This document shows, piece after piece, positions 1 through 64,000 of a stretch of 64,000 nucleotides of DNA; positions within the stretch are counted from its first letter, which is position 1, and every line of letters starts with the position of its first letter. Source of the stretch: Candidatus Bathyarchaeia archaeon (GTDB lineage: Archaea > Thermoproteota > Bathyarchaeia > Bathyarchaeales > Bathycorpusculaceae). The stretch covers positions 25,436 to 89,435 of the forward strand of contig JBEKTQ010000015.1 in the NCBI GenBank assembly GCA_049515895.1, read 5' to 3'. Under the pieces are notes generated by a model. The model worked only from the letters and a program-made list of their open reading frames with translations. It was not told where the DNA came from and did not search any database. Position numbers and translations under genes: made by a program.

Positions 1-529
1 TACGGTTATTGGTCCGAACACCCCAGGAATCATCACTCCCGGTGAATGCAAGCTTGGAATAATGCCAGCCGACGTTTTTGCGTCCGGCGGCGTAGGTTTG
101 GTCTCAAGAAGCGGTACACTCACATACGAAATAGCCGCTGGGCTTACAGCCAAGGGTTTCGGGCAGTCAACCTGCGTCGGCGTCGGTGGCGACCCCGTCG
201 CGGGCTTAAACTTCATTGAGGCCCTAGAACTGTTTAATGCTGACTCGAAAACGAAGGCTGTGGTTCTAATCGGCGAAATCGGTGGCAACATGGAAGAGCT
301 AACGGCACAGTACATTGCCCAGACACACTATCCTAAGCCGGTTGTGGCTTACGTGGCTGGCCGTTTTGCACCAGAAGGCAAGCGCATGGGCCACGCGGGA
401 GCTATCATAACGGGTAAGCAGGGGACGGCCCAAAGCAAGATTGACGCGTTTTCAAGCGTTGGAGTGAAGGTTGCTGAAATGCCAAGCGATGTTGCAGCTT
501 TGTTGATCAATGAACTTGGGCATCCCTAA
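1..529 (+). CDS. sucD: Succinyl-CoA synthetase alpha subunit (5' truncated by window edge)
   Basis: Frame open from window start (IGPNTPGII), [27 protein letters not shown], phospho-His motif RMGHAGA. Confidence 0.95.
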
Positions 530-631
530 AAAACAAGTTACCGATAACTGTGTCGTTGAGCCCAAGCGCCAACTTGGGTTCCAAAAGATTTATCTTTAAA
601 CCTAAACAGACTACTAGATGACTGCCATGTT

Positions 632-1618
632 TTGAGCAGTTTTTTAGAGCGAGACGTTTTTATGAGCCAGAATAACTCCAGAAAAATTAGTTCCGAAGAC
701 CTTAAGCAGTTCGATGGGTCAAATGGAAAACCTTTATACGTTGTTTTCAAGGGCAAAATATACGACTTGACAACCAGCCAGCTTTGGCTTGAAGGCAAAC
801 ACATGGGCATGCACGGCAGAACCGACGATTTAACTGAAGCAATAAAAACCGCTCCGCATGGCGAAGACAACGTTTACAGATTCCCGATTGTCGGCGAAAT
901 TGCCGAAGCGGTTATGCAGGCTCCAGTTGCCACGCCTGCAGTGGAAAAGCCTGTTGAGCCCCAAGTTCAGCCCGTAATCGGCACTTCTCCCGCAGTCATG
1001 GAGAGACGCACGTTCCTAAAGCTGGCAGCGGCGGCGGGAGGAGCAATAACGATCGCGGCACTGTTTTCAACCCTAAAAGCTGGAACTTTTGTGCCACCGC
1101 CGACCGCAACAGCAGCTTGGCCTGTGGTCACCGTTACAAACATAGGTAAGTTGACAAATCTCACACCAATAGTGTTCTATTACCCTTTAACCAGCACACC
1201 GAATTACCTTGTTAAGTTAGGGGTGGCAGCCACAGGTGGCATCGGACCTGAAAAAGACATAGTGGCCTTCAGCGCGATTTGCCAGCACTTGGGATGCGAG
1301 TACGGTTTCGTGGCTCCAGGCGGCTCACCACCCTGCAACTCCGCTTATAAGGTGGCTATTCCTATGGGCTACTGCTGCTGCCACGGCTCACAGTACGATT
1401 TCGTTCGTGGCGCGAAGGTGATTGGAGGCCCAGCTCCACGACCTGTGCCTATGGTTCAACTACAACTGAATTCAGCAACAGGAGATATAACCGCTGTTGG
1501 GATGCAGTCGCCAACGATTTTTGGGCATGGGCCGCCTGGAACCATGGATCCCGCGTTGGTTATGCAGTATGATTTGCAGGGTGGAGATTTAGTGACGCAA
1601 TCCACTGTTTTGGGATGA
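632..1618 (+). CDS. Fusion: cytochrome b5-like heme domain + internal twin-arginine anchor + Rieske [2Fe-2S] domain (start may be ATG 662)
   Basis: N-term FDGSNGKPLYVVFKGKIYDLT...HMGMH...DLT...APHG (Cyt-b5-like); Pro-rich linker; MERRTFLK + hydrophobic helix; Rieske boxes CQHLGC and CCCHGSQYD. Confidence 0.9.
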   Translation: MSSFLERDVFMSQNNSRKISSEDLKQFDGSNGKPLYVVFKGKIYDLTTSQLWLEGKHMGMHGRTDDLTEAIKTAPHGEDNVYRFPIVGEIAEAVMQAPVATPAVEKPVEPQVQPVIGTSPAVMERRTFLKLAAAAGGAITIAALFSTLKAGTFVPPPTATAAWPVVTVTNIGKLTNLTPIVFYYPLTSTPNYLVKLGVAATGGIGPEKDIVAFSAICQHLGCEYGFVAPGGSPPCNSAYKVAIPMGYCCCHGSQYDFVRGAKVIGGPAPRPVPMVQLQLNSATGDITAVGMQSPTIFGHGPPGTMDPALVMQYDLQGGDLVTQSTVLG

Positions 1619-1619
1619 C

Positions 1620-3143
1620 TTGATTATGTCTGAAGAAATTGAGAAGAAGAATGCTTATGACAAACTTGTCGACTGGTTTGACGTGAAGTTCGGCTTCGCT
1701 AAGACTCCGCTTAAGCCGATTCCAGACTTTATGATGAACCCGATTTATTGGCTTGGCTTGCTGTTAGCGGTGACTTTCGGCTTGCAGGCTTTAACCGGGA
1801 TCTTCATGCTTCTCTACTACGTCCCCACGCCTGCCCAAGCCTTCTCGTCGACAGCATCGATTATCAGTTCGGTGCCTCTTGGCTCGCTTGTTGAAACCTT
1901 CCACCTGTACACCGCCTACGCCATGATTATCTTAATGTTTTTGCATTTGGTCCGCAACTTTTTCGGCAGCGCACATAAAGGCAACAGGGATTTGATGTGG
2001 CTTGTCGGAATCGTATTAGCCGTCGTGGTGATTAGCTTCGGCGTGACAGGGTACCTTTTGCCGTGGACGGTGATTTCTAAGTCTGCAAGCGACGTCGCCA
2101 TCGGATTCCTAAACTTCTTCCCGGTTGGAATTGCAAACCTGGGAAAGTTCGTGGCGGTAGGCTCCGGCAGCGATGCATCGGAGTTGACAACTTTCCTTCA
2201 CATCCACACCGTTTTCCTTCCATTGGCGTTGATCGGGCTTTTAGGGTTGAAGATTTACATGTACGAGGTCCACGGCCCAATGTATGTGCCAGCATACGGG
2301 AAACCTGGAAAAGGCAAGTACAATAATTGGTTCCCAAAAATCTTCCTCTACTTTGTCATGCTTGCAAGCGCTTACGTGGCGATTTTGCTGGCTGCATCTT
2401 CTCTTTTCCCGCTTTCCTTGCCGCCTGCATACTCCGCGGCCACAGCCGGTGCCTACGTCGTCCAGCCTGATTGGTATCTGCTTTGGGTTTATCAACTCTT
2501 GAAAATCCAAGTTTTTGAAGGACCCGCAGCAGCTTACTTGATAGCTGCGCTGATTGCTTTCGGAGTGCTTCTTTTCCTTATGCCTTTCTACGACCGAAGC
2601 AAACGAAGAAACATCAGCCAAAGACCAGTCTACACTACAATCGGCTCGGTGCTAATAATTGAGCTTATTACGCTAACCATTTGGGGATACTTGACTCCTG
2701 GAATAATAATCCCAGACTACCAAGCCGTTTTGGTTTTAGGCGGAGTAGCTGTCGCAACTATCGCTGTGATATGGGCCGTTTATAGAATTAGACGAAAAAC
2801 AAACGCAGCATCTATGCTGCCCGCGCAATCGACCACTAACTCCCTCTCAACCAACTCATCTGGAACGAGTCCTGCCTCCATAGTGCAGGCATCTGCTCAA
2901 CCTAAGAAACAAAGGGTCAAGCTAGCTGGTCAGAGCCTATTCAATCCGTTCACTGCTGTCTTCGCAATTTTCCTTGCGGTTGCATCAGTTTCTTTAGCAT
3001 CAGCCGTAAACATGCTACCCACCATCTTGGCGAACGGACCGTTTTTTGCCTTGGCTCTGAGCGCTTTTGCCGTTTCGTCTTTTTTCATGTGTCGGATGCT
3101 TCGGAAGTTTGTTTTATCGTATGAGGGAGCGGTGGCTAAATAA
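1620..3143 (+). CDS. Cytochrome b of a Rieske/cyt b complex (unsplit, extra C-terminal TM helices)
   Basis: Q-LTG-F-L-YY-P, helix B H-x13-H, TGYLLPW, Qo motif PDWY, PFYDR; directly follows the Rieske gene. Confidence 0.92.
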   Translation: MIMSEEIEKKNAYDKLVDWFDVKFGFAKTPLKPIPDFMMNPIYWLGLLLAVTFGLQALTGIFMLLYYVPTPAQAFSSTASIISSVPLGSLVETFHLYTAYAMIILMFLHLVRNFFGSAHKGNRDLMWLVGIVLAVVVISFGVTGYLLPWTVISKSASDVAIGFLNFFPVGIANLGKFVAVGSGSDASELTTFLHIHTVFLPLALIGLLGLKIYMYEVHGPMYVPAYGKPGKGKYNNWFPKIFLYFVMLASAYVAILLAASSLFPLSLPPAYSAATAGAYVVQPDWYLLWVYQLLKIQVFEGPAAAYLIAALIAFGVLLFLMPFYDRSKRRNISQRPVYTTIGSVLIIELITLTIWGYLTPGIIIPDYQAVLVLGGVAVATIAVIWAVYRIRRKTNAASMLPAQSTTNSLSTNSSGTSPASIVQASAQPKKQRVKLAGQSLFNPFTAVFAIFLAVASVSLASAVNMLPTILANGPFFALALSAFAVSSFFMCRMLRKFVLSYEGAVAK

Positions 3144-3796
3144 TGAAGCGTGACTTTGACTCTTTGCGTGTCACTGCCTATTTCCTTTTGGTTTTTCTAA
3201 TTGTTGTTGGAGTGGCAGTTTGGCTTTTGAACCTAATCAGTCAACAAAGGATTTTCGGTTTCTTGATGGGCGCTGAATTCGTTGCGTTCGCCATGCTCGT
3301 CTACCTTTTTTACATGGAAGACCCCGTAGCCGCCAAGAAAATATTATTCTCGGGGTTCGTTGCCTTAGGAATCCTAGTTGTATTAGCGGCTGCCGTTTTA
3401 GGAGGCATTGGTACACCTGCGACGTTGCCCAAACCCAATGTCTCAGTAACCCTCTACGCGGGGGAAGTTTCTCTTACACAGTACGGGTTCGGCAACGACG
3501 CAATCTCCATAACTTCGCCGGGTCCGACTTTAACCTTCACCGTTGGCGATGTTGTGAACATGACCGTTTTCAACGCGGGAACCATGCCTCATAATTGGGC
3601 GCTAGTCGCTTCCAAGGATACCTCAGGCAAAGTTCTGTTCGGCGCAGTAATCGACAGCGGTCAAGTCCCCATACCGCCTAACGAAACAGCATCGGTTGTT
3701 TTTAGAGTCACAAAATCGGGGAACTACTTCTACATTTGTCAGGTTGCGGGTCACGTTCAGTCAGGCATGTGGGGTAATGTGGTAGTGAATCCGTGA
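3143..3796 (+). CDS. Membrane-anchored blue copper protein (sulfocyanin/rusticyanin-like cupredoxin)
   Basis: Three N-terminal hydrophobic segments; PGPTL, type-1 Cu ligands HNW ... YICQVAGHVQSGM (H, C, H, M); TAATG overlap with cyt b. Confidence 0.88.
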   Translation: MKRDFDSLRVTAYFLLVFLIVVGVAVWLLNLISQQRIFGFLMGAEFVAFAMLVYLFYMEDPVAAKKILFSGFVALGILVVLAAAVLGGIGTPATLPKPNVSVTLYAGEVSLTQYGFGNDAISITSPGPTLTFTVGDVVNMTVFNAGTMPHNWALVASKDTSGKVLFGAVIDSGQVPIPPNETASVVFRVTKSGNYFYICQVAGHVQSGMWGNVVVNP

Positions 3797-4578
3797 CACA
3801 AAAAATCGCTGAAGAATTTTCTGCCTCGTGCCTATTTTTCTTTGCAAGCTTGCTCACTGGCCTAGTAAGCGTCATGGCGTTGAGTTTTGTTTGGGCAAAA
3901 CAAAGAGCCGAAAAGCAACTTGAACCCCAAAAAACAGCGGGTTTCCTTGCCAATGAGCAAAGAGCACTGAATTTTTACAAAATATTTTCCTTTGCCTACG
4001 ACATTTTGAACCCGTACCTGTATACTGATGCCATGCGCAGCGAAATTGTAAATCAAATCGAAAACGGCGCAAACCAGCGGGTGCTTGACGTCGGATGCGG
4101 AACAGGCTACACCACGTCAGGAGTTTTGAAGCGGAAAGACGTTTCGGAGGTTGTCGGTTTGGACATGAATCCCGTACAACTAAAAAGAGCCGTCAAGAAC
4201 CTGCACTCAGAAAAGGGGAGAACGCTTATTTCAAGAGGCGACGCGGACAACTTGCCGTTCATCGACTCGTCTTTCGACGCGGTAATTTCTGTTGGAGCCG
4301 TCGAGTATTTTCAAGACCCTGAAAAAACGGTGAAAGAGCTGACTAGGGTCGCAAGACCTGGTGGAACCGTGATTGTGGGCGGTCCTGAATCGAGATGGTT
4401 CAGCAAGTTTGCTTTAAACAGGGTTTTCTATACGCCCTCACCCGAGGAAATGGAGAGTATTTTCGGCAAAGCGGACCTTGTCAGGGTGAAATCCCACTTG
4501 ACGGGCGTGAAAACTTTTTTCGGAACAAACAAATACGTCGTGTTTGCAGTAGGGAAGAAACCAGAAAGCCCACGGTGA
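3793..4578 (+). CDS. SAM-dependent methyltransferase, UbiE/MenG/VTE3-like (probable quinone ring methylase)
   Basis: VLDVGCGTG motif I, GDADNLPF-D-SFDAV, LTRVARPGG; GTGA overlap with cupredoxin; next to menA. Confidence 0.75.
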   Translation: MTQKIAEEFSASCLFFFASLLTGLVSVMALSFVWAKQRAEKQLEPQKTAGFLANEQRALNFYKIFSFAYDILNPYLYTDAMRSEIVNQIENGANQRVLDVGCGTGYTTSGVLKRKDVSEVVGLDMNPVQLKRAVKNLHSEKGRTLISRGDADNLPFIDSSFDAVISVGAVEYFQDPEKTVKELTRVARPGGTVIVGGPESRWFSKFALNRVFYTPSPEEMESIFGKADLVRVKSHLTGVKTFFGTNKYVVFAVGKKPESPR

Positions 4579-4591
4579 AAGGCAGCGAAAC

Positions 4592-5623
4592 TTAAGCTCT
4601 TTTTCTTGTATTAAGCAGTGTCCAAGCTACCGGGGCATAAGCAGCCACCAACACCCCCAAGATGTAGGCGAGTTGAACTGGGTTGGCCATGTTCAAGATC
4701 CCTGCGACTGAGTAGCCTGCGATTAAACCGAAGCTGGTGACGCTGTGTGCCACTATCATATCGAGGTTAGCGGGAGCCATCAGCCGCGGGTTATCTTTAT
4801 GCGCCCGAACGACCCTGATCGAGCGGATCACGAGGGGCAGTGAGAGCAAAGCGAAAAGTGTGTAGAGCGGTATGATGCCCAGCAAAGCGGAAGCAACGAT
4901 TATGGCGTAAGTGCATATCCAACTCGCCACGTAAAGTTTGACGCCTGCCTCTTTGCCGTACCTTGCGACAAGCGTGAGTTTCCCGGCAGCCGTGTCCTCT
5001 GCGATATCGGGAATCTCGTTTATCACAATCATCGAGAACAGCATTACCCCCAAAGGCAAAGTCGCCAAAAACGCCTGCAGGGTCAGGGTTTGTGCTTGAA
5101 CGTAAAAGGCGCCTAAACCTATTATTGAGCCAAAATTCACCAGTAGGGCAAGCTCGCCCAGCCCGTGGTGGCTGAAGCTTATGGGTGGAGCGGTGTAGAA
5201 GACAGCGCAAAATACGCCGAATACCCCGAATGCCAAGATAGGTAAGCCCCGGGTTAACGTTAGGTATAACCCCACAGCCAAAGTGACTAGGTAGCAGAGC
5301 GTGAAAGCTTTAAACATGCTCCTAGGCGCCAGAAGCCCGTTGCTCAGGGTCCCGCTGCCGCCCGAATACGGGTTCTTCTCGCCCGGCCCAAGCGTGTCCA
5401 CGCTGTGCTTGTAGTCGAAGTAGTCGTCGGTCATGTTTAAGCCGATGTGATTGATGATAATGGCAACGAGCACAAGCAGAAAATAAAGCGGGGAAAACCC
5501 ACTTTTAGTTGCCCAGCTAACTAAGCCGCCTAGGACAGCGGGAAAGATGCTGGGAGGAACAAAGTGGTAGCGGAAGGCGAGCCACCAGACTTTCGCTTTA
5601 CTTGTTTTAGGTATGAACGTCAT
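4592..5623 (-). CDS. menA: 1,4-dihydroxy-2-naphthoate prenyltransferase (UbiA superfamily)
   Basis: NMTDDYFDYKHSVD, GGSG, FYTAPP, INEIPDIAEDTAAGKLTL motifs; multi-TM. Confidence 0.88.
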   Translation of the reverse strand: MTFIPKTSKAKVWWLAFRYHFVPPSIFPAVLGGLVSWATKSGFSPLYFLLVLVAIIINHIGLNMTDDYFDYKHSVDTLGPGEKNPYSGGSGTLSNGLLAPRSMFKAFTLCYLVTLAVGLYLTLTRGLPILAFGVFGVFCAVFYTAPPISFSHHGLGELALLVNFGSIIGLGAFYVQAQTLTLQAFLATLPLGVMLFSMIVINEIPDIAEDTAAGKLTLVARYGKEAGVKLYVASWICTYAIIVASALLGIIPLYTLFALLSLPLVIRSIRVVRAHKDNPRLMAPANLDMIVAHSVTSFGLIAGYSVAGILNMANPVQLAYILGVLVAAYAPVAWTLLNTRKRA

Positions 5624-5791
5624 GACTATTCAATCCAGCAAGAAATGTTGGACTAATGGTTGACTATGAAATAAATCAACCAAATAAGTCCTTATTCAAT
5701 GGGTTAGCGATAGCAGGCGCCAAAACGTCTGCGTCTAAACAACCTAACTGCGCTAACTATCTTGATAAAACTTTTGATTAAAAAACAAGAG

Positions 5792-6091
5792 CTATTGAGC
5801 CGCTTCTTGTGCTTTGCGTTTCCTGAAGAGGATGAACACGTGTCCTCTAACTTCAACCAACGCGGAATGGGTCTGCTCCGCGGCTTTAGACGCTATTGTC
5901 TGAGCCGTGTTACTTCCTTGCAAGGCTGCTGGCAAAATTCTGACCTTAACCATCTTGTTTTTCTCCAGTTGCTTTTCTATCTCTCCTGCGCACTGCTGGG
6001 TTAAGCCTTCTTTGCCGACCCAGATGGTTGGGTTCTCATCCTTAAGTACGTGCCTAACGTGACGTTTCATTCGTGTCTTTATTTTGCTCAA
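5792..6091 (-). CDS. yhbY: YhbY/CRM-domain RNA-binding protein
   Basis: PTIWVGKEGL, LEKNKMVKVR, LVEVRGHVFILFR; follows rpp21. Confidence 0.9.
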   Translation of the reverse strand: MSKIKTRMKRHVRHVLKDENPTIWVGKEGLTQQCAGEIEKQLEKNKMVKVRILPAALQGSNTAQTIASKAAEQTHSALVEVRGHVFILFRKRKAQEAAQ

Positions 6092-6413
6092 GATCCTCTT
6101 GCTCCTTTCTCTTTCTTAACATTATACGGATTTGATTGCCGCAGTTTAAGCAGGTTATTACAACATGAGGCTCCCTTTTCTGCTTTACCCTAAACCTACA
6201 ATTATAGCCTTGTACGAGCAGCGCATTGCATTTTTTGCATGTTTGTCTCCGAAAGTCAATGGGCACACGGATTCTTGCAGCCATGGCGATCCTTCGAGCA
6301 GATTTAACGTACTGCATGGCTAATTTAGGGTCACTTACAGAAACATTCTTTGCCTCATCAAACAATGTTTGAATCCGCTGCCTCGCTATTTGCTTAACGC
6401 TGGTTTGCCTCAT
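6054..6413 (-). CDS. rnp4: Ribonuclease P protein component 4 (Rpp21)
   Basis: IARQRIQTLF, ARRIAM, zinc ribbon CKKC...CLNCG. Confidence 0.93.
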   Translation of the reverse strand: MRQTSVKQIARQRIQTLFDEAKNVSVSDPKLAMQYVKSARRIAMAARIRVPIDFRRQTCKKCNALLVQGYNCRFRVKQKREPHVVITCLNCGNQIRIMLRKRKEQEDLEQNKDTNETSR

Positions 6414-6467
6414 TTAGCCTTCACAAACAACCAATTGACATCAGGAAAATAACACTTGCGCCTTTAA

Positions 6468-7376
6468 TCAGTTGTTTCCCCAAAGTTCAACTTTCAACCG
6501 TTTCAGCGCTTCATGAATCTCAAGCGGCTTGTTTTTCAGAGTCCGCTGGGCTTTTGAGGTGTCAAGCGACGAATCCATCGGTCGTTTTGCAGGCCACTTG
6601 AACTCCGAAGACAGAACGGGGTCGATAAGGGTTTTGTCCAAGTCAAATGTTTCAGCGATCAGTTGGGCAAACTGGAATCTGCTGACCCTTGTGACACCGC
6701 AAAGGTGGAAGGTCCCGGTTAAGCGTCGTTCAGCCGCTTCCAGAGTCATCTCTGCAAGATTAGTGTTTAGTGTGGGCGTGTTCCACTGATCAGTAACGAT
6801 TTTCACGCGCTCTCCTTTGCGGAGCGTTTCGATTAGCCATAGGGCAAAGTTTACTTTTCCAGCTGCCGGAGTGGACCCGTAAATGACGCTTGGCCTACCT
6901 ATGAGATATTCTGGCTGAGCATTGACCAACTCTTCAGCCTTGAGCTTGGTTAGCCCATAGTTATTAATCGGGTTAGGCGTATCCAACTCGGAGTAATTGC
7001 CTTTTTCGCCGTTAAAAACGTAATCCGTTGAAATGTAAATCAAAAAAGAACCCTCGCTCTTGGCTGCTTCGACGATGTTTCGGGTGCCTTCAACGTTGAT
7101 TTTCCAGGCAAGCTCTTTGTTCAATTCACACTTATCGACGTCAGTCAGGGTCGCTGCGTGAACCACAACGTCGGGCTTAACGCGCCTAAACGCTTGGTCA
7201 ACCAACTCTTTGTTTGAAACGTCAAATTTCACAAAGTTGCCGCAAACGGGAATCTCTTGGACATCACACGAGTAGACTTCAATGTTTCTTTCAAGTGCCA
7301 TCTTCGCAAGTTTTGAGCCATAGAGACCGCTGGCTCCAGTGATTAGAAGTTTCAGTGGAATCCACCGAGCTTCCAC
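6468..7376 (-). CDS. rfbD: dTDP-4-dehydrorhamnose reductase
   Basis: ITGASGLYG, TDVDKCE, ISTDYVFNG, YGLTK; in rfb operon. Confidence 0.93.
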   Translation of the reverse strand: MEARWIPLKLLITGASGLYGSKLAKMALERNIEVYSCDVQEIPVCGNFVKFDVSNKELVDQAFRRVKPDVVVHAATLTDVDKCELNKELAWKINVEGTRNIVEAAKSEGSFLIYISTDYVFNGEKGNYSELDTPNPINNYGLTKLKAEELVNAQPEYLIGRPSVIYGSTPAAGKVNFALWLIETLRKGERVKIVTDQWNTPTLNTNLAEMTLEAAERRLTGTFHLCGVTRVSRFQFAQLIAETFDLDKTLIDPVLSSEFKWPAKRPMDSSLDTSKAQRTLKNKPLEIHEALKRLKVELWGNN

Positions 7377-8359
7377 GGTGTAGGATGAAGAATCACGTCG
7401 TTAGCGAACGGAGTCCACCAATGCTCGTTGTCGAGGTACCAGCGGACCGTGGACTCTAAAGATTCTTCAAAGCTACATTTCGGCAGCCAATTCAATGTCT
7501 TCCTTATTTTTGACGAATCCAAGCTGTACCTTGTATCGTGTCCAGGACGATCTTCAACAAAATTAATCAAACTCTCAGGTTTGCGCAGTGCAGCAAGGAT
7601 TTTCTTTGCAATCTCTACGTTGGGAATTTCGTTTCCAGCTGAAATGTTATATACTTCACCGGCTTTGCCCTTCTCAAGAACCGTTGCGATTGCTTCACAG
7701 TGATCTTGGACGTATATCCAATCGCGGATGTTTTTGCCAGACCCGTAGATGGGTATTGGAAGATCCCTTTGGGCACGTATAATGGTTTTCGGAATAAGTT
7801 TCTCGGGTAATTGGTAGGGACCGAAATTGTTTGTGCAGCGGGTGATAGACACATTCAAGTTGTAAGTTCTATAGTACGAAAGGACAAACATGTCAGCGGC
7901 AGCTTTGGAAGCGGAGTAAGGATTGGACGGTTTAGGCGGCTCATCTTCAGTAAATGAACCTTCCAGCGCTTCACCGTAAACCTCATCAGTTGAAACCTGC
8001 AAAAGCCGGACTTTATGGTTATGCCTTCGTATTGCTTCTAAGACTGTGAAGGTGCCAATCGTGTTGTTCTGCAGAAACACGTTTGGGTCGGCGATACTTC
8101 TGTCCACATGAGTCTCCGCAGCAATGTTAACAATGGCGTCCACCTGATGGATGAGCCTGCTTATAAGCAATGGATTGCAAATGTCGCCTTTAATGAAGGT
8201 GTACCTTTTGTCGTTTTCAACATCATGCAGGTTAGCCGGGTTGGCACCTATACCTATCTTGTCGACGTTTATCAATTCATGATCAGGGCACTTCTCAAGG
8301 ATGTACCGGCAAAAATTGCTGCCGATGAAACCTAAACCGCCAGTAACTAACAATCTCAT
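7352..8359 (-). CDS. rfbB: dTDP-glucose 4,6-dehydratase
   Basis: VTGGLGFIGSNF, AAETHVDRSI, STDEVYG, YSASKA, DRPGHD. Confidence 0.96.
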   Translation of the reverse strand: MRLLVTGGLGFIGSNFCRYILEKCPDHELINVDKIGIGANPANLHDVENDKRYTFIKGDICNPLLISRLIHQVDAIVNIAAETHVDRSIADPNVFLQNNTIGTFTVLEAIRRHNHKVRLLQVSTDEVYGEALEGSFTEDEPPKPSNPYSASKAAADMFVLSYYRTYNLNVSITRCTNNFGPYQLPEKLIPKTIIRAQRDLPIPIYGSGKNIRDWIYVQDHCEAIATVLEKGKAGEVYNISAGNEIPNVEIAKKILAALRKPESLINFVEDRPGHDTRYSLDSSKIRKTLNWLPKCSFEESLESTVRWYLDNEHWWTPFANDVILHPTPWKLGGFH

Positions 8360-8365
8360 GGTTGA

Positions 8366-8887
8366 TCACTTGTGAGCCGGGAGATTCCAGTCCCAAGCTT
8401 TACCGACACGCATATCCGTTTTTTTGCCGTTTATAATTTTGGGGATAAGTGAGGGGTCATTCCAGGGTCTGCGTTCTTCGTCGGGGTTGGCGGGATCATA
8501 GAGGTTGGTTGTAAAGTACAGCAGTATAGCCAATTCGTCACCGAGCGCTTTAAAACCATGCCAGTAATGACCGGGAACGCGCACTAGCTGCAGGTTTAGT
8601 GCGCTTGAGATAACCTCGTTAAGTTCGTTGGTGTCTTCGTCGAAAGCGCAGATTTTTATTAATCCTTTAATCGCCAGGAAATAATCTGTTTGCCCTTTGA
8701 GATGCCTGTGCCATGCACGGATGACTCCGGGATAAGTAGATGAAAGATTCGCTTGCGCAACCGTGTCTTCACCGAACAGGTCCTTCCAGTCTTTGCGCAT
8801 AACTTCAGTGAAAGAGCCGCGTTCATCTGGCAAACGATTTATTGGCTTTACCCGTATCCCCTCTAACATGACATTGCTTCCCTGCAT
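8366..8887 (-). CDS. rfbC: dTDP-4-dehydrorhamnose 3,5-epimerase
   Basis: DERGSFTE, GVIRAWHRH, WHGF cupin motifs. Confidence 0.92.
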   Translation of the reverse strand: MQGSNVMLEGIRVKPINRLPDERGSFTEVMRKDWKDLFGEDTVAQANLSSTYPGVIRAWHRHLKGQTDYFLAIKGLIKICAFDEDTNELNEVISSALNLQLVRVPGHYWHGFKALGDELAILLYFTTNLYDPANPDEERRPWNDPSLIPKIINGKKTDMRVGKAWDWNLPAHK

Positions 8888-8930
8888 TAATGCCTATAAT
8901 AATATTTATAATAGTTGTTGTGTTCTCGGG

Positions 8931-9989
8931 TTAAACTTCTAGCTCCGAGTAGTCGCCTACATGCAGCTTGATGGTCCTGTTCCTCTGGTTCTTTGTCACT
9001 TTTGCGTTTTTTCCAATTAGACTGTCTTCCAGCCGCTCAATGTCTTTAACAATGACGTTTTCTTGTATAACGCAGTATTCGATGTTGGAGTTGACGACTT
9101 GCGACCCGTTGCCAACACTGGTGTATGGTCCAATGAATGAGTTTTCAATCAACGTGCCTCTTCCTATTACACATGGTCCTCTGATGGTACTATTCACAAC
9201 TTTGGCTTCTGGCTCAATCTTAACTCTGCCGTCTATTGAACTGTTTATTACTTGCCCTTTTACGTCAAGCGTGATGTATTCATCGAGGATCTTCGCGTTT
9301 GCCGATAGAATATCGTCTTTTTTACCTGTGTCCAGCCACCAAGAATTCAAGATTTCAGCTTTGACCTTGAAACCCATGTTTATCATTTCTTGGATAGCAT
9401 CAGTGATTTCCAGCTCTCCCCGCCAAGAGGGCTTTATCCGCTCTATCGCCTGGTGGATTTTGCCTGAGAAGAGATATGTGCCTATGATTGCAAGGTTACC
9501 CATCCGGGTCTGAGGCTTCTCAACCAATTTGAGTATGTTTCCTTTTTCATCAAGTTGAGCTATGCCAAAACTGGATGGGTTATCTACCTCTTTGAGGATG
9601 ATGAGTCCATCAAGATGTTCACTTTTGAATTTCTTCACAAACGAATTTAGTCCTTGACCAGTAACGTTGTCACCGAGGCACATGACGAAAGAATCTTGCC
9701 CCAAAAACCGTTTAGCAGTCTTAACCGCATGCGCTAAACCAAGCGGCTCTTGAGGAATATAGGTAACATCAATGCCCCATGCTGAACCATCGTTAACGTA
9801 GTCCTTAACGTATTGTCCAGTCTCGGGCGCAGTGATTATGCCGACTTTCTTTATTGTGGTCGACGCGACCTGGTCAAGAACGTACCCTAATATGGGTTTG
9901 TTAGCCACTGGAATGAGCTGTTTTGCGCAAGTGAAAGTCAAAGGTCTAAGACGAGTGCCTTTTCCCCCGCTGAGAACAAGTGCTTTCAT
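8931..9989 (-). CDS. rfbA: Glucose-1-phosphate thymidylyltransferase (long form)
   Basis: MKALVLSGGKGTRLRPLT, KQLIPVANKP, LVEKP, RGELEITDA; C-terminal hexapeptide-repeat region; ATG at 9989. Confidence 0.95.
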   Translation of the reverse strand: MKALVLSGGKGTRLRPLTFTCAKQLIPVANKPILGYVLDQVASTTIKKVGIITAPETGQYVKDYVNDGSAWGIDVTYIPQEPLGLAHAVKTAKRFLGQDSFVMCLGDNVTGQGLNSFVKKFKSEHLDGLIILKEVDNPSSFGIAQLDEKGNILKLVEKPQTRMGNLAIIGTYLFSGKIHQAIERIKPSWRGELEITDAIQEMINMGFKVKAEILNSWWLDTGKKDDILSANAKILDEYITLDVKGQVINSSIDGRVKIEPEAKVVNSTIRGPCVIGRGTLIENSFIGPYTSVGNGSQVVNSNIEYCVIQENVIVKDIERLEDSLIGKNAKVTKNQRNRTIKLHVGDYSELEV

Positions 9990-10082
9990 GTAAATCCCAA
10001 ATGCTAGTTTTAGTTTCAATTATAACCTGCTTTTTCACTTAAAGCTTACGTTAAAACAACCATTTACCCCAAATATTTTCTA

Positions 10083-11732
10083 CTAATCGGACGTTGCTTG
10101 TCTCGCAATCGAATAACGCGAATTAGACCCGCCCATTAATTTTTCAATGACATTTAACAGAAAACGTACGAGTCCTCGAAGAGGCCCGAGTGCATCTGAG
10201 ATTTGACGAAGAGTAGTTAGGTCCCCTCTGTCGATGGTCCGGGTTACTATGGCAGCCAAAACGAAGATTATCGGGAAAACAATTATTCCTATGACTAACT
10301 GTTCCAGCGGGACTGAGACAAACCTGAACGCAGCTAGAGGTAACTTCGAAATCAGAATGTAGGTTGAACCGGCGGCTATGCCTGAAGACAACAGAATCTT
10401 AACGGAAGACAACCAATCCACTGACACCCCGAATTTCTTCTTAAGGAAGCTTAGCCCAACGAATAAACTTGGTAGACCAACAGTTAAAGAAGTAGCAATT
10501 AACCCCACCACACCGAACTGAGAAATTAACAGGAAACCAACGGGAACACCAATCCCAACTTGAAGAACAGAAAGGCCCAGGTTGAATTTTGTGAATCCTT
10601 GTCCCAGCAGCAAGTTGCTTATACTTAGGCTTCCCAAAGCAGCGTAAAGATAAGTAACTGAAAGTAACGCCAAGAACAATGGAGCCGAGGAATAACTGTT
10701 GCGGTATATGAATCCGACGCCGGGTTGCGCAAGCGCAATAACCAAGGCTGCGACTGGCACGACAATAAGCGAGGCATACTTTACCGAATATTGAAATACA
10801 GTTTTCAGGGTATCATGATCTTTTCGGTAGTCCAGTTTCGAGAAAGCGGGAAATAACATGGTTGTGACGGGCGTAGCGAAGAAAGTTATTAGAATCGAGA
10901 AATTTATGGCCAAGTTGTAGTTTCCGATCAGGGCGTTATTTGTTACGTAAAATGCCAGTATGTAACTGTAGAATGCCGTCAGTAATCCGGTAAGTATGGT
11001 ACCGATCGAAACAGGAATGCCATATCCCAACATGGTTTTGATCGTCGAAATGATCTCAGTTCTTGTTGATGATTTAGGTAGCAATCTGTAGATACTCCAC
11101 ACTATAATTACTCCAGCTAGCCCAGCAATCAGGGCGGAAACGGTGTAACCTGTTATCGCTCCTAGAGTCCCAAAACCTAACAGTACAAGTCCAATTATCA
11201 AACCAGTTTTGATGGTTGACTGAATTATCAGCATGAAGCTGTAGTAGTGCATTATTTCCAGTCCGGTGAAAGCGGCAGTTGCGGAGTTCACCAGCGCCCC
11301 CGATAGGATAAAGAACGAGGCGATTTGAATTAACGGAACTATTGTGGGACGGTGCAGACTTGAGGCTATAAAAGGAGAAAGAGCAAATGAGAGGAGAGAA
11401 AGCGATAAGCCTAGCGCAATCTCGAAAACTAAACCTGAGACTATGATGCCTCTTATTCTTGTTTTGTCTTCAACGTTGTACTGCGCGGAGTATTTTACCA
11501 TAGCTGAGTTTACTCCGCAATCACGAAATGTGGCGATTAGTGTCGGTCCGACGAGGGCTATTGAGTATAAACCGTAGTTTTGTGCACCAAGAATGTAAGT
11601 GATTGCCAAGATTCCTACGAAAGAGATGACCGTGGAGGCAATTAGGCCCCACATAAGGTTGAAGCCGCCTCTTGCTGAAACCTTCGCCATCTCTGTGCCT
11701 TTACTCATGATTTTTCCCAAGTTTGTTCTCAA
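10083..11732 (-). CDS. Oligosaccharide flippase (Wzx/MATE-like)
   Basis: About 14 hydrophobic segments, LGAQNYGLYS, LFPAFSKL; in glycan locus. Confidence 0.85.
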   Translation of the reverse strand: MRTNLGKIMSKGTEMAKVSARGGFNLMWGLIASTVISFVGILAITYILGAQNYGLYSIALVGPTLIATFRDCGVNSAMVKYSAQYNVEDKTRIRGIIVSGLVFEIALGLSLSLLSFALSPFIASSLHRPTIVPLIQIASFFILSGALVNSATAAFTGLEIMHYYSFMLIIQSTIKTGLIIGLVLLGFGTLGAITGYTVSALIAGLAGVIIVWSIYRLLPKSSTRTEIISTIKTMLGYGIPVSIGTILTGLLTAFYSYILAFYVTNNALIGNYNLAINFSILITFFATPVTTMLFPAFSKLDYRKDHDTLKTVFQYSVKYASLIVVPVAALVIALAQPGVGFIYRNSYSSAPLFLALLSVTYLYAALGSLSISNLLLGQGFTKFNLGLSVLQVGIGVPVGFLLISQFGVVGLIATSLTVGLPSLFVGLSFLKKKFGVSVDWLSSVKILLSSGIAAGSTYILISKLPLAAFRFVSVPLEQLVIGIIVFPIIFVLAAIVTRTIDRGDLTTLRQISDALGPLRGLVRFLLNVIEKLMGGSNSRYSIARQATSD

Positions 11733-11914
11733 ATGTGAAGTTAAACTATCGATTGGGTACCCTTGCGTTTATCGCTTTTGGTTCAAAGCACCAAATTCAG
11801 AATTTAAAAGAAAATGCATTAAAATTTGCGTGCGAGAGTTTGAACGTACACATTGTTTCTTCTCAGGTTTTTTCAGGCATTCAAGTTCGCTTACAAAATG
11901 AATTTTGTTTCTTG

Positions 11915-13258
11915 TTAGCTGCCTAAGCCTAAGGCGACGAATTTGAGTTTCTTGCTGTATTTTTCGGGGTCGTATATGCGTCTTCCATCTATGAGTATAG
12001 GCTGCTTCATGTTCTTAGTATAGTCTTCAGGAGTAAGTTCTTTGAATTCCTTCCATTCAGTGACAATAATGGCGCAGTCCGCGTTTTTGATGCAGTCAAG
12101 CCCTGAAGCGGCATAGCGGATTTTGCCCTTAAAAATGAATTTTGCTGTTTGCGAGGCGACTGGGTCGTAGGCTGTTACGTCTGCCCCCTCTTTTAACAGC
12201 TGATTTATTATGGGGACAACTCGGGCTTCTCTCATGTCGTCAGTGTTGGGTTTGAATGCCAACCCTAAGATGGCGATTCTTTTGCCTTCTAAACTGCCGA
12301 GTTGCTGTTTGCAGAATTCTACGGCTTTGAGAGGTTGCGTGTGGTTTAAGTTTTCAACTGATTCCAAAAGATCAGGGGTATAGCCTAAGTTTTTTGAGCA
12401 TGCCATTAAGGCTCTCACGTCTTTAGGGAGACAGGAACCGCCATAACCTAAGCCCGCATCTAGGAATTTGGATCCAATGCGTTTATCTAAACCTATGGCT
12501 GCCGCAACCACTTTAACATCCACACCGGGTATTTTTTCGCAAATGTTGGCTATTGTATTGATGAAGCTGATTTTTGTGGCTAACATGGCGTTGCTCGCGT
12601 ATTTGATGAGTTCAGCTGTGGACAGGGTCGTTCTGATTAATGGGGGCATTTTGGCGCTGTAGAAGTCTCGGTATAAATCTTCCACGGCGTCGCCTGATCT
12701 TTTGTCATAGGAGCCTATTACGACGCGGTCAGCGTTTAGGGTATCTTCGAATGCGAATCCTTCACGTAGAAATTCGGGTTTCATGCATAGGCCAAAATGT
12801 GCCCCACAGGATTTGAGCGATTCCTTTTCAAGTATTGGTTTCACGATGTTTTGGGTCGTCCCCGGAATAACTGTGCTCTTGATTATTGTGATGTGGTAGT
12901 TGGTTTTCTTGATAAGCGCTTTGCCGATGTCGTGCGCGGCTAACTCGACGTATTTGAGGTCTATGCCTCCATCGTTCTTGCTTGGAGTCCCAACCGTGAC
13001 AAAAGTAAAGTCTGATTCGACGACAACTTTTTCGGTTTGATTAACAACGCATTTCAAATTGCCGCTCTCAACGCTTGCCTTAAGTTTTTCCTCAAGCCCG
13101 GGCTCATGAAAGGGTGGGATTCCTTGATTGATTTTTCTTGCCTTTGCCCTATCTACTTCACAGGCTGTAACTTTGTAGCCTTTGCTTGAGAAACCCACTG
13201 CCGTGCATAAGCCAACGTAACCTGCGCCTATGATGGAGATTTTCGGCTGGTTTTTCAA
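11915..13258 (-). CDS. ugd: UDP-glucose/GDP-mannose dehydrogenase family
   Basis: IGAGYVGL, VGTPS, KSTVIPGT, PEFLREG, AELIKYASN, GYGGSCLPKD, GLAFKPNTDDMRE. Confidence 0.93.
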   Translation of the reverse strand: MKNQPKISIIGAGYVGLCTAVGFSSKGYKVTACEVDRAKARKINQGIPPFHEPGLEEKLKASVESGNLKCVVNQTEKVVVESDFTFVTVGTPSKNDGGIDLKYVELAAHDIGKALIKKTNYHITIIKSTVIPGTTQNIVKPILEKESLKSCGAHFGLCMKPEFLREGFAFEDTLNADRVVIGSYDKRSGDAVEDLYRDFYSAKMPPLIRTTLSTAELIKYASNAMLATKISFINTIANICEKIPGVDVKVVAAAIGLDKRIGSKFLDAGLGYGGSCLPKDVRALMACSKNLGYTPDLLESVENLNHTQPLKAVEFCKQQLGSLEGKRIAILGLAFKPNTDDMREARVVPIINQLLKEGADVTAYDPVASQTAKFIFKGKIRYAASGLDCIKNADCAIIVTEWKEFKELTPEDYTKNMKQPILIDGRRIYDPEKYSKKLKFVALGLGS

Positions 13259-13352
13259 GAGGTAAGCCTCGGACGGGCGTTAATTTGAATTTAATAATCA
13301 GGTTAAATATATATGGGTTCATACTAAAAGAGAAAGGCAAAGGGCGAGGTCT

Positions 13353-14204
13353 ATGATCCGTAAGGTTATCGTCCCAGCTGCAGGGTTGGGCACGCGGCTA
13401 CTTCCAGCCACTAAAGAACAGCCTAAAGAGATGCTGCCGATTTTCACAAAGACACCTCTCGGCGATCTGGTGGTGAAGCCTGTCGTGCAACTGGTTTTTG
13501 AGCAGTTATATGACGCTGGACTGCGTGAGTTTTGTTATGTTGTCGGCAGAGGTAAACGCGCCATAGAGGATCATTTTACTCCTGATGAACACTGTATCAA
13601 AACGCTGGAAAGCCTAGGGAAAAGCGGGCAAGCTGTTGATCTTAAGAGTTTTTATGACAAGCTTAATTCTTCCACGACGATGTGGGTTAATCAACCTGAG
13701 CCAAAAGGTTTTGGCAACGCAGTTTTGATGGCTGAACCTTTCGTTGGGAATGAAAGCTGCCTTGTTCACGCAGGGGACAGTTGCATAATTTCGAAAGATA
13801 TGGATTATTTGAAAAAGTTGGTTGAAGCTTTTGAGCGGCTGAAGGCGGACGCGGCATTCGTTGTTTTGGATATTGAGAATCCCAAGAAATATGGGGTTGT
13901 TGAAGGTGACGAGGTAGAGCCTGGGATAATTAGTGTTAGGGCAGTGGTTGAGAAACCTGAGAAGCCCAAGACGCGTTGGGCAATTATAGCCATATACGCT
14001 TTTCAGCCTGTAATCTTCAAGGCGTTGGAAAACACAAGGCCGGGAAAGAACGGCGAGATCCAGCTTACCGACGCAATCCAAAAGCTAGTTGACTGGGGTT
14101 TGAAGGTGTACGCTGTAAAGCTTGAAAACAGCTACGGTCATCTGGATATTGGCAGTCCAGAAGGATATTGGCAATCTTTGGAACTGTCTCATCGCGTTTT
14201 ATAG
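13353..14204 (+). CDS. galU: UTP-glucose-1-phosphate uridylyltransferase
   Basis: PAAGLGTRLLPATKEQPKEMLPI, VEKP, GEIQLTDAI. Confidence 0.9.
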   Translation: MIRKVIVPAAGLGTRLLPATKEQPKEMLPIFTKTPLGDLVVKPVVQLVFEQLYDAGLREFCYVVGRGKRAIEDHFTPDEHCIKTLESLGKSGQAVDLKSFYDKLNSSTTMWVNQPEPKGFGNAVLMAEPFVGNESCLVHAGDSCIISKDMDYLKKLVEAFERLKADAAFVVLDIENPKKYGVVEGDEVEPGIISVRAVVEKPEKPKTRWAIIAIYAFQPVIFKALENTRPGKNGEIQLTDAIQKLVDWGLKVYAVKLENSYGHLDIGSPEGYWQSLELSHRVL

Positions 14205-14359
14205 GAGACCAATTCCTTGTGGATAAAAAATCATGGAAAATCTAGAAGAGATAAAGGCGCGGCTTAATTCACTTTTTCATTATTGCTGCTTGGTAGTTCT
14301 CCCGAAGGTCCACATGACTATTTCAAAGAGTTATTCAAGATTGCAACCTAAAATTTAAA

Positions 14360-15325
14360 TTATGATTTACTCACATGTTGCTTGTACCATTCAACAGTTT
14401 TTTCTAATCCTTCAGCAAAATCCATTTTAGCCTCAAACCCAAACTCTGCTCTTGCTCTCGTTACATCTAAACATCTTCGTGGTTGACCATCTGGTTTAGA
14501 AGTATCCCAGATTATTTGGCCCTTGAATCCTGAAATTTTGGCTACAGTGCCTACAAGCTCTTTTATCGTTATTTCTTTTCCTGCTCCGAGGTTAACCGGG
14601 GCTGGCTTATCATATTTTTCTGCAGCGGTTATAATTCCTTCTGCCGCATCGTCTACGTACAAAAATTCCCGTGATGCTGCACCTGTTCCCCAAACCACTA
14701 CTTTTTCTTCTCCCTTTTCAGTTGCATCTACGAATTTTTTTATAACAGCCGGAATAACATGTGATGATTCAGGATTAAAGTTATCACCAGGCCCATAGAG
14801 GTTTACAGGGAGTAAATAGATAATGTTCATACCATATTGTTGCCTGTACGCTTGGGCCATCACAAGAAGTGCTTTCTTAGCAATGCCGTACGGGGCATTT
14901 GTTTCCTCAGGATATCCGTTCCACAGATCATCCTCTCTAAATGGTACGGGCGTAAATTTCGGATACGCACATACTGTTCCAATTTGAACGAATTTCTTTG
15001 CTTTAGAAATTCTAGCGGCTTCTATGAGCTGGGTACCCATCAGGATATTATCGTAAAACAGCGCTCCAGGATATTTCTGATTATACCCTATCCCGCCTAC
15101 ACGTGCAGCAAGATGAATAACTACGTCAGCGTTTTCCACAACTTTTTGGCAATTATCCCATATTCTTAAATCGAAATCTCGGCTTCGCGGAATGAAAATT
15201 TGATTTGGACGAACCTCCCTTTTGTGAAGTAGATTTTCAACTATATGATTGCCTAAGAATCCAGCGCCACCTGTTAATAAGATCTTTTTATCCTTCCAAA
15301 AGATTGTCAATCTATTTTCCACCAT
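14360..15325 (-). CDS. fcl: GDP-L-fucose synthase
   Basis: [56 protein letters not shown]. Confidence 0.93.
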
Positions 15326-16350
15326 CGATTTGGAAAGTTTTTACGCAGTATTTTGTCGCCTTCCCCCATAGGCTTTAATCCGATTTTGCGCATGTCGGCA
15401 TCAACCATAATCTTGACCAAGTCTTTGAACCGTATCTTGGGTTCCCACCCAAGAACTTTCTTGATTTTTCTTGAGTCAGCAGCGAGATCTTCCGTTTCAG
15501 TTGGTCTAAAATATTTCTGGTCAGTTTTTACAAATTCTTCCCAGTTCAACCCGGCGTAGCAGAACGCTTGTTCGACAAACTCTTGCACAGAATGCTGCTC
15601 CCCAGTCCCTACGACGAAATCATCTGCTTTGTCTTGTTGAAGAATTTGCCACATAACTTCAACATATTCTGGAGCAAAGCCCCAGTCTCGCTTAGGTTCA
15701 AGATTACCGAGAAATAATGCTTGCTGTTTTTTGGCGACGATATTTGCAATTGCCATAGTAATTTTTCTGGTAACAAATATTTCACCTCTACGCGGTGATT
15801 CATGGTTAAAAAGAATACCATTGCAAGCAAACAGTTTATAGCCCAGCCGATAATTTTTGGTCATCCAAAAGGCATAAACTTTGGCCGCAGCATAGGGACT
15901 TGTTGGAGAAAAGGGTGTATTTTCGTTTTGAGGAGAAGAAGCTCGCCCAAACATTTCACTGCTAGACGCTTGATAGTACTTTATGTTATTTCCGCTACGT
16001 CTTATTGACTCGAGTATTCTAGTGGAGCCTAGAGCAGTTACGTTTGCGGTATATTCTGGCATACTGAAACTTACTTTAACATGACTTTGAGCGGCTAAAT
16101 GATATACTTCCTCAGGTTTGACATTGTAGAGAATATCTGAAACTTGTTCAGAGTCAGATAAATCGCCATAGTGCAAGAAAAGTCTTGCGTTTAGTTCGTG
16201 AGGATCGACATATATATGATTAATTCTTTCTGTGTTAAATGTGCTTGCTCGCCTTATAATTCCATGCACTTCATAGTCCTTTGAAAGCAAAAACTCAGCC
16301 AAATAAGAACCATCTTGTCCGGTGATTCCCGTAATCAGTGCTTTCTTCAT
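15307..16350 (-). CDS. gmd: GDP-mannose 4,6-dehydratase
   Basis: [39 protein letters not shown]. Confidence 0.96.
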
Positions 16351-16525
16351 TCATGCTCACTGTCTTAAGATTTGTCCTTCGGGTTATTTTAACATTGTAT
16401 AAATGGGATTTGTGAGGTTATGAAGTTTCAGAAAAAGGCTTTCAGTAAATTTTTGAGGAACAGTAAATCTATCTTAGTTATCAATTAGAAAAATATTTTC
16501 CGCAAATTACCAGAAATTTTCAATT

Positions 16526-17689
16526 TTAACAATTAGCTAATGTTCCTTTTAGAAAAGAAATAATTTTATCCACTTCAGGAATTGTCAAGTCTGGATAAAT
16601 TGGAAGACACAAAATTCCATTTGATATTTTGCATGAATTTATTAATCGATATTCATTAACCAAATCATCTTTATTTCCTTTAAAATAATCAAAGTCAACA
16701 GTAAGAGGGAAGAAATACTTCCTCGATTTGATTTGATGCTTGAGAAGCACTGAATAGATTTTGTCTCTCTTTTCCTTGCTTTCAAAACAAACAGGCATGT
16801 AACTGTAATTGTATTTTGAAGAGATAATCTTCTGGAATTTTATGCCGCTTAGCCGCGACAATTCTTCGACATAATGTTCGTAAAGCAGTCGTCTGCGCCC
16901 AATTGCTCCCTCAACAGTTTCGAGATTACACAAACCCATTGCAGCTTGAAACTCACTCATCTTAGCATTAGTACCAGGAAGAACAACCTCTTCCTCAGAC
17001 TTGATACCATGATTTCTCATAAGAATTAGCGTTTCAAATATTTTTTCTTCTTTAGCAACAACCGCACCGCCCTCAATCGTATTAAAAACTTTGGTAGCAT
17101 GAAAACTCAATGTCGAAGCGTCACCAAAGTCGGTTATAGGCTGATTCTCGTACTCGACTCCAAAGGCATGAGCAGCGTCGTAAATGATTTTTAAGTTATG
17201 TTTATCTGCAATTTCTTGCAAGTGATTTACATAACAAGGATTACCATAAACATGGACAGGAAGTATAGCCGTAGTCTTATTAGTTATTTTCTTTTCCACA
17301 TCAATTGGGTCAATATTGTAGGTTGTTGGATCTATATCTGCAAAAACGGGAGTTAATCCTTCCCATAGCAAAACATTTGTAGTTGCAGCAAACGTAAAGG
17401 GAGTTGTAATAACTTCACCTTTGATGCCAAATGCTTTCAACGCAGTGTGAAGAGTCAGAGTACCATTCGACATGAGCACTAGGTTTTTGACCTTTAGATA
17501 ATCTTCTAATTTTCTCCTAAGTAATTGTACAAACTCACCGTCGTTTGTCAACCAACAATTGGCCCATATTTTTCTCAAGTAATAAATATATTTATCGATA
17601 GGCGGCAAATCAGTTCTAGTCACATTTATTAACGGAGACCCGACCTGTTTTTTTGGTTCGATAGATTTCGCTTCGCCGTTATTGATCAA
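16526..17689 (-). CDS. DegT/DnrJ/EryC1/StrS sugar aminotransferase (VioA-like)
   Basis: NGTLTL, TTPFTFAAT, VHVYGNPC, YDAAHAFG, SFHATKVFNTIEGG, GTNAKMSEFQAAMG. Confidence 0.9.
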   Translation of the reverse strand: MINNGEAKSIEPKKQVGSPLINVTRTDLPPIDKYIYYLRKIWANCWLTNDGEFVQLLRRKLEDYLKVKNLVLMSNGTLTLHTALKAFGIKGEVITTPFTFAATTNVLLWEGLTPVFADIDPTTYNIDPIDVEKKITNKTTAILPVHVYGNPCYVNHLQEIADKHNLKIIYDAAHAFGVEYENQPITDFGDASTLSFHATKVFNTIEGGAVVAKEEKIFETLILMRNHGIKSEEEVVLPGTNAKMSEFQAAMGLCNLETVEGAIGRRRLLYEHYVEELSRLSGIKFQKIISSKYNYSYMPVCFESKEKRDKIYSVLLKHQIKSRKYFFPLTVDFDYFKGNKDDLVNEYRLINSCKISNGILCLPIYPDLTIPEVDKIISFLKGTLANC

Positions 17690-18242
17690 AAAACGAATCT
17701 CCCTTCATTGCTTCAACCGTGTAATGAATAGGCATAAGATCCCGTTTCGGGGTGGGAAGGGATTTTATTTTTACACTTGAAAATTCTGAAAGCAACGTCC
17801 TTAAGCCATATTCGCTAAAACGCCAGCAATCAGGCAACGGACCATGAATCCGAAAATTAAAAGGGACCGTTAAAAGCAAAATACCCCCTGGCTTCAATAA
17901 TCTCAAAATTTCTTTGATCGCTGAAAAAGGATTCAAAGTATGTTCTATAACTTCCGTGCAAACTACTACATCGAACTTTCCATCAGGCATAAATCTATTG
18001 TATTTGGTAATATCGGCAATATACTTTGCCCCTGAATTTGGGTCAATATCCAGGGTCTCAATTTTGGCTTTTTTAAAATAAGCCTTTGCACCCTCGTGAA
18101 TCTGTGGAGCAATATCTAAAACCAAACGTTCTGGAGAATCATATTTTTCAGCAGCAACTATTAAAAATCTACTTATGTTATTCCGAATTTTAGTATAACA
18201 TTCTCGGTCGAATTTGCTCACTACGGCGCGCTTAGTATTCAT
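17679..18242 (-). CDS. Class I SAM-dependent methyltransferase (glycan-locus type)
   Basis: VLDIAP, FDVVVCTEVIEH, LLKPGG, HGPLPDCWRF. Confidence 0.8.
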   Translation of the reverse strand: MNTKRAVVSKFDRECYTKIRNNISRFLIVAAEKYDSPERLVLDIAPQIHEGAKAYFKKAKIETLDIDPNSGAKYIADITKYNRFMPDGKFDVVVCTEVIEHTLNPFSAIKEILRLLKPGGILLLTVPFNFRIHGPLPDCWRFSEYGLRTLLSEFSSVKIKSLPTPKRDLMPIHYTVEAMKGDSFFDQ

Positions 18243-19532
18243 TTAAACCCGCTCGTCAAACAATAATTCAATCATGCTACAATCGAAAGTAGGTATTTTA
18301 AGTTTAGAAAAAACTGATTTGCGCTCGGAAAAACTGTCATCAATGAAAATTGCATCTTCTGGGTCAATAAAATCTGCTTTAGATTCATTCTTACGAAGCC
18401 AAATAACTTCATCGAAAATATTTCCAAGTCGCCATTTCTTGAGGGTAGGACCAAGTTTGTCAGCAGATTTTGTTATTAAGATAATTTTGCAACCTTTATT
18501 AATTGCTTGAAACAAAAAACTGATTAGACAAGTATTCACTTTGTCGTCAATAATTAAAGTGTCATCCAAATCGACGTACACCTTGTTGTATCGGATATTG
18601 TGCTTGTATCTATTAATTAAGGCGCGATCGATTTCAAGATCATAACTATTTGCCATTATCTCTATGTTCAAGGCTTCTGCTTCATAAATACTTAACAACG
18701 GGAAATTGACGCCCAATACCCTGTTCGTTGCCATAGTTCCACTAATTCTTGGAGCGATTTCAAGCAATTTTACGATTCCCGAATTTGAAATCTTCAATTG
18801 AAAGAACCAAGCACCATGAAATTCCAATTCCTTTGAAATGATATTTGCAATTTTTTGAAATTCCATATTGGTCTTGTTATCTATCGGTTTGCTATTCATC
18901 GATATTCCTGCTTTGATTCGGACTCTTTCTCTGCCTCTGCAGAAAAGTAGACCTTTCCGTCTATCCGTGAAACAATCTACCGTGTATTCTTTACCAGGGA
19001 GATATTCTAAAATCAATAAATCCGGGGTATTTTCCAAAATCATTTCAAGAGCTTTTGGATTTTCTACTTTAGAAGCATCTTGGGAGCCTTGACCTCTGTC
19101 AGGTTTTACGAATACAGGGAAATCGGTAACATCAGAAGGGTCATTAAAAACCTTGGGAACAGGTAACAAGTCTTTGAATTTTTCGTAAGTCCTGGATTTA
19201 TATCTACATATCAAACAAGTTTCTAAAGGAGAAGAAATTATTCTTGCTTTAATATTTTTACTGTTTTGAACCAAAGCTAAAATTATATCATCGTAAGCTG
19301 GAAATAAATAGTCTATTTTGTACTTTTCTGTTAAATCATTTAAAGTTCTAATCCATGCGCCCTCGTAAATACTAGGAATTATGAAATGATTATTAAAAAC
19401 AAATGAAGCATGATTTGATACATCGCTCCCTGCCGAATAAAGCTGAACGTCTTTACAGAACTGAAGAGATTTGTGTATTTCTAATCCGATTTCAGAGCCA
19501 CCCGGAAATATTAACACGTTTTTCTTGTCCAA
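18243..19532 (-). CDS. ATP-grasp domain protein with C-terminal HAD-like domain
   Basis: FPVFVKPDRGQGS, EYLPGKEYTVD, LLEIAPRISG; C-term YVDLDDTL ... FIDDSFSER. Confidence 0.8.
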   Translation of the reverse strand: MDKKNVLIFPGGSEIGLEIHKSLQFCKDVQLYSAGSDVSNHASFVFNNHFIIPSIYEGAWIRTLNDLTEKYKIDYLFPAYDDIILALVQNSKNIKARIISSPLETCLICRYKSRTYEKFKDLLPVPKVFNDPSDVTDFPVFVKPDRGQGSQDASKVENPKALEMILENTPDLLILEYLPGKEYTVDCFTDRRKGLLFCRGRERVRIKAGISMNSKPIDNKTNMEFQKIANIISKELEFHGAWFFQLKISNSGIVKLLEIAPRISGTMATNRVLGVNFPLLSIYEAEALNIEIMANSYDLEIDRALINRYKHNIRYNKVYVDLDDTLIIDDKVNTCLISFLFQAINKGCKIILITKSADKLGPTLKKWRLGNIFDEVIWLRKNESKADFIDPEDAIFIDDSFSERKSVFSKLKIPTFDCSMIELLFDERV

Positions 19533-19586
19533 AGTCTAACGCCTCAAGATAGTGACCAAAGAAACCAAAGCACGATTTTTTGTACG

Positions 19587-20750
19587 CTACTTATAAGTGT
19601 AGTCTCCTTTTAAGAAAGATTTTAGATTCTTTAGGTATTCGTTATATTCATAGTGTTTATGACAAAGTTCAAATTGCTCACTTTGATAATCTTTGTAATT
19701 TTCTTCATTATCAAGATACTTTAGGTCAAAACCAATTTTCTCAATCAGAGCATCGTAATCACCGTAAACGGTTCGGAGCGATCTAAAATCTTCCGTAAAA
19801 AAGGACGGATTATAAACGCTAAAGCTAATTCCGCCACTAAATATGGGTTCAACAAAATAACCATCTAAACCTTCGCCGAAGGTCAAAGCCCATTTTGCCT
19901 TTGAAATAGTTGCTTTGTACTCTTGGTAGGTCATTTTACGGATTGTTTGAAGTTTAAGATGGGGAAATTGCCGTGCAATCAGATTAAGTACTTCGGATCT
20001 CCGTGGGTGCAAATCGGGTGAAATTATCATCAAGTTTTCTTTTTCACAGTAATTTTTAAAATGATATTTCTCTGGACTTACAAAAACTGATAGACCATGC
20101 AAAGGAAAACCGAGTTTATTCCTGAGCTCAATTGTGGAATATTTTGAATGACCCGTAGTGCAAGTCAATTTTCCAAATCGACCTAATTTCTCTATGTATT
20201 TCATGGAGGGCAGAGAGTCTATATTTTGAATCATTATGTTAATTTGAATATTTTTTATTCGTTTTAAACTAAGATAGTCATTACGAGAAAGACTTAACAA
20301 GAATTTAGGGATTGCGTGTTCAGGAATATGCAGTTGTAAGTTTTCAAGTTTGTCAAAATAAGTTAACACTTGTGAAAAGCTGAACATGATATTATCATTT
20401 TCAAATTTAGAATATTTCAGTAATGGGGGATCGCACGGATAATTGCACAGAAGAGTTTCAGCATTGTGTATATGTTTAAGTTTATTGGTTTCTTCGAAAA
20501 TTGATGAAATCGACAAAATACCTCCATTCACTATATCAAGCCCTGGTGCCAAAAAAATAATCAGTCTCTTAGTGTTTTTGCTATAATTAGTCTCCAGCAA
20601 TTGCTTTTGATTCGCACGTACTCTGCGAGCCCTCGGTGAAAGCGAAAAGACCCGCCCATTAATCAAATCAACAATTTCAATAACTGGTTGCGTCAATTTC
20701 ACCGGAATCCGTGGAAACCAGTCCCTTAGATAGTCTCTTGCGCTTTTCAT
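19587..20750 (-). CDS. Hypothetical protein, possibly GT-B-like glycosyltransferase
   Basis: 387-aa ORF in glycan locus; NGGILSI near N-term and FGEGLDGYFVE near C-term resemble GT-B loops. Confidence 0.5.
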   Translation of the reverse strand: MKSARDYLRDWFPRIPVKLTQPVIEIVDLINGRVFSLSPRARRVRANQKQLLETNYSKNTKRLIIFLAPGLDIVNGGILSISSIFEETNKLKHIHNAETLLCNYPCDPPLLKYSKFENDNIMFSFSQVLTYFDKLENLQLHIPEHAIPKFLLSLSRNDYLSLKRIKNIQINIMIQNIDSLPSMKYIEKLGRFGKLTCTTGHSKYSTIELRNKLGFPLHGLSVFVSPEKYHFKNYCEKENLMIISPDLHPRRSEVLNLIARQFPHLKLQTIRKMTYQEYKATISKAKWALTFGEGLDGYFVEPIFSGGISFSVYNPSFFTEDFRSLRTVYGDYDALIEKIGFDLKYLDNEENYKDYQSEQFELCHKHYEYNEYLKNLKSFLKGDYTYK

Positions 20751-21099
20751 TGCGTTTTACTCTTTTTCCAAATATTTATTATTCATTTTGCAACAAACAG
20801 ATATAATAATACTTTGCGAGAAAAAAATCAATTGCTGGATAGTACCTGTAAGGGCCTCAATAATCCTGCCCGTAGGTCAATCAGTTTATCATATCTGTTT
20901 TCAACCAAATGTGAGTTGAAGTATAAAATACTGAGTTGGGTTTAAGCAGGCAGAACAATTTGTCCTAATAAACGGAAGGCTTAGAATGATAGGAAAAAGT
21001 CCCATAGCGACGTTATGGGTTAATGTATTTATTAAGAAAGCTGAAGAAAAGCAAGACTTGAAAGTGAGAAAGCATGGAGGAAAATCTGGTACAATTACT

Positions 21100-21908
21100 T
21101 TAAGGATTTGTTGGATTTTGGATTGGTTGTTTGCAGATTGAAAGGAACCCGAAGGAATAATCGTCTTCTGCAGTGATAAAGTTTGAAAGAGATAAATTGG
21201 GAACTTTTTTGTCTCTGCTTTCTTTCTGCCTGACACCTTTGTATATAATGTCTTGCCCCAACATGGTTACATTTCGAAAGTAATGTTTCAAAAGCCGTTC
21301 CGTTCAAATTCTTCCCGTTGTAATTCCCCAATGTGGAAAGGATTAAATGACCACAATGCAGTTCTTTTTCCGTTTGGACAACCTATATATGCTGTTCTAT
21401 TTGGATTAAGCACTCTCGCAATCTCCGCCATGAATCTGTGTTGGCATAGTTCATTCATGTGCTCCAAGACGTCGAAACTAATGACAGCATCGAAAGCACC
21501 TGAATCGAAATCAAGTTTTGTAACATCCATCTCTTTAAACTTTAGATTTGGAGTTTTAAAATTTTTCAAATCATATTCTATAGCCACTCTAGATATATCT
21601 ACGCCGATAATCGATTTTGCGCCGCTCACAGCAAGATGATGGGTTCCGTATCCAGCACCACAACCTGCATCTAAGCAGACACAGTCACTTACATAAGGAA
21701 GAACCCATTGGTATCTGTGAACATGTGCCAATACCACGAAATCATGACTCGCACACGCCGACTGCCATTTTTCAATAACAAGACGTTCATCATCACCGCT
21801 TACTCTCATGTTTTGAATAAAATGAGGCAGAGAAGGCAGTTTGGTAATAAGTTGAACTGGATGCTTAAGACCCCACATCAACAGGTCAAATTTGCTCATG
21901 CAATTCAC
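21100..21908 (-). pseudogene. SAM-dependent methyltransferase split by a 5-bp tandem duplication
   Basis: HVHRY, LDAGCGAGYG, FDVLEH, NPFHIGE; duplication CGTTC-CGTTC at 21296-21305; removing one copy gives EEFERLLKHYFRNVTMLGQ, joining ORF 21100-21291. Confidence 0.8.
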
Positions 21909-22024
21909 TAACCTCAGTTTTCACGGGTAATTGTTAAAATAGCTTTTGTTAGTTTAGAGGGTGCTAATAAACGTTAACTAATCTCAGTAAACTCAACAAT
22001 AATAACTTGAAGAGTAGTTAAATG

Positions 22025-23044
22025 TCATGCCGTTAGGAACAAATAAGAAAGTCTAGTCTTAACCATTTTGGTCGTAATTGTTTTGTCGTTAACTACACGA
22101 TTTTTTTGCAATATTTGTCTTCGGCTTAAAATATATTTGTAGTTCTTGATAATCCAACAAAAAGCATTTAGAATTGCAATTGATCTTTGGGTATCATTAA
22201 GTGAAAAAAACAAGAAGCCGCATATTTCTATGCTTGCAAGTTTTGGCAGGTTTCTAGCAATGTTCAATTTTTCATAATTAGTTAGCAATATAGCAAATCT
22301 ATTTTTGGTCTGATGAAAAACAAAAAAAGGAATCACCCCGTCCTTATGTGTTATTCCGCCTCTTGCGTGAAAGGAGAGAGCCAAATTGCTTACAACTAAT
22401 TTATAGCCCTTCATACGCAAACGCCAAGACAAATCCAAATCTTCACAATAAAAAACGAATGAACTATCAAAAAGCTGTGAGCCCATTTTCACTTCATCAA
22501 TGGTTTTTTTCTTTATAAGAAACGCTGCACCATCTGCATAAAATATTTCTTCAAATAAACTGTAGTTTTCTTTATCCTTGAGGCCATTATTTTTAAGGTA
22601 TGAAAAGCCTAAATTATCTACTTCACCACCGAGACTATCTATAATTGTGGGTTTTGTAAGCTGCATCAATTTACTCTGAACGGCACCGATTGAATTGTCT
22701 GTTTCTGCAATAGATACCAAATGCTTCAAACAATTTTCGTCAACAACAACATCAGGATTTAAGAAAAATAAGTATTCAGCTTTTGGATTTACAAAACATA
22801 AACTTCTGTTATATCCCTCCGCGTATCCAAAATTTTCAGCATTTGAGAAAAATTTTATTCGAGCATCATATGAAAACAAAAGCTTTGCATTAACAAAACT
22901 GTTATCGGTGGAGCAATTGTCCAACAAAATGACTTCAAATGCTGGGTAGGACAATTTAAGAACAGAAGAAAGACAGCCCGCCAAATATTTATCACCGTTA
23001 AAATTGAGAATTATTATAGAAACATATGGCATGCTTCTTAGCAT
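22025..23044 (-). CDS. Glycosyltransferase family 2 (rhamnosyltransferase-like)
   Basis: VSIIILNFNG, DNCSTD, FLNPD, EDLDLSWR. Confidence 0.9.
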   Translation of the reverse strand: MLRSMPYVSIIILNFNGDKYLAGCLSSVLKLSYPAFEVILLDNCSTDNSFVNAKLLFSYDARIKFFSNAENFGYAEGYNRSLCFVNPKAEYLFFLNPDVVVDENCLKHLVSIAETDNSIGAVQSKLMQLTKPTIIDSLGGEVDNLGFSYLKNNGLKDKENYSLFEEIFYADGAAFLIKKKTIDEVKMGSQLFDSSFVFYCEDLDLSWRLRMKGYKLVVSNLALSFHARGGITHKDGVIPFFVFHQTKNRFAILLTNYEKLNIARNLPKLASIEICGFLFFSLNDTQRSIAILNAFCWIIKNYKYILSRRQILQKNRVVNDKTITTKMVKTRLSYLFLTA

Positions 23045-23056
23045 ATAAAGTAACTC

Positions 23057-25873
23057 TCATGCAGTCCAGTTTTTGTAAGGTGCAATGTGTAATGCAGCAT
23101 TAAGAAGATCATCTAACATATTGTTATCTGATCCCGAAAACTCGGCAGAACCAAGTCTAATAAAATCTCCTGAATTTTTCCCGTCTGCTGCGGGAAAGAC
23201 CTTTACCCAACTACTTGCCATGGAAGAATTAACGACATTTGCCAAAACATAACTTACTTCAGAAGAACTTATGGGATAAAGGGCTGAATAATTTGAAGAT
23301 ATTCCCCATGCAACACCCTCATTTGTCACCGATGTACTGGATGCATTATAGCTATTGCTAAAATCTGACTGCACCCCGAGAATATTTATTGAAACCTGCT
23401 CTGGCAAAGTTGTGAAAGGTCCATCGCTGTGACCCTCATAGAGAAATGGAGCGTCGCCAATCCAGACTACTCTCCCTCCTGCATTGAGAAAGCTACGCAC
23501 GAGGGAAGTTGAATCCTGACTTGTTAATATTGTATCTGGAACTGTGCCCGTAGGCAAAACTAGAACTGATTCGCTGGCTGAATTATTCTCGATTGAATTA
23601 GTCATCCATTCATTCAATTTATCAGCATCGAGGCCTGCAAATTCATTTGATTGCAGAAACGTGACAATCCCAGTAAGGTTTTGCACCCCTGAAGTTGGAT
23701 ATTTGGAATCAAAGAAGTAGACTTTTGTTAAAGATTCTGCAGTATCTAGCATTTCGTCTGCAAGTGTGCTGTTAAATTTAATTAACTCTGCATTTCCAAC
23801 CTGTTTTTCGAGGGAAAAGTACGGGGCTTCTAGCAAATTTTGTGGATTAAAAGTGAATCGTGATGAATCGTTTTGCCCATAGGTTAAATCTTCAGATCCA
23901 ATGTAAACATACGAAATATTGTAATACAATAATGAGTCTAATAGTGATATACCAGCGGGTCTTTCCTTAAGTGCGGTTAGAAGGTTTTCATATTTTGCGG
24001 AAAAACTGTCTAAACTGTACGGGTATATTGTCTTTCTCTGCGCTATCGAAGTTACATATTGTCCAGAATCACCGCTGCTCACTAACACTATTGAATCCAT
24101 AGGAGTATTAGTTTTCATCCATAGCATGAGGGTTATATCATTCGGACCTAAAACGTCGTATGTCTTTAGATCTGCTTTCACAACGTTAATTTGACCCTCA
24201 AATTCTCGGAAACCGACTACAAAAATATTTCCAAACAAAAGCAAAAGAATAAGTATAGCATATAATTTTCTATGAGATGCTCGAAGGCTGCGATTTGCTT
24301 TCATGGAAACGCATTTTAACAATAGATCAATGCTAAAAAATAAAAGATAGATTGATACTGCGGCAAGTAAAATACTAGGTATCAAGATAAATGAAAAAAC
24401 TCGTTGTGACGGAAACAAATCGTAACCTATAAAAATAATTCTTTTGTTACTCAAAAAAAGCAAATAGAAGAACAATAATCCCATCAAACTCATTATCAAT
24501 AAAGCAGGTTTCAGCAGGAAATTAGGCAACATTGTTTTTACACGCTTTGATTTCAGACAAAACAATGCAAGTACCGGAACTGCAATTATTGAAATGAATG
24601 TAAATATGAGCACTGTGCCAAACTGTGTTACAAGCAAATTAGGCAAAAAATTTGACAAAATCAAGTGCCTAATAGCGGTGTCAGTTAACAGGTTTGGAAT
24701 ATCAACCAAGATGGCACCACTTGGAATATCTGAAGCATAACCACCATTGTTGGAAGAGAAAATAATATGATAAAGTGAGTTGAAATAAGGTAAAACAAAT
24801 AAAAGTGGAACTAAAGCAATTAAAAATGATCCGATCTTTCGTCTAGATATATATGAAAAGAAGCTTTTAATATTCTCAACGAAATTAGCCTTCGCATAAT
24901 ACGTTTTTCTGATAAGGGTAAATGATACGATTATGAGGAACCAAAAGAAAATGAAAAGCATCGAAACGGAATAGACTTCTATAGAGAAATAAACAAAAAG
25001 TGCCAATAGGAACAAAGAAGAGAATCTTGCACTTTGACTTTCGAAAGGAAGTAACACAACTCCTAAACTCGAAATGCAGATATAGATCGAAAAAATGAAG
25101 GGAACACCACTCCAACCCAATACTTGCCAGATCACTGTCCCGCTAACCAAAAAGACAGAGCAAAAGCTAGCTATTAATGCTACAATCGAATTTTTGAACA
25201 AACTTTTGGCCGACGAATAGAAAGAAAGGGCAATTAGACCTGGAAACAAAGACATAAATAAAGGCACAATTTGATAAATCGGTATTCCAAGAATTGTTGC
25301 AATGAAGGCACCGATACTATAAAAGCCCATGCCATAAGTCTGCTGAAAAGCGGCATAAGGTGCGGTTGTGCCTCCAAGTAATGCATGAGGATTGGCTAAA
25401 GTTACTCTAAGCATAAAAGTGTGGAACGCGCCATCATCGGCGGTGGATCCGTAATAACCTGAAATCAAAGAACTTGATAGTAGCCACGCGGCAACCAGTA
25501 TTACAAATATTGTAAGGAATACTAAAAGTTCACGTCTTTCATGCAGAATTCCAATTTTAAGAGCCCCATTCTTCTCTTCTCTTACCAGAAGCAAAAATAC
25601 CCCAATTATTGTAACAGTTAGGAGAACGTACGAGCTAAATCGAATTGTAATTCCACCTAAAGAAAAGAGTTCCAAAAAAATCGAGGCAAACGCCATTCCC
25701 ATTATTATCTTGAGATTTAGTTTTTGAATAAAATCTAACTTAACTAGAGATCTTTGAGCAAAAAGATTAGTAATAAGGTGCCCCATCAAAAAGAAAATGG
25801 TACATGAGAGAAAAATGAAGGATAGAGGACTAAGAAGCCCTATAGGAAGAACATTAAACACTTTTCTATTCAC
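23057..25873 (-). CDS. Large multi-pass membrane protein, GT-C-like, with C-terminal soluble domains
   Basis: Many TM segments in first ~550 aa, DDGAFH loop, then WMKTNTP...YNISYVYIG domain and a further alpha/beta domain. Confidence 0.55.
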   Translation of the reverse strand: MNRKVFNVLPIGLLSPLSFIFLSCTIFFLMGHLITNLFAQRSLVKLDFIQKLNLKIIMGMAFASIFLELFSLGGITIRFSSYVLLTVTIIGVFLLLVREEKNGALKIGILHERRELLVFLTIFVILVAAWLLSSSLISGYYGSTADDGAFHTFMLRVTLANPHALLGGTTAPYAAFQQTYGMGFYSIGAFIATILGIPIYQIVPLFMSLFPGLIALSFYSSAKSLFKNSIVALIASFCSVFLVSGTVIWQVLGWSGVPFIFSIYICISSLGVVLLPFESQSARFSSLFLLALFVYFSIEVYSVSMLFIFFWFLIIVSFTLIRKTYYAKANFVENIKSFFSYISRRKIGSFLIALVPLLFVLPYFNSLYHIIFSSNNGGYASDIPSGAILVDIPNLLTDTAIRHLILSNFLPNLLVTQFGTVLIFTFISIIAVPVLALFCLKSKRVKTMLPNFLLKPALLIMSLMGLLFFYLLFLSNKRIIFIGYDLFPSQRVFSFILIPSILLAAVSIYLLFFSIDLLLKCVSMKANRSLRASHRKLYAILILLLLFGNIFVVGFREFEGQINVVKADLKTYDVLGPNDITLMLWMKTNTPMDSIVLVSSGDSGQYVTSIAQRKTIYPYSLDSFSAKYENLLTALKERPAGISLLDSLLYYNISYVYIGSEDLTYGQNDSSRFTFNPQNLLEAPYFSLEKQVGNAELIKFNSTLADEMLDTAESLTKVYFFDSKYPTSGVQNLTGIVTFLQSNEFAGLDADKLNEWMTNSIENNSASESVLVLPTGTVPDTILTSQDSTSLVRSFLNAGGRVVWIGDAPFLYEGHSDGPFTTLPEQVSINILGVQSDFSNSYNASSTSVTNEGVAWGISSNYSALYPISSSEVSYVLANVVNSSMASSWVKVFPAADGKNSGDFIRLGSAEFSGSDNNMLDDLLNAALHIAPYKNWTA

Positions 25874-26882
25874 ACATTGTTATAGAACGGTATAATTCCA
25901 AATGTCTCAAAGCAGCTTTATTCCAATTAAATTCGCTTGCTTTTGATATTGCTCGTGCACCTAGTCGATCTCGCACGTCAGGATTATTAATCAGAAATAG
26001 AATAGAATCACGCAACGCAGCTCTGTCCCCTTGCCTAAGCAAGAAACCCAAATCTTTGGCTATTATTTGTTGAAAATCTCCTGTTGAATAAGCAATGACT
26101 GGAAGTCCGCACGCCATTGCTTCCACGACAGAGAGACCAAATCCTTCTATTTCTGAAACGTGAACATAAACATCGGAGGCATTTAATAATTCCGCCAGAA
26201 GTGGTTCAGGAATACTTTCAAAATGAAGGATTCTTAAAGATTGTTTTTTCGCGAGGTCCAATATATCAGGCAAACACTCACCTTTACCTACTAAGATCAG
26301 AACAGCATTTTGAATTCCTGATAGTGCTTTAACAATATCAATTTGTCTCTTATGCCTAACCAATCGTCCCACACTAATAACGACAAAAGATTCGTTTATC
26401 TGATATTCATTGCGGGTCTTTTCTCTGATAAGTCGATTGCTAGTAAAAATGTCACTCACTCCATGATAAATCACCGAGACTTTTTCGGAGTCTAAACCTT
26501 TCCTTAATAAAGCCTGTTTAGTAGCGTAAGATGGAACAATAACGTGTTTCGCTCGCTTACACTGATAATATTCGAAGAGACCAAAAGCGGAATAGCGTAT
26601 TCCTAATCGAGAATAATCATGGTGGTAGGTTTCGACTATGTTGGGGTGCGTGACAAGAAACCCAGCACCCTCATTTGAATGGACAACATCGTACTTTCTA
26701 AAATCCAAAACTGCGTTATTTGCCATAAGAAGCAATGGACCTAAATTTAGCACCCTAAAATTCGTTGTGAAAATATCCACTGAAACGCCAAGCGATTCAA
26801 GTGCCTTTTTCAAATTCCACGAAAATTTTCCAGTACCGAATTCTTGCAGACCATACGCATAAGTTAAGAAAGCTATCCGCAC
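25866..26882 (-). CDS. Glycosyltransferase family 4
   Basis: VGRLVRHK, EGFGLSVVEAMACGLPVI. Confidence 0.92.
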   Translation of the reverse strand: MRIAFLTYAYGLQEFGTGKFSWNLKKALESLGVSVDIFTTNFRVLNLGPLLLMANNAVLDFRKYDVVHSNEGAGFLVTHPNIVETYHHDYSRLGIRYSAFGLFEYYQCKRAKHVIVPSYATKQALLRKGLDSEKVSVIYHGVSDIFTSNRLIREKTRNEYQINESFVVISVGRLVRHKRQIDIVKALSGIQNAVLILVGKGECLPDILDLAKKQSLRILHFESIPEPLLAELLNASDVYVHVSEIEGFGLSVVEAMACGLPVIAYSTGDFQQIIAKDLGFLLRQGDRAALRDSILFLINNPDVRDRLGARAISKASEFNWNKAALRHLELYRSITMCE

Positions 26883-28096
26883 GTAAGATTTGTTCCCTCA
26901 TTTATTTTTGTTAATACTTCAATCATTCTTTTGCCAATCATTTCAGACGTTAAGAATTCTGAAACATACCGTCGACCATTTAAGCCAAATTTAAGACAAG
27001 ACTCTCTATCAGTATAAAGAGCTAAAACAGCTTTTGCAAATCCACTTGCATCTTTAGGCTTAACAATTATCCCAGACCGGGTTGATTCAACGTATCTTGC
27101 AGCTTCCCCGTTTGAAACACATACTATGGGTTTACCGTGAGCTTGATACTCAAAAACTTTTGTAGGAAGCCCCAAATCCACAATGTTTGAATTCGCCATC
27201 GGAAGAATGAAAACATCTGAAGAATTTAAAAAAGATTCCAGATCATCTTTGGAAAGGAAACGAGTATCCAGGACTATATTTTGGAGACCAGAGGCTTCAA
27301 TAGACTGCCTCAGTTTGTCAGCCATTTCCCCAACACCTCTAATAACAAAAAATATGCCCTTCTCATTTTCTAATATTTTTGCGCCTTCTAAAACTACTTC
27401 AAGATCGTATCCCAAACCCAAAACGCCCGAATACATAACAACAAAACGGTCACCAGAATCATGAATAGTATTCATAGGTGGGATTTTTTTTACACCAACT
27501 TCGATTACGTGAATCTTAGCTGGATCTATCCCATATTTGGCCACTATGGCGCGTTTATATCCTGTACTGATAGGTGTTATTACATCAGGGATTACATAGG
27601 ATATCCGCGCTAGGAAATCTAGAAATTTCTTAACATATTTTGATCGTACAATCTCCATTTCATAAAATACTTCGGGCCACAAATCATCAACATTCCTTGC
27701 AATGGGTGCTCTCTTAATAATGCCATATGTGATCATAGGGAAAAAAGAGAACAAGTTTGGATTAGCACCCCAAATTACGTCAGTTTTTCCTACAAAAGGT
27801 AGGGCAAATAAAGAAGAAAGAACAAAAGTGAAATGCAAGAAAATTCGTTTTAGATTACTGTTATGAGGAATTGACGGGATCCAAACCCGACAAACTCTTA
27901 CAGAACCTAGCAGTTCATTTACCATAGCTTTGTGCCTATATTCTTTCGGGACTATACCATGCGGATAATGAGGAAAAGCAGTCACAACGGTGACTTCACA
28001 ACCACAACTAACTAAACCATTAACCACGTTAGAAGCTCGAGTACTGCCACCACCCATGTCAGGAGGGAAATATTGAGCTAAGACAAGAACTTTCAT
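26873..28096 (-). CDS. Glycosyltransferase family 4 (WbuB-like)
   Basis: QYFPPDMGG, FPHYPHG, DLWPE, PTKVFEYQAHGKPI. Confidence 0.9.
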   Translation of the reverse strand: MKVLVLAQYFPPDMGGGSTRASNVVNGLVSCGCEVTVVTAFPHYPHGIVPKEYRHKAMVNELLGSVRVCRVWIPSIPHNSNLKRIFLHFTFVLSSLFALPFVGKTDVIWGANPNLFSFFPMITYGIIKRAPIARNVDDLWPEVFYEMEIVRSKYVKKFLDFLARISYVIPDVITPISTGYKRAIVAKYGIDPAKIHVIEVGVKKIPPMNTIHDSGDRFVVMYSGVLGLGYDLEVVLEGAKILENEKGIFFVIRGVGEMADKLRQSIEASGLQNIVLDTRFLSKDDLESFLNSSDVFILPMANSNIVDLGLPTKVFEYQAHGKPIVCVSNGEAARYVESTRSGIIVKPKDASGFAKAVLALYTDRESCLKFGLNGRRYVSEFLTSEMIGKRMIEVLTKINEGTNLTCG

Positions 28097-28340
28097 GTTA
28101 ACAACGCCACATGGTTGAACACATACAATTGATGCAACTATTAGCTTTACAGAATTTCATTAAATCGTTAATATTCAAACATGATTTTCTTGAATAATGA
28201 GCGAAAAATGCCAAAGACATCATGAAAAAGAAGAAGCTACCCTTGTTAACCACTTGGGGTATATTGGTTGCTTCAGCTAGCAAATTAAAGCCTGAAAAAC
28301 GTTTTTTGCAAGAAGCTAGGATTATAACTTAAACCGACTT

Positions 28341-29285
28341 TTATTTTTCATTTTTTTTAATTCTTGAAATAGCGTATAATGTTATAGCAGTTGACAACAT
28401 GAAAAAAGCCATGAAAATAAATGACATTGAAGCCAAGGCTATATTTGTTACAATTCTATGTTCATCAGCATAAAGCTGCAACATCCAAGCTCCAAAAAGG
28501 GTGCCTAAAGCTAGGAATATTATTCCGGGTACGCCAACAGCCAGAAGCGGTCTATCTTCAACCACTAACCTGATTATTGACTTAAGAAGACCAATTCCAT
28601 GAGTGAGTGGATGCTCACTTGACGTCTTCTTTCCAGCACTATCTTTGTACTTGCAAGAGATTGGAACTTCACAAAATGTTAGGCCGAATTTTTTAAGTTC
28701 CATAAGAAGCTCAATACTGGCACCCATACCCATCTCGGACAAAGTTAAACACTCTAGAGCCCGAGAATTATAAGCTCTGAAACCGCTTTGGGCGTCGCTA
28801 ACACCGTTTTTGGCGGATCCGTTAACCAATTTAGTGATAACCTTTACGCCAATTTGCCGATAAATAGGCATTTCAACTGTACCGTTTTTGTCGATAAACC
28901 TGCTGCCAACAACAACGTCACAATCCCCGTTTACTATAGGGTTTATTAAAAGTGGAATCTCTTGAGGATCATGCTGTCCATCGGCGTCTATAGTGATAAA
29001 CACGTCTGCATTCAGCGATCGAGCGTTCTTAAATAAACTCTGAAGGGCAGCGCCATATCCTAAATTCGAACTATGTTTAATAACATCTGCACCTGAACGT
29101 TCAGCAACTTTTGACGTATGATCACTGGAACCATCATCACATACAATAACTTCGTCTGCAAACTTTTGGGCATCCAAAATTATTCTTGCTATATTTCTTT
29201 CTTCATTAAAGGCTGGTATACCGACGACAATGAATGGCTTTGCCTCAGTGAACGCGTTGGTCTCAATCGCTTCTATTTCAACCAT
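28341..29285 (-). CDS. Glycosyltransferase family 2, polyprenol/dolichol-phosphate sugar synthase-like, two C-terminal TMs
   Basis: IPAFNEE, DDGSSD, DADGQH, VVGSRF, DAQSGFRAY. Confidence 0.9.
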   Translation of the reverse strand: MVEIEAIETNAFTEAKPFIVVGIPAFNEERNIARIILDAQKFADEVIVCDDGSSDHTSKVAERSGADVIKHSSNLGYGAALQSLFKNARSLNADVFITIDADGQHDPQEIPLLINPIVNGDCDVVVGSRFIDKNGTVEMPIYRQIGVKVITKLVNGSAKNGVSDAQSGFRAYNSRALECLTLSEMGMGASIELLMELKKFGLTFCEVPISCKYKDSAGKKTSSEHPLTHGIGLLKSIIRLVVEDRPLLAVGVPGIIFLALGTLFGAWMLQLYADEHRIVTNIALASMSFIFMAFFMLSTAITLYAISRIKKNEK

Positions 29286-29413
29286 TTACCTTTCTTTCCT
29301 TCAAGCTAAGAGATACCCAGTTTTTATTGTATGAGCCAATTTAAAAAGGCTACGCATCTCAAATCTACTTAATAAACATTTGGAGAATAAGCGACGTCGC
29401 AAGAAATCCATAT

Positions 29414-30355
29414 TTAGGTGGCAAATGTGTTTTCTTCAATCAGCACTCGGAGGCCATCCCTCAAAGGAACCATCGGCTTATAACCCAAGAACTTCTCAGC
29501 CTTAGAGATATTTGCATAACTATCCTTAATATCGCCGACTCGAGACTTTTCATGACGAATCTCCAAGTTTGCGTCAGCCAACTTCAAAATTGTTTCAGCT
29601 AACTCATTAATAGAAGTGTTCTTGCCAGAGCCGATATTGAAAACTTCGCCCACAGCCTTGCCGTTTTCCATGGAAGTCAAAACTGCCTCAACCACATCTT
29701 TCACATTAACAAAGTCTCTAGTTTGTGAACCATCACCATAAATAACCAAAGGTGACTTCTGCTTCGTAAATTCGATGAAGCGCGTAATCACTCCGCTATA
29801 ATCATTCATGCCTTGTCTCGGACCATAAACATTAAAGAAACGTAAAATAACTGACCCTAAAAGTTTCCTCGCACTAAAGCCCAAACAATAACGTTCGCCC
29901 AGCAACTTTGACTCTGCATAAGGCGAAATCGGGTTAGTCCGCGCTTCTTCGGTTAGAGGCAGGAATTCAGGATTACCACAAACTGCGCAGCTGGACGCAA
30001 AAACGAATCGATCAACTCGCTTTTCAATACTTGAACGAAGCAAATTCAATGTTCCCGTAAGGTTGATTTCAAAAGTTAGATCAGGATTCTTAACCGAGAA
30101 AGGCACGCTAGTCAAAGCTGCCAAATGAACAACTGTATCGATATCATCAAGAGACTTTCTTACAAGCGAAGCATCACGAATGTCGCCCTTAACAAAATCC
30201 ACTTTACCCCAACTCAAATATCTCTGAATATTGGTTAGGCTGCCAGTGGATAAGTCATCAATAATCCTAACAGCATAACCGTCGTTAACTAATCGGTCAA
30301 CCAGATGGCTACCGATAAATCCAGCCCCGCCTGTTACCAAGACTTTCGTGGGCAT
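29414..30355 (-). CDS. NAD-dependent epimerase (UDP-glucose 4-epimerase-like)
   Basis: VTGGAGFIGSHL, SPYAESK, RFFNVYGPRQ, GDGSQTRDF. Confidence 0.9.
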   Translation of the reverse strand: MPTKVLVTGGAGFIGSHLVDRLVNDGYAVRIIDDLSTGSLTNIQRYLSWGKVDFVKGDIRDASLVRKSLDDIDTVVHLAALTSVPFSVKNPDLTFEINLTGTLNLLRSSIEKRVDRFVFASSCAVCGNPEFLPLTEEARTNPISPYAESKLLGERYCLGFSARKLLGSVILRFFNVYGPRQGMNDYSGVITRFIEFTKQKSPLVIYGDGSQTRDFVNVKDVVEAVLTSMENGKAVGEVFNIGSGKNTSINELAETILKLADANLEIRHEKSRVGDIKDSYANISKAEKFLGYKPMVPLRDGLRVLIEENTFAT

Positions 30356-30388
30356 GCGAATTAATTACCGATTAAATATTTCATAAAG

Positions 30389-30751
30389 TCATCTGTTTGA
30401 GTGCATTACAGCCAAGAAAAACGCAAACGACGAATCAGTTGCCCAGTTTTTGGCCGAAGCATTGCCTAATTTCTGAGCAACTAAACTAATTTTTACGGCA
30501 AGCTGAAACCCAATCAACTTCAACGACTTAATGACACTGCTTTCCAAAAGCCCTTCCAACTTACCAATGACAGCAAAGATACTTTTAGCCAAAGAGGTGC
30601 TACGTATGTTTTCTGCTACTTTTATCGTCAAATCAACTAGCACTCTGTCAATTCTAGGCAAGGCTTTGAACCATACGCCGGCGCGCATGGCTTTTAACTT
30701 TAATCTTATCAGTTGTGTTCTATTTAGGTAACTGGAAGCGCCTTCTTGCAT
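30389..30751 (-). CDS. Conserved hypothetical basic protein
   Basis: 120-aa ATG ORF, protein-like (KAMRAGVWFKAL...LGNASAKNW); function unknown. Confidence 0.6.
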   Translation of the reverse strand: MQEGASSYLNRTQLIRLKLKAMRAGVWFKALPRIDRVLVDLTIKVAENIRSTSLAKSIFAVIGKLEGLLESSVIKSLKLIGFQLAVKISLVAQKLGNASAKNWATDSSFAFFLAVMHSNR

Positions 30752-30959
30752 TTCTGTTTAAGCCGCCATTTTGCGTTCGATTAACCCTTAGCATGAGTTA
30801 ACCCTAAAAAGACTTTTGGTAATGAGGACGGAAGGACAAACCAAATATCTTTAGCGGTTTCAGAATATTTTTGAAAACAAGGTAAAACTTTGCAGTTTAG
30901 ACTATTAGACTGGGGTCGAACCCAAGTTTGAAAAAGCAAAGCGCTAAAACGCGTTGGAT

Positions 30960-31628
30960 TTAAGATTTAGGTTTTATGCAAAGCAGCTGAAACGCCGTAG
31001 TCGGACATTTATATACAAATGGATCGGACAACCTAGAAAGCAAACTTCCAAGAACTTCAGGCTTGATGGTAGCTGAACCACTTTCTCCCCTAAGTCCTAG
31101 AAGACCATCTATGCCGAAAACGACATAACCGCTTTTGGACATTTCTTGCACTGTCCAACCACACTTGTGAATTTGCAAAGGATTATCATCTTCAAGGTGA
31201 CATTTAGGATTGAAACCGTTTGGAGTCGAAATTATTACTTTTTTCTTAGAAATTCTTTCCATGTCCTCAATTAGCTGCTTCGCTTGAGGCTTCGTTAGGT
31301 GCTCTATAACGTCGAAAGCAGCTACACAATCAAAGGAATTATCTTTCAAAGGCAGATAGGTCAAATCTGCAAGAATATAATCCTCAAAGTAACCGGTTTT
31401 TTTATTTAACCTTAGACTGGGAACATGTCTGTCGATTCCAATAGTACGTTTGTTGCGGACATGTTTTGCGGCTGGAGATCTGACACCACAACCAAGCTCA
31501 ATGAAACTATTACAATTAACAAGCTCACTTTTTAGTTTAGATTCCAGAAAACTATTGAATTTTTGCTTGTAAAACCGTATCAAGCGATGCTGAAAACTTC
31601 TGGCATGACTTTGTGGATGGTCTTCCAA
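30960..31628 (-). CDS. Class I SAM-dependent methyltransferase
   Basis: IELGCG, LPLKDNSFDCV, DVIEHL, STPNG, HKCGW. Confidence 0.82.
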   Translation of the reverse strand: MEDHPQSHARSFQHRLIRFYKQKFNSFLESKLKSELVNCNSFIELGCGVRSPAAKHVRNKRTIGIDRHVPSLRLNKKTGYFEDYILADLTYLPLKDNSFDCVAAFDVIEHLTKPQAKQLIEDMERISKKKVIISTPNGFNPKCHLEDDNPLQIHKCGWTVQEMSKSGYVVFGIDGLLGLRGESGSATIKPEVLGSLLSRLSDPFVYKCPTTAFQLLCIKPKS

Positions 31629-31637
31629 ATCTTTTTT

Positions 31638-34457
31638 TCAACGCCTCTTTTTCATATTTGTACCCCTTAGAATTCCTAGGATTTCCTCTCTGTTAATATA
31701 GACATATAATGCGCAAATAGCTGCAGTGGCAGATATTGATATTACCGCGGCATAATAGAACCAAAGTTGAGGTTCATACTCAAGTGTTATATAAAATTGA
31801 CCTGTTTTTTCAATTACAAGCCCTTGAAGGCCAAGATACAAAGCAGTAGAGGTAACTTGCTTACCGTCTGCATAAGCAACCCAGGATTTATCAAACGCTT
31901 GAGTGGTTGCGAGAATGAAGGGTTGACTTGCATTCACCGTTACTATTATTTTTGTGGGGTTTAGGTTTTGTACATTCAAGATTGTTGCAGTTTGGTTTTG
32001 GAGGGTATCATTGAAAAGATTGCCAAGTCCAGCAGTGTTTAATACATGAATGAAACCAGTTACGCTAACGTTTTGCAACCATAAGGTGGATTGAGAAGCT
32101 AGGGTAGCATTAAGACCAAACCAAACTTGTATTCTGAGATATTCAGCATTTGAGAATCGCGAAAATGTAAAAGATTTAGGGGTCAATGGAAAAGTCCCAT
32201 TGTTCACTGTCACCACTGAAGCGTTATTTATGACGCCCATATTTGAATCATACTGTACCATGCATATTTGAACATCAATAGCATTTTGTCCCGTCACAGT
32301 AGCATTAATCGCATAATTGGTGGCTTTCTGAGTAGGCAAAAGAGGAGATTCGATTTCTTCCAAATACGCAGTGGAACTTGAAAGCTCCGTTTTAAGGTAA
32401 TTATCATCTTGACTTACTATTCCCGCACTTTGCATTTGACGCATACTTTGGTTAGAATATATTGTAGCCTGCCAATCTTGAACAGCAGCATCGGAACTAA
32501 AGTTCCAGTTCTCTTCAAAAATTGTTTTATTTTCTATTGCGATGTCTGATTGCTGTAATGATGACGGCGATATCACGTACAAAGAGGGCGTAGCCTCAGC
32601 ATACTCGTAAATATTCAACTCCCCAAATCTTTCAACTAAACGAAGATAAGGCTGCTCAGCAAAGAAAGCCTGCACTTCAGCAGGAGACATTATATCTGTA
32701 TAGTTATAGTTAGGAGGCTGTTCAATTGAGAAAGTCTGCTCATTGGCAGGCGTTATATCTGTAAAGTTATATTCATCTCTACCCGTAAAATTATAGTAAA
32801 CATCATTGCGTTGCAAAATATATTGAACACCAAGCAAATCCAACAACGCCTTGAACTCAAGTGGATTATTGTAAACCATTGTATAATTTAATTCTTCAAG
32901 AATAGCAGCGGTATCATTATTGATTTTATAACCATTGAGAGAATCCGTTGAAACAAGTGGTTTATCAATCAAACTATCTATCAATTGATCAGTGCCATAA
33001 TACCCTGAAGCCCAATTGTAAGGCATCTGATAAAAATCATCAAGAGGCGTGATCAGAACCTTCCCGTCGCCTTGCTGACTGTTAATCCAGTTAGTTGCTT
33101 GAAGCCAATAATCAGGAATTTTAACATACGAAGAGAAAGGCAGTTTCGAAGTGTAAGTTTCAATTGGCCCGTAAGTCCCATTAGGCGCGTGTGCGATAAA
33201 AATTAACGGATAAACAGCTGCAACAAACATCAATAGCACCAAAAATACGATCAAACCCTTAGTGAACCGAAAATTAAATCTTTTAATCTTAGCGTTCGCA
33301 AGATTTCCGACAGAGTACCCAACAAGCAAAGCCAAAAATGGCATCATCAACAACGTAAACTTAGATGTAGGTTCTCTAAACATGCTCATCAAAGAGATAT
33401 GTTGGTAAATCCACAAATCATTAATCGACCCATTCAAACCCTTTGCAAAGAACAATAAAACAAGAATTGCCCCCATTACATATGCGTTAAAACGCGATTT
33501 TTCACCTTTAAAAAGCAAAGCAGAGGCAGCAACAAGAAAAGGAGCAAAAACCAAAATTACTAAAACGGGATTCGAGTAAATGCTAAGTGTATTTGCTGGA
33601 ACATAATCAGATAACCAACCCCAAAAACCATTCAACCAAAACAAATTCAAGAAAGACGCTCGTTCAGTGGTCCAGCTCCAAGCAGTAGCACTAATTGAGG
33701 AACTAAAGGCTTGAGATGAAAGGAAATAATAGTTTAGAATTGGAATTATCCACCACAAATTAATTGGGATTGCTAAACCTGCAATTTTGCCAAACGAAAT
33801 GAGAAGTTGACGTAAATGTTTTCTAAACTTAACCAAGTAATATACAACAAAAATGCAAAGTCCAAAAGCCATCAACGCTAAATTTGCAGGATTTATACTT
33901 GCAAAAGAAAAAGCCACCACAGAGATTAACGCAAAATAAATAATATTTCGGTTGGCTTTTTTGTTATCTTTCTGATAGGTTGCGTTTACAATTTTGACAA
34001 ACAAAACCAACAAAAGAGGAAGGAAAGCGTAAATCCATATAAATCCTATATTGCGTCTGTTGTCAAGTGCAAAAAAATTAAACATGTAAAAAAAACCAGC
34101 GGCAAAGCCAGCGAATTTAAGTTCTGGGTAAACTGTCTTCGAAAAATAATACATGGAAAACCCCCCTATCATAAACAGAAAAGTTTGGAAAATAATCTGA
34201 ACGTAGCCTACACTCAATCCTAAGTAAACTAAAAAGGTACTAGGATATTGATAAAGTGCGTAAGCCGGTGTTGGAGTTGCGGAACCAAGAAAAGCATTTG
34301 ACCACAAAAATGTCCCTGTTCTAAAAGAGTTTGAAGGGTTCAAAAAGATAGGAAAATCATCGCCGTTACTAATAATATATCCGGATCTTAACCAAAGAAG
34401 TGGAACTAATCCTGCAATGAAGAGAAGAATTAATTCAATTGCAGTAGTCTTATTCAT
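31638..34457 (-). CDS. GT-C-like membrane glycosyltransferase (DUF3367/AftD-like, YfhO-like C-terminus)
   Basis: Many TMs, NLWWIIP, MFREPTSKF, VKIPDYW, GVQYILQRND, FDKSW-AY, YEPQ + final TM. Confidence 0.65.
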   Translation of the reverse strand: MNKTTAIELILLFIAGLVPLLWLRSGYIISNGDDFPIFLNPSNSFRTGTFLWSNAFLGSATPTPAYALYQYPSTFLVYLGLSVGYVQIIFQTFLFMIGGFSMYYFSKTVYPELKFAGFAAGFFYMFNFFALDNRRNIGFIWIYAFLPLLLVLFVKIVNATYQKDNKKANRNIIYFALISVVAFSFASINPANLALMAFGLCIFVVYYLVKFRKHLRQLLISFGKIAGLAIPINLWWIIPILNYYFLSSQAFSSSISATAWSWTTERASFLNLFWLNGFWGWLSDYVPANTLSIYSNPVLVILVFAPFLVAASALLFKGEKSRFNAYVMGAILVLLFFAKGLNGSINDLWIYQHISLMSMFREPTSKFTLLMMPFLALLVGYSVGNLANAKIKRFNFRFTKGLIVFLVLLMFVAAVYPLIFIAHAPNGTYGPIETYTSKLPFSSYVKIPDYWLQATNWINSQQGDGKVLITPLDDFYQMPYNWASGYYGTDQLIDSLIDKPLVSTDSLNGYKINNDTAAILEELNYTMVYNNPLEFKALLDLLGVQYILQRNDVYYNFTGRDEYNFTDITPANEQTFSIEQPPNYNYTDIMSPAEVQAFFAEQPYLRLVERFGELNIYEYAEATPSLYVISPSSLQQSDIAIENKTIFEENWNFSSDAAVQDWQATIYSNQSMRQMQSAGIVSQDDNYLKTELSSSTAYLEEIESPLLPTQKATNYAINATVTGQNAIDVQICMVQYDSNMGVINNASVVTVNNGTFPLTPKSFTFSRFSNAEYLRIQVWFGLNATLASQSTLWLQNVSVTGFIHVLNTAGLGNLFNDTLQNQTATILNVQNLNPTKIIVTVNASQPFILATTQAFDKSWVAYADGKQVTSTALYLGLQGLVIEKTGQFYITLEYEPQLWFYYAAVISISATAAICALYVYINREEILGILRGTNMKKRR

Positions 34458-34589
34458 TGATTAGAGTCCAGCCGCCATTACACTGATTGACCTGTTTTTA
34501 TTACCATTTCTCTATAAGAAGGTTAAGCTTTGTATAAATTAAGAAACAAATGTGAATAAAAAGGAGATTATTAATAAATTATTTTTCCA

Positions 34590-35618
34590 TCATGAAACGA
34601 CGAAATTTGGCACTCCGATAGTCCTGAAAACATTTAATTTACAGTAGCCCTTCATCATTTTTTTCACGATTTCTCGGTCGCTAATTTTTCTTATCTGTTG
34701 AACTGCAGCCCGATAACGAAAGGTGTCTGGAAGAGATTTAAAATTCCAAAAAATCGCTTTTAATATATTTTGAGAAGTGTTTGGTTTAAGAACGCACATC
34801 CAAAAAACAGATTCAAAAATAAGTAGAGCAACGTAAAGGGGAACGGTTTTAAACATATTTGATAAATCATAGTTTTTTATGAGGGTCCGCAAAGTGTTTC
34901 TTTCCCTAAGAAAGACTCGCCTAACATTTGTTTCATAGCTTGTTGTCTTGATAACGCCGCCTAGAATGCTTGCACCACTCGCATGATAGATTTTGGCAGT
35001 TTTGTTCACCGTTATTTTGTACCCTGCCAGTTGCACGCGCCAACATAAATCAAGGTCCTCTGCAAACATGAAATATTTTTCATCGAAAAAACCAATCTTT
35101 CTTAAGAGTTCTGCTTTAATCATCATCGCGCAACCAGATACAAAAAAAACACTCACATTATCTAAAGAACTTTTTACCGCTAATGGATAACCAAACCTAT
35201 CTATCCCAACGCCTATTTCTTGTATTGAACTATTATTTTTTAGATCAAATACAGCCGGACCTAAAATACCAATCGAGCCATCACTATCAGCAGTACCAAT
35301 CAGCTTTTCAAGCAGGTCCTTCTCTACGGAAGTGTCGTTATTGAGCAGAAATACATAATCAGCTTTCCGACTAAGAGCAAATTCGATGGCTAAATTGTTT
35401 CCTTTTGCAAATCCAAAATTCTTAACAGTCTGCAAAAGCGTAATGTTCGGAAAATTCTTGCTCACGAAATCCGCCGAATCATCAGTTGAAGCATTGTCAT
35501 AAACAACTATTCTGCAATTAGTATAAGTCTGCAGTTCAAGTGAAGAGAGACACGCCTTTAGATATTCCACACCGTTATAATTGAGGACAATAACGTAAAC
35601 AAGAGGAGTGCTAGTCAT
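34590..35618 (-). CDS. Glycosyltransferase family 2
   Basis: IVLNYNG, DNASTD, LLNNDT, EDLDLCWR. Confidence 0.9.
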   Translation of the reverse strand: MTSTPLVYVIVLNYNGVEYLKACLSSLELQTYTNCRIVVYDNASTDDSADFVSKNFPNITLLQTVKNFGFAKGNNLAIEFALSRKADYVFLLNNDTSVEKDLLEKLIGTADSDGSIGILGPAVFDLKNNSSIQEIGVGIDRFGYPLAVKSSLDNVSVFFVSGCAMMIKAELLRKIGFFDEKYFMFAEDLDLCWRVQLAGYKITVNKTAKIYHASGASILGGVIKTTSYETNVRRVFLRERNTLRTLIKNYDLSNMFKTVPLYVALLIFESVFWMCVLKPNTSQNILKAIFWNFKSLPDTFRYRAAVQQIRKISDREIVKKMMKGYCKLNVFRTIGVPNFVVS

Positions 35619-36702
35619 TGGTTATCCGCTTCAGGAATTCGTCAGCCGTCTTCTCCCAAGAGAATTGTTTAGAATAATTCAAGGCATTATTACTTAACCG
35701 TTCTCTAAGGGAGCTATCCCCTAATATTCTTAGTGTTTTGTCTGCAAGATCCTCAATATTGCCGGTCTCCGCCAGCAAACCTGTTTCCGAATTAATTATG
35801 CTATCGCAAAGTCCAGGCACATCATAAGCGACCGCGGGTACCCCTAGCGCGTTAGCTTCAATGACATTTAGGCCCCAGCCTTCTCGTAATCCTGGAACCA
35901 CTAGAACCCAACCCTTTTTCATTAACTCCCTTCGCTCAGCATTATCCAAGTTTCCAAGAAAACTGATCCCCTTCTCGGAAATGCGTTCAAGCGTGCGTCG
36001 AAATGGTCCATCACCGAAAACCCACAATTCAGAATCAGACAAATGGTCTTTCACTATCTTAAACGCTTTGAGTGCGTGATCAGGTCGCTTAGCTCGTTTC
36101 AAACGACCTGAGAAAACCACAACTGGCTTAGAATCTTTCTCGGGTAAACAATCCAAAGGCTTAAAATTCAAACCCTGAGGAACAACAGAAACGCGTTTAA
36201 ACCCCAAATTTGTCAGGTCTTTACGTGTGCTCTCGGAAACTGTTACTGTAGGCACGTCAACATACTGTTTTAGCCAACGATTCTCAAGAAAATGATAACC
36301 CAAGTAACTAATTGGAAAAGGCATTTCATAAAACCAGTACTCTCGAGCCAACTGATGAATTAAAGCCACAACTTTCTCGTTATTTTTTATGAATTTTGGC
36401 GCAAAAAAAGGGACAGTATTAATCTCATCAATGACTACGTCAAATTTTTGTGCTTTAAATCGTTTAGCGTAATTTTTTTTGGCTGCCTGATAAACAGTTA
36501 ATCTTCCGCCTGCTCTAACAATCTCTATTCCATCGAGAAAATCTTCTCTCTTGCTACCAGGAAATTGGGAAGTAAACAAGCTAACTTCGTGACCTGATGC
36601 AACCCAGCGTTTTGCAACTTCGTGGGTAAAAACTTCAGCTCCGCCCATGTCGGGGTTAAGCCAACAACGCCAATTAAGCCAAAGGATCTTCAAACTTTCC
36701 AT
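35611..36702 (-). CDS. Glycosyltransferase family 4
   Basis: NWRCWLNPDMGGAE, GRLKRAK, EGWGLNVIEANALG. Confidence 0.92.
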   Translation of the reverse strand: MESLKILWLNWRCWLNPDMGGAEVFTHEVAKRWVASGHEVSLFTSQFPGSKREDFLDGIEIVRAGGRLTVYQAAKKNYAKRFKAQKFDVVIDEINTVPFFAPKFIKNNEKVVALIHQLAREYWFYEMPFPISYLGYHFLENRWLKQYVDVPTVTVSESTRKDLTNLGFKRVSVVPQGLNFKPLDCLPEKDSKPVVVFSGRLKRAKRPDHALKAFKIVKDHLSDSELWVFGDGPFRRTLERISEKGISFLGNLDNAERRELMKKGWVLVVPGLREGWGLNVIEANALGVPAVAYDVPGLCDSIINSETGLLAETGNIEDLADKTLRILGDSSLRERLSNNALNYSKQFSWEKTADEFLKRITND

Positions 36703-36718
36703 TCACTTCACTATATAA

Positions 36719-37471
36719 CTAGAAACTGCGTTTCGGACCTTTTGTAACGGAAGTTTGCCGTTGATACCATCGAATCACTCTAAGCCTGTAAGCTATTCCA
36801 AGCAAATCGAGAAACATGTGCCACATCTCTTTTGGCTTGAACTCAGCATCTAACTTGATATTTACAGGCATCTCAACAACTTTTAGACCATAAAGATTCG
36901 CGACCGCCAGCAACTCAACGTCGAAAGCATAACGCTTGACAGCCAATCTGGGAAAAATGTCGATAAACGCACTTTTCTTCATTGCTTTGAGCCCAGACTG
37001 GGTATCTTTAAGAGGCAACCCAGTAAGAAAACGAACCAAGCCATTGAAGACTTCGCTCAAAATTCGTCGAGACACCGGCACTTCTACTTGGGAATCAACA
37101 TGCCGTTTAGAAGCTATAACAATGTCACCTTGCTTTAAAGCTTCAAGATATTCTGAAATAGTTCCTAAGTCGATGTCCATATCGCCATCAGTAAAAATCA
37201 CGACGCTCCCACTAGTCTGCATAAAACCAGTCTTCACAGCATACCCTTTCCCCACGTTCTCTTTGTAACTCAACACTTTAACGTGACCGTTTCTCCCAGC
37301 GTACTTCCTCGCTATTGCCAAAGTGCAGTCTTTACTCCCGTCATCAACGACGACAATTTCATACGGCAAATTCTTACGCTTGAAAACAGCGTCTATGGTT
37401 CCGAGGGTGTCTTCGATGAAAAGTTCTTCATTGTAAGCTGGAATCACAAATGACAGTTCAACTTGCTCCAT
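36719..37471 (-). CDS. Dolichyl-phosphate glycosyltransferase (GT2, Alg5/DPM-like)
   Basis: IPAYNEE, DDGSKD, NVGKG, DGDMD, DTQSGLK, AFDVELL. Confidence 0.88.
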   Translation of the reverse strand: MEQVELSFVIPAYNEELFIEDTLGTIDAVFKRKNLPYEIVVVDDGSKDCTLAIARKYAGRNGHVKVLSYKENVGKGYAVKTGFMQTSGSVVIFTDGDMDIDLGTISEYLEALKQGDIVIASKRHVDSQVEVPVSRRILSEVFNGLVRFLTGLPLKDTQSGLKAMKKSAFIDIFPRLAVKRYAFDVELLAVANLYGLKVVEMPVNIKLDAEFKPKEMWHMFLDLLGIAYRLRVIRWYQRQTSVTKGPKRSF

Positions 37472-37744
37472 CTAAAGCAACTCCGTTTTTTTTCCTTTAT
37501 TTTTACTTTTGCAAGCAAGTTGTAAAATGACTCCAGCAGCCAAAGCAAAATAGGCCAAATCCGCTGCATTGGAAGCCCATGCTGATCCTACGGCCAAAAG
37601 AACAGCGGCGGCAAATAAGAGCGCCATAAATCCCGCGATGAATGGGTAACCCCAATCTCCCTTAGACCATTCGCTAAACTTAACGTAAATGTTGGAGAGG
37701 TATTCTCTTTTTGTCATCACGAGTGTTGTCGTTGACATTAGCAT
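37472..37744 (-). CDS. Small two-TM membrane protein
   Basis: Hydrophobic ORF abutting the GT2 start; WGYPFIAGFM, LAYFALAAGVILQL. Confidence 0.6.
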   Translation of the reverse strand: MLMSTTTLVMTKREYLSNIYVKFSEWSKGDWGYPFIAGFMALLFAAAVLLAVGSAWASNAADLAYFALAAGVILQLACKSKNKGKKTELL

Positions 37745-37880
37745 TTTAATCGGATTTAACGTTTACCCTTAATTACTCCCACATCATCCATACTTAATGA
37801 GTAGCAGTATGCCTGCTAGCTGATGTGCTGAAAACATTCTCCCGGATGTTTGAGAGCATCTGACTTTCACCTTACATCAA

Positions 37881-39392
37881 CTAATTTGAAGCATATTTGT
37901 AAATAGCAATTTCGCCACTATGGTAGATTTCATGAAATGATGACGACACAGTTGGTTGCCCATACCATCCTTTTCCATTTACCCACCATATTAGATATAT
38001 TTGTGTGTGTCCTTCTTGGACAATTCTCATTGCGGCAGTAGCTGGATCCTCAAAGCCGTAGTATCTAACCTGATTCACATTTAGAGTTAGCAATGCCCAA
38101 CCGTAAAAGGCGGTGTGAGTGAGCAAAAGTGCACTGCTATTTACGTTCTCTTTGAACCATTGAAGGACGTTGACTGTACTTTGACAGTCGGCAGCCGATA
38201 TAGTGTTCTGCAGCATTGAGGTTGGAATTTGGCTAAGATAAGCATTGAATTGCTTTGGATCAAAGTACGCCAAGGGTTGTTGTGATGTCATAAATATAAA
38301 GCCAAGACTCAGAACAGTCGTTGACAAGACAAGATATAAAACTGCAATTCTCTGCAAGGTGAATATGGAGCGCTTCCATCTAATTGTTTTCAGCCTGCTC
38401 AGGCTTTCTGTCGCGTAGAATGCAATTGGATACACGAGCATCAATAACCAACGGTAAGGACTCACGGAAGTCGGTATCAACAGTAAAATCAAGCTCAAAA
38501 GAAGCCAAGATCTGAGTTGCAGGTTTCCAAATTGCTTGAAACTTATCGCCATCAAAGGCAACAAAGGCAAGAAACAGTACAAGAAAAAACCTGCTTCGTT
38601 GATCAACATAGACTGGTAGGAAGCAAAGCCGGTCCAACTGACTAAAGGTGACGTAACATTCGAGTAACCAAGGATGCCGGATACTGAAGTACTAATGAAG
38701 TAAACGATGACAAAATAAAGTGCCGCAGGTAATGAAGCCACCGTCAAATTAAGTGCTTGGTTATAGCGTTTATGAAACAGGTTAGGAACGATGGTAAATA
38801 TCATAACACCTAACATGATTACAGCCCCAATTTGATCAGATAAAACAACTAATAACATAGCCGAAGCAAGCAAAACATAACGTTTCCAGGAACCGTTTTT
38901 TTGGTTGACAAGGAGCATCAAGACAACAAAAAAGAAAACCAAACTAAACTCTACCCGAAGTTGATCCCAAGAGGCTCTCAAAGCCACAAAATAAACCGTT
39001 CCTAAAACAGCAACAAATGTGCTTTTAACAAGAGACCAACTCAATCCTCGCTTTGCAAAAAAAAACATCGATAATCCTAAGAAGCCCAGGAGCAAAGGAG
39101 AAATTATCTTAATCAAAAAGACGGGTGATGCCCCAGCACTAACTAGCGACATGTATATCGAGTAGAAGAGTGGAGCAATTGAAAGAAAATTCCACAAGTT
39201 TATCCCGTTGTGCAACCACAACAAGGTGTTTGGAACATAAAACGCCAAGGTATCGAACCCAATTATGTAAGGGCCTATTAAAATCTCAGGTATCGTCCTT
39301 ATGGCTACAGGTATTATAAATGCGAGAAACGGAAAAATTACAAAGCGATGTTCGCTAATCCATCTTTTTATTGAGTTAGTAACCAGAGTCAC
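37881..39392 (-). CDS. Multi-pass membrane protein, GT-C-like
   Basis: IGFDT-FY loop after TM1, about 12 TMs, RWLLML, soluble C-terminal domain. Confidence 0.55.
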   Translation of the reverse strand: MTLVTNSIKRWISEHRFVIFPFLAFIIPVAIRTIPEILIGPYIIGFDTLAFYVPNTLLWLHNGINLWNFLSIAPLFYSIYMSLVSAGASPVFLIKIISPLLLGFLGLSMFFFAKRGLSWSLVKSTFVAVLGTVYFVALRASWDQLRVEFSLVFFFVVLMLLVNQKNGSWKRYVLLASAMLLVVLSDQIGAVIMLGVMIFTIVPNLFHKRYNQALNLTVASLPAALYFVIVYFISTSVSGILGYSNVTSPLVSWTGFASYQSMLINEAGFFLYCFLPLLPLMAISFKQFGNLQLRSWLLLSLILLLIPTSVSPYRWLLMLVYPIAFYATESLSRLKTIRWKRSIFTLQRIAVLYLVLSTTVLSLGFIFMTSQQPLAYFDPKQFNAYLSQIPTSMLQNTISAADCQSTVNVLQWFKENVNSSALLLTHTAFYGWALLTLNVNQVRYYGFEDPATAAMRIVQEGHTQIYLIWWVNGKGWYGQPTVSSSFHEIYHSGEIAIYKYASN

Positions 39393-39494
39393 TCTTCACT
39401 CTCCAGCTCTCCAAGGCACCCAAGCACGGATTTAAGTGTATTAAACTTTGAATTCGAACCTAAATGCCTTATGCTTGGGAAGACGGCTGAAGAA

Positions 39495-41054
39495 TCAGCT
39501 GTCAGGGTTATTCTGAATATAGTAAAGGGCAGCGTCAAGAATCAAACTATTCGTGTCACTCCCAGGACTCCCAGCGTCTAAAGACTTGCCGGTATCCATG
39601 CCGTCAAAGTAACCATTTGTGGGAGTAGGAAGGGCTTGCTCAAGACTAGTGACCATACTTCTGGCAAAAGTTGTGTTGTAGAGAGCCAAGAATCCAAAGG
39701 CCACTTTATAGAAAATAACAGGATTCATGCCGTTGTAATAGTACATTGACGAGTTAGTTATTTGCCATGTACTGCCGTTAGGCGCAACCACCCACTCGTA
39801 AACGTAGCCGTTACCTGGGCTGCTTCCTTCACTGAAGGCCGCGTAAGAGCCCGTCGCTTCGTAGTAAGCTTCCGAAGCCTGATAGACCTCCTTTATTAAA
39901 CTCGTTAATTCTGGGTGGCTATTGTTTAGTTCAAAAATTGACATAAGAAGCGGCTCGCAAGTGATTGGAGTATCAGGCAATGTGATATTATAGGTCGAAA
40001 TAGTTGAAGAATTAGATATGTTTGTCATTATCTGATTTGGAATATTGTCTTGCTGAGGCCAAAAGCTTTCAAAACCGGTCCAGCAATAATAGGCATAAAG
40101 ACTGTTTGAACCTGAATTGTTTTTGATTATTGGCAACAGAGAAGCGTAGTTTGACCTATTTTGATTAACGTTCCAAACAAGGCTGTCTATTCGCGTAGTC
40201 AAACTAGAGTTGTAATTTATGAGGTTGCTAAGTGCAACAAGCAACTTACCCGTATCAACAACGTCAACACCGTCTGAGGCGTAAGTTGAATTCTCCAGAT
40301 AGCCTTTGCCATTCGTTGCGTCGTAGAACCAGAAAGGCCAGCCAGTGGTATTGTTAAGAGGTCGATTTTCCAAGAAACTTAAAACCATGTTTAACCTATT
40401 GTCGGAGCCCCAGGTCCCGTTTGTAGGGATCACACCTATTTCCTGCGCATCGATAACAGCTTGAATGTATGCTCCTAAATCCCAGTCAGTAAAAGCTTTG
40501 AAGCCGGTGCCTCCAGCATAGGGAAGCCCAGTAACTTGGTCCACGCCGACTCCAGGCTTGAAAAAGGCCCAAGCATTCTCGGCCACCTCTGTCCAAACAG
40601 TGGTGTTCATGCCTTGACTGCTTTCGATCAAGCCCGGCGGCTTAGGTTGAGTGTCAGCTTGTACCGCCCCGTTTATACCACTTATTATTCGAATTATATT
40701 GGGAAGCGGAGAGCTCTTGGGTTTGGGGTGAGCAGTTGGCGATGGAGTAGTAGTCGAGTTGTTGTTTTGCGGAAGGATAACGTTAGCTTTAGGATTGCTT
40801 TTCAAAGAGAGAAATGTAAAACATGAAATTAGGATTACAGCTATAATCCCGAGCGCTAAGATGTACTTTTTTTTGCGCCCGATCCGCCAATTTATCGCCT
40901 TTGTAAAACCTTTTTCTGGCTCTGCCTCGAGAGTCCTATGTAAGGAAACACGTAGAGGTTTCAGAATGGAGCTAATTTTTCCGCATTTAACCAATTTTAT
41001 ATCATCACGACAAGATCTGCTGTTTGAAGGTAGTGCTAATCCTTTGATGAGCAA
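39495..41054 (-). CDS. Membrane-anchored DUF3131-family protein (putative glucan hydrolase/transglycosylase); real start probably downstream of 41054
   Basis: TM anchor, Pro/Thr/Asn linker, AWAFF, TDWDLGAYIQAVIDAQEIG, DTGKLLVAL, AFSEG, TNSLIL; many N-x-S/T sequons. Confidence 0.65.
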   Translation of the reverse strand: MLIKGLALPSNSRSCRDDIKLVKCGKISSILKPLRVSLHRTLEAEPEKGFTKAINWRIGRKKKYILALGIIAVILISCFTFLSLKSNPKANVILPQNNNSTTTPSPTAHPKPKSSPLPNIIRIISGINGAVQADTQPKPPGLIESSQGMNTTVWTEVAENAWAFFKPGVGVDQVTGLPYAGGTGFKAFTDWDLGAYIQAVIDAQEIGVIPTNGTWGSDNRLNMVLSFLENRPLNNTTGWPFWFYDATNGKGYLENSTYASDGVDVVDTGKLLVALSNLINYNSSLTTRIDSLVWNVNQNRSNYASLLPIIKNNSGSNSLYAYYCWTGFESFWPQQDNIPNQIMTNISNSSTISTYNITLPDTPITCEPLLMSIFELNNSHPELTSLIKEVYQASEAYYEATGSYAAFSEGSSPGNGYVYEWVVAPNGSTWQITNSSMYYYNGMNPVIFYKVAFGFLALYNTTFARSMVTSLEQALPTPTNGYFDGMDTGKSLDAGSPGSDTNSLILDAALYYIQNNPDS

Positions 41055-41184
41055 ACCACACTTTTTGCAGCAAACATCAAGCCATTTAGGCTTAAGTGCA
41101 ATTTAAAATTATAGGTAAAAAACGCTCGCGTATCTGCATTATTTTTAAGCAATCATTATTATTTTGATGTATCTTAAGCACTTG

Positions 41185-42438
41185 TCACTTTACAAAGTTT
41201 GGGGTTATGAAGCCTTTCTTAACCGTCTTGTCCCAAACTCTTTTCCGTCTGAACAGCAACTTTAGAAAAGCTAAGCCAGCAATACACATTTGCAATAGCC
41301 AGTATACATAAATTGAAGGCACCCAAAGCAGATTCCGAATCTTGAACGGCTTTTCAGTAGCAAGTAATCCTACTCCGACTGAAAGCAGCGAAATAGCGGT
41401 CAAAGCAATTACCAGTCCAGTGAAAAATATCACCAAGTTGCTTTGAGAAAAGAATAGAGCGGCAACACACCAGTTAATGTAGCTAAGAAGGGAAATAACC
41501 ATCATGAAAGGTCCGCCCATCGATATTTCTGCGTCAATAGTTCTTCTATTGAGAGTATCCAGAAGGCGACCGTACTTCAGTGCTGTCTCCATGTATCCAC
41601 GGTACCAACGAACACGCTGCTTTACCAAGTCTCGAAAACCGTTCGGCGTTTCTTGACCGCAACAGACATCTTCAGCATACTTGATTTGACATTTTTTTTC
41701 GACGAGCCGCAAAGCTAATTCCACGTCTTCTGTGAGGGAGGTTTCATCCCACCCACCGAGCTCCTCCAACAAGTTTCGTCTTACGAACTGGCAGCTTCCG
41801 TTCAGAGGAACAAAAAGCTTTAGCGTCTCCCTCCCACCGAGTAATGCTTGGAACCAAGCGCGTTCTTCCATTGCTACAACTCTCGTTAAAATGTTCTTTT
41901 TCTCATTCAGCGAGGTTGTTCGACCCTGGACGGCGCTTATTTTTCCGTCGCAAAAATAGGAAGCTGCTTTTCTTAGCACGTCTTTTTCCGGAACGCTATC
42001 AGCATCGAATACCGCGACGATTTCACCTGTCAAGTAGGGGAGTACTAGGTTTAAGGCTGCGGGTTTGCCTCTTGAGCCATCTTCTTTAATAATCTTGAAT
42101 TCGCCAGGATACTTCGCTGAAAAATCCGAACATACTTTGTAGGTTTTATCTACTGAATTCCCATCCACGACAAAAATTTCTATCTTGTCCTTTGGATAAT
42201 CTAATTCTTGAAGGCTGTTCAGGCAGCGGCCGATAACAGCTTCTTCATTCTTAGTCGGCACTATAATTGAAAACTTTGGGGTTTCTTCGTTGCCCATACA
42301 ACTGCCTGAGACGCGCTTGCGTCTGCTCTTTATTCCGGCGTATATGATTGAGCCGTTATACAGGGTCCAGAAGAGCAAGAATGCGAGCAGAACAATAGAA
42401 ATAATATTAACTATTATCATTTTAGAGCCAACCCCCAT
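41185..42438 (-). CDS. Processive GT2 polysaccharide synthase (cellulose-synthase/IcaA-like)
   Basis: N-terminal TM, GKPAALN, FDADS, LTEDVE, QRVRW signature, C-terminal TMs, W-KT-K. Confidence 0.88.
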   Translation of the reverse strand: MGVGSKMIIVNIISIVLLAFLLFWTLYNGSIIYAGIKSRRKRVSGSCMGNEETPKFSIIVPTKNEEAVIGRCLNSLQELDYPKDKIEIFVVDGNSVDKTYKVCSDFSAKYPGEFKIIKEDGSRGKPAALNLVLPYLTGEIVAVFDADSVPEKDVLRKAASYFCDGKISAVQGRTTSLNEKKNILTRVVAMEERAWFQALLGGRETLKLFVPLNGSCQFVRRNLLEELGGWDETSLTEDVELALRLVEKKCQIKYAEDVCCGQETPNGFRDLVKQRVRWYRGYMETALKYGRLLDTLNRRTIDAEISMGGPFMMVISLLSYINWCVAALFFSQSNLVIFFTGLVIALTAISLLSVGVGLLATEKPFKIRNLLWVPSIYVYWLLQMCIAGLAFLKLLFRRKRVWDKTVKKGFITPNFVK

Positions 42439-42962
42439 AAAGCTTCAGCATATATTAAAACTGTGCCTTCAACTCCTACGAAATCCTTATTCTCACGACT
42501 CCGAAATATAGACGAGAGGCAAGTCCCAAATTTTGCCAGAGCGTTTTCCGTGAGACCAAGTCGCATCCTTTACTACAGCCCATTATGCTTTTAACGTTTT
42601 TAAATCTTGTTTAAGAATGCTTTCTAGCCAAGTTATAAACCCATAGTCTAAAACTATAGAAAACATCAAGAATTCCCACTTTTCAGGAGGGTTAACGTCG
42701 TATGCGCGCCAGCGACCCATTTCGCATACATAAATTCTGCATCTCAATTGGTTTCTTGTTTGGATTTCTCTTAGTGAAGTAAACGGCGAGGTCATTTAAA
42801 CCCAAATCGAGTATTGAGAAAGCGGTGAGGCTAACCCCGACTATTTGAGATAGAAGCGATCAAACAATAGATTTCTACTTAGCTCGTCAATTCCACAATC
42901 AAGCTTTTATAAGTCCAATCAAAAACATAGTACACCAAAGTGATATTTGGGGAAACAAGTAT

Positions 42963-43637
42963 GTGAAGTTGATGCGTGAAACTATTAGGCAATTCGTAAG
43001 AATATGCGCTGAAACTCTGCCTATTCAAGAACCAATATACGAATTTGGCTCCCTTCAAACACAGGGGCAGATTGGTTACGCAGATTTGCGACCTTACTTT
43101 CCTAACAAAAAATATTTTGGGGCTGACATGAGACGGGGCCCAGGCGTTGATGTCATTCTGAATCTGCATGACATAGATTTGCCTTCGGAAACTGTTGGAA
43201 CCGTACTTTGTTTGGATACTTTAGAGCATGTTGAGTATCCCCGAAAGGCAATTGCAGAAGTGTACAGAATCTTGAAACCAGATGGCTTACTAATCGTAAG
43301 TTCAATCATGGCTTTTCACATCCACGATTATCCCTCTGACTACTGGCGTTTTACGCCTGAAGCATTCAAAAGCCTCTTGAAACCCTTTGAAACATCATTT
43401 GTAGATTTTGCAGGGGAATTCTATTTCCCACATACCATAGTAGGCGTCGGCTTTAAAAGAAAACTTACCACTTACCCAAGCAACTTCTTGAAACAAATCG
43501 AGAAATGGAAAAAATACTGGAGTCACCCGATAAGAAGCAACTTACATGATTGGACTGGACTAGCTGAAATGTTCACACCACATATCCTTTTCGCAAAGGT
43601 TAAAGGATACAGGCAATCAAAAAAACGGGATAAATAA
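42963..43637 (+). CDS. SAM-dependent methyltransferase (glycan-locus type)
   Basis: EFGS, GADMRRGPGVD, DTLEHV, LKPDG, HDYPSDYWRF. Confidence 0.8.
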   Translation: MKLMRETIRQFVRICAETLPIQEPIYEFGSLQTQGQIGYADLRPYFPNKKYFGADMRRGPGVDVILNLHDIDLPSETVGTVLCLDTLEHVEYPRKAIAEVYRILKPDGLLIVSSIMAFHIHDYPSDYWRFTPEAFKSLLKPFETSFVDFAGEFYFPHTIVGVGFKRKLTTYPSNFLKQIEKWKKYWSHPIRSNLHDWTGLAEMFTPHILFAKVKGYRQSKKRDK

Positions 43638-43750
43638 AAAAAAGAAAAGACGATGGCTTGCTGTAAATCAAAAGAAGTAACCCAAAAAACAAGAATGCCC
43701 TAACTCTGGTATCTGATGGCCAAGACTCGCTACGAAGGAGGTTAAAAAGC

Positions 43751-44351
43751 TTGATAGAATCCAGATGGAAACCAACCTATACTTTTTTGATCTCGGAAAC
43801 GAGTTACGGAAATGCTGCTTCTTTGTTTCCAAAAATAGCTAAGTACCTCGAAGACATCGAATTTGCAATCAAGCAGTCAGACAAGATGTTTGAATTTAGT
43901 CGTCTTTACGAGAAAATTGGCGTGGAAAAACCTTCAAAAACAGATGTTGCTGAAAGCTTTAATCAAGCTTGTTGCCCTTTTGCCAAACCTGGGCACTGTA
44001 AAAATCGTCAATGACTGCCAAGGGCTAGAGGTAAATGCTGATTCACTGCTCAAGCAACTTTTTTACAACTTTCTCGACAACTCATTAAAGCACGGCGAAA
44101 AAGTCATCCAAATACGACTACACTACACTAAAGATAGTGATGGAGTGAAACTTTTCTATGAAGACGATGGAGTTGGCGTGCCGGAAGTTAATAAGCCGAA
44201 GCTTTTCGGTATCGGTTTTACTACTGGGAAAGGCAGCGGACTTGGATTGTATTTGATAAGGAAAATGATGGAAGTCTACGGGTGGACGATAGCTGAAGAG
44301 GGCAAACCGGGCGAAGGAGCAAGATTCAAATTAACTATTCCAAATCGATAA
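43751..44351 (+). pseudogene. Sensor histidine kinase relic (HATPase_c only, frameshifted)
   Basis: N box LFYNFLDNSLKHG, EDDGVG, GKGSGLGL, GARF; extra T near 43970 splits SFNQA/VALLPNL; no sensor or H-box seen. Confidence 0.8.
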
Positions 44352-44550
44352 GCCAAAATCGAAACTCCCTAAAGTAAAGATAAAACGAATTATTTCTACA
44401 ACCTCAGAATTTGGCGGAGGCTTGGCCTCATCCGAGTCTTGGCAAAAATTTTTCTTTAAGCACCTATCCGCAAAAAAAATGCCGACGTTTTTGTTCCTTC
44501 GGCCTGTAAACATGCGCATTATTTGAGCTCAAAGCGATTAAAATAGGAAT

Positions 44551-44760
44551 CAAGATTCATAGAGATTTCGGGAGATTTAAAGAGATTAAGGGAGAATTCG
44601 AAAATTTTCCATCGCCTTACGTCGCTAATCCTCTCATTAGCTTTACTTTTTAAGACGTTTATTGACTTTTTCAGACTTCTATTGACTTCTATTGACTTTT
44701 GTTGACGTTAGTAGACTTTAGTTGACTTTAGCAGACGATAGTTGACTTTAGTTGACGCAA
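44551..44760. repeat. Degenerate 10-bp tandem repeats: 5 x nnaGAwtnnn, spacer, 11 x nnwGACknnn
   Basis: Decamers read directly: caagattcat, agagatttcg, ggagatttaa, agagattaag, ggagaattcg; then from 44651 taagacgttt, attgactttt, tcagacttct, attgacttct, attgactttt, gttgacgtta, gtagacttta, gttgacttta, gcagacgata, gttgacttta, gttgacgcaa. Confidence 0.9.
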
Positions 44761-45345
44761 CCTGCAGCTTCTCGGCTGTAGTGTGTAGTTAGATTTCCTT
44801 TCTTCGCCGATGGTTGAGAAAGCCTTTGCGCCATAATCATGCCCAGGGTAGACTTCCACGGTGTCGTCCAGTTTCATGAGCTTGTTGAAGAGGCTGTCGT
44901 ACATGCTTTTGGAGCTGCCGCCTGCAAAATCGGTTCTTCCGCATTCGCCGACGAACAAAGTGTCGCCCGTCAACAACTTCCTGTTGTTAACCAGCAAGCA
45001 AATACTGTCCACAGTATGGCCAGGCGTATAAATCACTTTAACTGGAATTTCGCCGACATATAACATGTCGCCGTCCTCAACCGCTACATCAAAATTAACC
45101 TTTGACAGCTTATGAGCAACAATTTGGGCTTGAAACACAGAGGTTAACTCTGCGTTTCCCGCAGTGTGGTCAGAGTGGCCGTGCGTGTTGATGACGTATT
45201 TCAAGTTGAATCCTTTTAGGTCTAAGATTCTTATGATTTCGCTAGCGTTAAAGCTTGAATCCACAACTGATGCTTCTTTTGCGTCTTCGTCCGCCACTAT
45301 GTAGGAGAAGTTGTCGCTGTGCTGCTGAATTTGCTTGAAAAACAT
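44728..45345 (-). CDS. MBL-fold metallo-hydrolase (glyoxalase II-like); C-terminus runs into the repeat
   Basis: THGHSDH, TPGHT, TGDTLF-G-CGR-D, YPGHDY, STIGEE. Confidence 0.88.
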   Translation of the reverse strand: MFFKQIQQHSDNFSYIVADEDAKEASVVDSSFNASEIIRILDLKGFNLKYVINTHGHSDHTAGNAELTSVFQAQIVAHKLSKVNFDVAVEDGDMLYVGEIPVKVIYTPGHTVDSICLLVNNRKLLTGDTLFVGECGRTDFAGGSSKSMYDSLFNKLMKLDDTVEVYPGHDYGAKAFSTIGEERKSNYTLQPRSCRLRQLKSTIVC

Positions 45346-45411
45346 TCATTAACAACCCAAAGAGGTCTATCAAGCTACAAGTTTTTGTTCTTTTCGCCTT
45401 TACCCCACATT

Positions 45412-46164
45412 CTAGCAATCCTGAGTTAGCATTTTTGAAAGAGAATCCACGTCTGAGGGGGGATAGCCCGAGTAATACTTTCCGAAATAGCCGAAAACCT
45501 CCATTTTCCCGCCTAAATGCGTTTTTAATCTGTCTGCCCACACCCGTAGGCCACTTTGCGTGTCGGTTTCTATTTTGCCCAAGGTGCCGTTGACTTTTGT
45601 TCTATCTCCTTCCAATCGCACATACAGGAAATCTGAGGTTAATTCGGCGGTTAAGGGCATAATGGGACTGTCAACCCATGCTAAAGCGGCGTTGTTAGCT
45701 CGTAGAAGCGAGTAGAAATCGACGTTTAGCCAAGTTTTGCTTCTTACCTCAATCACGTAGCGGTTCATTTTAGGAAGACTCTGCAGATACGCAGCCAGGT
45801 CAGAAAAGCGGTCGACGCCGAAGGTTGAAGGAAACTGCAGAAGCAGAGGCCCGAGCTTTTCGTTTAGAGTTTTGGTTCTTTCAAAGAAAAAGTTTGTTTC
45901 TCTCTCGCAGTTCCTAAGCATCTTGACGTGTGTGATTACGCTTGGGAACTTTAGTGAGAACTCGAAGTTTTGGGGTGTTTGGTTCTTCCAGTTGGTGACG
46001 GCTTGTTGGGTGGGAATTCGGTAAAATGTGCTGTCGACCTCCACTGTGTCAAATCGCGTTGCGTAGTAAGTCAAGAAGTCTTTGGACGCGGTTTTCTCTG
46101 GGTAAAAGGTGCCCCTCCAGAAGTTGTAGCTCCAGCCGATGGTGCCTAAATGAATGTTTTGCAT
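45412..46164 (-). CDS. DUF72 (YecE-like) protein
   Basis: GTIGWSY-W-G-FYP, VEVDSTFY, ITH, LGPLLLQFP, YVRLEG. Confidence 0.9.
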   Translation of the reverse strand: MQNIHLGTIGWSYNFWRGTFYPEKTASKDFLTYYATRFDTVEVDSTFYRIPTQQAVTNWKNQTPQNFEFSLKFPSVITHVKMLRNCERETNFFFERTKTLNEKLGPLLLQFPSTFGVDRFSDLAAYLQSLPKMNRYVIEVRSKTWLNVDFYSLLRANNAALAWVDSPIMPLTAELTSDFLYVRLEGDRTKVNGTLGKIETDTQSGLRVWADRLKTHLGGKMEVFGYFGKYYSGYPPSDVDSLSKMLTQDC

Positions 46165-46165
46165 G

Positions 46166-47596
46166 TTAGTCTTTTCCCTTCAGGAGCAGCCAAGCGTTCT
46201 CTTCTTTAGCTTTCTTCAGCCGCACCAATAGGTAGCGCCCCTTGAGCGTTTGCCCGTTAAGAGTGAACTCGATTTTGTCTTTTTCCCAAAGCTTAGGCTC
46301 AAAATAGCCTTTATCCCAGATTTTTACTGTTCCCGCGCCATACTGCCCCTTCGGAATTGTGCCTTCGAAGCTGGCGTATCCATACGGGTGGTCTTCAGTC
46401 TGCACCGCTAAACGTCGTTCGCCGCTAATTTGAGGAATGCCTTTGGGGACAGCCCAACTCTTCAAAACCCCGCCGCTCTCCAGCCTCAGGTCATAGTGGA
46501 GCCTCCTCGCATGATGCTCCTGTATTACATAAATCAGCTTTTCTCCTTTTTTCTCCCCACCCTTCGGTTCAGGCGTCTCTTCAAAATGACGTTTGGAAGC
46601 ATAGTCTGAAAGCTTCGCGTCGACAGGCGCATCCATTTTTTTGGTTGAAGCTATTTGGTCAATGGCGCATTCCAGTGGCGGTTTGTCATCTCTTAAACGT
46701 TTAAAACGTGGCATTCTTAACCGCATGTCCCTTGTAACCACCTGATAAGCGACCTCGCAGACCAGTTTAGGCTCAAGCCAAGTCACCCTTTCCTCCGCCT
46801 CAACTGCGAAGGGAGCCTGTGAGACCGTTTTAAGCTTCTCAAACCCGCCTATCAACAAACTAAGCATATCCTCGGTAAACCCTGTTCCAACGTTGCCCAC
46901 GTAAACTGGTTTACCACCCACATCATAAAGACCCAGAACCAAGGACCCGAATGTTTTCTCTCTTGATTTTTCTCCCCTTCTGTAACCAAAAATTACGCAA
47001 TCACAAGTTTTCAATTCCTTAATTTTTAGCCAACTTCCAGTTCGCAAGCCTTCCTCGTACTGGCTGTCTTTTCTCTTCGCCATTACCCCCTCCAACCCTT
47101 TGTCCACAACCAATCGGTAGTAGGCCTCACCCTTTTCTTCTATGAAGTCGGAGAGCAAAATATTTTTTCCTTCAAATAATGATTCTTTCAAGATTTTTTT
47201 ACGCTCTATCAACCGCAACTTTGTGAGAGGTTCCTCATCTTTCTCCAAAACGTCAAAGACAATGTATGTTGCCGGCGACTGCCCTACTCGCCTTTCGATC
47301 TCCCGCATTGAAACTGCTTGACCGCGTTCCAGTAAAGCTTGAAAGTCAGGCTTCCCTTCATTCATAACGACGATTTCGCCGTCGACAACCAGGTTCCTGG
47401 CTAAATGAGTGAGTTCTTCCAGCTCAGGAAAATTGTTTTTCAGCTCTTTGCCGTTGCGGCTTTTTATGCTTAACGTTTGTCCGATGTAGCTGATTGCGCG
47501 GAAACCGTCCCATTTGATCTCGAAAATCCAATTTTTGTCCGTGAAAGCTTTGTCCGCGACCTTAGCCAACATAGGCTTGTAGACGCGACCGCTCAT
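46166..47596 (-). CDS. ligD: NHEJ ATP-dependent DNA ligase fused to C-terminal 3'-phosphoesterase (PE) domain
   Basis: EIKWDGFR, EGVMAKR, WLKIK, RLRDDK; PE: VIQEHHARRLHYDLRLE, LKSWAVPKG, EDHP, IPKGQYGAG. Confidence 0.93.
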   Translation of the reverse strand: MSGRVYKPMLAKVADKAFTDKNWIFEIKWDGFRAISYIGQTLSIKSRNGKELKNNFPELEELTHLARNLVVDGEIVVMNEGKPDFQALLERGQAVSMREIERRVGQSPATYIVFDVLEKDEEPLTKLRLIERKKILKESLFEGKNILLSDFIEEKGEAYYRLVVDKGLEGVMAKRKDSQYEEGLRTGSWLKIKELKTCDCVIFGYRRGEKSREKTFGSLVLGLYDVGGKPVYVGNVGTGFTEDMLSLLIGGFEKLKTVSQAPFAVEAEERVTWLEPKLVCEVAYQVVTRDMRLRMPRFKRLRDDKPPLECAIDQIASTKKMDAPVDAKLSDYASKRHFEETPEPKGGEKKGEKLIYVIQEHHARRLHYDLRLESGGVLKSWAVPKGIPQISGERRLAVQTEDHPYGYASFEGTIPKGQYGAGTVKIWDKGYFEPKLWEKDKIEFTLNGQTLKGRYLLVRLKKAKEENAWLLLKGKD

Positions 47597-48444
47597 TTCT
47601 GTTCCAGCTGCTTGAGAGTTTCACGCAGGGCAACCATGAGACTTTTAGCTTCAATTTCAGGGGGTTTTTCTACGTGGATTTTTTCGCCTTTGACCTTTTG
47701 CGATATAAGTTCTTCAACTCTTTTCATGTAGGTGTCTTCAAATTCGTTTATATCGAAGTCTCCTGCAAGATCACTGATAATTTTGATTGCCATGTCTAAC
47801 TCGGCTTTTTCCGGCTCCTTAAGCTTTTGTGCGCCCTCGAAATCCTGAGGGTTCACGACGTCGTAGGCGTAACGCAAGGTTGTCAAGACTAACGTGCCCT
47901 TATAAGCATGTAGCAGGGCAGGGTACTCTTTAGTTCGAAGGGTTATTCTTGCGGCGCCAGCTTTGTTTTTCTTTTCTAATGCCCGCAAAAGCAAAGTGTA
48001 AGCTTCCTTGCTTTTGTTCGGCATCAAAGCGTAGGTTTTGTCAAAGTAGATCGGGTCAACTGAGAAGTAATCAACGAATTTGCTGATTCTGATCCTGTTA
48101 TCTGATTCAGGTTTTACAGCGTCAAGTTCACTTTTTTCTAGGGTTATATATTCGTTTTTCGAGACTTCGTAGCCTCGGATAACCTCGTTCCAAGGCACTA
48201 TCTTATCATCTTTGGTACACATTTTCACGTACTTTAGAGGTTGACCATCAACTCGATGCAGAAAATGAAACGCTATGCCCTTGTCATAAATCATCGAGTA
48301 CAAATTAACGGGAACATTAACCAAGCCTATAGTTATACTTCCAGACCAAATGGAACGCTTAGGAACAGTAGCGCTGACTTTCCCACTTTGAGCTTCAGCT
48401 TTCTCCACATCTTCCTTTTCCAAATCTTCTTGAGCCATAATCAA
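47593..48444 (-). CDS. ku: Prokaryotic Ku end-binding protein
   Basis: RSIWSGSITIGLVNVPV, RGYEV, DPIYFDKTY, FEDTY, LMVALRETL. Confidence 0.94.
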   Translation of the reverse strand: MIMAQEDLEKEDVEKAEAQSGKVSATVPKRSIWSGSITIGLVNVPVNLYSMIYDKGIAFHFLHRVDGQPLKYVKMCTKDDKIVPWNEVIRGYEVSKNEYITLEKSELDAVKPESDNRIRISKFVDYFSVDPIYFDKTYALMPNKSKEAYTLLLRALEKKNKAGAARITLRTKEYPALLHAYKGTLVLTTLRYAYDVVNPQDFEGAQKLKEPEKAELDMAIKIISDLAGDFDINEFEDTYMKRVEELISQKVKGEKIHVEKPPEIEAKSLMVALRETLKQLEQK

Positions 48445-49316
48445 ATCTCCAGTTTACATCTTTTCTCGAAAATATTTTTCCACGGATCTTCTTTCCGTTT
48501 TACTACATTAAAAATATTGAAATCCGAAGGGTTTATGCATTTCTTAACTTCGCTCCATTCCAAAGGTGCCGAAACCGTGGCTTCAGAGGTCGGGCGCAAA
48601 CTGTAAGGAACGACCATCGTGCGCATGGGTGAGTTCTGCAGGTAATCAGCGAAAACTTTGCCAGGCTTCTTTGTATCCTTGAATTCAGAAACGACGATTT
48701 CGTTTTCCTTCGCCAAGTCAATTCCGATTTCGTGCACAAAAGCCCTTGTTTCCTTAAAGTCATGCTCAGGAACAATCGGAATGATCACGTGAAGCCCTTT
48801 TTTGCCTGAGATCTTGACGAATGGTGTGAGCCCTAAATCGACAACTTTATCCTTCAGCTGAAGCGAAACCTCCGCTGCGTCGCTGAGCGTCGCTGGGGGT
48901 TCGGGGTCAACGTCAAAAAACAAAAAGTCCGGCTTATCCATGTCATTGATTGTAGAGAACGGCATATGAATTTCTAGCGTTGCCAAGTTTGCGAGCCAAA
49001 TAAGCGTGTCTAAATCGTTGCAGATGATGTAATGGACGTCCCGTTTTGACGTTGAAGAGTAAATGGTTTTTGTTTTTACCCATTCCGGCGTTCCCAGCGG
49101 CGCGTTTTTTTCAAAGAAACCGTATTTTTCCCCTTTTATTCCATCAGGGTATCGGGTTAAGACAAGCGGTCTATCCTTGATAATTGGAAGCATTTTTGGT
49201 GCCATCCTAATGTAATACTCGATAAACTGTCCTTTAGTAACTTTAAGTTCGGGGTAAAGGATTTTGTCCAAGTTCTTTAGGTCCACTTTGGTTAACTGTT
49301 TGAGGTCCTCAATCAC
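48441..49316 (-). CDS. Stand-alone LigD primase-polymerase (AEP) domain protein
   Basis: NLDKILYP, RPLVLTRYPDG, FFEKN, FDVDP, SGKKGLH, DYLQN, PYSLRP, VSAPLEW; likely GTG start at 49316 with GGTG just upstream. Confidence 0.92.
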   Translation of the reverse strand: MIEDLKQLTKVDLKNLDKILYPELKVTKGQFIEYYIRMAPKMLPIIKDRPLVLTRYPDGIKGEKYGFFEKNAPLGTPEWVKTKTIYSSTSKRDVHYIICNDLDTLIWLANLATLEIHMPFSTINDMDKPDFLFFDVDPEPPATLSDAAEVSLQLKDKVVDLGLTPFVKISGKKGLHVIIPIVPEHDFKETRAFVHEIGIDLAKENEIVVSEFKDTKKPGKVFADYLQNSPMRTMVVPYSLRPTSEATVSAPLEWSEVKKCINPSDFNIFNVVKRKEDPWKNIFEKRCKLEI

Positions 49317-49594
49317 AAGTATGCACCAAAAGCGATTAAGCCCGAAAGCGCCGCGCTTCCAAATAAAGTAAATGGGGCTTAGTCTTTTTTCCTTTTTGGA
49401 TGCGCCAAGGCAAGAATTGTTGCTTTTCGCAATGATTCTCCTTAAGAAATTGATTTTTTTATAGTTATATCTATATACCCAACCTGTCACTAAATATAAA
49501 TGTCTGAATTAATTAAGAAAAAGTAAATTTTATATCTAATATTTGCTTTTTTCGGAGTTAATTCGCTAAACAAAAAAGGAAGGAAAATAGTAGT

Positions 49595-50224
49595 TTGAAA
49601 TCAAGAAAGCCCACATTGGAAGACCAAATTGCGTTCATTTCGGCGCAACATAATGTCTATCCTACTGAGTTGTTCAAAGCCTTGATCCAAGCGAAAGAAC
49701 AGGGAAAATCGGCGGTTGAAGATCTGGCGATAGAATATCGGGGAAGTGTAAATGACCAAGCCATTTTCCTCATTAAAAAAGAGGGCAATGTTGTTGCACA
49801 ATTCCGTGTTCCGATGGAAACGCTTTCGAAGGCGGACGTTTCGTTCGATAATTCGATGGATACAAGCAGAGTGCGAAAAGAAATTGCCAGGCAGACACCC
49901 ACTCCGTCTCACCTTAAAATCGAGGATTTACGTGTAGGCATGAAAAAGGTAAACGTCATTGCAGAAGTTTTGGAAACTGCTAAGCCATCTAAAGTTCACA
50001 CGCAGTTTAGAGATAACGCGCTCGTTTCAAATGCCACGGTCGGAGATGAAACAGGAAAAATCCTGCTTTGTCTCTGGGATCAACAAGTTAACGCTGTCTC
50101 AGTTGGGGAGTGTATAGAAATCGCAAATGCACACGTCGCTAGTTTTAAGGGTGAAAGGCAACTGCGTCTTGGAAAAAACGGGAAAATCAAAAAACTGGAA
50201 AATCTTACAAGTAGAACGGCGTAA
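49595..50224 (+). CDS. Single-stranded DNA-binding OB-fold protein with extra N-terminal domain
   Basis: C-half KIEDLRVGMKKVNV...VGDETGKI-L-LWD...F-GERQLRLG resembles crenarchaeal SSB/RPA OB fold. Confidence 0.75.
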   Translation: MKSRKPTLEDQIAFISAQHNVYPTELFKALIQAKEQGKSAVEDLAIEYRGSVNDQAIFLIKKEGNVVAQFRVPMETLSKADVSFDNSMDTSRVRKEIARQTPTPSHLKIEDLRVGMKKVNVIAEVLETAKPSKVHTQFRDNALVSNATVGDETGKILLCLWDQQVNAVSVGECIEIANAHVASFKGERQLRLGKNGKIKKLENLTSRTA

Positions 50225-50458
50225 AATTGAAAAACGGTTTAAATCTTCTCGTTATTTTCATAGAATACCCTGATTTTTTGCGTAAAATGGCGGATTAGAA
50301 ATTGTTGTTTCTGAAATAGAAAGGCGCCATAACTTTCAGAAATTACCTGAATTCTCGGGTAATCCGTCAAATGGTTTATAGAACAGTGGAAAAAAGAAAG
50401 TAAAGACCAAAATGGTCCTGAAGAGGGTTAAATGCGATTTCTGAGCGGTTTTGTTTTT

Positions 50459-51610
50459 TTAGAAGAAGCTTTGGATCGGCGAGTCATTTTCGGGTTTTGC
50501 TGACCCGATTTGCACGATTTTTGTTTTTGTTAACGCTTTGATGTTGTTGAAGTCCGACATTTCGCTGTAGCTTACTAGGGTTATGGCCGTGCCATCTTCG
50601 CCTTTGCGGGCAGTTCTTCCTACGCGGTGGAAATAAACTGGTGCGTCCATTGGAACGTCATAGTTGATTATGTGTGTTATGCCTTCTATGTCTAAGCCTC
50701 TTGCGGCAACATCTGTTGCGACGAGCAAGTTTAACCTTCCCGCTTTGAAGTCGCCTATTGCCCGGTCCCTCTGCGCTTGCGTGAAGCCAGCGTGCAATGC
50801 CTGTACTCGATAACCTTTCCGATAAAGTTGATCTGCTAGTTTGCTTGTGTCCCTGCGAGTTCGACAGAAAATTATGGCTTTGTCCACCTGGTCTTCATGC
50901 ATAATCGCCAGAAGAGCAGCAAACTTGTCATGCTGCGCCACAACCGTATAGTACTGTTTCATCTGCGTTAAAGCAATTTCATCTTTGCTGACAAGAATTT
51001 TCTGCGGGCTCTTCATGTAACGGTCACAAACTCTCATAACAGACTCGTCAATTGTCGCCGAGAAGAGGCTTGTTTGCCTATCATGTGGTGTCTTTGAAAG
51101 AATATATTTGATGTCTTCTATGAAACCCATATCTAGCATTCGGTCAGCTTCGTCAAGAACCACCATACTTACGGACGATAGATTCAGTACGCGCCTTTCC
51201 ATAAGATCGATAAGTCTGCCGGGAGTACCGACGACTATATGAACTCCGTTTGACAAAGCATGAATTTGCTTGTTAATCGATTCCCCACCGTAAACAGCTA
51301 GAACCTTGACTCTCGCATACTTACCGAAACATGCCAGGCTCTGAGCTACTTGCACAGCTAATTCGCGAGTTGGGGTTAAAACTAAGCCTTGAACACCGCG
51401 AACGTCACGGTCCAACCGTTGAATCATTGGAAGGCCGAATGCAGCGGTTTTTCCTGTTCCTGTTTGCGCTTGCCCAATGACATCTTTGCCTTCGAGCAAG
51501 GGTATTATTGCCTGGGCTTGAATTGGAAAAAGACTCTCAAACCCGAGCTCTTTTACACTATTAAGGAGTTCCTCGGTTAAAGGCAAGTCCTTGAATGATT
51601 GAATTTGCAT
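50459..51610 (-). CDS. DEAD-box RNA helicase
   Basis: AQTGTGKT, PTRELA, TPGR, DEAD, SAT, ARGLD, HRVGRTAR; ATG at 51610. Confidence 0.95.
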   Translation of the reverse strand: MQIQSFKDLPLTEELLNSVKELGFESLFPIQAQAIIPLLEGKDVIGQAQTGTGKTAAFGLPMIQRLDRDVRGVQGLVLTPTRELAVQVAQSLACFGKYARVKVLAVYGGESINKQIHALSNGVHIVVGTPGRLIDLMERRVLNLSSVSMVVLDEADRMLDMGFIEDIKYILSKTPHDRQTSLFSATIDESVMRVCDRYMKSPQKILVSKDEIALTQMKQYYTVVAQHDKFAALLAIMHEDQVDKAIIFCRTRRDTSKLADQLYRKGYRVQALHAGFTQAQRDRAIGDFKAGRLNLLVATDVAARGLDIEGITHIINYDVPMDAPVYFHRVGRTARKGEDGTAITLVSYSEMSDFNNIKALTKTKIVQIGSAKPENDSPIQSFF

Positions 51611-51620
51611 ATATTTTTTT

Positions 51621-51720
51621 CCTATCACAAATGTTTCATGATTTCCTTAAAAGCCTGTGAGCTTTGTGATCCATGAGTTAATGTGATACCTCAAAAGGCA
51701 AGTTCCGCGTATAAAAACGT
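51621..51720 (-). promoter_or_regulatory. TATA-like box and hairpin-forming 5' leader of the helicase gene
   Basis: TTTTTATA near 51710-51717 on minus strand; nested complementary segments TATCACA/TGTGATA, TCATGG/TCATGA, AAAGCT/GGCTTT. Confidence 0.45.
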
Positions 51721-51875
51721 TTAGCAAAATAAAACGCAAAATGTCATATCCACAACCTCGTTTTTTAAAGATGAGAAGCATGTGACTGTCAGGGCTCAAT
51801 CACATACATAAAAGTAGTATGAAACTTCATCTGTTAATCAGCTCATCCAAGTAAAATCTATTTTGAGGCGCAAAA

Positions 51876-52148
51876 ATGAGCAAACGAAAAACGAAAAAAC
51901 CTCCACCATACTTTTACGATGGCCCCCCTCCCAGCGAGCAAGAGAAAAAAGAGGAAACCGAAGATCTCTATGACACTGAAACAAGGGAAGCAATGCTGGA
52001 AGAAGATGATATGACCGCCGCTGAAGAAGGCTTTATGAAAGGGCATGAACAAGAACCGCCAGCAAAAAAAGAAACACGTAAAAAAGCGGTAAGCCATGAC
52101 GATAGCATTTCGGTTGAATTAGCTAAAGAAGACGCAGAAGAGGACTAA
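51876..52148 (+). CDS. Small acidic hypothetical protein
   Basis: ATG preceded by GAGG; Glu/Asp-rich core DLYDTETREAMLEEDDMTAAEEGFMKG. Confidence 0.65.
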   Translation: MSKRKTKKPPPYFYDGPPPSEQEKKEETEDLYDTETREAMLEEDDMTAAEEGFMKGHEQEPPAKKETRKKAVSHDDSISVELAKEDAEED

Positions 52149-52224
52149 CTAGTTTCAAATAACTAAACAACCCAAATGCGGGCTTTTTCTTCCTATTTTC
52201 AGGCGAACCGTCTTCTTGGTCGAG

Positions 52225-52420
52225 CGATAAAGTTATTGTGATTTCGTTGCCTTTCTCTCTTAACTTTTCGAAGTTTATCTTGACATTTAAGCCTTCAATG
52301 AGCCGTTTCACAACAGCTAATCCTAAGCTTTGTCCTTTAGACTTAGTGGGAAAAAGAGGCACAAACAATTGCCTTGAAGATTTCGGAACGTCCACAACCA
52401 TATCCTTAAAGCTTATGAAC
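52225..52420 (-). pseudogene. Degenerate histidine-kinase ATPase fragment
   Basis: LFVPLFPTKSKGQSLGLAVVKRLIE resembles F/G2 boxes but is decayed; no N box or H box. Confidence 0.65.
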
Positions 52421-52519
52421 GGGCGTGCCTTAACAGAATACCAATTCTTTATTGTTAAGAACACCATTAACCATAAAAGGCAGAAAGTAGAATGATTGCA
52501 TGAGGCTTTAAAAAAACTA

Positions 52520-52666
52520 ATGTCATTTAGAGATCCGGTTTGCGGCATGGTACTTAATGAGGAAACTGCTAAATTCAAGATCACCTATGAGGGCGAAACC
52601 TACCATTTCTGTAGTCTCGTTTGCAAAAAACGATTCAAGAGACATGCCACAAAATTCGTCAAGTAG
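52520..52666 (+). CDS. YHS/TRASH metal-binding domain protein (48 aa, absent from ORF track)
   Basis: Translated by hand: MSFRDPVCGMVLNEETAKFKITYEGETYHFCSLVCKKRFKRHATKFVK; DPVCGM and YHFCS-x-C signature. Confidence 0.9.
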   Translation: MSFRDPVCGMVLNEETAKFKITYEGETYHFCSLVCKKRFKRHATKFVK

Positions 52667-52712
52667 TTTCTGCTTTTGGAAACAAAAAGAAAGGGATTAT
52701 TTAGTTTTTGGT

Positions 52713-53462
52713 TTACTTGAAGAGTTTCCACACGATGGCAGCTATTATTCCGCCGATTATAGGTGCAACCCAAAATACCCAAACTTGACTAAGGGCTGTA
52801 CCGCCGACGAAAAGGGCTGGACCCAAGCTTCTTGCGGGGTTAACTGAAGTTCCATCAATGATTATCCCTACCAAATGGACCATTGTCAACGTTAAGCCGA
52901 TGGATATTCCAGCGAATCCTTTTGGAGCCCTTTCATGTGTTGAGCCGTGAACGACAAGCACAAATATGAAGGTCAAAACTATTTCAGCGACCATCACTGA
53001 TCCCAATGAAAAGTTAAGCAGGGAAGCTGTGCCATATCCATTCTGACCTAAGCCGTAGGACGCTATGCTGTAGCTGGGGCTTCCACTAACTATCGCATAC
53101 AATATGCCTGCACCGATTATTGCGCCTATGCATTGGAAAACAATGTAGAAAACGGTGTCTTTTACACTTAATTTTCCAGCGACCAGCATAGAAATTGAGA
53201 TGGCGGGATTTATGTGACAACCGGAAATGCCGCCGATCGCATAAACCATAGCTAACACTGCAAGACCGAAAGCCAAAGCTATTCCAACGTAACCATATTG
53301 TATTCCCAGCAAATGTCCCATAACCGCGGTGCCGCATCCGATCAGAACTAGCACCATGGTTCCAATCAATTCAGCAGCATATTTTTTTATCGAGTTAATT
53401 TGCGGCATTGCCGACAATGATGACGGTACCTCTGTTAATTTATTTTCTAATTCTTCAGTCAT
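52713..53462 (-). CDS. aqpZ: MIP-family aquaporin
   Basis: AELIGT, SGCHINPA, TSVNPARS; ar/R residues appear to be F-H-T-R. Confidence 0.88.
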   Translation of the reverse strand: MTEELENKLTEVPSSLSAMPQINSIKKYAAELIGTMVLVLIGCGTAVMGHLLGIQYGYVGIALAFGLAVLAMVYAIGGISGCHINPAISISMLVAGKLSVKDTVFYIVFQCIGAIIGAGILYAIVSGSPSYSIASYGLGQNGYGTASLLNFSLGSVMVAEIVLTFIFVLVVHGSTHERAPKGFAGISIGLTLTMVHLVGIIIDGTSVNPARSLGPALFVGGTALSQVWVFWVAPIIGGIIAAIVWKLFK

Positions 53463-53550
53463 GGTTTCTTTTCCCTTTCCAGGTTTAGCTTTGTGTTTTC
53501 TAAGTTAGCGCTTATAACAGTTTCTGTAAAGAAGAGCAACTTTAAAGTGC

Positions 53551-54828
53551 CTAAAGTTTCTCTGTCGGTGAAACATCCACCATCATAAGTCCCGAAACTA
53601 TCTTAGGATAGAAATCCGTGCTTTTTTCAGGCAAAAGCTCGTGTTGCTGAGCTATCTCAGCAACGGTTTGTGCGCTAATGGGGTTTACGAGAAATGCGAT
53701 GCTTGCTTCTCCGCGATCTACTTTATCGACGGCTTCCTGTGTCCACCGCACGTATAGTATGTTTTCATCCATTTTCAGCTTGCCTGTTTTCAAGATGAGT
53801 TTAAAGACGATGTCGCGAAGGATGACAACGTCAAAGATTTTTGTTTCCTTGCACACATGGGCGGCGACAAAATCATACACGCTCTTGTCATGTTTAAGCG
53901 TCAAACCGTAAGCTTTCGACCCCGCGTAAACGCAGAAAGCATGCTCATTGACGTGAATTCTCAGAAAACTCTCCAAGGCTTCAACAGTCGGGCTAACCTG
54001 TGAAACATTAAAGAGGTTTTCGAAATCCAATAAAGCCTGATCGGTTAACGGGAATTTTTTAAGAAGGCGATGCGTTGGCAGAACAATAAGTCCTTCCTCT
54101 TGAATAGGGACCATATAGCACATGTGAAAATTAAAAGCTGCGTCCAGAGTCCACCTGCCTTTGCCCCGCATTTCATCCCGGTAAGCCAAAGCGCTCTCGT
54201 ATCTGTGATGCCCGTCTGTTATGACGACGGTTTTGCCGCTTAGTTCATCTTGAAGGTACCGAATTTTTTCGGGGTCAGTAACTCGCCAAACGGTGTGTTT
54301 AACCTGCAATGCGTCAGTAACTTGAATAATCGGTTTATACTTCGCTGCCTCGTCAAGGAAGGCCACAGTTTTCTTCTGCGGGTCTGAATAAATCACGAAG
54401 ACTGACTCGAGGTTTTTCTGAACAACGCGCAGCATTTTTAATCGGTCAGCTTTTGGCGCCTTGTACGTCCCCTCGTGTGGGAACACCATATTCTCAGCGT
54501 AGTCGTAAAGCCGAATGGCAGCGATGAAACCCGTACGCTCAAGTTTTTTTCCATCCAAAATGAATTCCTGACGTGAAACGAAAATTGTTGGCTCATCATC
54601 TTTGGCGAGTACACCTTCTTTTAGCCACTGCCCAATTCGCTGCCTTGCAGCTTGGTACTTGTTTTCCTCCATCGGCAAAATAAGCCGACAGTAATTGAAG
54701 GGTGATTTTCGATAGTATTCTTCTTGCATGGCGGCATCGATTTTGTCGAAAGGTTGAGTTATGAGATTCGCCAGATTCCCAGCTTTTTGGGTGTAACGTA
54801 TAGCTTTGATGGATCTAATATCAACCAA
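53551..54828 (-). CDS. DUF1015 family protein
   Basis: PFDKI, PHEGT, KADRL, ITDGHHRY, LPTHR, KSTDFYPK. Confidence 0.88.
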   Translation of the reverse strand: MVDIRSIKAIRYTQKAGNLANLITQPFDKIDAAMQEEYYRKSPFNYCRLILPMEENKYQAARQRIGQWLKEGVLAKDDEPTIFVSRQEFILDGKKLERTGFIAAIRLYDYAENMVFPHEGTYKAPKADRLKMLRVVQKNLESVFVIYSDPQKKTVAFLDEAAKYKPIIQVTDALQVKHTVWRVTDPEKIRYLQDELSGKTVVITDGHHRYESALAYRDEMRGKGRWTLDAAFNFHMCYMVPIQEEGLIVLPTHRLLKKFPLTDQALLDFENLFNVSQVSPTVEALESFLRIHVNEHAFCVYAGSKAYGLTLKHDKSVYDFVAAHVCKETKIFDVVILRDIVFKLILKTGKLKMDENILYVRWTQEAVDKVDRGEASIAFLVNPISAQTVAEIAQQHELLPEKSTDFYPKIVSGLMMVDVSPTEKL

Positions 54829-54938
54829 ACGTTTCAGCTCGCGAGTAATGTTTTCAAGCGCAAGTCACCATTCGACCTTGCCCTTAAGAAGCCCGTTGCT
54901 GCGGTGGAGCGCTCGACGGGTAATGAAGATTTTAAGCT

Positions 54939-56015
54939 TCACTCTAATCCCCAGATTGAGTCAATCAAGCTTGTCACTTCTATTATACCCTGCAAGTTCC
55001 ACTCGCCCATGTGCCCTATTCGGAAGGTTTTGTCAGCTAGTTTCCCGTAACCGTTAGATATCACGTACCCTCTCTCGCCCAACTTCTGGTTAAGTTCCTT
55101 AAAGTTTTTGCCAAGAGTATTCCTTACACAGCTGACCGTTATCGACTCGTATCCTGGTTCAGGGAACATTTCAAAATGCTTCTTTGCCCACTTCTGCGTA
55201 TACATCGCCATATCCAAGTGACGCAAATAGACTCTATCGTAAGTTTCTTGAAGAAGCAGATCCAGGCGTTTATTCAATGAGTAAAGTAAAGGTATGCACG
55301 GCGTAAATGGCGTCTGATGCTTCTTCTCGAACTCGAAGATTTCAACTAGGTCGGTGTAGGTGCCCCTGTTTTGCACTTCTTTAGCCCTATCAAGTGCCCT
55401 GTCGTTAACTAACGCGATCGTTAATCCCGGAGGAAGAGCGAAGCATTTCTGGACCGACGCAAAAATGATGTCGCAACCAACCTCACTTGGCAAGGTTTTG
55501 TCCCCAGCCATCGAGGAAACCGCGTCGACAGCGTAAATGACGCTTGGGTATTTTCTTCGCACCAGCTTCCCGATTTCAGCAATAGGGTTCCGGACGCCCG
55601 TTGAAGACTCATTGTGACAAACCGTCAAAGTGTCATATTCTCCGCTGTCCAACTTCGCGGCCACCATCTCCGGCTTAACAGCTTTGCCCCAGTCAACTTC
55701 CAAGAAATCAGTCTCTCTACCGCAGGCACGCAGGGTTTCGGCAGCTCGCTGCGCAAAAGCACCGTTTACGCATGCTAAGGCTTTCTTCTTGACTATGCTC
55801 CTGCCCACTATGTCGAACCAAAGTGTTCCAGAGGAGGTAGTAACCGTCGGCTTGACATCTGTTGAGAGCTCGAAGTACTTTGCTATCTTGTTGGTTATTC
55901 CGCCGTAAAGCTCCGCGAATTCAGCGCTTCGATGTCCAATTAGAAGACGCGCTTGCTCGTTAAGTATTTCCTGGCTAACTTCCGTTGGCCCAGGAATCAA
56001 GAGTTTCTTATGCAT
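54939..56015 (-). CDS. Class V PLP aminotransferase (serine-pyruvate/phosphoserine type)
   Basis: LIPGPTE, HRS-EF, HNESSTG, VDAVSS, SVQKCFALPPG, FRIGHMG; ATG at 56015. Confidence 0.9.
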   Translation of the reverse strand: MHKKLLIPGPTEVSQEILNEQARLLIGHRSAEFAELYGGITNKIAKYFELSTDVKPTVTTSSGTLWFDIVGRSIVKKKALACVNGAFAQRAAETLRACGRETDFLEVDWGKAVKPEMVAAKLDSGEYDTLTVCHNESSTGVRNPIAEIGKLVRRKYPSVIYAVDAVSSMAGDKTLPSEVGCDIIFASVQKCFALPPGLTIALVNDRALDRAKEVQNRGTYTDLVEIFEFEKKHQTPFTPCIPLLYSLNKRLDLLLQETYDRVYLRHLDMAMYTQKWAKKHFEMFPEPGYESITVSCVRNTLGKNFKELNQKLGERGYVISNGYGKLADKTFRIGHMGEWNLQGIIEVTSLIDSIWGLE

Positions 56016-56330
56016 GCCTAAACCTTCCACAAGAACGTTTAACACTTAAAATATAAGGGTTATGTGCTGAAAAAAGAGTCTTTCCTAGTTCAATTCTCTC
56101 TAAACCTTTAGCTGTTTCAGCTACATTGCTATGCCAGTCTAGCTTGGCGGCTTCAAAATTTTCTGAGCAGCTGAGCGTATATTATTACCTGCGCTATTTC
56201 CTCCGGTTGACGCAAAGTCAGGTAGCTCTTGAAACATTAATTGATTAGTAATATATCTGAAAAAGAAATCTAGTTATTAAGTAGTCAGGCTGAGAAAGTA
56301 AGGTAGAAGGGAAAAGGAGAAGGCTTCTTC

Positions 56331-56675
56331 ATGTTAAAGAAAGAGGTAATTCCCAGTTTACTCATCCTCCTTATGGGAACATTGGACTGCGTAACTACCA
56401 TCATTGGGGTAGCTTATTCGGGCGCTAAAGAATTAAACCCCGCCATGGCAATCATTGTTGACAGCAACGTAGGGGCCTTTTTGGTTGTCAAAATCGCTGC
56501 AACGATATTCATGGCAGTCTCATATGTTTTTGCAAGACAAATCCTGGAGCATATGCCTAACAAAAACGGCAAAGCCTTCTTTTACTCAATAAAAGCCCTG
56601 ACAATAGCCTACGTAGGTCTCATATGCTTTCTCGCTTTAGCAGTAGTAAACAATCTTCTAATCCTCATAAAATAA
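56331..56675 (+). CDS. Small membrane protein (DUF5658-like)
   Basis: LDCVTT-IG, ELNP, VK, VVNN motifs in three TMs. Confidence 0.7.
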   Translation: MLKKEVIPSLLILLMGTLDCVTTIIGVAYSGAKELNPAMAIIVDSNVGAFLVVKIAATIFMAVSYVFARQILEHMPNKNGKAFFYSIKALTIAYVGLICFLALAVVNNLLILIK

Positions 56676-56836
56676 ACCGTCGATTGATTACTGCTTTTTC
56701 CGTCTTCTTGGATGCAAAATATGGATTAGAAAAACATAAATAAAATATTCAAGCACAATACATCAGGACACTGCAGCAGCAAGTTAAGAAACGCTTAATT
56801 GTAGCTACCATTAATACTAACAGATGAGAGAGGAAA

Positions 56837-57349
56837 ATGAAATTCAGCCTATTCCGCAAGCAGAAACAGAAATCCAATCCAGAACAACCAGCTGCGCCTC
56901 CTCAAGAAAAACCTAAAGAAGAAGTTGAGCCCGAAGGACCCCAACAGGAAGCCGCTGCGCCCATTGAGTCAACCTCTGTGGAATCCGCTCCATTACAGGA
57001 AACCGTTTCAGTTACGCCGGAAAAGAAACTTGAAACCGCTGAGCAGCTTAGCAAAACTTACCTTAAAGCTATGCCTCTTAAAACCGTAGCCGACGTAGAA
57101 AGCGTTAAGAACGAGGTTAAGAACGGCAACATCATCATTCTCCGTGTTACCCCTCTTGCTAGCAGAAGCATCGATGACGTGAAAAACGCCGTAAACGAGC
57201 TTACTCAATTCGCCGAATCAATCGGCGGCGACATCGCACGATTAGGCGAAGAACGCGTGGTTATCTGTCCAAAAAACATCAGAATTTGGCGCGAAAAAAC
57301 GCCTGCTCCAACCAATCTTTTACCTACCGCTGCGCCTACAGCAGCCTAA
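56837..57349 (+). CDS. sepF: Cell division protein SepF
   Basis: MKFSLFRK amphipathic N-term, acidic linker, EVKNGNIIIL, IGGDIARLGEERVVICP. Confidence 0.88.
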   Translation: MKFSLFRKQKQKSNPEQPAAPPQEKPKEEVEPEGPQQEAAAPIESTSVESAPLQETVSVTPEKKLETAEQLSKTYLKAMPLKTVADVESVKNEVKNGNIIILRVTPLASRSIDDVKNAVNELTQFAESIGGDIARLGEERVVICPKNIRIWREKTPAPTNLLPTAAPTAA

Positions 57350-59303
57350 ACGTTTCCAGTATTGCCGGCGCAACCGTAGGGATGCCTACTTTGTTGTCTA
57401 AGTAGTTAGCGAAATTCATGGTTTTCTGTTTTTCTCCGTGGCACACAAATATGCGTTCTGGCTTAGGCGCAAGATGCGTTAGATAATTTACGAGTTGGCG
57501 CCTGTCTGAGTGCCCGGAAAATCCCTCTATTGATTCAACTTGCAGCTTGACACTGAGCGCTGCCATTTTGCCTTCGTTGTCCATCATGGTTACTTCGCTG
57601 ACGCCTTTCTGGACTCTCCTGCCCATGGTGCCTTCAATTTGGTAGCTGACGAAAATTATTGTGTTTTTATCGTTGTTTGCCCAGTTTTTGAAGTATTCAA
57701 TTACGGGTCCGCCTTCAAGCATACCTGAAGTCGCCAACACAATGCATGGTTCTCCCTCGATGATGCTTTGCCTAACGCTTGGATGCTCCACAATGGTGAA
57801 GTAATCGCTTTGGAACGGGTTAATCCCCTCATGCAGGATACTGTGACGCACTTCCCTGCCTAAATATTCAGGGTACGCCGTATGGATAGCTGTGGCTTCG
57901 CTTATCATGCCTTCGATAAAGACTGGCGCTTCCTTCATTAGGCCCCTTTTCATGTAGCCGTCGATGATAAGCATGATTTCCTGTGCTCTTCCAACAGCAG
58001 GCACCGGAATGAGAACTTTGCCTTTGCGTTCCAAGGTCTGGTTTATTATGCGGGTCATAGCTTCTTCAGCTTCAACCCTTGACGGCATAATGTCATCTGC
58101 ACCGCCGTAAGTGCTTTCGGTAATTACAGTTTCGATGCGTGGAAACTCTGTTGCTGCAGCCTCAAGCAGCATCGTTCTAGCGAATTTATAGTCGCTTGTG
58201 TAAACGATGTTGTGCAAACCTTCACCTATATGCAGGTGAATCATGGAGCCACCTAAAATGTGGCCAGAATTATGAAGAGTCAAACGAATGTCAGGTGCAA
58301 TGTCTGTGACGACGCCATACCGTAATGGAATTGTATGCAGAACGCATTCACGAACGTCCTTTTGGTCATAATAAGGTGTAACACCCTGCTTGCTAGCTAC
58401 GTCCAAATAATCCAGCTGAAGCATCGTCATCAAATTTGAGGTTGGCGCAGAACAGTAAATTGGTCCATCATAACCGTACTTGTATAAGAAAGGCGCTAAA
58501 CCGCAGTGGTCAAGGTGCGCGTGGCTAATTACAACGGCGTCCAATGAGTCAATCTGAAATTCTGGGCAGTCAAAACGTGGGAACGATTCAAACGGCCTGT
58601 TTGAACCAGGGTTAATGCCGCAATCCAACAGCACGCTACTTTCCCGAGTTTTAATCAGGAAGGCTGAGCGTCCGACTTCTTGTGCACCGCCAAGAACTGT
58701 CATGCGGACGTCGCCGACGTCGTAGCATTTTGGCCTAAAGATTCTTTCGCCGACTGTGCGGAGGATTCTTTCCCGCTCCTTGCTTTCCGAGTGCAAGTAG
58801 TGACGCATGTGAGTGACAATCTTGGATTTAATCGGCGGGCTTCGTAGCACATGGGGGCGCCACTTGGTTTTCTTGATGATTTCCTGCAAGACAGCGCCGT
58901 TTCTGCCAATTACTAAGCCGGGCTTCTTTGTTTCAATAATTATTTCTCCGAGGCTTGGGTCAAAGTTTATGTCGGTGACTTCAGCTTCCGCAGGAATCAA
59001 TTCTCGAGCGATTCTTTCCGCCTCAACCTCGGGAATTCTAACTGAAGGGTCAGGCCGAATGACTATCCGCTTTCGGATTACACCCACGATTTCCGCTACT
59101 ATGCTGCTTTGTTCAACCAAAATTTCGGGTTTCTTGGTGTAAACGGCGAGCATTGGCCCTTCATATTCTATTCTGGTTACTTCCACTTCCCTTGGAACTT
59201 TCTGCAAAATGTACTGGCTAATTTCTATCTTGTCTCGATCTTTTTCTTGAGATCTCGCCAAAAATTTAACTTCCTGCTTTAAGAAGACCGGATTTTTCCT
59301 CAT
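57336..59303 (-). CDS. fttA: Beta-CASP ribonuclease aCPSF1 / termination factor FttA (likely TTG start near 59261)
   Basis: KH domains (IEYEGP, KPGLVIG), GGAQEVGRS, SHAHLDH, ESTYGG, GFSGHSD. Confidence 0.95.
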   Translation of the reverse strand: MRKNPVFLKQEVKFLARSQEKDRDKIEISQYILQKVPREVEVTRIEYEGPMLAVYTKKPEILVEQSSIVAEIVGVIRKRIVIRPDPSVRIPEVEAERIARELIPAEAEVTDINFDPSLGEIIIETKKPGLVIGRNGAVLQEIIKKTKWRPHVLRSPPIKSKIVTHMRHYLHSESKERERILRTVGERIFRPKCYDVGDVRMTVLGGAQEVGRSAFLIKTRESSVLLDCGINPGSNRPFESFPRFDCPEFQIDSLDAVVISHAHLDHCGLAPFLYKYGYDGPIYCSAPTSNLMTMLQLDYLDVASKQGVTPYYDQKDVRECVLHTIPLRYGVVTDIAPDIRLTLHNSGHILGGSMIHLHIGEGLHNIVYTSDYKFARTMLLEAAATEFPRIETVITESTYGGADDIMPSRVEAEEAMTRIINQTLERKGKVLIPVPAVGRAQEIMLIIDGYMKRGLMKEAPVFIEGMISEATAIHTAYPEYLGREVRHSILHEGINPFQSDYFTIVEHPSVRQSIIEGEPCIVLATSGMLEGGPVIEYFKNWANNDKNTIIFVSYQIEGTMGRRVQKGVSEVTMMDNEGKMAALSVKLQVESIEGFSGHSDRRQLVNYLTHLAPKPERIFVCHGEKQKTMNFANYLDNKVGIPTVAPAILETFRLL

Positions 59304-59910
59304 CAGATAGTTCGCGGTAACCGTTCTTATCTATTACAGTAATATTGTAGTTGTTGCCGCTTGCAACGTCCCGTTTCATAGCTGCATTAACAGCCTTAAC
59401 AATCGTAGGGAGCAACTCGGCGATGGTCATGCCTTCACGATACTTGTCTTCAAGTATGCCATAAGCGATCGGGGAGCCGGAGCCGGTTGAAACTGATTTT
59501 TCCTCTGTCAAGCTCCCGTACGGATCCAAATTGTAGACGTGTGGCCCAGTGTCGTCTACGCCGCCGACAAGAACTTGAGTTGCCAATGGAACATAACGTG
59601 CTGAAAAAAGCAGGTTTGCAACAAGTCTTGCTGCTGAGCTGATTGGCATGGGCCTGTTCAAGTTTATTTTGTAAAGCTGCGCGTTCGCCGTGAGTATATC
59701 CACAACTTTTTGGGCATCTGCCACCGTGCCAGCGATCGTCATGCCCATGTGGTCATCAATCTTGTAAACTTTCTTCCCGAATTTATGGGCGACATAGAAA
59801 CCCATAGTTACTCGTGTGTCTGAAGCTAAAATCACGCCATCTTTGCAGACGACGCCTATGGTAGTGGTTCCTTTAAGAACTAATTGACTAGCATTATTAT
59901 TTTGTGACAT
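59266..59910 (-). CDS. psmB: Proteasome beta subunit
   Basis: Propeptide then G/TTTIG, AGTVADAQ, STGSGSP, RDVASG; ATG at 59910; adjacent to aCPSF1. Confidence 0.95.
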   Translation of the reverse strand: MSQNNNASQLVLKGTTTIGVVCKDGVILASDTRVTMGFYVAHKFGKKVYKIDDHMGMTIAGTVADAQKVVDILTANAQLYKINLNRPMPISSAARLVANLLFSARYVPLATQVLVGGVDDTGPHVYNLDPYGSLTEEKSVSTGSGSPIAYGILEDKYREGMTIAELLPTIVKAVNAAMKRDVASGNNYNITVIDKNGYRELSDEEKSGLLKAGS

Positions 59911-60334
59911 AGTTTTGTGCTCCCCTAAAACTCCGTTACGCAGATTGCCATTCACTAGGAAGTAGCAACATCTAATCTTTCCGTGAACTTAATTAATATT
60001 TCGCCCCCGCTTCAGCTAACATGTTAACCTTCGAGCAACATCAAGAAAACAAAATCAGAAAATCCCATGAAAATGGTGTTTTTGCAAATTTACAGCGGGA
60101 TGGTGTTTGAGAGCTGGTGTATTGGTTCTAACCCGCCTTTAGCCATGGTAATTCCTTATTGATTGTTTCTTGACTAATTTTAATCTCTGTGCCTTTATTA
60201 TTTCTATCTAGTTTTAAAGTTTCTAGATGTTTCGTTGGATAGTTAAAAAAACTAACACATCTTCTTGAATACTGGCCTGATTTATCCTAGCGCAAGCTCT
60301 AAATTGAGAGCGGCCAGATAGGTAATCGACCAAA

Positions 60335-61661
60335 ATGGACAGTAGAAATCTCTTAAGAAATGTCGGAAAAGTTCAAGTTCTCTTAGACACAAACAGTTTC
60401 GATTTATTAATTGCTCAGAGAAATAGGGTTGCTCTTGCTATCTTGGGACACAATAACTCTGAACTCCTAGAGTTTGTTAGAACCCCACTTATTACGATCT
60501 CAGAAGAATTGCAGAAAATCCCTGAATATGGATTTGAATTGGATGCTGATGCATGGATAAAAGGAATATCAATTTTAAGGGCTAACTGTGCTCGAAGAGT
60601 ACATTTTGGCTATAGTAAAGAAAGCATTTTATCAATTGCCAAAGTAATATTTGGAAAGGCTGAAGTGACCGACCAAGAATTCGAAAGAGTATTATTGATT
60701 TTTGTTCAAGCGACTCTAATAGATTTGAATAGGCATGAAACGCATATTTTCATTACAAATGACCCTGTTTTGCTCAAAAAAAGAATTTGGTTTGAGTCGC
60801 ATTTTCCTGGCGGACAATTAAACGTTATGTCAAGCGAAGAAGCTTCTGTATTTTTTGACATTTATTTTAAGAAAAAAGAAAAATACCTCATCTCTGCCGA
60901 TTTTAGCCTAAATAAGGGTTATTGGTATCTTCTTTCCATGAGACTGAAGCTTTCTCATTACAACGTTGGCGACTCTATGATAGATGCCTTATCTCAGAGA
61001 TTTGAATATTCCCTCATGGCTTTAGACGAAATTGGAATTCAGTTTTGGTCAGGCACAAACAATGACACAATGGATAATACGCTATATCATTTCAACTATT
61101 TAGTCTCTTTAATGACGGGTATATTTGATAATCTTGCTTTGAAGACGAACACTCAGTTAGGTATTGCTTTTGACGACTTGCGTAAGGTTTGCATCAATAA
61201 TCACGGTGGTAGAGAATTTCTACGAGAAATAAGGGGTAAAAATCAAGCACTTAGAGACCACATTAGTAATTACATGAGTTTCATTAACCTAATCTATGAA
61301 TTTAGGGAATTAGTAATACATCGCGAGGGCTTAGCTAACACGGCGTTTGAGAACCGAGGTGAAAACTGGAAAGCCAATTTTATCAGAGTAAACATAGAAG
61401 TTAGAGAAAGGCTGAGAACTTGCGGAGATGTTCCTAGCGAGTTTGACCCCCTATACAATGTGGGGTTTTTATGGGTTGCATGATATGTTTTTGCTTGAAC
61501 CCTACCATTTCGCTTTAGAAGCTATCAAAAAACTCGCAGTCTTTGTTGATAAGTACCTTGAATTGCTTCGTTTTGCGTCATTCATCGCTATTGCAAGAAC
61601 TAAAGGTGACGATTTTACTAAAACCTTGAGTGCATTTGAAGAACGTCATCTAGGTTTTTGA
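60335..61661 (+). pseudogene. PIN-like + HEPN domain protein, +1 frameshift in a C5 run (pseudogene or sequencing error)
   Basis: VLLDTNSF and FITNDPVL (PIN-like), YHFNYL...IFDNLA and RELVIH (R-x4-H); removing one C at 61447-61451 gives EFDPYTMWGF and joins ORF 61428-61661. Confidence 0.6.
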
Positions 61662-61980
61662 TTATTGTTAGTCGACTAATTATTTCTCTAATTGCTTAAG
61701 ATAGAATTATTGTATCTATAACAATCCTTCTTTTCTCTGTTAGTTTTTCAGCTTGCTGTTGCAAAAAAAGAGTCCTTAGGCGCAAAAGGTTGTAAACTTG
61801 CTTACCAAATTTGTTCGCTACCTGATGTGTTTTTGCTTTTCAGTTGCTTTAGTTATTATCGGTTGGCTTTTCAGGGTCTTGGGGTTGCCAAAAAAACAGC
61901 TTTCTGATTACTATTGTGCATACACAGAGTAATTCTTTTGTTTCTCTTCTAAAGAAGAGTCTATTGAAAAGTTCCTAACC

Positions 61981-62316
61981 CGGTCGCAAATCGTCATCGG
62001 TGCTCGAGAAGACAAGGAAGCCTCGCCAGACTGGTACGCTGTCGACGTCGCCTTGGCCGCAGAAAATATGATTCTTGCTGCGCAGGGTGAGGGCTTAGGT
62101 ACCTGTTGCGTGGGAAGCTTCGATGAGAAGGAGGTCCGGGAAACCGTCAACGCTCCAAACAACTTTGAGGTCCTTCTGCTTTTGGCGTTAAGTTACACGA
62201 AGGAAAATCTTGACATGGCAGGCAAGCTTTTGTACTTGACGCGACCAAGAAAAAGCCTGAGCGAAATCGTCAGCGAGGAAGAGTTCGGCATGCCTTTGGC
62301 AGCAAAGCAGGCTTAG
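61981..62316 (+). pseudogene. Nitroreductase family C-terminal fragment
   Basis: WYAVDVALAAENMILAAQGEGLGTCCVGSFDE...RPRKSL; in-frame stop at 61930-61932 and no N-terminal RRS motif. Confidence 0.75.
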
Positions 62317-62318
62317 CG

Positions 62319-63392
62319 TTATAGCAGAGTCTTCTGCTTCTCCGTCGAAACCAAGCTGGATACTCTGACGCCGATGAGCCTCACTTTACGATCTCGGCGC
62401 AAGTAATAAGAAAGCAATTCTTTTTCGGTTTTTTGCAGGTCATAGAGGCGATTAGTCAAGAAGGGCAAGGTGCGGCTTTTTGTGTGGGTTTCGAAGTTTT
62501 CGTAACGAATCTTTAACGTGACAGTTTTGAAAAGCAAGCGTTGATCTTCAACTTCTTTTTGGACGCCTATGCAGAGTCCTTCTAAAGCTTGGATAATAGC
62601 CGTGGAGTCAGCATTGTCGACCTCGAACGTGGTTTCGTGGCTTACGCTTTTGACACCAACTCGCTCCTCAACCTCGCTTCGGTCGATGCCCCTCGCCATC
62701 AAATGCAATTGCCAACCCATCACACCAAACATCGACGCCAAAGCTGAAGCATCGTGGCGTGCCAAGTCTCCAATCGTGTTTACTCCCAAACCTTTGAGTT
62801 TCTCCTCGGTTTTGCGTCCGACCCACAGCAGCTTGCGAACAGACAAGGGGGCAAGAAACCCTTCAGCATCTTCTTCCCTTACGATTGTTAACCCATCGGG
62901 CTTCTGAAAGTCGCTGGCGATTTTGGCTACGATCTTGTTGGGGCCTACGCCGATGGAGCAAGTCAGGTTTTCTTTCAACTTGATCTCAGCTTTGATCTTT
63001 GCAGCCAACTTCTCTGCTTCAACGAAATCCTTTACGCGATCAGACACATCTAAAAAAGCTTCATCAATTCCCCACTGCTCGAACTTGCCCGCGTACTGCC
63101 ATGCTATAGCCATGATTTCACTTGAAACCTTAATGTATAACGGAAAATTCGGCGGCAAGTAAACCGCCTCTGGACATAGACGCCAAGCCTGCGAAATCGG
63201 CATACCCGAACGGACACCAACCTTTCTAGCCTCATAGTTGCTTGTGCTAACGACACCTCTGCCCTTGCCGCCCTTTGGATCCGCTCCCACAACCACGGGT
63301 TTGCCTCGGATTTCAGGTCGCTCCCTTTCCTCAACCGCTGTATAAAAGTGATCCATATCTAAGTGAAAAATAACCCGCTGCTTGTCGGTCAT
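62319..63392 (-). CDS. dinB: Y-family DNA polymerase IV
   Basis: HLDMDHFY, YEAR-GV-SGMP, GIDEAFLD, AKIASDFQKPDG, RLIGVRVS; ATG at 63392. Confidence 0.95.
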   Translation of the reverse strand: MTDKQRVIFHLDMDHFYTAVEERERPEIRGKPVVVGADPKGGKGRGVVSTSNYEARKVGVRSGMPISQAWRLCPEAVYLPPNFPLYIKVSSEIMAIAWQYAGKFEQWGIDEAFLDVSDRVKDFVEAEKLAAKIKAEIKLKENLTCSIGVGPNKIVAKIASDFQKPDGLTIVREEDAEGFLAPLSVRKLLWVGRKTEEKLKGLGVNTIGDLARHDASALASMFGVMGWQLHLMARGIDRSEVEERVGVKSVSHETTFEVDNADSTAIIQALEGLCIGVQKEVEDQRLLFKTVTLKIRYENFETHTKSRTLPFLTNRLYDLQKTEKELLSYYLRRDRKVRLIGVRVSSLVSTEKQKTLL

Positions 63393-63819
63393 GCATACCA
63401 ATGAGATCTTGTGCTGCTCAAAATTTGAACCTATCGAAAAAAGTATGTGTATAACCAGTACTCCTAGAGGGCCTTTCAACCCTTTAAAGGAAACCTAATT
63501 GGCAAACAGGAATCGAGAAAATTCATTTGATCAAAAGAAGAAGACGCTTGGTGGTAGCACTCTTCTTCTTCTACTTAACACTGTTATGTCTTGAACAATG
63601 GCAGTTCCTTGGGCAACTCAAGCTTAAAAGAGCAACGCAAATGCTTGTCGTTGTCCTTCTCCGCTTCTTAACTGAATCTTCGACAAAAAAACCTGTGGAA
63701 AAAATAGCCGTAATAGAGCGAAAAAAGACAACAAGGTTTCGCCATGCATAGGCCAAACAAGAATCGCGCACATCACGCCGACAAGTGCTCACTCAAATAT
63801 CGCTCAAACACCATCTAGA

Positions 63820-64000
63820 GGGCACGACATCTCAGGCGATTGGTGGCCGCAGGCTGAGCTGATCGACCGAAGTCTTCCAGCTTACACCCCGGCTCCATCA
63901 AACCCATCTTTTATGGGAGCCTTCGTCCCGGTTAAACGGGAATGGCTGCCTCTTTTCGGGAGAGGCTTCGAGCTTAGATGCTTTCAGCTCTTATCCACAA
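63820..64000 (-). rRNA. rrl: 23S rRNA, 3' end (continues beyond window; 3' boundary approximate)
   Basis: Minus strand reads GGATAAGAGCTGAAAGCATCTAAGC...GGGTTTGATGG...GGGGTGTAAG, the conserved domain VI of the large-subunit rRNA. Confidence 0.93.

Follow-up and report, generated by a model that had tools for sequence, protein, structure and literature searches.

An archaeal Rieske protein fused behind a cytochrome b5M-type domain, with an internal twin-arginine motif and a candidate heme on the cytoplasmic face

The DNA analysed here, referred to as the window, is a 64,000-nucleotide stretch of a Candidatus Bathyarchaeia archaeon genome (assembly GCA_049515895.1, contig JBEKTQ010000015.1, positions 25,436 to 89,435). 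Close to its start lies a gene for an unusual Rieske protein, followed by genes for a cytochrome b and a cupredoxin and bordered by two genes resembling those of quinone biosynthesis (Table 1). The Rieske frame is free of stop codons from 632 to 1618 and encodes 328 aa when counted from TTG 632. As its homologs begin at the position of ATG 662, we number residues from this codon, which gives a protein of 318 aa. An earlier note on this DNA had described a single stop-free frame joining a b5-like domain, a linker and a Rieske protein with RRTFLK only from residue ∼125. The frame, the Pfam matches and the homologs confirm this layout; the motif occupies residues 125–130 counted from TTG 632 and 115–120 counted from ATG 662, and the linker corresponds to residues 83–112, which we read as rich in Pro, Ala, Gln and Val.

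Table 1. Features of the Rieske gene and its neighbors (positions within the window).
Feature	Position	Strand	Basis or remark
Entire gene (318 aa): cytb5M domain, tether, probable internal Tat signal anchor, Rieske head	662..1618	+	Open from TTG 632
Cytochrome b5M-type heme domain (predicted), residues 8–82	683..907	+	Pfam Cyt-b5; ungapped match to PDB 6VZ6/6NZX
His47 codon CAC, predicted axial heme ligand	800..802	+	Counterpart of H42 as numbered in the 6VZ6 paper
Codon CAT for His66, the other predicted axial ligand of heme	857..859	+	H61 in the 6VZ6 paper
Pro/Ala/Gln-rich tether, residues 83–112, ∼31 residues	908..997	+	Low AF2 pLDDT, length kept
Internal ATG, Met113	998..1000	+	Unfused relatives align only from about here
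Twin-arginine RRTFLK (residues 115–120) and single membrane helix (115–139)	1004..1078	+	TIGR01409, model, hydrophobicity
Rieske [2Fe-2S] head, predicted exported, residues 150–318	1109..1615	+	Pfam Rieske, AF2
Cluster-binding box I, Cys207-x-His209-x-Gly-Cys212	1280..1297	+	Sequence
Cluster-binding box II, Cys238-Cys239-Cys240-His241	1373..1384	+	Sequence
Cytochrome b, 507 aa, archaeal SoxC-like, partner subunit	1620..3143	+	Pfam Cytochrome_B, 100.7 bits
Membrane-anchored cupredoxin (sulfocyanin/plastocyanin-like)	3143..3796	+	Pfam SoxE, Copper-bind, Cu-oxidase
UbiE/MenG-like methyltransferase	3793..4578	+	Matches below curated cut-offs; syntenic in 6/8 fused loci
MenA-like (UbiA family) prenyltransferase	4592..5623	-	Best match 146.9 bits, below cut-off; in 6/8 fused loci

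The N-terminal domain was matched by the Pfam Cyt-b5 profile (PF00173) over residues 11–80. The match scored 21.2 bits in the protein hmmscan, just below the cut-off of 23.7, and 24.1 bits in a six-frame search of the genome, above this gathering cut-off; many homologs carry the precomputed PF00173 label. Over 72–74 residues the domain aligned without gaps to two solved members of the cytb5M family, 6VZ6 from Methanococcoides burtonii (E 8.3e-17) and 6NZX from a Hadesarchaea archaeon (E 1.9e-16). The residues that hold the heme in this family include H42, H61 and S34 (10.1101/2021.11.30.470528). The axial ligand pair of both structures maps to His47 and His66 and S34 of the paper to S39, and the equivalent of His46 is shared as well. 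All four heme-pocket residues are invariant among the homologs covering them (S39 116/116, H47 116/116, H51 119/119, H66 119/119). We assign the domain to cytb5M on its similarity to the solved members across the whole domain, together with both axial His and Ser39. The AF2 model of the domain is of moderate confidence (block means 46–73). The earlier reading of this domain as a heme-type b5 is borne out by the ungapped alignment to heme-bound crystal structures and the invariant axial pair, and it very probably binds heme through bis-His coordination by His47 and His66. The solved cytb5M proteins stand alone at ∼78 aa, whereas here the domain is fused to a Rieske protein.

Such domains are found in other contexts too. 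Among the top b5M relatives (n = 149), 18 carry DUF2231 and one carries CopD, and the closest relative beyond the fusion family is a b5M-DUF2231 protein with 51% identity. In Thermococcus barophilus, a DUF4405 cytochrome b carries a fused b5-like domain (PMC5898192). Judging by these sequences, b5M-family domains are repeatedly found attached to membrane redox proteins. Several relatives with tandem repeats (P0121, P0124) start with a hydrophobic or lipoprotein-like leader, so that b5M relatives appear not to be restricted to the cytoplasm and some appear to be exported. Free-standing b5M genes are also present in the genome analysed here, one of them adjoining a gene for an old-yellow-enzyme-like flavoprotein. 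A protein combining b5M, a Tat motif and another C-terminal domain (P0166) was considered as a second case and rejected; it is a singleton on a 905-base contig, its C-terminal part has no homolog, and it probably represents a damaged copy of the fusion gene. Likewise, P0154, P0159, P0164, P0143 and P0138 do not form a separate family but are truncated or frame-shifted copies of the fusion.

The remainder of the chain has the features of a bc-type Rieske protein, namely both cluster boxes including the disulfide cysteines, twin arginines followed by a single helix, and an adjacent, co-oriented cytochrome b gene. Pfam Rieske (PF00355) matched residues 197–264 with 22.2 bits, above its cut-off of 20.3, and the closest solved structures to the head are AioB and SoxF. 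The NCBIfam Tat signal model TIGR01409 matched residues 114–134 with 20.8 bits against a cut-off of 16.7, and Pfam TAT_signal matched residues 113–131 with 19.2 bits (cut-off 22.7). Hydrophobic 19-mers start at residues 117–122 only and none occur earlier, in agreement with the AF2 model, in which a helix spans 115–139. The Rieske head is modeled with pLDDT 75–95, and the tether with pLDDT 30–40 and no secondary structure. The twin-arginine motif is internal rather than N-terminal as in the usual bc-type Rieske proteins, and together with helix 115–139 it probably constitutes an internal, uncleaved Tat signal anchor.

To what extent the architecture is conserved can be read from the 120 closest homologs in several databases, of which 116 span all parts. 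Three of the other four are proteins of 268–272 aa on contigs of ∼0.9–2 kb, and the fourth, a gene call of 206 aa, shares its 90% cluster with a 319-aa member. The twin arginines are present in 120/120. In box I, C207 and C212 are found in 120/120 and H209 in 119/120; in box II, C238, C240 and H241 are each found in 120/120. Mean identity to the homologs is 62% in the b5M domain, 28% in the tether, and 75% in both the signal/helix region and the Rieske head. Despite its low identity the tether is kept at 26–34 residues (mode 31), with 23% Pro and 14% Ala across 117 sequences. The same fusion is seen in 8 of 80 species-representative loci, and with 116 of the 120 best homologs it recurs far beyond chance. 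The outcome that would have spoken against the earlier note, two separate genes in the homologs, was not seen: besides the fused homologs, none of 72 unfused loci had a b5 domain within 6 kb (best chance match E 0.16). A read check for a stop codon lost at 900–1000 had also been proposed. Contigs of two runs, X1 and X2, span 581–1800 with zero differing letters and zero indels and contain no such stop, although the assembly may itself derive from both runs and their agreement is therefore not independent support; runs X3 and X4 do not cover 764–1071.

In a sample of 301 genomes of the family, 15 carry a bc Rieske protein of this type, and in 15/15 it is fused. A tree in which 9 of 81 rows had been left out because of short or interrupted matches places the nine fused rows on one branch (support 98/97) nested among 63 unfused archaeal Rieske rows. 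The unfused relatives align to the fused protein only from residue 92 onward. These sequence comparisons show a single origin of the b5M-Rieske fusion, which would have arisen in one ancestor of a Bathyarchaeia-labelled lineage. ATG 998, encoding Met113, is probably a remnant of the ancestral start codon. We suggest that in this ancestor a cytb5M-type heme b domain was joined ahead of the old start codon of the Rieske protein; a fusion at this place would explain why the twin-arginine signal now lies inside the chain. COX1 was found in 13/15 fusion genomes and 31/286 others of the sample, which is no independent test as the fusion genomes are kin. The fusion sets apart a group of Bathyarchaeia-labelled archaea from peat and soil that have an oxygen-respiring chain, within a class described, in a paper devoted to it, as widespread in anoxic habitats.

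As there is no N-terminal hydrophobic segment and the only membrane-spanning helix (115–139) directly follows the invariant twin arginines, the heme domain is expected inside the cell and the Rieske head outside. We hold this topology with high confidence; it is in accordance with the earlier note, which had placed a cytoplasmic heme domain and an exported Rieske head on one chain, likewise from the sequence. A TatC is encoded in the genome (120.8 bits). According to the available part of PMC13673990, the FecR type is an accepted class of Tat substrates (Class V), in which the N-domain folds and stays on the cis side, the Tat signal lies within the chain and is not cleaved, and the C-domain is exported. 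We found the corresponding sequence features here, that is, an N-domain without a signal of its own, an internal RR motif with a hydrophobic stretch, and a TatC-encoding genome. By analogy we propose that the Rieske head is exported in a Tat-dependent manner, that no cleavage of the signal takes place, and that the N-domain remains on the cis side.

The cytochrome b gene starts 2 bases past the Rieske stop codon. Its product scored 211.5 bits with the NCBIfam SoxC model, below the cut-off of that model. A cytochrome b adjoins the Rieske gene in 30 listed loci, and a downstream cytochrome b open reading frame was extracted in 71 of 80 loci. The cupredoxin is syntenic in 8/8 fused loci and probably accepts the electrons of the Rieske head. 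The fused protein is the only archaeal-type bc Rieske of the genome, the other Rieske matches being small soluble forms and one on a bacterial-type 2-kb contig. COX1 (heme-copper oxidase) and NuoH were both found in the genome. In all 40 cytochrome b sequences of the family compared, the second N-side heme ligand position holds Lys (Lys211), not His, which makes the N-side chemistry itself uncertain.

From these elements we propose the following explanation. The Rieske/cytochrome b complex most likely oxidises a quinol, probably of the menaquinol type, reduces the cupredoxin and thereby feeds the heme-copper oxidase. The internal signal would still act as an uncleaved Tat signal anchor through which the folded Rieske head is exported, and helix 115–139 would pack on cytochrome b in the way known from other bc complexes. 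The bis-His heme domain would remain in the cytoplasm on its Pro-rich tether of ∼31 residues, where its most likely role is to carry single electrons, while tethered, at the cytoplasmic (N) face of the complex. Through it, a cytoplasmic partner could exchange electrons with the N-side heme of cytochrome b or its quinone-reduction site.

This is our best explanation, and we hold it tentatively: taken whole, with the electron-carrier step included, we give it somewhat less than an even chance. The central element, that the b5M domain exchanges electrons with the complex as a tethered port on the cytoplasmic face, we likewise consider possible but a little short of evenly balanced. More specifically, the b5M heme might be a built-in port through which a soluble cytoplasmic reductant feeds or drains the N-side heme and quinone site, a reading we regard as rather unlikely. 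The b5M domain has a mean net charge of -2.2, and the net charge of the cytoplasmic D-E loop of cytochrome b ranges from +2 to +4 in the 8 fused loci, compared with -4 to +1 in 32 loci of the unfused type, a difference that is confounded by descent since all fused loci come from a single clade. The opposite charges of loop and domain could be a weak hint of electron exchange. We rejected the 76 clade-specific substitution positions in cytochrome b as evidence, as they too are confounded by descent. A complex prediction with b5M (1–90), cytochrome b (1–405) and three hemes gave a score of 0.08 and weighs neither way. No feature links the b5M domain to heme bH specifically, and the 31-residue tether may reach other partners in the membrane or the cytoplasm.

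The heme domain may instead, within the same architecture and topology, serve assembly or regulation by sensing heme or redox state, holding heme to be loaded into cytochrome b, or gating Tat export of the Rieske head. We consider this unlikely, yet it has several points in its favor. Heme b would enter cytochrome b from the cytoplasmic side, where the domain is expected to sit. The eukaryotic MAPR relatives of cytb5M are mainly heme-dependent regulators (10.1101/2021.11.30.470528), and FecR uses its cis-side domain in signaling, as stated in the available part of PMC13673990. However, the strict axial His pair suits a six-coordinate electron carrier better than a donor that releases heme, and unfused relatives build the same complex without any b5M domain.

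Another explanation takes the Rieske helix as a mere membrane anchor, with b5M serving other enzymes in the manner of microsomal cytochrome b5, for instance in quinone biosynthesis or lipid modification. The MenA-like and MenG-like genes that adjoin the operon, syntenic in most fused loci, would fit this, as would the long and flexible tether and the free b5M genes, one of them beside the flavoprotein gene. We nevertheless judge it quite unlikely, because the fusion sets a 1:1 ratio with the Rieske protein beside cytochrome b where a plain tail anchor would be simpler, and because no b5-dependent enzyme was identified among the operon genes.

The earlier note had also raised a conventional short isoform from ATG 998. 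The codon exists, and it coincides with the start of the unfused relatives; the isoform itself is weakened, as just 81 of the 120 homologs have Met at residue 113 (19 have Leu, 18 have Ile, and one each has Val and Ala). More generally, a start at this codon or cleavage within the tether could yield a conventional Rieske protein, leaving the N-domain separate or idle. One relative (L008) indeed reads as two overlapping frames split inside the tether. This split lies at a run of seven A, as is typical of a sequencing indel, and was seen in only 1/8 fused loci and 1/15 family genomes. With the tether length conserved and the frame open in 116/120 homologs, we find two products improbable.

That the N-domain is extracellular too, or that the signal is cleaved and releases a soluble Rieske head, is very improbable. 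The seemingly exported relatives P0121 and P0124 are in its favor, but no hydrophobic segment precedes residue 115, positive charges (RR..K) lie ahead of the helix, the conservation of this helix (75%, including invariant residues) fits a subunit contact, and bc-type Rieske proteins retain their signal anchor (available part of PMC13673990). An artefact, whether through loss of a stop codon, a frameshift or chimeric assembly, is already refuted by the conservation of the fusion in 116/120 homologs, 8 species-representative MAGs and 15/301 family genomes, in addition to the identical X1/X2 contigs with the reservation given above, and has next to no probability.

If the domain does exchange electrons with the complex, this would change the ways in which the complex is fed or relieved and offer a direct handle on the N-side chemistry in the Lys-bearing cytochrome b family. 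A port fed by a soluble reductant would further make a donor-driven or bypass cycle possible without an intervening dehydrogenase. The proposed arrangement, if true, would also be the first known Tat substrate with redox cofactors on both membrane faces.

The earlier note had not recognised this architecture as a described one, and our literature searches agree, as no paper describing a b5-Rieske fusion was found. In PMC11697101 cytochrome b5 and Rieske proteins appear only as separate soluble proteins, PMC5600118 contained none of the terms sought, and in the cytb5M preprint (10.1101/2021.11.30.470528) the word “Rieske” occurs 0 times. A redox domain attached covalently on the cytoplasmic face of a Rieske subunit was not found in the literature searched either. 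The elements are known individually (bc Rieske, cytb5M, Class V Tat), and their combination on one Rieske chain was not found described.

The closest systems differ in what precedes the twin arginines. Class III bc-type Rieske proteins with an uncleaved N-terminal Tat anchor (Sulfolobus SoxF/SoxL, PetA, PetC) have the same boxes, RR plus single helix, exported head and neighboring cytochrome b gene, and SoxF (PDB 1JM1) matched with E 1e-18. Here, RR comes only after ∼112 residues that make up a folded heme domain and its tether; the unfused relatives have space for at most ∼10–90 codons. The small subunit of arsenite oxidase, AioB, is the best match to the Rieske head in sequence and fold (E 8e-19, TM-score 0.8), and many homologs bear this name in JGI. 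We reject this identity since the equivalog score of 77.7 falls below the cut-off of 95.65, no AioA was found (TIGR02693, 0 matches in a 100%-complete genome) and the neighbor is a cytochrome b. The actinobacterial polytopic Rieske proteins (Sco2149/QcrA; Class IV, Sec + Tat) likewise have an internal Tat motif (available part of PMC3471235), but their N-terminal part consists of two extra Sec-inserted membrane helices rather than a soluble cofactor domain (available part of PMC13673990). The FecR-type Class V proteins (Passmore 2020, as cited in the same excerpt) share the cis N-domain, the internal uncleaved signal and the folded trans C-domain. FecR, however, is a bacterial anti-sigma regulator without cofactors, as far as that excerpt goes, whereas the fused protein is an archaeal respiratory subunit with predicted redox cofactors in both domains. 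The fused Rieske protein may therefore be a natural archaeal case of this rare type, and with cofactors predicted on both sides of the membrane it would lend itself well to testing how Tat targeting and proofreading work.

Within the same archaeal Rieske family, a NarI-Rieske fusion (L078) also has a heme b module ahead of an internal Tat motif, although that module is a membrane-integral diheme cytochrome and not a soluble, tethered b5M domain. On the outer (P) face, numerous additions to Rieske/cytochrome b complexes, fused cytochromes c among them, have been listed in surveys. Tethered b5 domains are familiar from the eukaryotic enzymes sulfite oxidase, nitrate reductase and flavocytochrome b2, where a flexible tether allows shuttling of single electrons, and in cytochrome b6f stromal-side electron input at heme cn represents an N-side entry into a Rieske/cytochrome b complex. 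To our knowledge none of these analogues carries a heme domain on the Rieske subunit, and they are working analogies only, the architecture not being homologous. If the built-in port exists, archaea would possess, in covalently wired form, an equivalent of the input that has been proposed on the stromal side of cytochrome b6f.

The earlier note had read the Rieske gene as one frame in which a b5-like domain and a linker precede an internal Tat motif and a Rieske domain, and family matches, structure prediction and hydropathy together bear this description out. The protein has 318 residues numbered from the ATG at 662, as this is the position where homologs begin. Pfam places Cyt-b5 at residues 11–80 (21.2 bits against a cut-off of 23.7), TAT_signal at residues 113–131 and Rieske at residues 197–264 (22.2 bits, cut-off 20.3), and an NCBIfam Tat-signal model exceeds its own cut-off. 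For the C-terminal part the top family-level matches are the arsenite oxidase small subunit and Sulfolobus SoxL2, each below cut-off. An AlphaFold2 model built on a 25-sequence alignment predicts a small alpha/beta domain of moderate confidence (residues 7–80), an unstructured stretch (83–114, pLDDT 30–40), a single long helix (115–139) and a confident, beta-rich Rieske head (150–285). A hydropathy scan of the protein found no membrane-type segment upstream of residue 117.

Coordinates of the Rieske fusion gene, its neighbors and related features (window positions unless a locus is named)
Feature	Location	Strand	Remarks
Rieske fusion gene, open frame	632..1618	+	listed as a single ORF
Cytochrome b, SoxC-like	1620-3143		507 aa; starts within 2 bases after the Rieske gene
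Lys211 of cytochrome b	2250-2252		
Cytochrome b D-E loop, residues 214-243	2259-2348		cytoplasmic
Membrane-anchored cupredoxin			next after cytochrome b
MenG/UbiE-like methyltransferase	within 3793-5623		after the cupredoxin
MenA-like prenyltransferase	within 3793-5623	opposite to operon	
Frame split in the closest fused relative	L008:6230-6360		
Free-standing b5M gene downstream of a flavoprotein gene	L090:1486-2616	-	
Contig C52 of the window genome	L094:1-2064		
NarI-Rieske fusion, Nitrososphaerota MAG	L078:5314-6618	+	

The fusion is real and conserved. A word-indexed protein search scored 8000 candidates, of which 618 are relatives at E ≤ 0.001. The best 120 were realigned, and 116 of these cover the whole architecture, from the N-terminal domain through tether and RR motif to the Rieske head. 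Three of the other four are 268–272 aa long and lie on contigs of ∼0.9–2 kb; the fourth is a 206-aa gene call from the internal Met, whose 90% cluster includes a full-length member of 319 aa. Mean identity to the window protein is 62% in the heme domain, 28% in the tether and 75% in both the signal plus helix and the Rieske head. The tether is 26–34 residues long (mode 31), and its composition (23% Pro, 14% Ala and 11% Gln in 117 sequences) is typical of an extended flexible arm. The earlier note had asked for reads to confirm that no stop was lost in the gene; contigs of runs X1 and X2, from which the assembly itself may derive, cover 581–1800 with zero differences. The same note proposed a short isoform from the ATG at 998. 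This codon, Met113, coincides with the start of the unfused proteins; only 81/120 of the fused homologs have Met there, which makes a conserved short isoform unlikely. The one split copy, found in 1/8 fused loci and 1/15 family genomes, is that of the closest fused relative (L008, ∼92% identity), where two overlapping frames break within the tether at seven consecutive A. This is most likely a sequencing indel.

In a search of all PDB sequences, residues 9–80 gave ungapped alignments with 6VZ6 (E 8.3e-17) and 6NZX (E 1.9e-16). The former binds heme with H42 and H61 as axial ligands and S34 and H46 as contacts (10.1101/2021.11.30.470528); these residues correspond to H47, H66, S39 and H51 of the window protein. 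As all four are kept in every homolog covering them (116/116, 119/119, 116/116 and 119/119, respectively), heme binding by the N-terminal domain is strongly inferred. An HMMER search with residues 1–90 against 1.84 billion cluster representatives gave 1498 relatives of this cytb5M-type (b5M) domain at E ≤ 0.001. Among the best 149, which were scanned with Pfam, 144 match Cyt-b5, 18 additionally contain the membrane domain DUF2231, one carries CopD and one represents the Rieske fusion. Many further relatives consist of two to six b5M domains in tandem, and some of these have leaders that suggest export. In Thermococcus barophilus a b5-like domain is described as fused to a DUF4405 membrane cytochrome b (2015 comparative study, PMC5898192). 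Given the DUF2231, CopD and DUF4405 fusions, the b5M family is seen repeatedly as a soluble module attached to membrane redox proteins. DUF2231 has a conserved, His-rich first helix, and its b5M fusions (P0170, P0212, P0209 and others; alignment A4) look like an uncharacterized membrane redox module. No DUF2231 was found in the window's own genome. One of the two free-standing b5M genes of that genome lies directly downstream of a gene for an old-yellow-enzyme-like flavoprotein, which could be a cytoplasmic reductase that partners b5M domains.

Rieske, cytochrome b and cupredoxin genes are syntenic in 8/8 fused loci. The MenG/UbiE-like and MenA-like genes adjoin the bc operon, and their synteny in most of the fused loci suggests that the complex is accompanied by a menaquinone-type quinone pathway. 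The scores of both genes are all below curated cut-offs. The window genome (3.18 Mb, 100% complete, 4.87% contaminated) encodes TatC, a single heme-copper oxidase and a NuoH homolog, and it has no second archaeal bc-type Rieske. A further nine Rieske matches fall within open frames of ∼100–140 aa. Another match, bacterial-type and 152 aa long, lies on the ∼2-kb contig C52, which also encodes a bacterial-type, b6-like cytochrome and a cytochrome of the c type; C52 probably contaminates the bin and does not belong to the archaeal chain. From this genomic context the fused protein must act as an ordinary Rieske subunit of an oxygen-linked chain. COX1 occurs in 13/15 family genomes with the fusion vs 31/286 others, a comparison that is descriptive only because the genomes are related. 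No arsenite oxidase large subunit was found in the genome, so the protein is not the "arsenite oxidase small subunit" of its JGI name.

Among one-genome-per-species contigs, 512 stretches encode a relative, of which 80 were kept. Eight of these loci, all titled as Bathyarchaeia or Bathyarchaeota MAGs, match the window protein from residues 1–7 onward. The other 72 align solely from residue 92 or later. By title most of them are Nitrososphaerales/Nitrososphaerota ("Thaumarchaeota"), and the remainder are Thermoplasmata and other Bathyarchaeia-labelled MAGs; none of the 72 has a b5 domain within 6 kb. In those unfused loci whose twin-arginine motif could be placed, the nearest in-frame stop upstream allows only ∼10–90 codons ahead of it, except in L077 and L078. 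In a maximum-likelihood tree of the Tat-plus-Rieske part (72 rows, after 9 of 81 with short or interrupted matches were dropped), the nine fused sequences group on a single branch (support 98/97) within the unfused sequences, a pattern that fits one fusion event. In the window's GTDB family, this Rieske is present in 15/301 sampled genomes and 3/70 genera, and all 15 have the fused form. The order sample has this Rieske in 2/151 genomes, and a further 33 have only free-standing b5M genes (36–50% identity; open frames of 78–208 aa, mostly ∼80–115). Oxygen-respiration genes are patchy in this Bathyarchaeia-labelled family, with COX1 in 44/301 sampled genomes, and the fused Rieske is found mostly in larger genomes of the three genera.

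Tat substrates are grouped in a recent review of the pathway (PMC13673990) with ordinary Rieske proteins, which have an uncleaved N-terminal signal, as Class III, Streptomyces Rieske proteins, with an internal signal after Sec-inserted helices, as Class IV, and FecR, whose folded N-domain lies on the cis side and precedes an internal, uncleaved signal and an exported C-domain, as Class V. The window protein has the Class V layout of FecR, and a cytoplasmic heme domain and an exported Rieske head are therefore expected, as the earlier note had supposed. The b5M domain would fold and acquire heme in the cytoplasm, where the Rieske head would also receive its cluster before Tat export. The conserved helix would then pack against cytochrome b, leaving the heme domain at the cytoplasmic face (N side) on its ∼31-residue tether.

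Among the possible roles of the b5M domain we tentatively rank first that of an electron port on the N side of the complex. This role is favored by the strict bis-His ligation, a 1:1 position adjoining cytochrome b, the conserved length of the tether and the tendency of the family to occur on membrane redox proteins. The D-E loop of cytochrome b has a Lys-rich patch in 8/8 fused loci and a net charge of +2 to +4, vs −4 to +1 in 32 unfused, a reversal that weakly supports an electron port and is confounded by descent. That the domain is instead a heme- or redox-linked assembly or regulatory module seems unlikely, and we doubt somewhat more that it serves other enzymes as a membrane-anchored b5.

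Across 40 aligned cytochromes b, 8 of them from fused and 32 from unfused loci, Lys211 is invariant and lines up with the second His that ligates the N-side heme in cytochrome b6; 39/40 have His218. Pintscher et al. (PMC4807273) report that the engineered equivalent, H212K in a bacterial bc1, gave a functional His/Lys low-spin heme of raised potential, and state that they knew of no natural Lys ligand of a membrane-embedded heme. Kao and Hunte (PMC4122944) describe a Pyrobaculum cytochrome b without the corresponding His. Lys211 does not explain the fusion, as it is common to fused and unfused lineages; N-side chemistry in this cytochrome b family merits direct study.

Each part of the protein, the bc-type Rieske protein, the cytb5M domain and the Class V Tat layout, is already known. 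The earlier note did not recognize the combination as described, and we likewise found no description of it in the full-text literature, where most subscription journals lie outside coverage and absence is not proven; the word "Rieske" has no occurrence in the preprint on cytb5M evolution. The fusion is relevant to both bioenergetics and Tat research. The actinobacterial polytopic Rieske proteins are likewise N-terminal fusions onto Rieske. In L078, a related Rieske stands behind a full NarI-type (nitrate reductase gamma) membrane cytochrome domain (189.9 bits), and here too the RR motif is internal; the NarI type is a second, independent heme b module fused ahead of this Rieske family.

Follow-up and report, generated by a model that had tools for sequence, protein, structure and literature searches.

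Gene order and features of the cluster

The window is the whole 64,000-nucleotide stretch of contig JBEKTQ010000015.1 analysed here. Near its start, four plus-strand open reading frames (632–1618, 1620–3143, 3143–3796 and 3793–4578) converge on one on the minus strand (5623–4592), as the earlier note had placed them. In order they encode a protein with Cyt-b5, TAT and Rieske domains, a cytochrome b with its N and C domains, a cupredoxin, a class I SAM methyltransferase and a UbiA/MenA-like protein (Table 1). The Rieske frame likely starts at ATG 662, where its relatives begin with MS, while the cytochrome b frame has TTG at its head and an ATG at 1626. One base separates the Rieske stop from that TTG, cytochrome b and cupredoxin overlap by one base, cupredoxin and methyltransferase by four (GTGA), and the converging stops of the methyltransferase and menA lie 13 bases apart.

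Table 1. Features of the cluster and its flanks, in window positions
Feature	Position	Strand	Evidence or detail
Left flank, sucD end	1..529	+	further upstream on contig: sucC, sdhAB, citrate synthase, FMN dehydrogenase, polyprenyl synthase
Rieske protein: N-terminal cytochrome b5M domain, Pro-rich linker, twin-arginine anchor, [2Fe-2S] head	662..1618	+	PF00173, PF10518, PF00355
Cytochrome b5M domain, predicted cytoplasmic	662..910	+	His47/His66 align with axial His42/His61 of 6VZ6 and 6NZX
Twin-arginine motif (ERRTFLK) and membrane anchor	998..1066	+	TIGR01409 above cut-off
Rieske boxes C207-H209-C212, C238-C240-H241, Ser243/Tyr245	1280..1396	+	predicted high-potential signature
Unsplit cytochrome b, ~10 membrane helices	1626..3143	+	His93, His107, His194 conserved
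Lys209 (AAG), position of second His ligand of heme bH	2250..2252	+	ungapped alignment to cytochrome b6 7r0w
Qo motif PDWY of cytochrome b	2466–2477	+	
Three-helix membrane domain (residues 1–95) fused to type-1 copper cupredoxin	3143..3796	+	His150, Cys199, His204, Met209
SAM methyltransferase, one N-terminal membrane helix	3793..4578	+	PF01209 E 2e-13
MenA-like prenyltransferase	4592..5623	-	ten best NCBIfam rows all MenA-type or related prenyltransferase models
Right flank, yhbY + rpr2	5792..6413	-	

The whole block sits between yhbY and rps19e, which in one other locus (L036) are separated by just six genes. The earlier note had named a chimeric join between sucD and yhbY as what would undo its reading. 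Such a join is ruled out by synteny: four other genomes (L056–L059) share the gene order sucC-sucD-Rieske-cytb-cupredoxin-MT-menA-yhbY-rpr2-rfbD, and GC3 of the cluster is near that of the flanking genes, with menA somewhat higher. The description of the cluster as self-contained does not hold, because a polyprenyl synthase belongs to it too; this gene lies directly upstream or one gene off in 8/15 genomes, and 12.6 kb upstream here.

Redox proteins and probable quinone enzymes

Three observations go beyond the earlier note: the cupredoxin is fused to a three-helix protein, the Rieske protein is fused to a b5M domain, and a lysine occupies a heme-ligand position of cytochrome b, a His-to-Lys change which that note overlooked. 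The Rieske protein, with AioB, SoxF, 6VZ6 and 6NZX as its nearest solved chains, is Tat-anchored and has both [2Fe-2S] boxes, and its ERRTFLK was the sole Tat-like motif that a pattern search returned outside contig C52. Its N-terminal domain belongs to cytochrome b5M by similarity to 6VZ6 and 6NZX (phmmer E 7e-17 and 1.5e-16) and by both axial histidines (ligands of these structures in bioRxiv 2021.11.30.470528), a pattern conserved in 11/11 fused relatives listed; its Pfam Cyt-b5 score is 21.1 against a cut-off of 23.7. As it precedes the Tat anchor, this bis-His b5M domain of the Rieske protein is predicted to face the cytoplasm. The fusion is present in 12/13 genomes whose contig carries the gene; the exception is an assembly rich in frameshifts. 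Two free b5M proteins are encoded elsewhere in the host genome, and in G095 a free b5 gene adjoins the cluster.

A cytochrome b fold adjoins the Rieske gene: the top Foldseek matches of the cytochrome b model (pLDDT 89.7, pTM 0.82) are all complex III structures. P, W and Y of the Qo motif are present in 121/121 sequences and D in 117/121, and PDWY has been associated with menaquinone (PMC4122944). The Rieske Ser/Tyr signature, by the scheme of the same paper, predicts a high potential, unlike bacterial PDWY complexes, and this counts against the explanation that we favor below; haloarchaea pair PDWY with a high-potential signature (PMC3509893). Hemes bL and bH have three histidines and Lys209, which lies within helix 183–216 of the model, in place of four histidines. 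Lysine fills this position in 121/121 close cytochrome b sequences and in 49/83 cytochrome b rows across the phylum, and its partner ligand His107 is present in every row covering that column; conservation excludes a sequencing error. Lys209 is predicted to act as a ligand of heme bH at a position where a heme-binding histidine is normally invariant.

All 13 full-length alignment rows of the cupredoxin have the His, Cys, His and Met of a type-1 blue copper site, and PF00127 scores above its cut-off. Its three-helix N-domain, for which an atlas search gave no informative family and Pfam none, is a separate 86–94 aa gene after cytochrome b in six loci of other families (other Bathyarchaeia). Complex prediction of this domain with cytochrome b gave a score of 0.45, against 0.00 for the best of three controls (contacts agreeing to 73% or more, partner pLDDT 65 or higher). 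This weakly supports an association: the mark used was reached by 116/157 solved and 2/215 mismatched pairs, and those reaching it at 0.60 or less were only 18 solved pairs and both mismatched ones. The complex lacks cytochrome c1, as proposed earlier, and comes with an intact type-1 copper protein. A cytochrome bc1 sensu stricto, with a c1 subunit and c-type maturation, is not encoded: the host genome has no PF01578 cytochrome c maturation protein, and among its 26 ORFs with CxxCH only two resemble cytochromes c (by eye), both on C52, a bacterial-looking 2.7-kb contig of 55% GC. A second cytochrome b match, also on C52, was excluded as a likely contaminant. The cupredoxin fusion is likely a stand-in for cytochrome c1.

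For the MenA-like protein, MenA models rank first (TIGR00751 scores 100.1, cut-off 102.15), and it has two Asp-rich motifs, with patterns that we take to be those of UbiA proteins; of 120 homologues, 119 share one and 115 the other. Neither TIGR01934 (65.8 bits, cut-off 158.35) nor PRK00216 places the methyltransferase in MenG/UbiE, a solved-structure search with it gave generic methyltransferases only, and it is absent beside the cassette in 4/14 informative genomes. Its homologues are named UbiE/MenG or MPBQ/MSBQ methyltransferase in source records, and from these names and context it is likely a quinone ring C-methylase. Of the last two menaquinone steps that the earlier note assigned, the prenyltransferase is MenA-like, and MenG is only a likelihood.

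Distribution and host genome

The host is bathyarchaeial, as had been suspected, and all 12 related loci come from Bathyarchaeia. The suggestion of a portable module is borne out in part: occurrence is patchy (7/103 family genomes) and at different sites, but the cytochrome b tree (a quick tree with 21 rows thinned out and rows shorter than 380 aa dropped) follows genera, and no mobility genes were seen. The host retains acetyl-CoA synthase, and CdhC is present in 23/23 family genomes tested. Genes for O2 respiration in some Bathyarchaeia, a group that the earlier note called mostly anaerobic, are already published (PMC10321748, PMC12296737). The nearest cytochrome b relatives, family f33, have COX1 in 6/6, CdhC in 0/6, HemB in 4/6, SDH anchors and no b5M fusion.

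No terminal acceptor lies in the window, as first noted, but the genome supplies one: contig C18 carries a heme-copper oxidase operon (coxB-A-C-D, ctaB and two cupredoxins) with intact CuA, GHPEVY, HH and HFH ligands. A heme A synthase was not found in the host, and the K-channel lysine was not evident by eye. Among cassette genomes of the family, 6/8 have COX1 (the remaining two are 95% and 87% complete), compared with 8/200 sampled family genomes over cut-off; the COX1 of G328 is of a distant type. At three loci (L042, L043 and L064) Rieske/cytochrome b genes adjoin cox genes. TatC, a gene that the earlier note proposed to look for, is present in the host and in 8/8 cassette genomes, versus 0/17 congeners without a cytochrome b match.

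Standard quinone reductases were not detected among the targeted families searched. A Nuo-like operon retains both NiFe CxxC motifs, a trait known from the Hfo hydrogenase (PMC7886697), and was therefore rejected as complex I and read as a hydrogenase. SdhC/D anchors exceed the cut-off in 0/23 family genomes versus 6/6 in f33. Partnership of b5M with the anchorless SDH, although the two co-occur in 8/8, is non-specific and was kept only as a weak candidate; six congeners lacking the cassette also have a full-length anchorless SdhB, and none was detected in G095.

HMM searches of the host found no HemB, ChdC or AhbA/B, and tblastn against it with hemA, hemB, hemC, hemD, cobA and sirC of a congener and hemE, chdC and hemH of f33 gave no match; the query genes were named from characteristic motifs and gene order. 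HemB is undetected in 7/8 cassette genomes versus 3/17 congeners without the cassette (kin that are not independent), and is present with AhbA/B in the cassette genome G383. No AhbD-like match exceeded the cut-off in 35 genomes, which is uninformative. A peroxidase is a further heme user in the host. These pathway absences rest on draft genomes, in which hem/cob, a single cluster, can be lost whole in assembly. Neither the lack of detectable heme synthesis nor that of a standard quinone reductase figured in the earlier note.

Searches for ring synthesis gave no MqnA/D and no MenB in the host, and MqnA/D in 0/5 and MenB over cut-off in 0/5 relatives. MenD matches, all far under cut-off, were discarded, one being a rubredoxin-TPP enzyme. 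Since the searches of the host revealed no pathway to the naphthoquinone ring, completion of a scavenged head group by the cassette, as first suggested, is the natural reading. Within the limits of a draft genome, the host thus resembles lactic acid bacteria in having complete respiratory proteins and no detected heme or quinone-ring synthesis.

Interpretation and comparison with known systems

On balance, the evidence leans toward a cytochrome-c-free Rieske/cytochrome b complex that, together with likely quinone finishing enzymes, would let an otherwise anaerobic archaeon respire O2 on scavenged heme and quinone precursor. Much as in heme- and quinone-dependent lactic acid bacteria, this likely complex III would support O2 respiration facultatively, with heme and DHNA obtained by scavenging. 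A menaquinone would be made from the scavenged DHNA by the polyprenyl synthase, the MenA-like enzyme and the methylase. Quinol would be oxidized at the PDWY site, one electron passing from the Rieske protein through the tethered cupredoxin and free cupredoxin(s) to CuA and O2, the other crossing by way of heme bL to a heme bH with His and Lys ligands, which would sustain a Q-cycle. As a fourth and weakest step, we tentatively propose the cytoplasmic b5M heme as the likeliest additional point at which electrons enter on the Qi side, supplied by soluble flavoenzymes or ferredoxin in a cell that showed neither complex I nor an anchored succinate dehydrogenase. It is unlikely, taken together, that all of this amounts to a self-priming complex III in a Wood-Ljungdahl host, in which b5M would feed the His/Lys heme bH and the complex would reduce and oxidize its own menaquinone without complex I or II, with all heme and quinone rings scavenged; its heme bH would be a natural example of the transmembrane His/Lys heme that was foreseen in 2016.

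One alternative differs in the fourth step alone and leaves the other steps as they are: b5M could be a heme store or chaperone passing scavenged heme to cytochrome b, with NapH-like or RnfD-like membrane proteins reducing quinone. The 7/8 cassette genomes without detected HemB suit this idea, the host has candidate membrane FeS proteins (four membrane ferredoxins resembling NapH, plus an RnfD-FeS fusion) that could reduce quinone instead of b5M, and the source paper on b5M gives no established redox partner for b5M proteins. However, G383 and G095 can make tetrapyrroles yet retain a fused or adjacent b5M, and a buried bis-His heme is typical of electron carriers, so we regard a storage role as somewhat doubtful.

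That Lys209 is not iron-bound strikes us as quite unlikely. The complex would then hold heme bL only and run no Q-cycle, and with the oxidase would form an O2-scavenging electron sink protecting oxygen-sensitive Wood-Ljungdahl enzymes at little energy gain. Retention of CODH/ACS and Hfo, and the standard quinone reductase missing among targeted families, would agree with a sink, and the missing histidine of Pyrobaculum cytochrome b was read in 2014 as loss of heme bH (PMC4122944). But an empty site hardly explains so invariant a lysine with His107 always kept, and H212K in Rhodobacter capsulatus bc1, which emerged as a functional revertant of a heme knock-out, retains low-spin heme bH (+50 mV) in a functional enzyme (PMC4807273).

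We consider it improbable that the host synthesizes both heme and the quinone ring itself, through genes missing from the assembly or unrecognised enzymes, and is an ordinary self-sufficient facultative aerobe. Its draft of 53 contigs and the clustering of hem/cob genes leave room for this, and f33 also shows no MqnA/D, nor MenB over cut-off, in the single genome tested, which leaves scope for an unknown ring pathway. On the other side, seven separate cassette genomes yielded no HemB, one of them in 5 contigs at 97% completeness, and the host itself is rated 100% complete.

A non-oxygen acceptor, or reverse flow in which reduced cupredoxins fed by an exported dehydrogenase reduce quinone and b5M, would suit the 2/8 cassette genomes that showed no oxidase and the Tat-exported GMC-type dehydrogenase that relatives have beside cupredoxins and oxidase. 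Judged on the targeted families searched, it is very improbable here: nothing in the host matches that dehydrogenase, its cupredoxins match only one another within the genome, and PDWY differs from the motif tied to reverse flow (PMC4122944). Finally, a decaying relic or assembly artefact, to which patchy distribution and missing cofactor pathways might point, is largely refuted by open frames and intact ligands at 62–88% identity across 15 genomes with conserved order.

Were O2 respiration on scavenged cofactors confirmed, it would be an archaeal case of cofactor-dependent respiration, of which we found none described in the literature searched. Bathyarchaeia are abundant archaea that are for the most part handled as anaerobes; if some of them could retain acetyl-CoA synthase and still switch to O2 on heme and DHNA from neighbours, they would have to be modelled differently at oxic-anoxic boundaries, and cheap supplements for their cultivation would suggest themselves. 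The invariant lysine offers a direct test of whether any membrane cytochrome b naturally has a His/Lys heme, and calls into question the view that such proteins lost heme bH. In the b5M fusion, the prokaryotic relatives of MAPR proteins may have a first candidate for a physiological partner.

Known systems share parts of this arrangement. Pyrobaculum/Thermoproteus cytochromes b without the second heme bH histidine (PMC4122944, suppl. Fig. S3) have lysine at the same column, but differ in their Qo motif (PPWP), show about 26% identity for a comparable row, and no b5M fusion is reported there. H212K is the same His-to-Lys change at the same ligand position, engineered in a ubiquinone/cytochrome c1 enzyme, whereas lysine ligation in the host is predicted from sequence; its authors knew of no natural case and expected that some would turn up (PMC4807273). 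The Sulfolobales complexes (SoxC, SoxG, SoxN with SoxL/SoxF, sulfocyanin SoxE) likewise combine an unsplit cytochrome b with a blue copper acceptor and no c1, and the host Rieske protein is SoxF-like (1jm1). The host proteins are nevertheless not of the SoxC/SoxL type, scoring 211.5 bits against NF041076 (cut-off 740, E 2.5e-62) and 66.2 bits against TIGR03171 (cut-off 582); Sulfolobales cytochromes b (family f53, which we infer to be Sulfolobales) have four histidine ligands and branch separately, and Lys209, the b5M fusion, membrane-fused cupredoxin and MenA-type genes set the host apart. Blue copper encoded with the complex also replaces cytochrome c in Nitrososphaerales and Ca. Angelarchaeales (plastocyanin-like partner, PMC9038741) and in the haloarchaeal halocyanin-Rieske/cytochrome b cluster (PMC3509893), but the host cupredoxin is fused to a lineage-specific three-helix protein, and the complex I-like and four-subunit SDH inputs of Nitrososphaerales and Ca. 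Angelarchaeales (PMC9038741) were not found in the host.

Streptococcus agalactiae resembles the host in having respiratory genes without heme or ring synthesis and in being able to use DHNA as a precursor (PMC11220326); chains of its type use NDH-2 and cytochrome bd, whereas the archaeon uses complex III and a heme-copper oxidase, so that the likeness to lactic acid bacteria is one of analogy, not homology. Within Bathyarchaeia, the aerobic genus Houtuousia has a heme-copper oxidase, as does the host, and oxidases were described as exclusive to this genus, which lost the Wood-Ljungdahl pathway (PMC10321748). Family f33 fits that description; the host, in contrast, has both the oxidase and the Wood-Ljungdahl pathway.

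Cassette, host genome and distribution

On balance, we read the cassette as genuine and conserved, a variant of the archaeal Rieske/cytochrome b complex without cytochrome c, whose most likely role is facultative O2 respiration with scavenged cofactors. An ORF and junction check placed its five genes (632–5623) where the earlier note had put them, tightly packed, and Pfam and NCBIfam assign their domains as b5 plus Tat plus Rieske, cytochrome b, cupredoxin, SAM methyltransferase and MenA-like prenyltransferase. The bathyarchaeial host is supported, as all related loci in the genome collection (12/12) are titled Bathyarchaeia or Bathyarchaeota, and the chimeric contig raised earlier can be dismissed because the sucC-to-rfbD gene order is identical in four other genomes. 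The window belongs to contig C15 in a 3.18 Mb genome (G000; 53 contigs, rated 100% complete and 4.87% contaminated). Contig C52 (55% GC), whose Rieske, cytochrome b6 and cytochrome c genes look bacterial, is likely bin contamination; C48, C50, C51 and C53 are short too (55–61% GC).

Among 15 cassette-bearing genomes (one count per genome), 12 have MenA within the locus and two have it at another site. The methyltransferase comes after the cupredoxin in 10 and is absent from that place in four, the remaining contig being too short to show either; in 8, a polyprenyl synthase gene lies immediately upstream or with one gene between. The rps19e-yhbY interval contains exactly six genes at locus L036 (polyprenyl synthase, Rieske, cytochrome b, cupredoxin, methyltransferase and menA) and holds TCA-cycle genes in addition in the host. 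Full-length cytochrome b orthologues occur in 7/103 other genomes of the host's family, where the survey gave one distant homologue besides, and in 3/40 within its genus. A quick 60-row tree groups the host-family copies on a single branch (support 100), which is nested within those from another family, f33, and adjoins one genome of family f24. Since branch order tracks genera, old acquisition with many losses would fit this distribution as well as repeated transfer does.

Heme ligands, Rieske protein and cupredoxin

Instead of the four His ligands of Rieske/cytochrome b complexes, the cassette cytochrome b has three (His93, His107 and His194) and, at the position of the fourth, Lys209, which falls opposite the heme bH His of cytochrome b6 in an ungapped alignment. 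Lys fills this column in 121/121 rows (the query and the best 120 of 434 homologues); phylum-wide, rows have Lys (49/83) or His (34/83). With Lys invariant and the His across from it retained, Lys209 is a predicted ligand that probably binds heme bH. The structure model (pLDDT 89.7) matches complex III structures and holds no heme. Excerpts of PMC4122944 describe a Pyrobaculum cytochrome b without this His, with heme loss inferred; its Fig. S3 has Lys at that column for Pyrobaculum. Rhodobacter H212K retains low-spin heme bH (+50 mV) and works catalytically, according to passages of PMC4807273, which describe natural His/Lys cases as still awaiting identification. These two papers are all that the literature searched yields on a natural His-Lys cytochrome b.

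Both cluster boxes of the Rieske protein are intact, and its Ser/Tyr signature is read as predicting a high potential; such a signature is paired with menaquinone in haloarchaea (PMC3509893, in part). Both axial His are present in its N-terminal domain, which matches b5M structures from archaea (bioRxiv 2021.11.30.470528) and should face the cytoplasm because it precedes the Tat anchor. The fusion recurs in 12/13 genomes having the gene on the contig. Of 1699 hits (1.84 billion representatives searched), the best 150 include only one that covers both domains, and among the 19 hits inspected are pieces of this protein as well as b5M joined to other membrane domains. A keyword look through bioRxiv 2021.11.17.468889 gave no occurrence of Rieske.

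The cupredoxin keeps its type-1 copper ligands (His150, Cys199, His204 and Met209) in 13/13 full-length rows, and blue copper is known to replace cytochrome c in other archaea (PMC9038741, in part). Residues 1–95 are homologous to a stand-alone gene of 86–94 aa directly after cytochrome b at six loci of other families and one of the host clade (L065). Complex prediction for this N-domain with cytochrome b scored 0.45 (best control 0.00), where the mark is reached by 116/157 solved and 2/215 mismatched pairs, with 18 solved and both mismatches at ≤0.60; this weakly suggests that the two may associate.

Oxygen as the probable acceptor

The window has no terminal acceptor, as first reported, and the genome adds one: contig C18 carries a heme-copper oxidase operon with CuA, CuB and heme ligands all present. 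Heme O synthase is present in the host genome; heme A synthase was not found there. COX1 occurs in 6/8 cassette genomes of the host's family and exceeds the cut-off in 8/200 sampled genomes of that family. TatC is present in 8/8 cassette genomes versus 0/17 congeners without a cytochrome b hit. CdhC is kept in 23/23 host-family genomes tested versus 0/6 in f33, which by inference fits the Houtuousia description in excerpts of PMC10321748. These excerpts call cytochrome c oxidases exclusive to Houtuousia, which lacks the Wood-Ljungdahl pathway; a keyword look in the supplement gave nothing on petB, Rieske, menA, coxA or K00412. With O2-related potential noted for other Bathyarchaeia as well (parts of PMC12694404 and PMC12296737), O2 respiration within the class is not new. 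Passages of PMC11697101 report no known quinone pathway in the Bathyarchaeia studied. We found no earlier description of complexes III and IV together with acetyl-CoA synthase in the literature searched.

Coordinates of the respiratory and neighbouring features (G, genomes; L, loci; C, contigs of G000)
Location	Feature	Observation
Window 6468–45000	rfb genes, then long low-GC stretch (33–39% at about 16–35 kb)	Probable surface-polysaccharide cluster without relation to the cassette
C18	Oxidase operon	coxB, A, C, D; cupredoxin-like gene without copper ligands; ctaB; intact cupredoxin
L004:10129–11865	Oxidase subunit I	A1-type GHPEVY and D-channel residues; K-channel Lys not evident
L004:12912–13442	Cupredoxin-like gene in cox operon	Copper Cys/His ligands replaced
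L193, L194, L195, L196 (G175, G382, G442, G371)	tatA/tatC, Tat-exported two-subunit GMC-type dehydrogenase, cupredoxins and cox operon together	Three genomes without cassette cytochrome b orthologue; dehydrogenase unmatched in host genome
L198, L199, L200, L208 (G229, G498, G328, G525)	Second, distant heme-copper oxidase subunit I type	24–25% to the host's
L054:8371–9489 (G382)	Stand-alone cytochrome b	Four His; neither Qo motif nor Rieske neighbour detected
L001:11064–13524; L214–L227	SdhAB without membrane anchor gene	Many host-family genomes; often beside fumarase/aspartase-like gene
L172:11658–13043	RnfD-like membrane protein, fused C-terminal FeS domain	No other rnf genes seen beside
C15:11920–12186	Stand-alone copy of that FeS part	57% identical; next to rps19e at respiratory-block edge
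L001:13521–14807	Rubredoxin fused to FMN-dependent dehydrogenase	Possible soluble electron donor
L062:7323–9080; homologue on C2	Rubredoxin fused to TPP enzyme	Possible soluble electron donor

Quinone reduction and cofactor supply

The host's Nuo-like operon keeps both NiFe motifs and would fit an Hfo hydrogenase as described in part of PMC7886697. Host SdhA and SdhB exceed their cut-offs, and an SdhC/D anchor does so in 0/23 host-family genomes versus 6/6 in f33. A motif screen of host ORFs (66 Rossmann and 35 ferredoxin-type, judged by eye and part Pfam-checked) gave no clear NDH-2, SQR, GlpD or ETF-QO, and instead four NapH-like membrane ferredoxins and one RnfD-FeS fusion. Heme ci of b6f offers an electron-entry analogue at the Qi side, and by this analogy b5M is our tentatively favoured entry point on the cytoplasmic side, leading to heme bH and the Qi site. 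Genome G095 fits b5M entry: it has no SDH anchor, and a free b5 gene adjoins its cluster. A specific b5M-SDH link fares worse: although 8/8 cassette genomes have SdhB, 6 congeners lacking the cassette have it at full length too, and no SdhB turned up in G095.

The earlier proposal that a quinone is finished from scavenged DHNA survives in part. No ring route was found in the host, where profile searches returned no MqnA/D or MenB and only MenD matches far below cut-off, and the same holds for five relatives. MenA scores two bits under its cut-off; the methyltransferase falls below that for MenG and is no more than a likely MenG. Profile searches also found no HemB, ChdC or AhbA/B in the host, and tblastn gave no match for core heme steps with clustered genes of a congener and an f33 genome, which we take to be hem genes by their motifs and order. 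HemB went undetected in 7/8 cassette genomes versus 3/17 congeners without the cassette, all drafts whose kin are not independent. Since genome G383 combines the cassette with the heme pathway, carriers need not be auxotrophs.

The literature searched, which misses most subscription journals and preprint supplements, describes neither the combination nor the b5M fusion nor the His/Lys reading. Every ingredient of the proposed chain has a precedent, and the host pattern parallels lactic acid bacteria whose respiration depends on heme and quinone and in which DHNA can serve as precursor (PMC11220326, in part).
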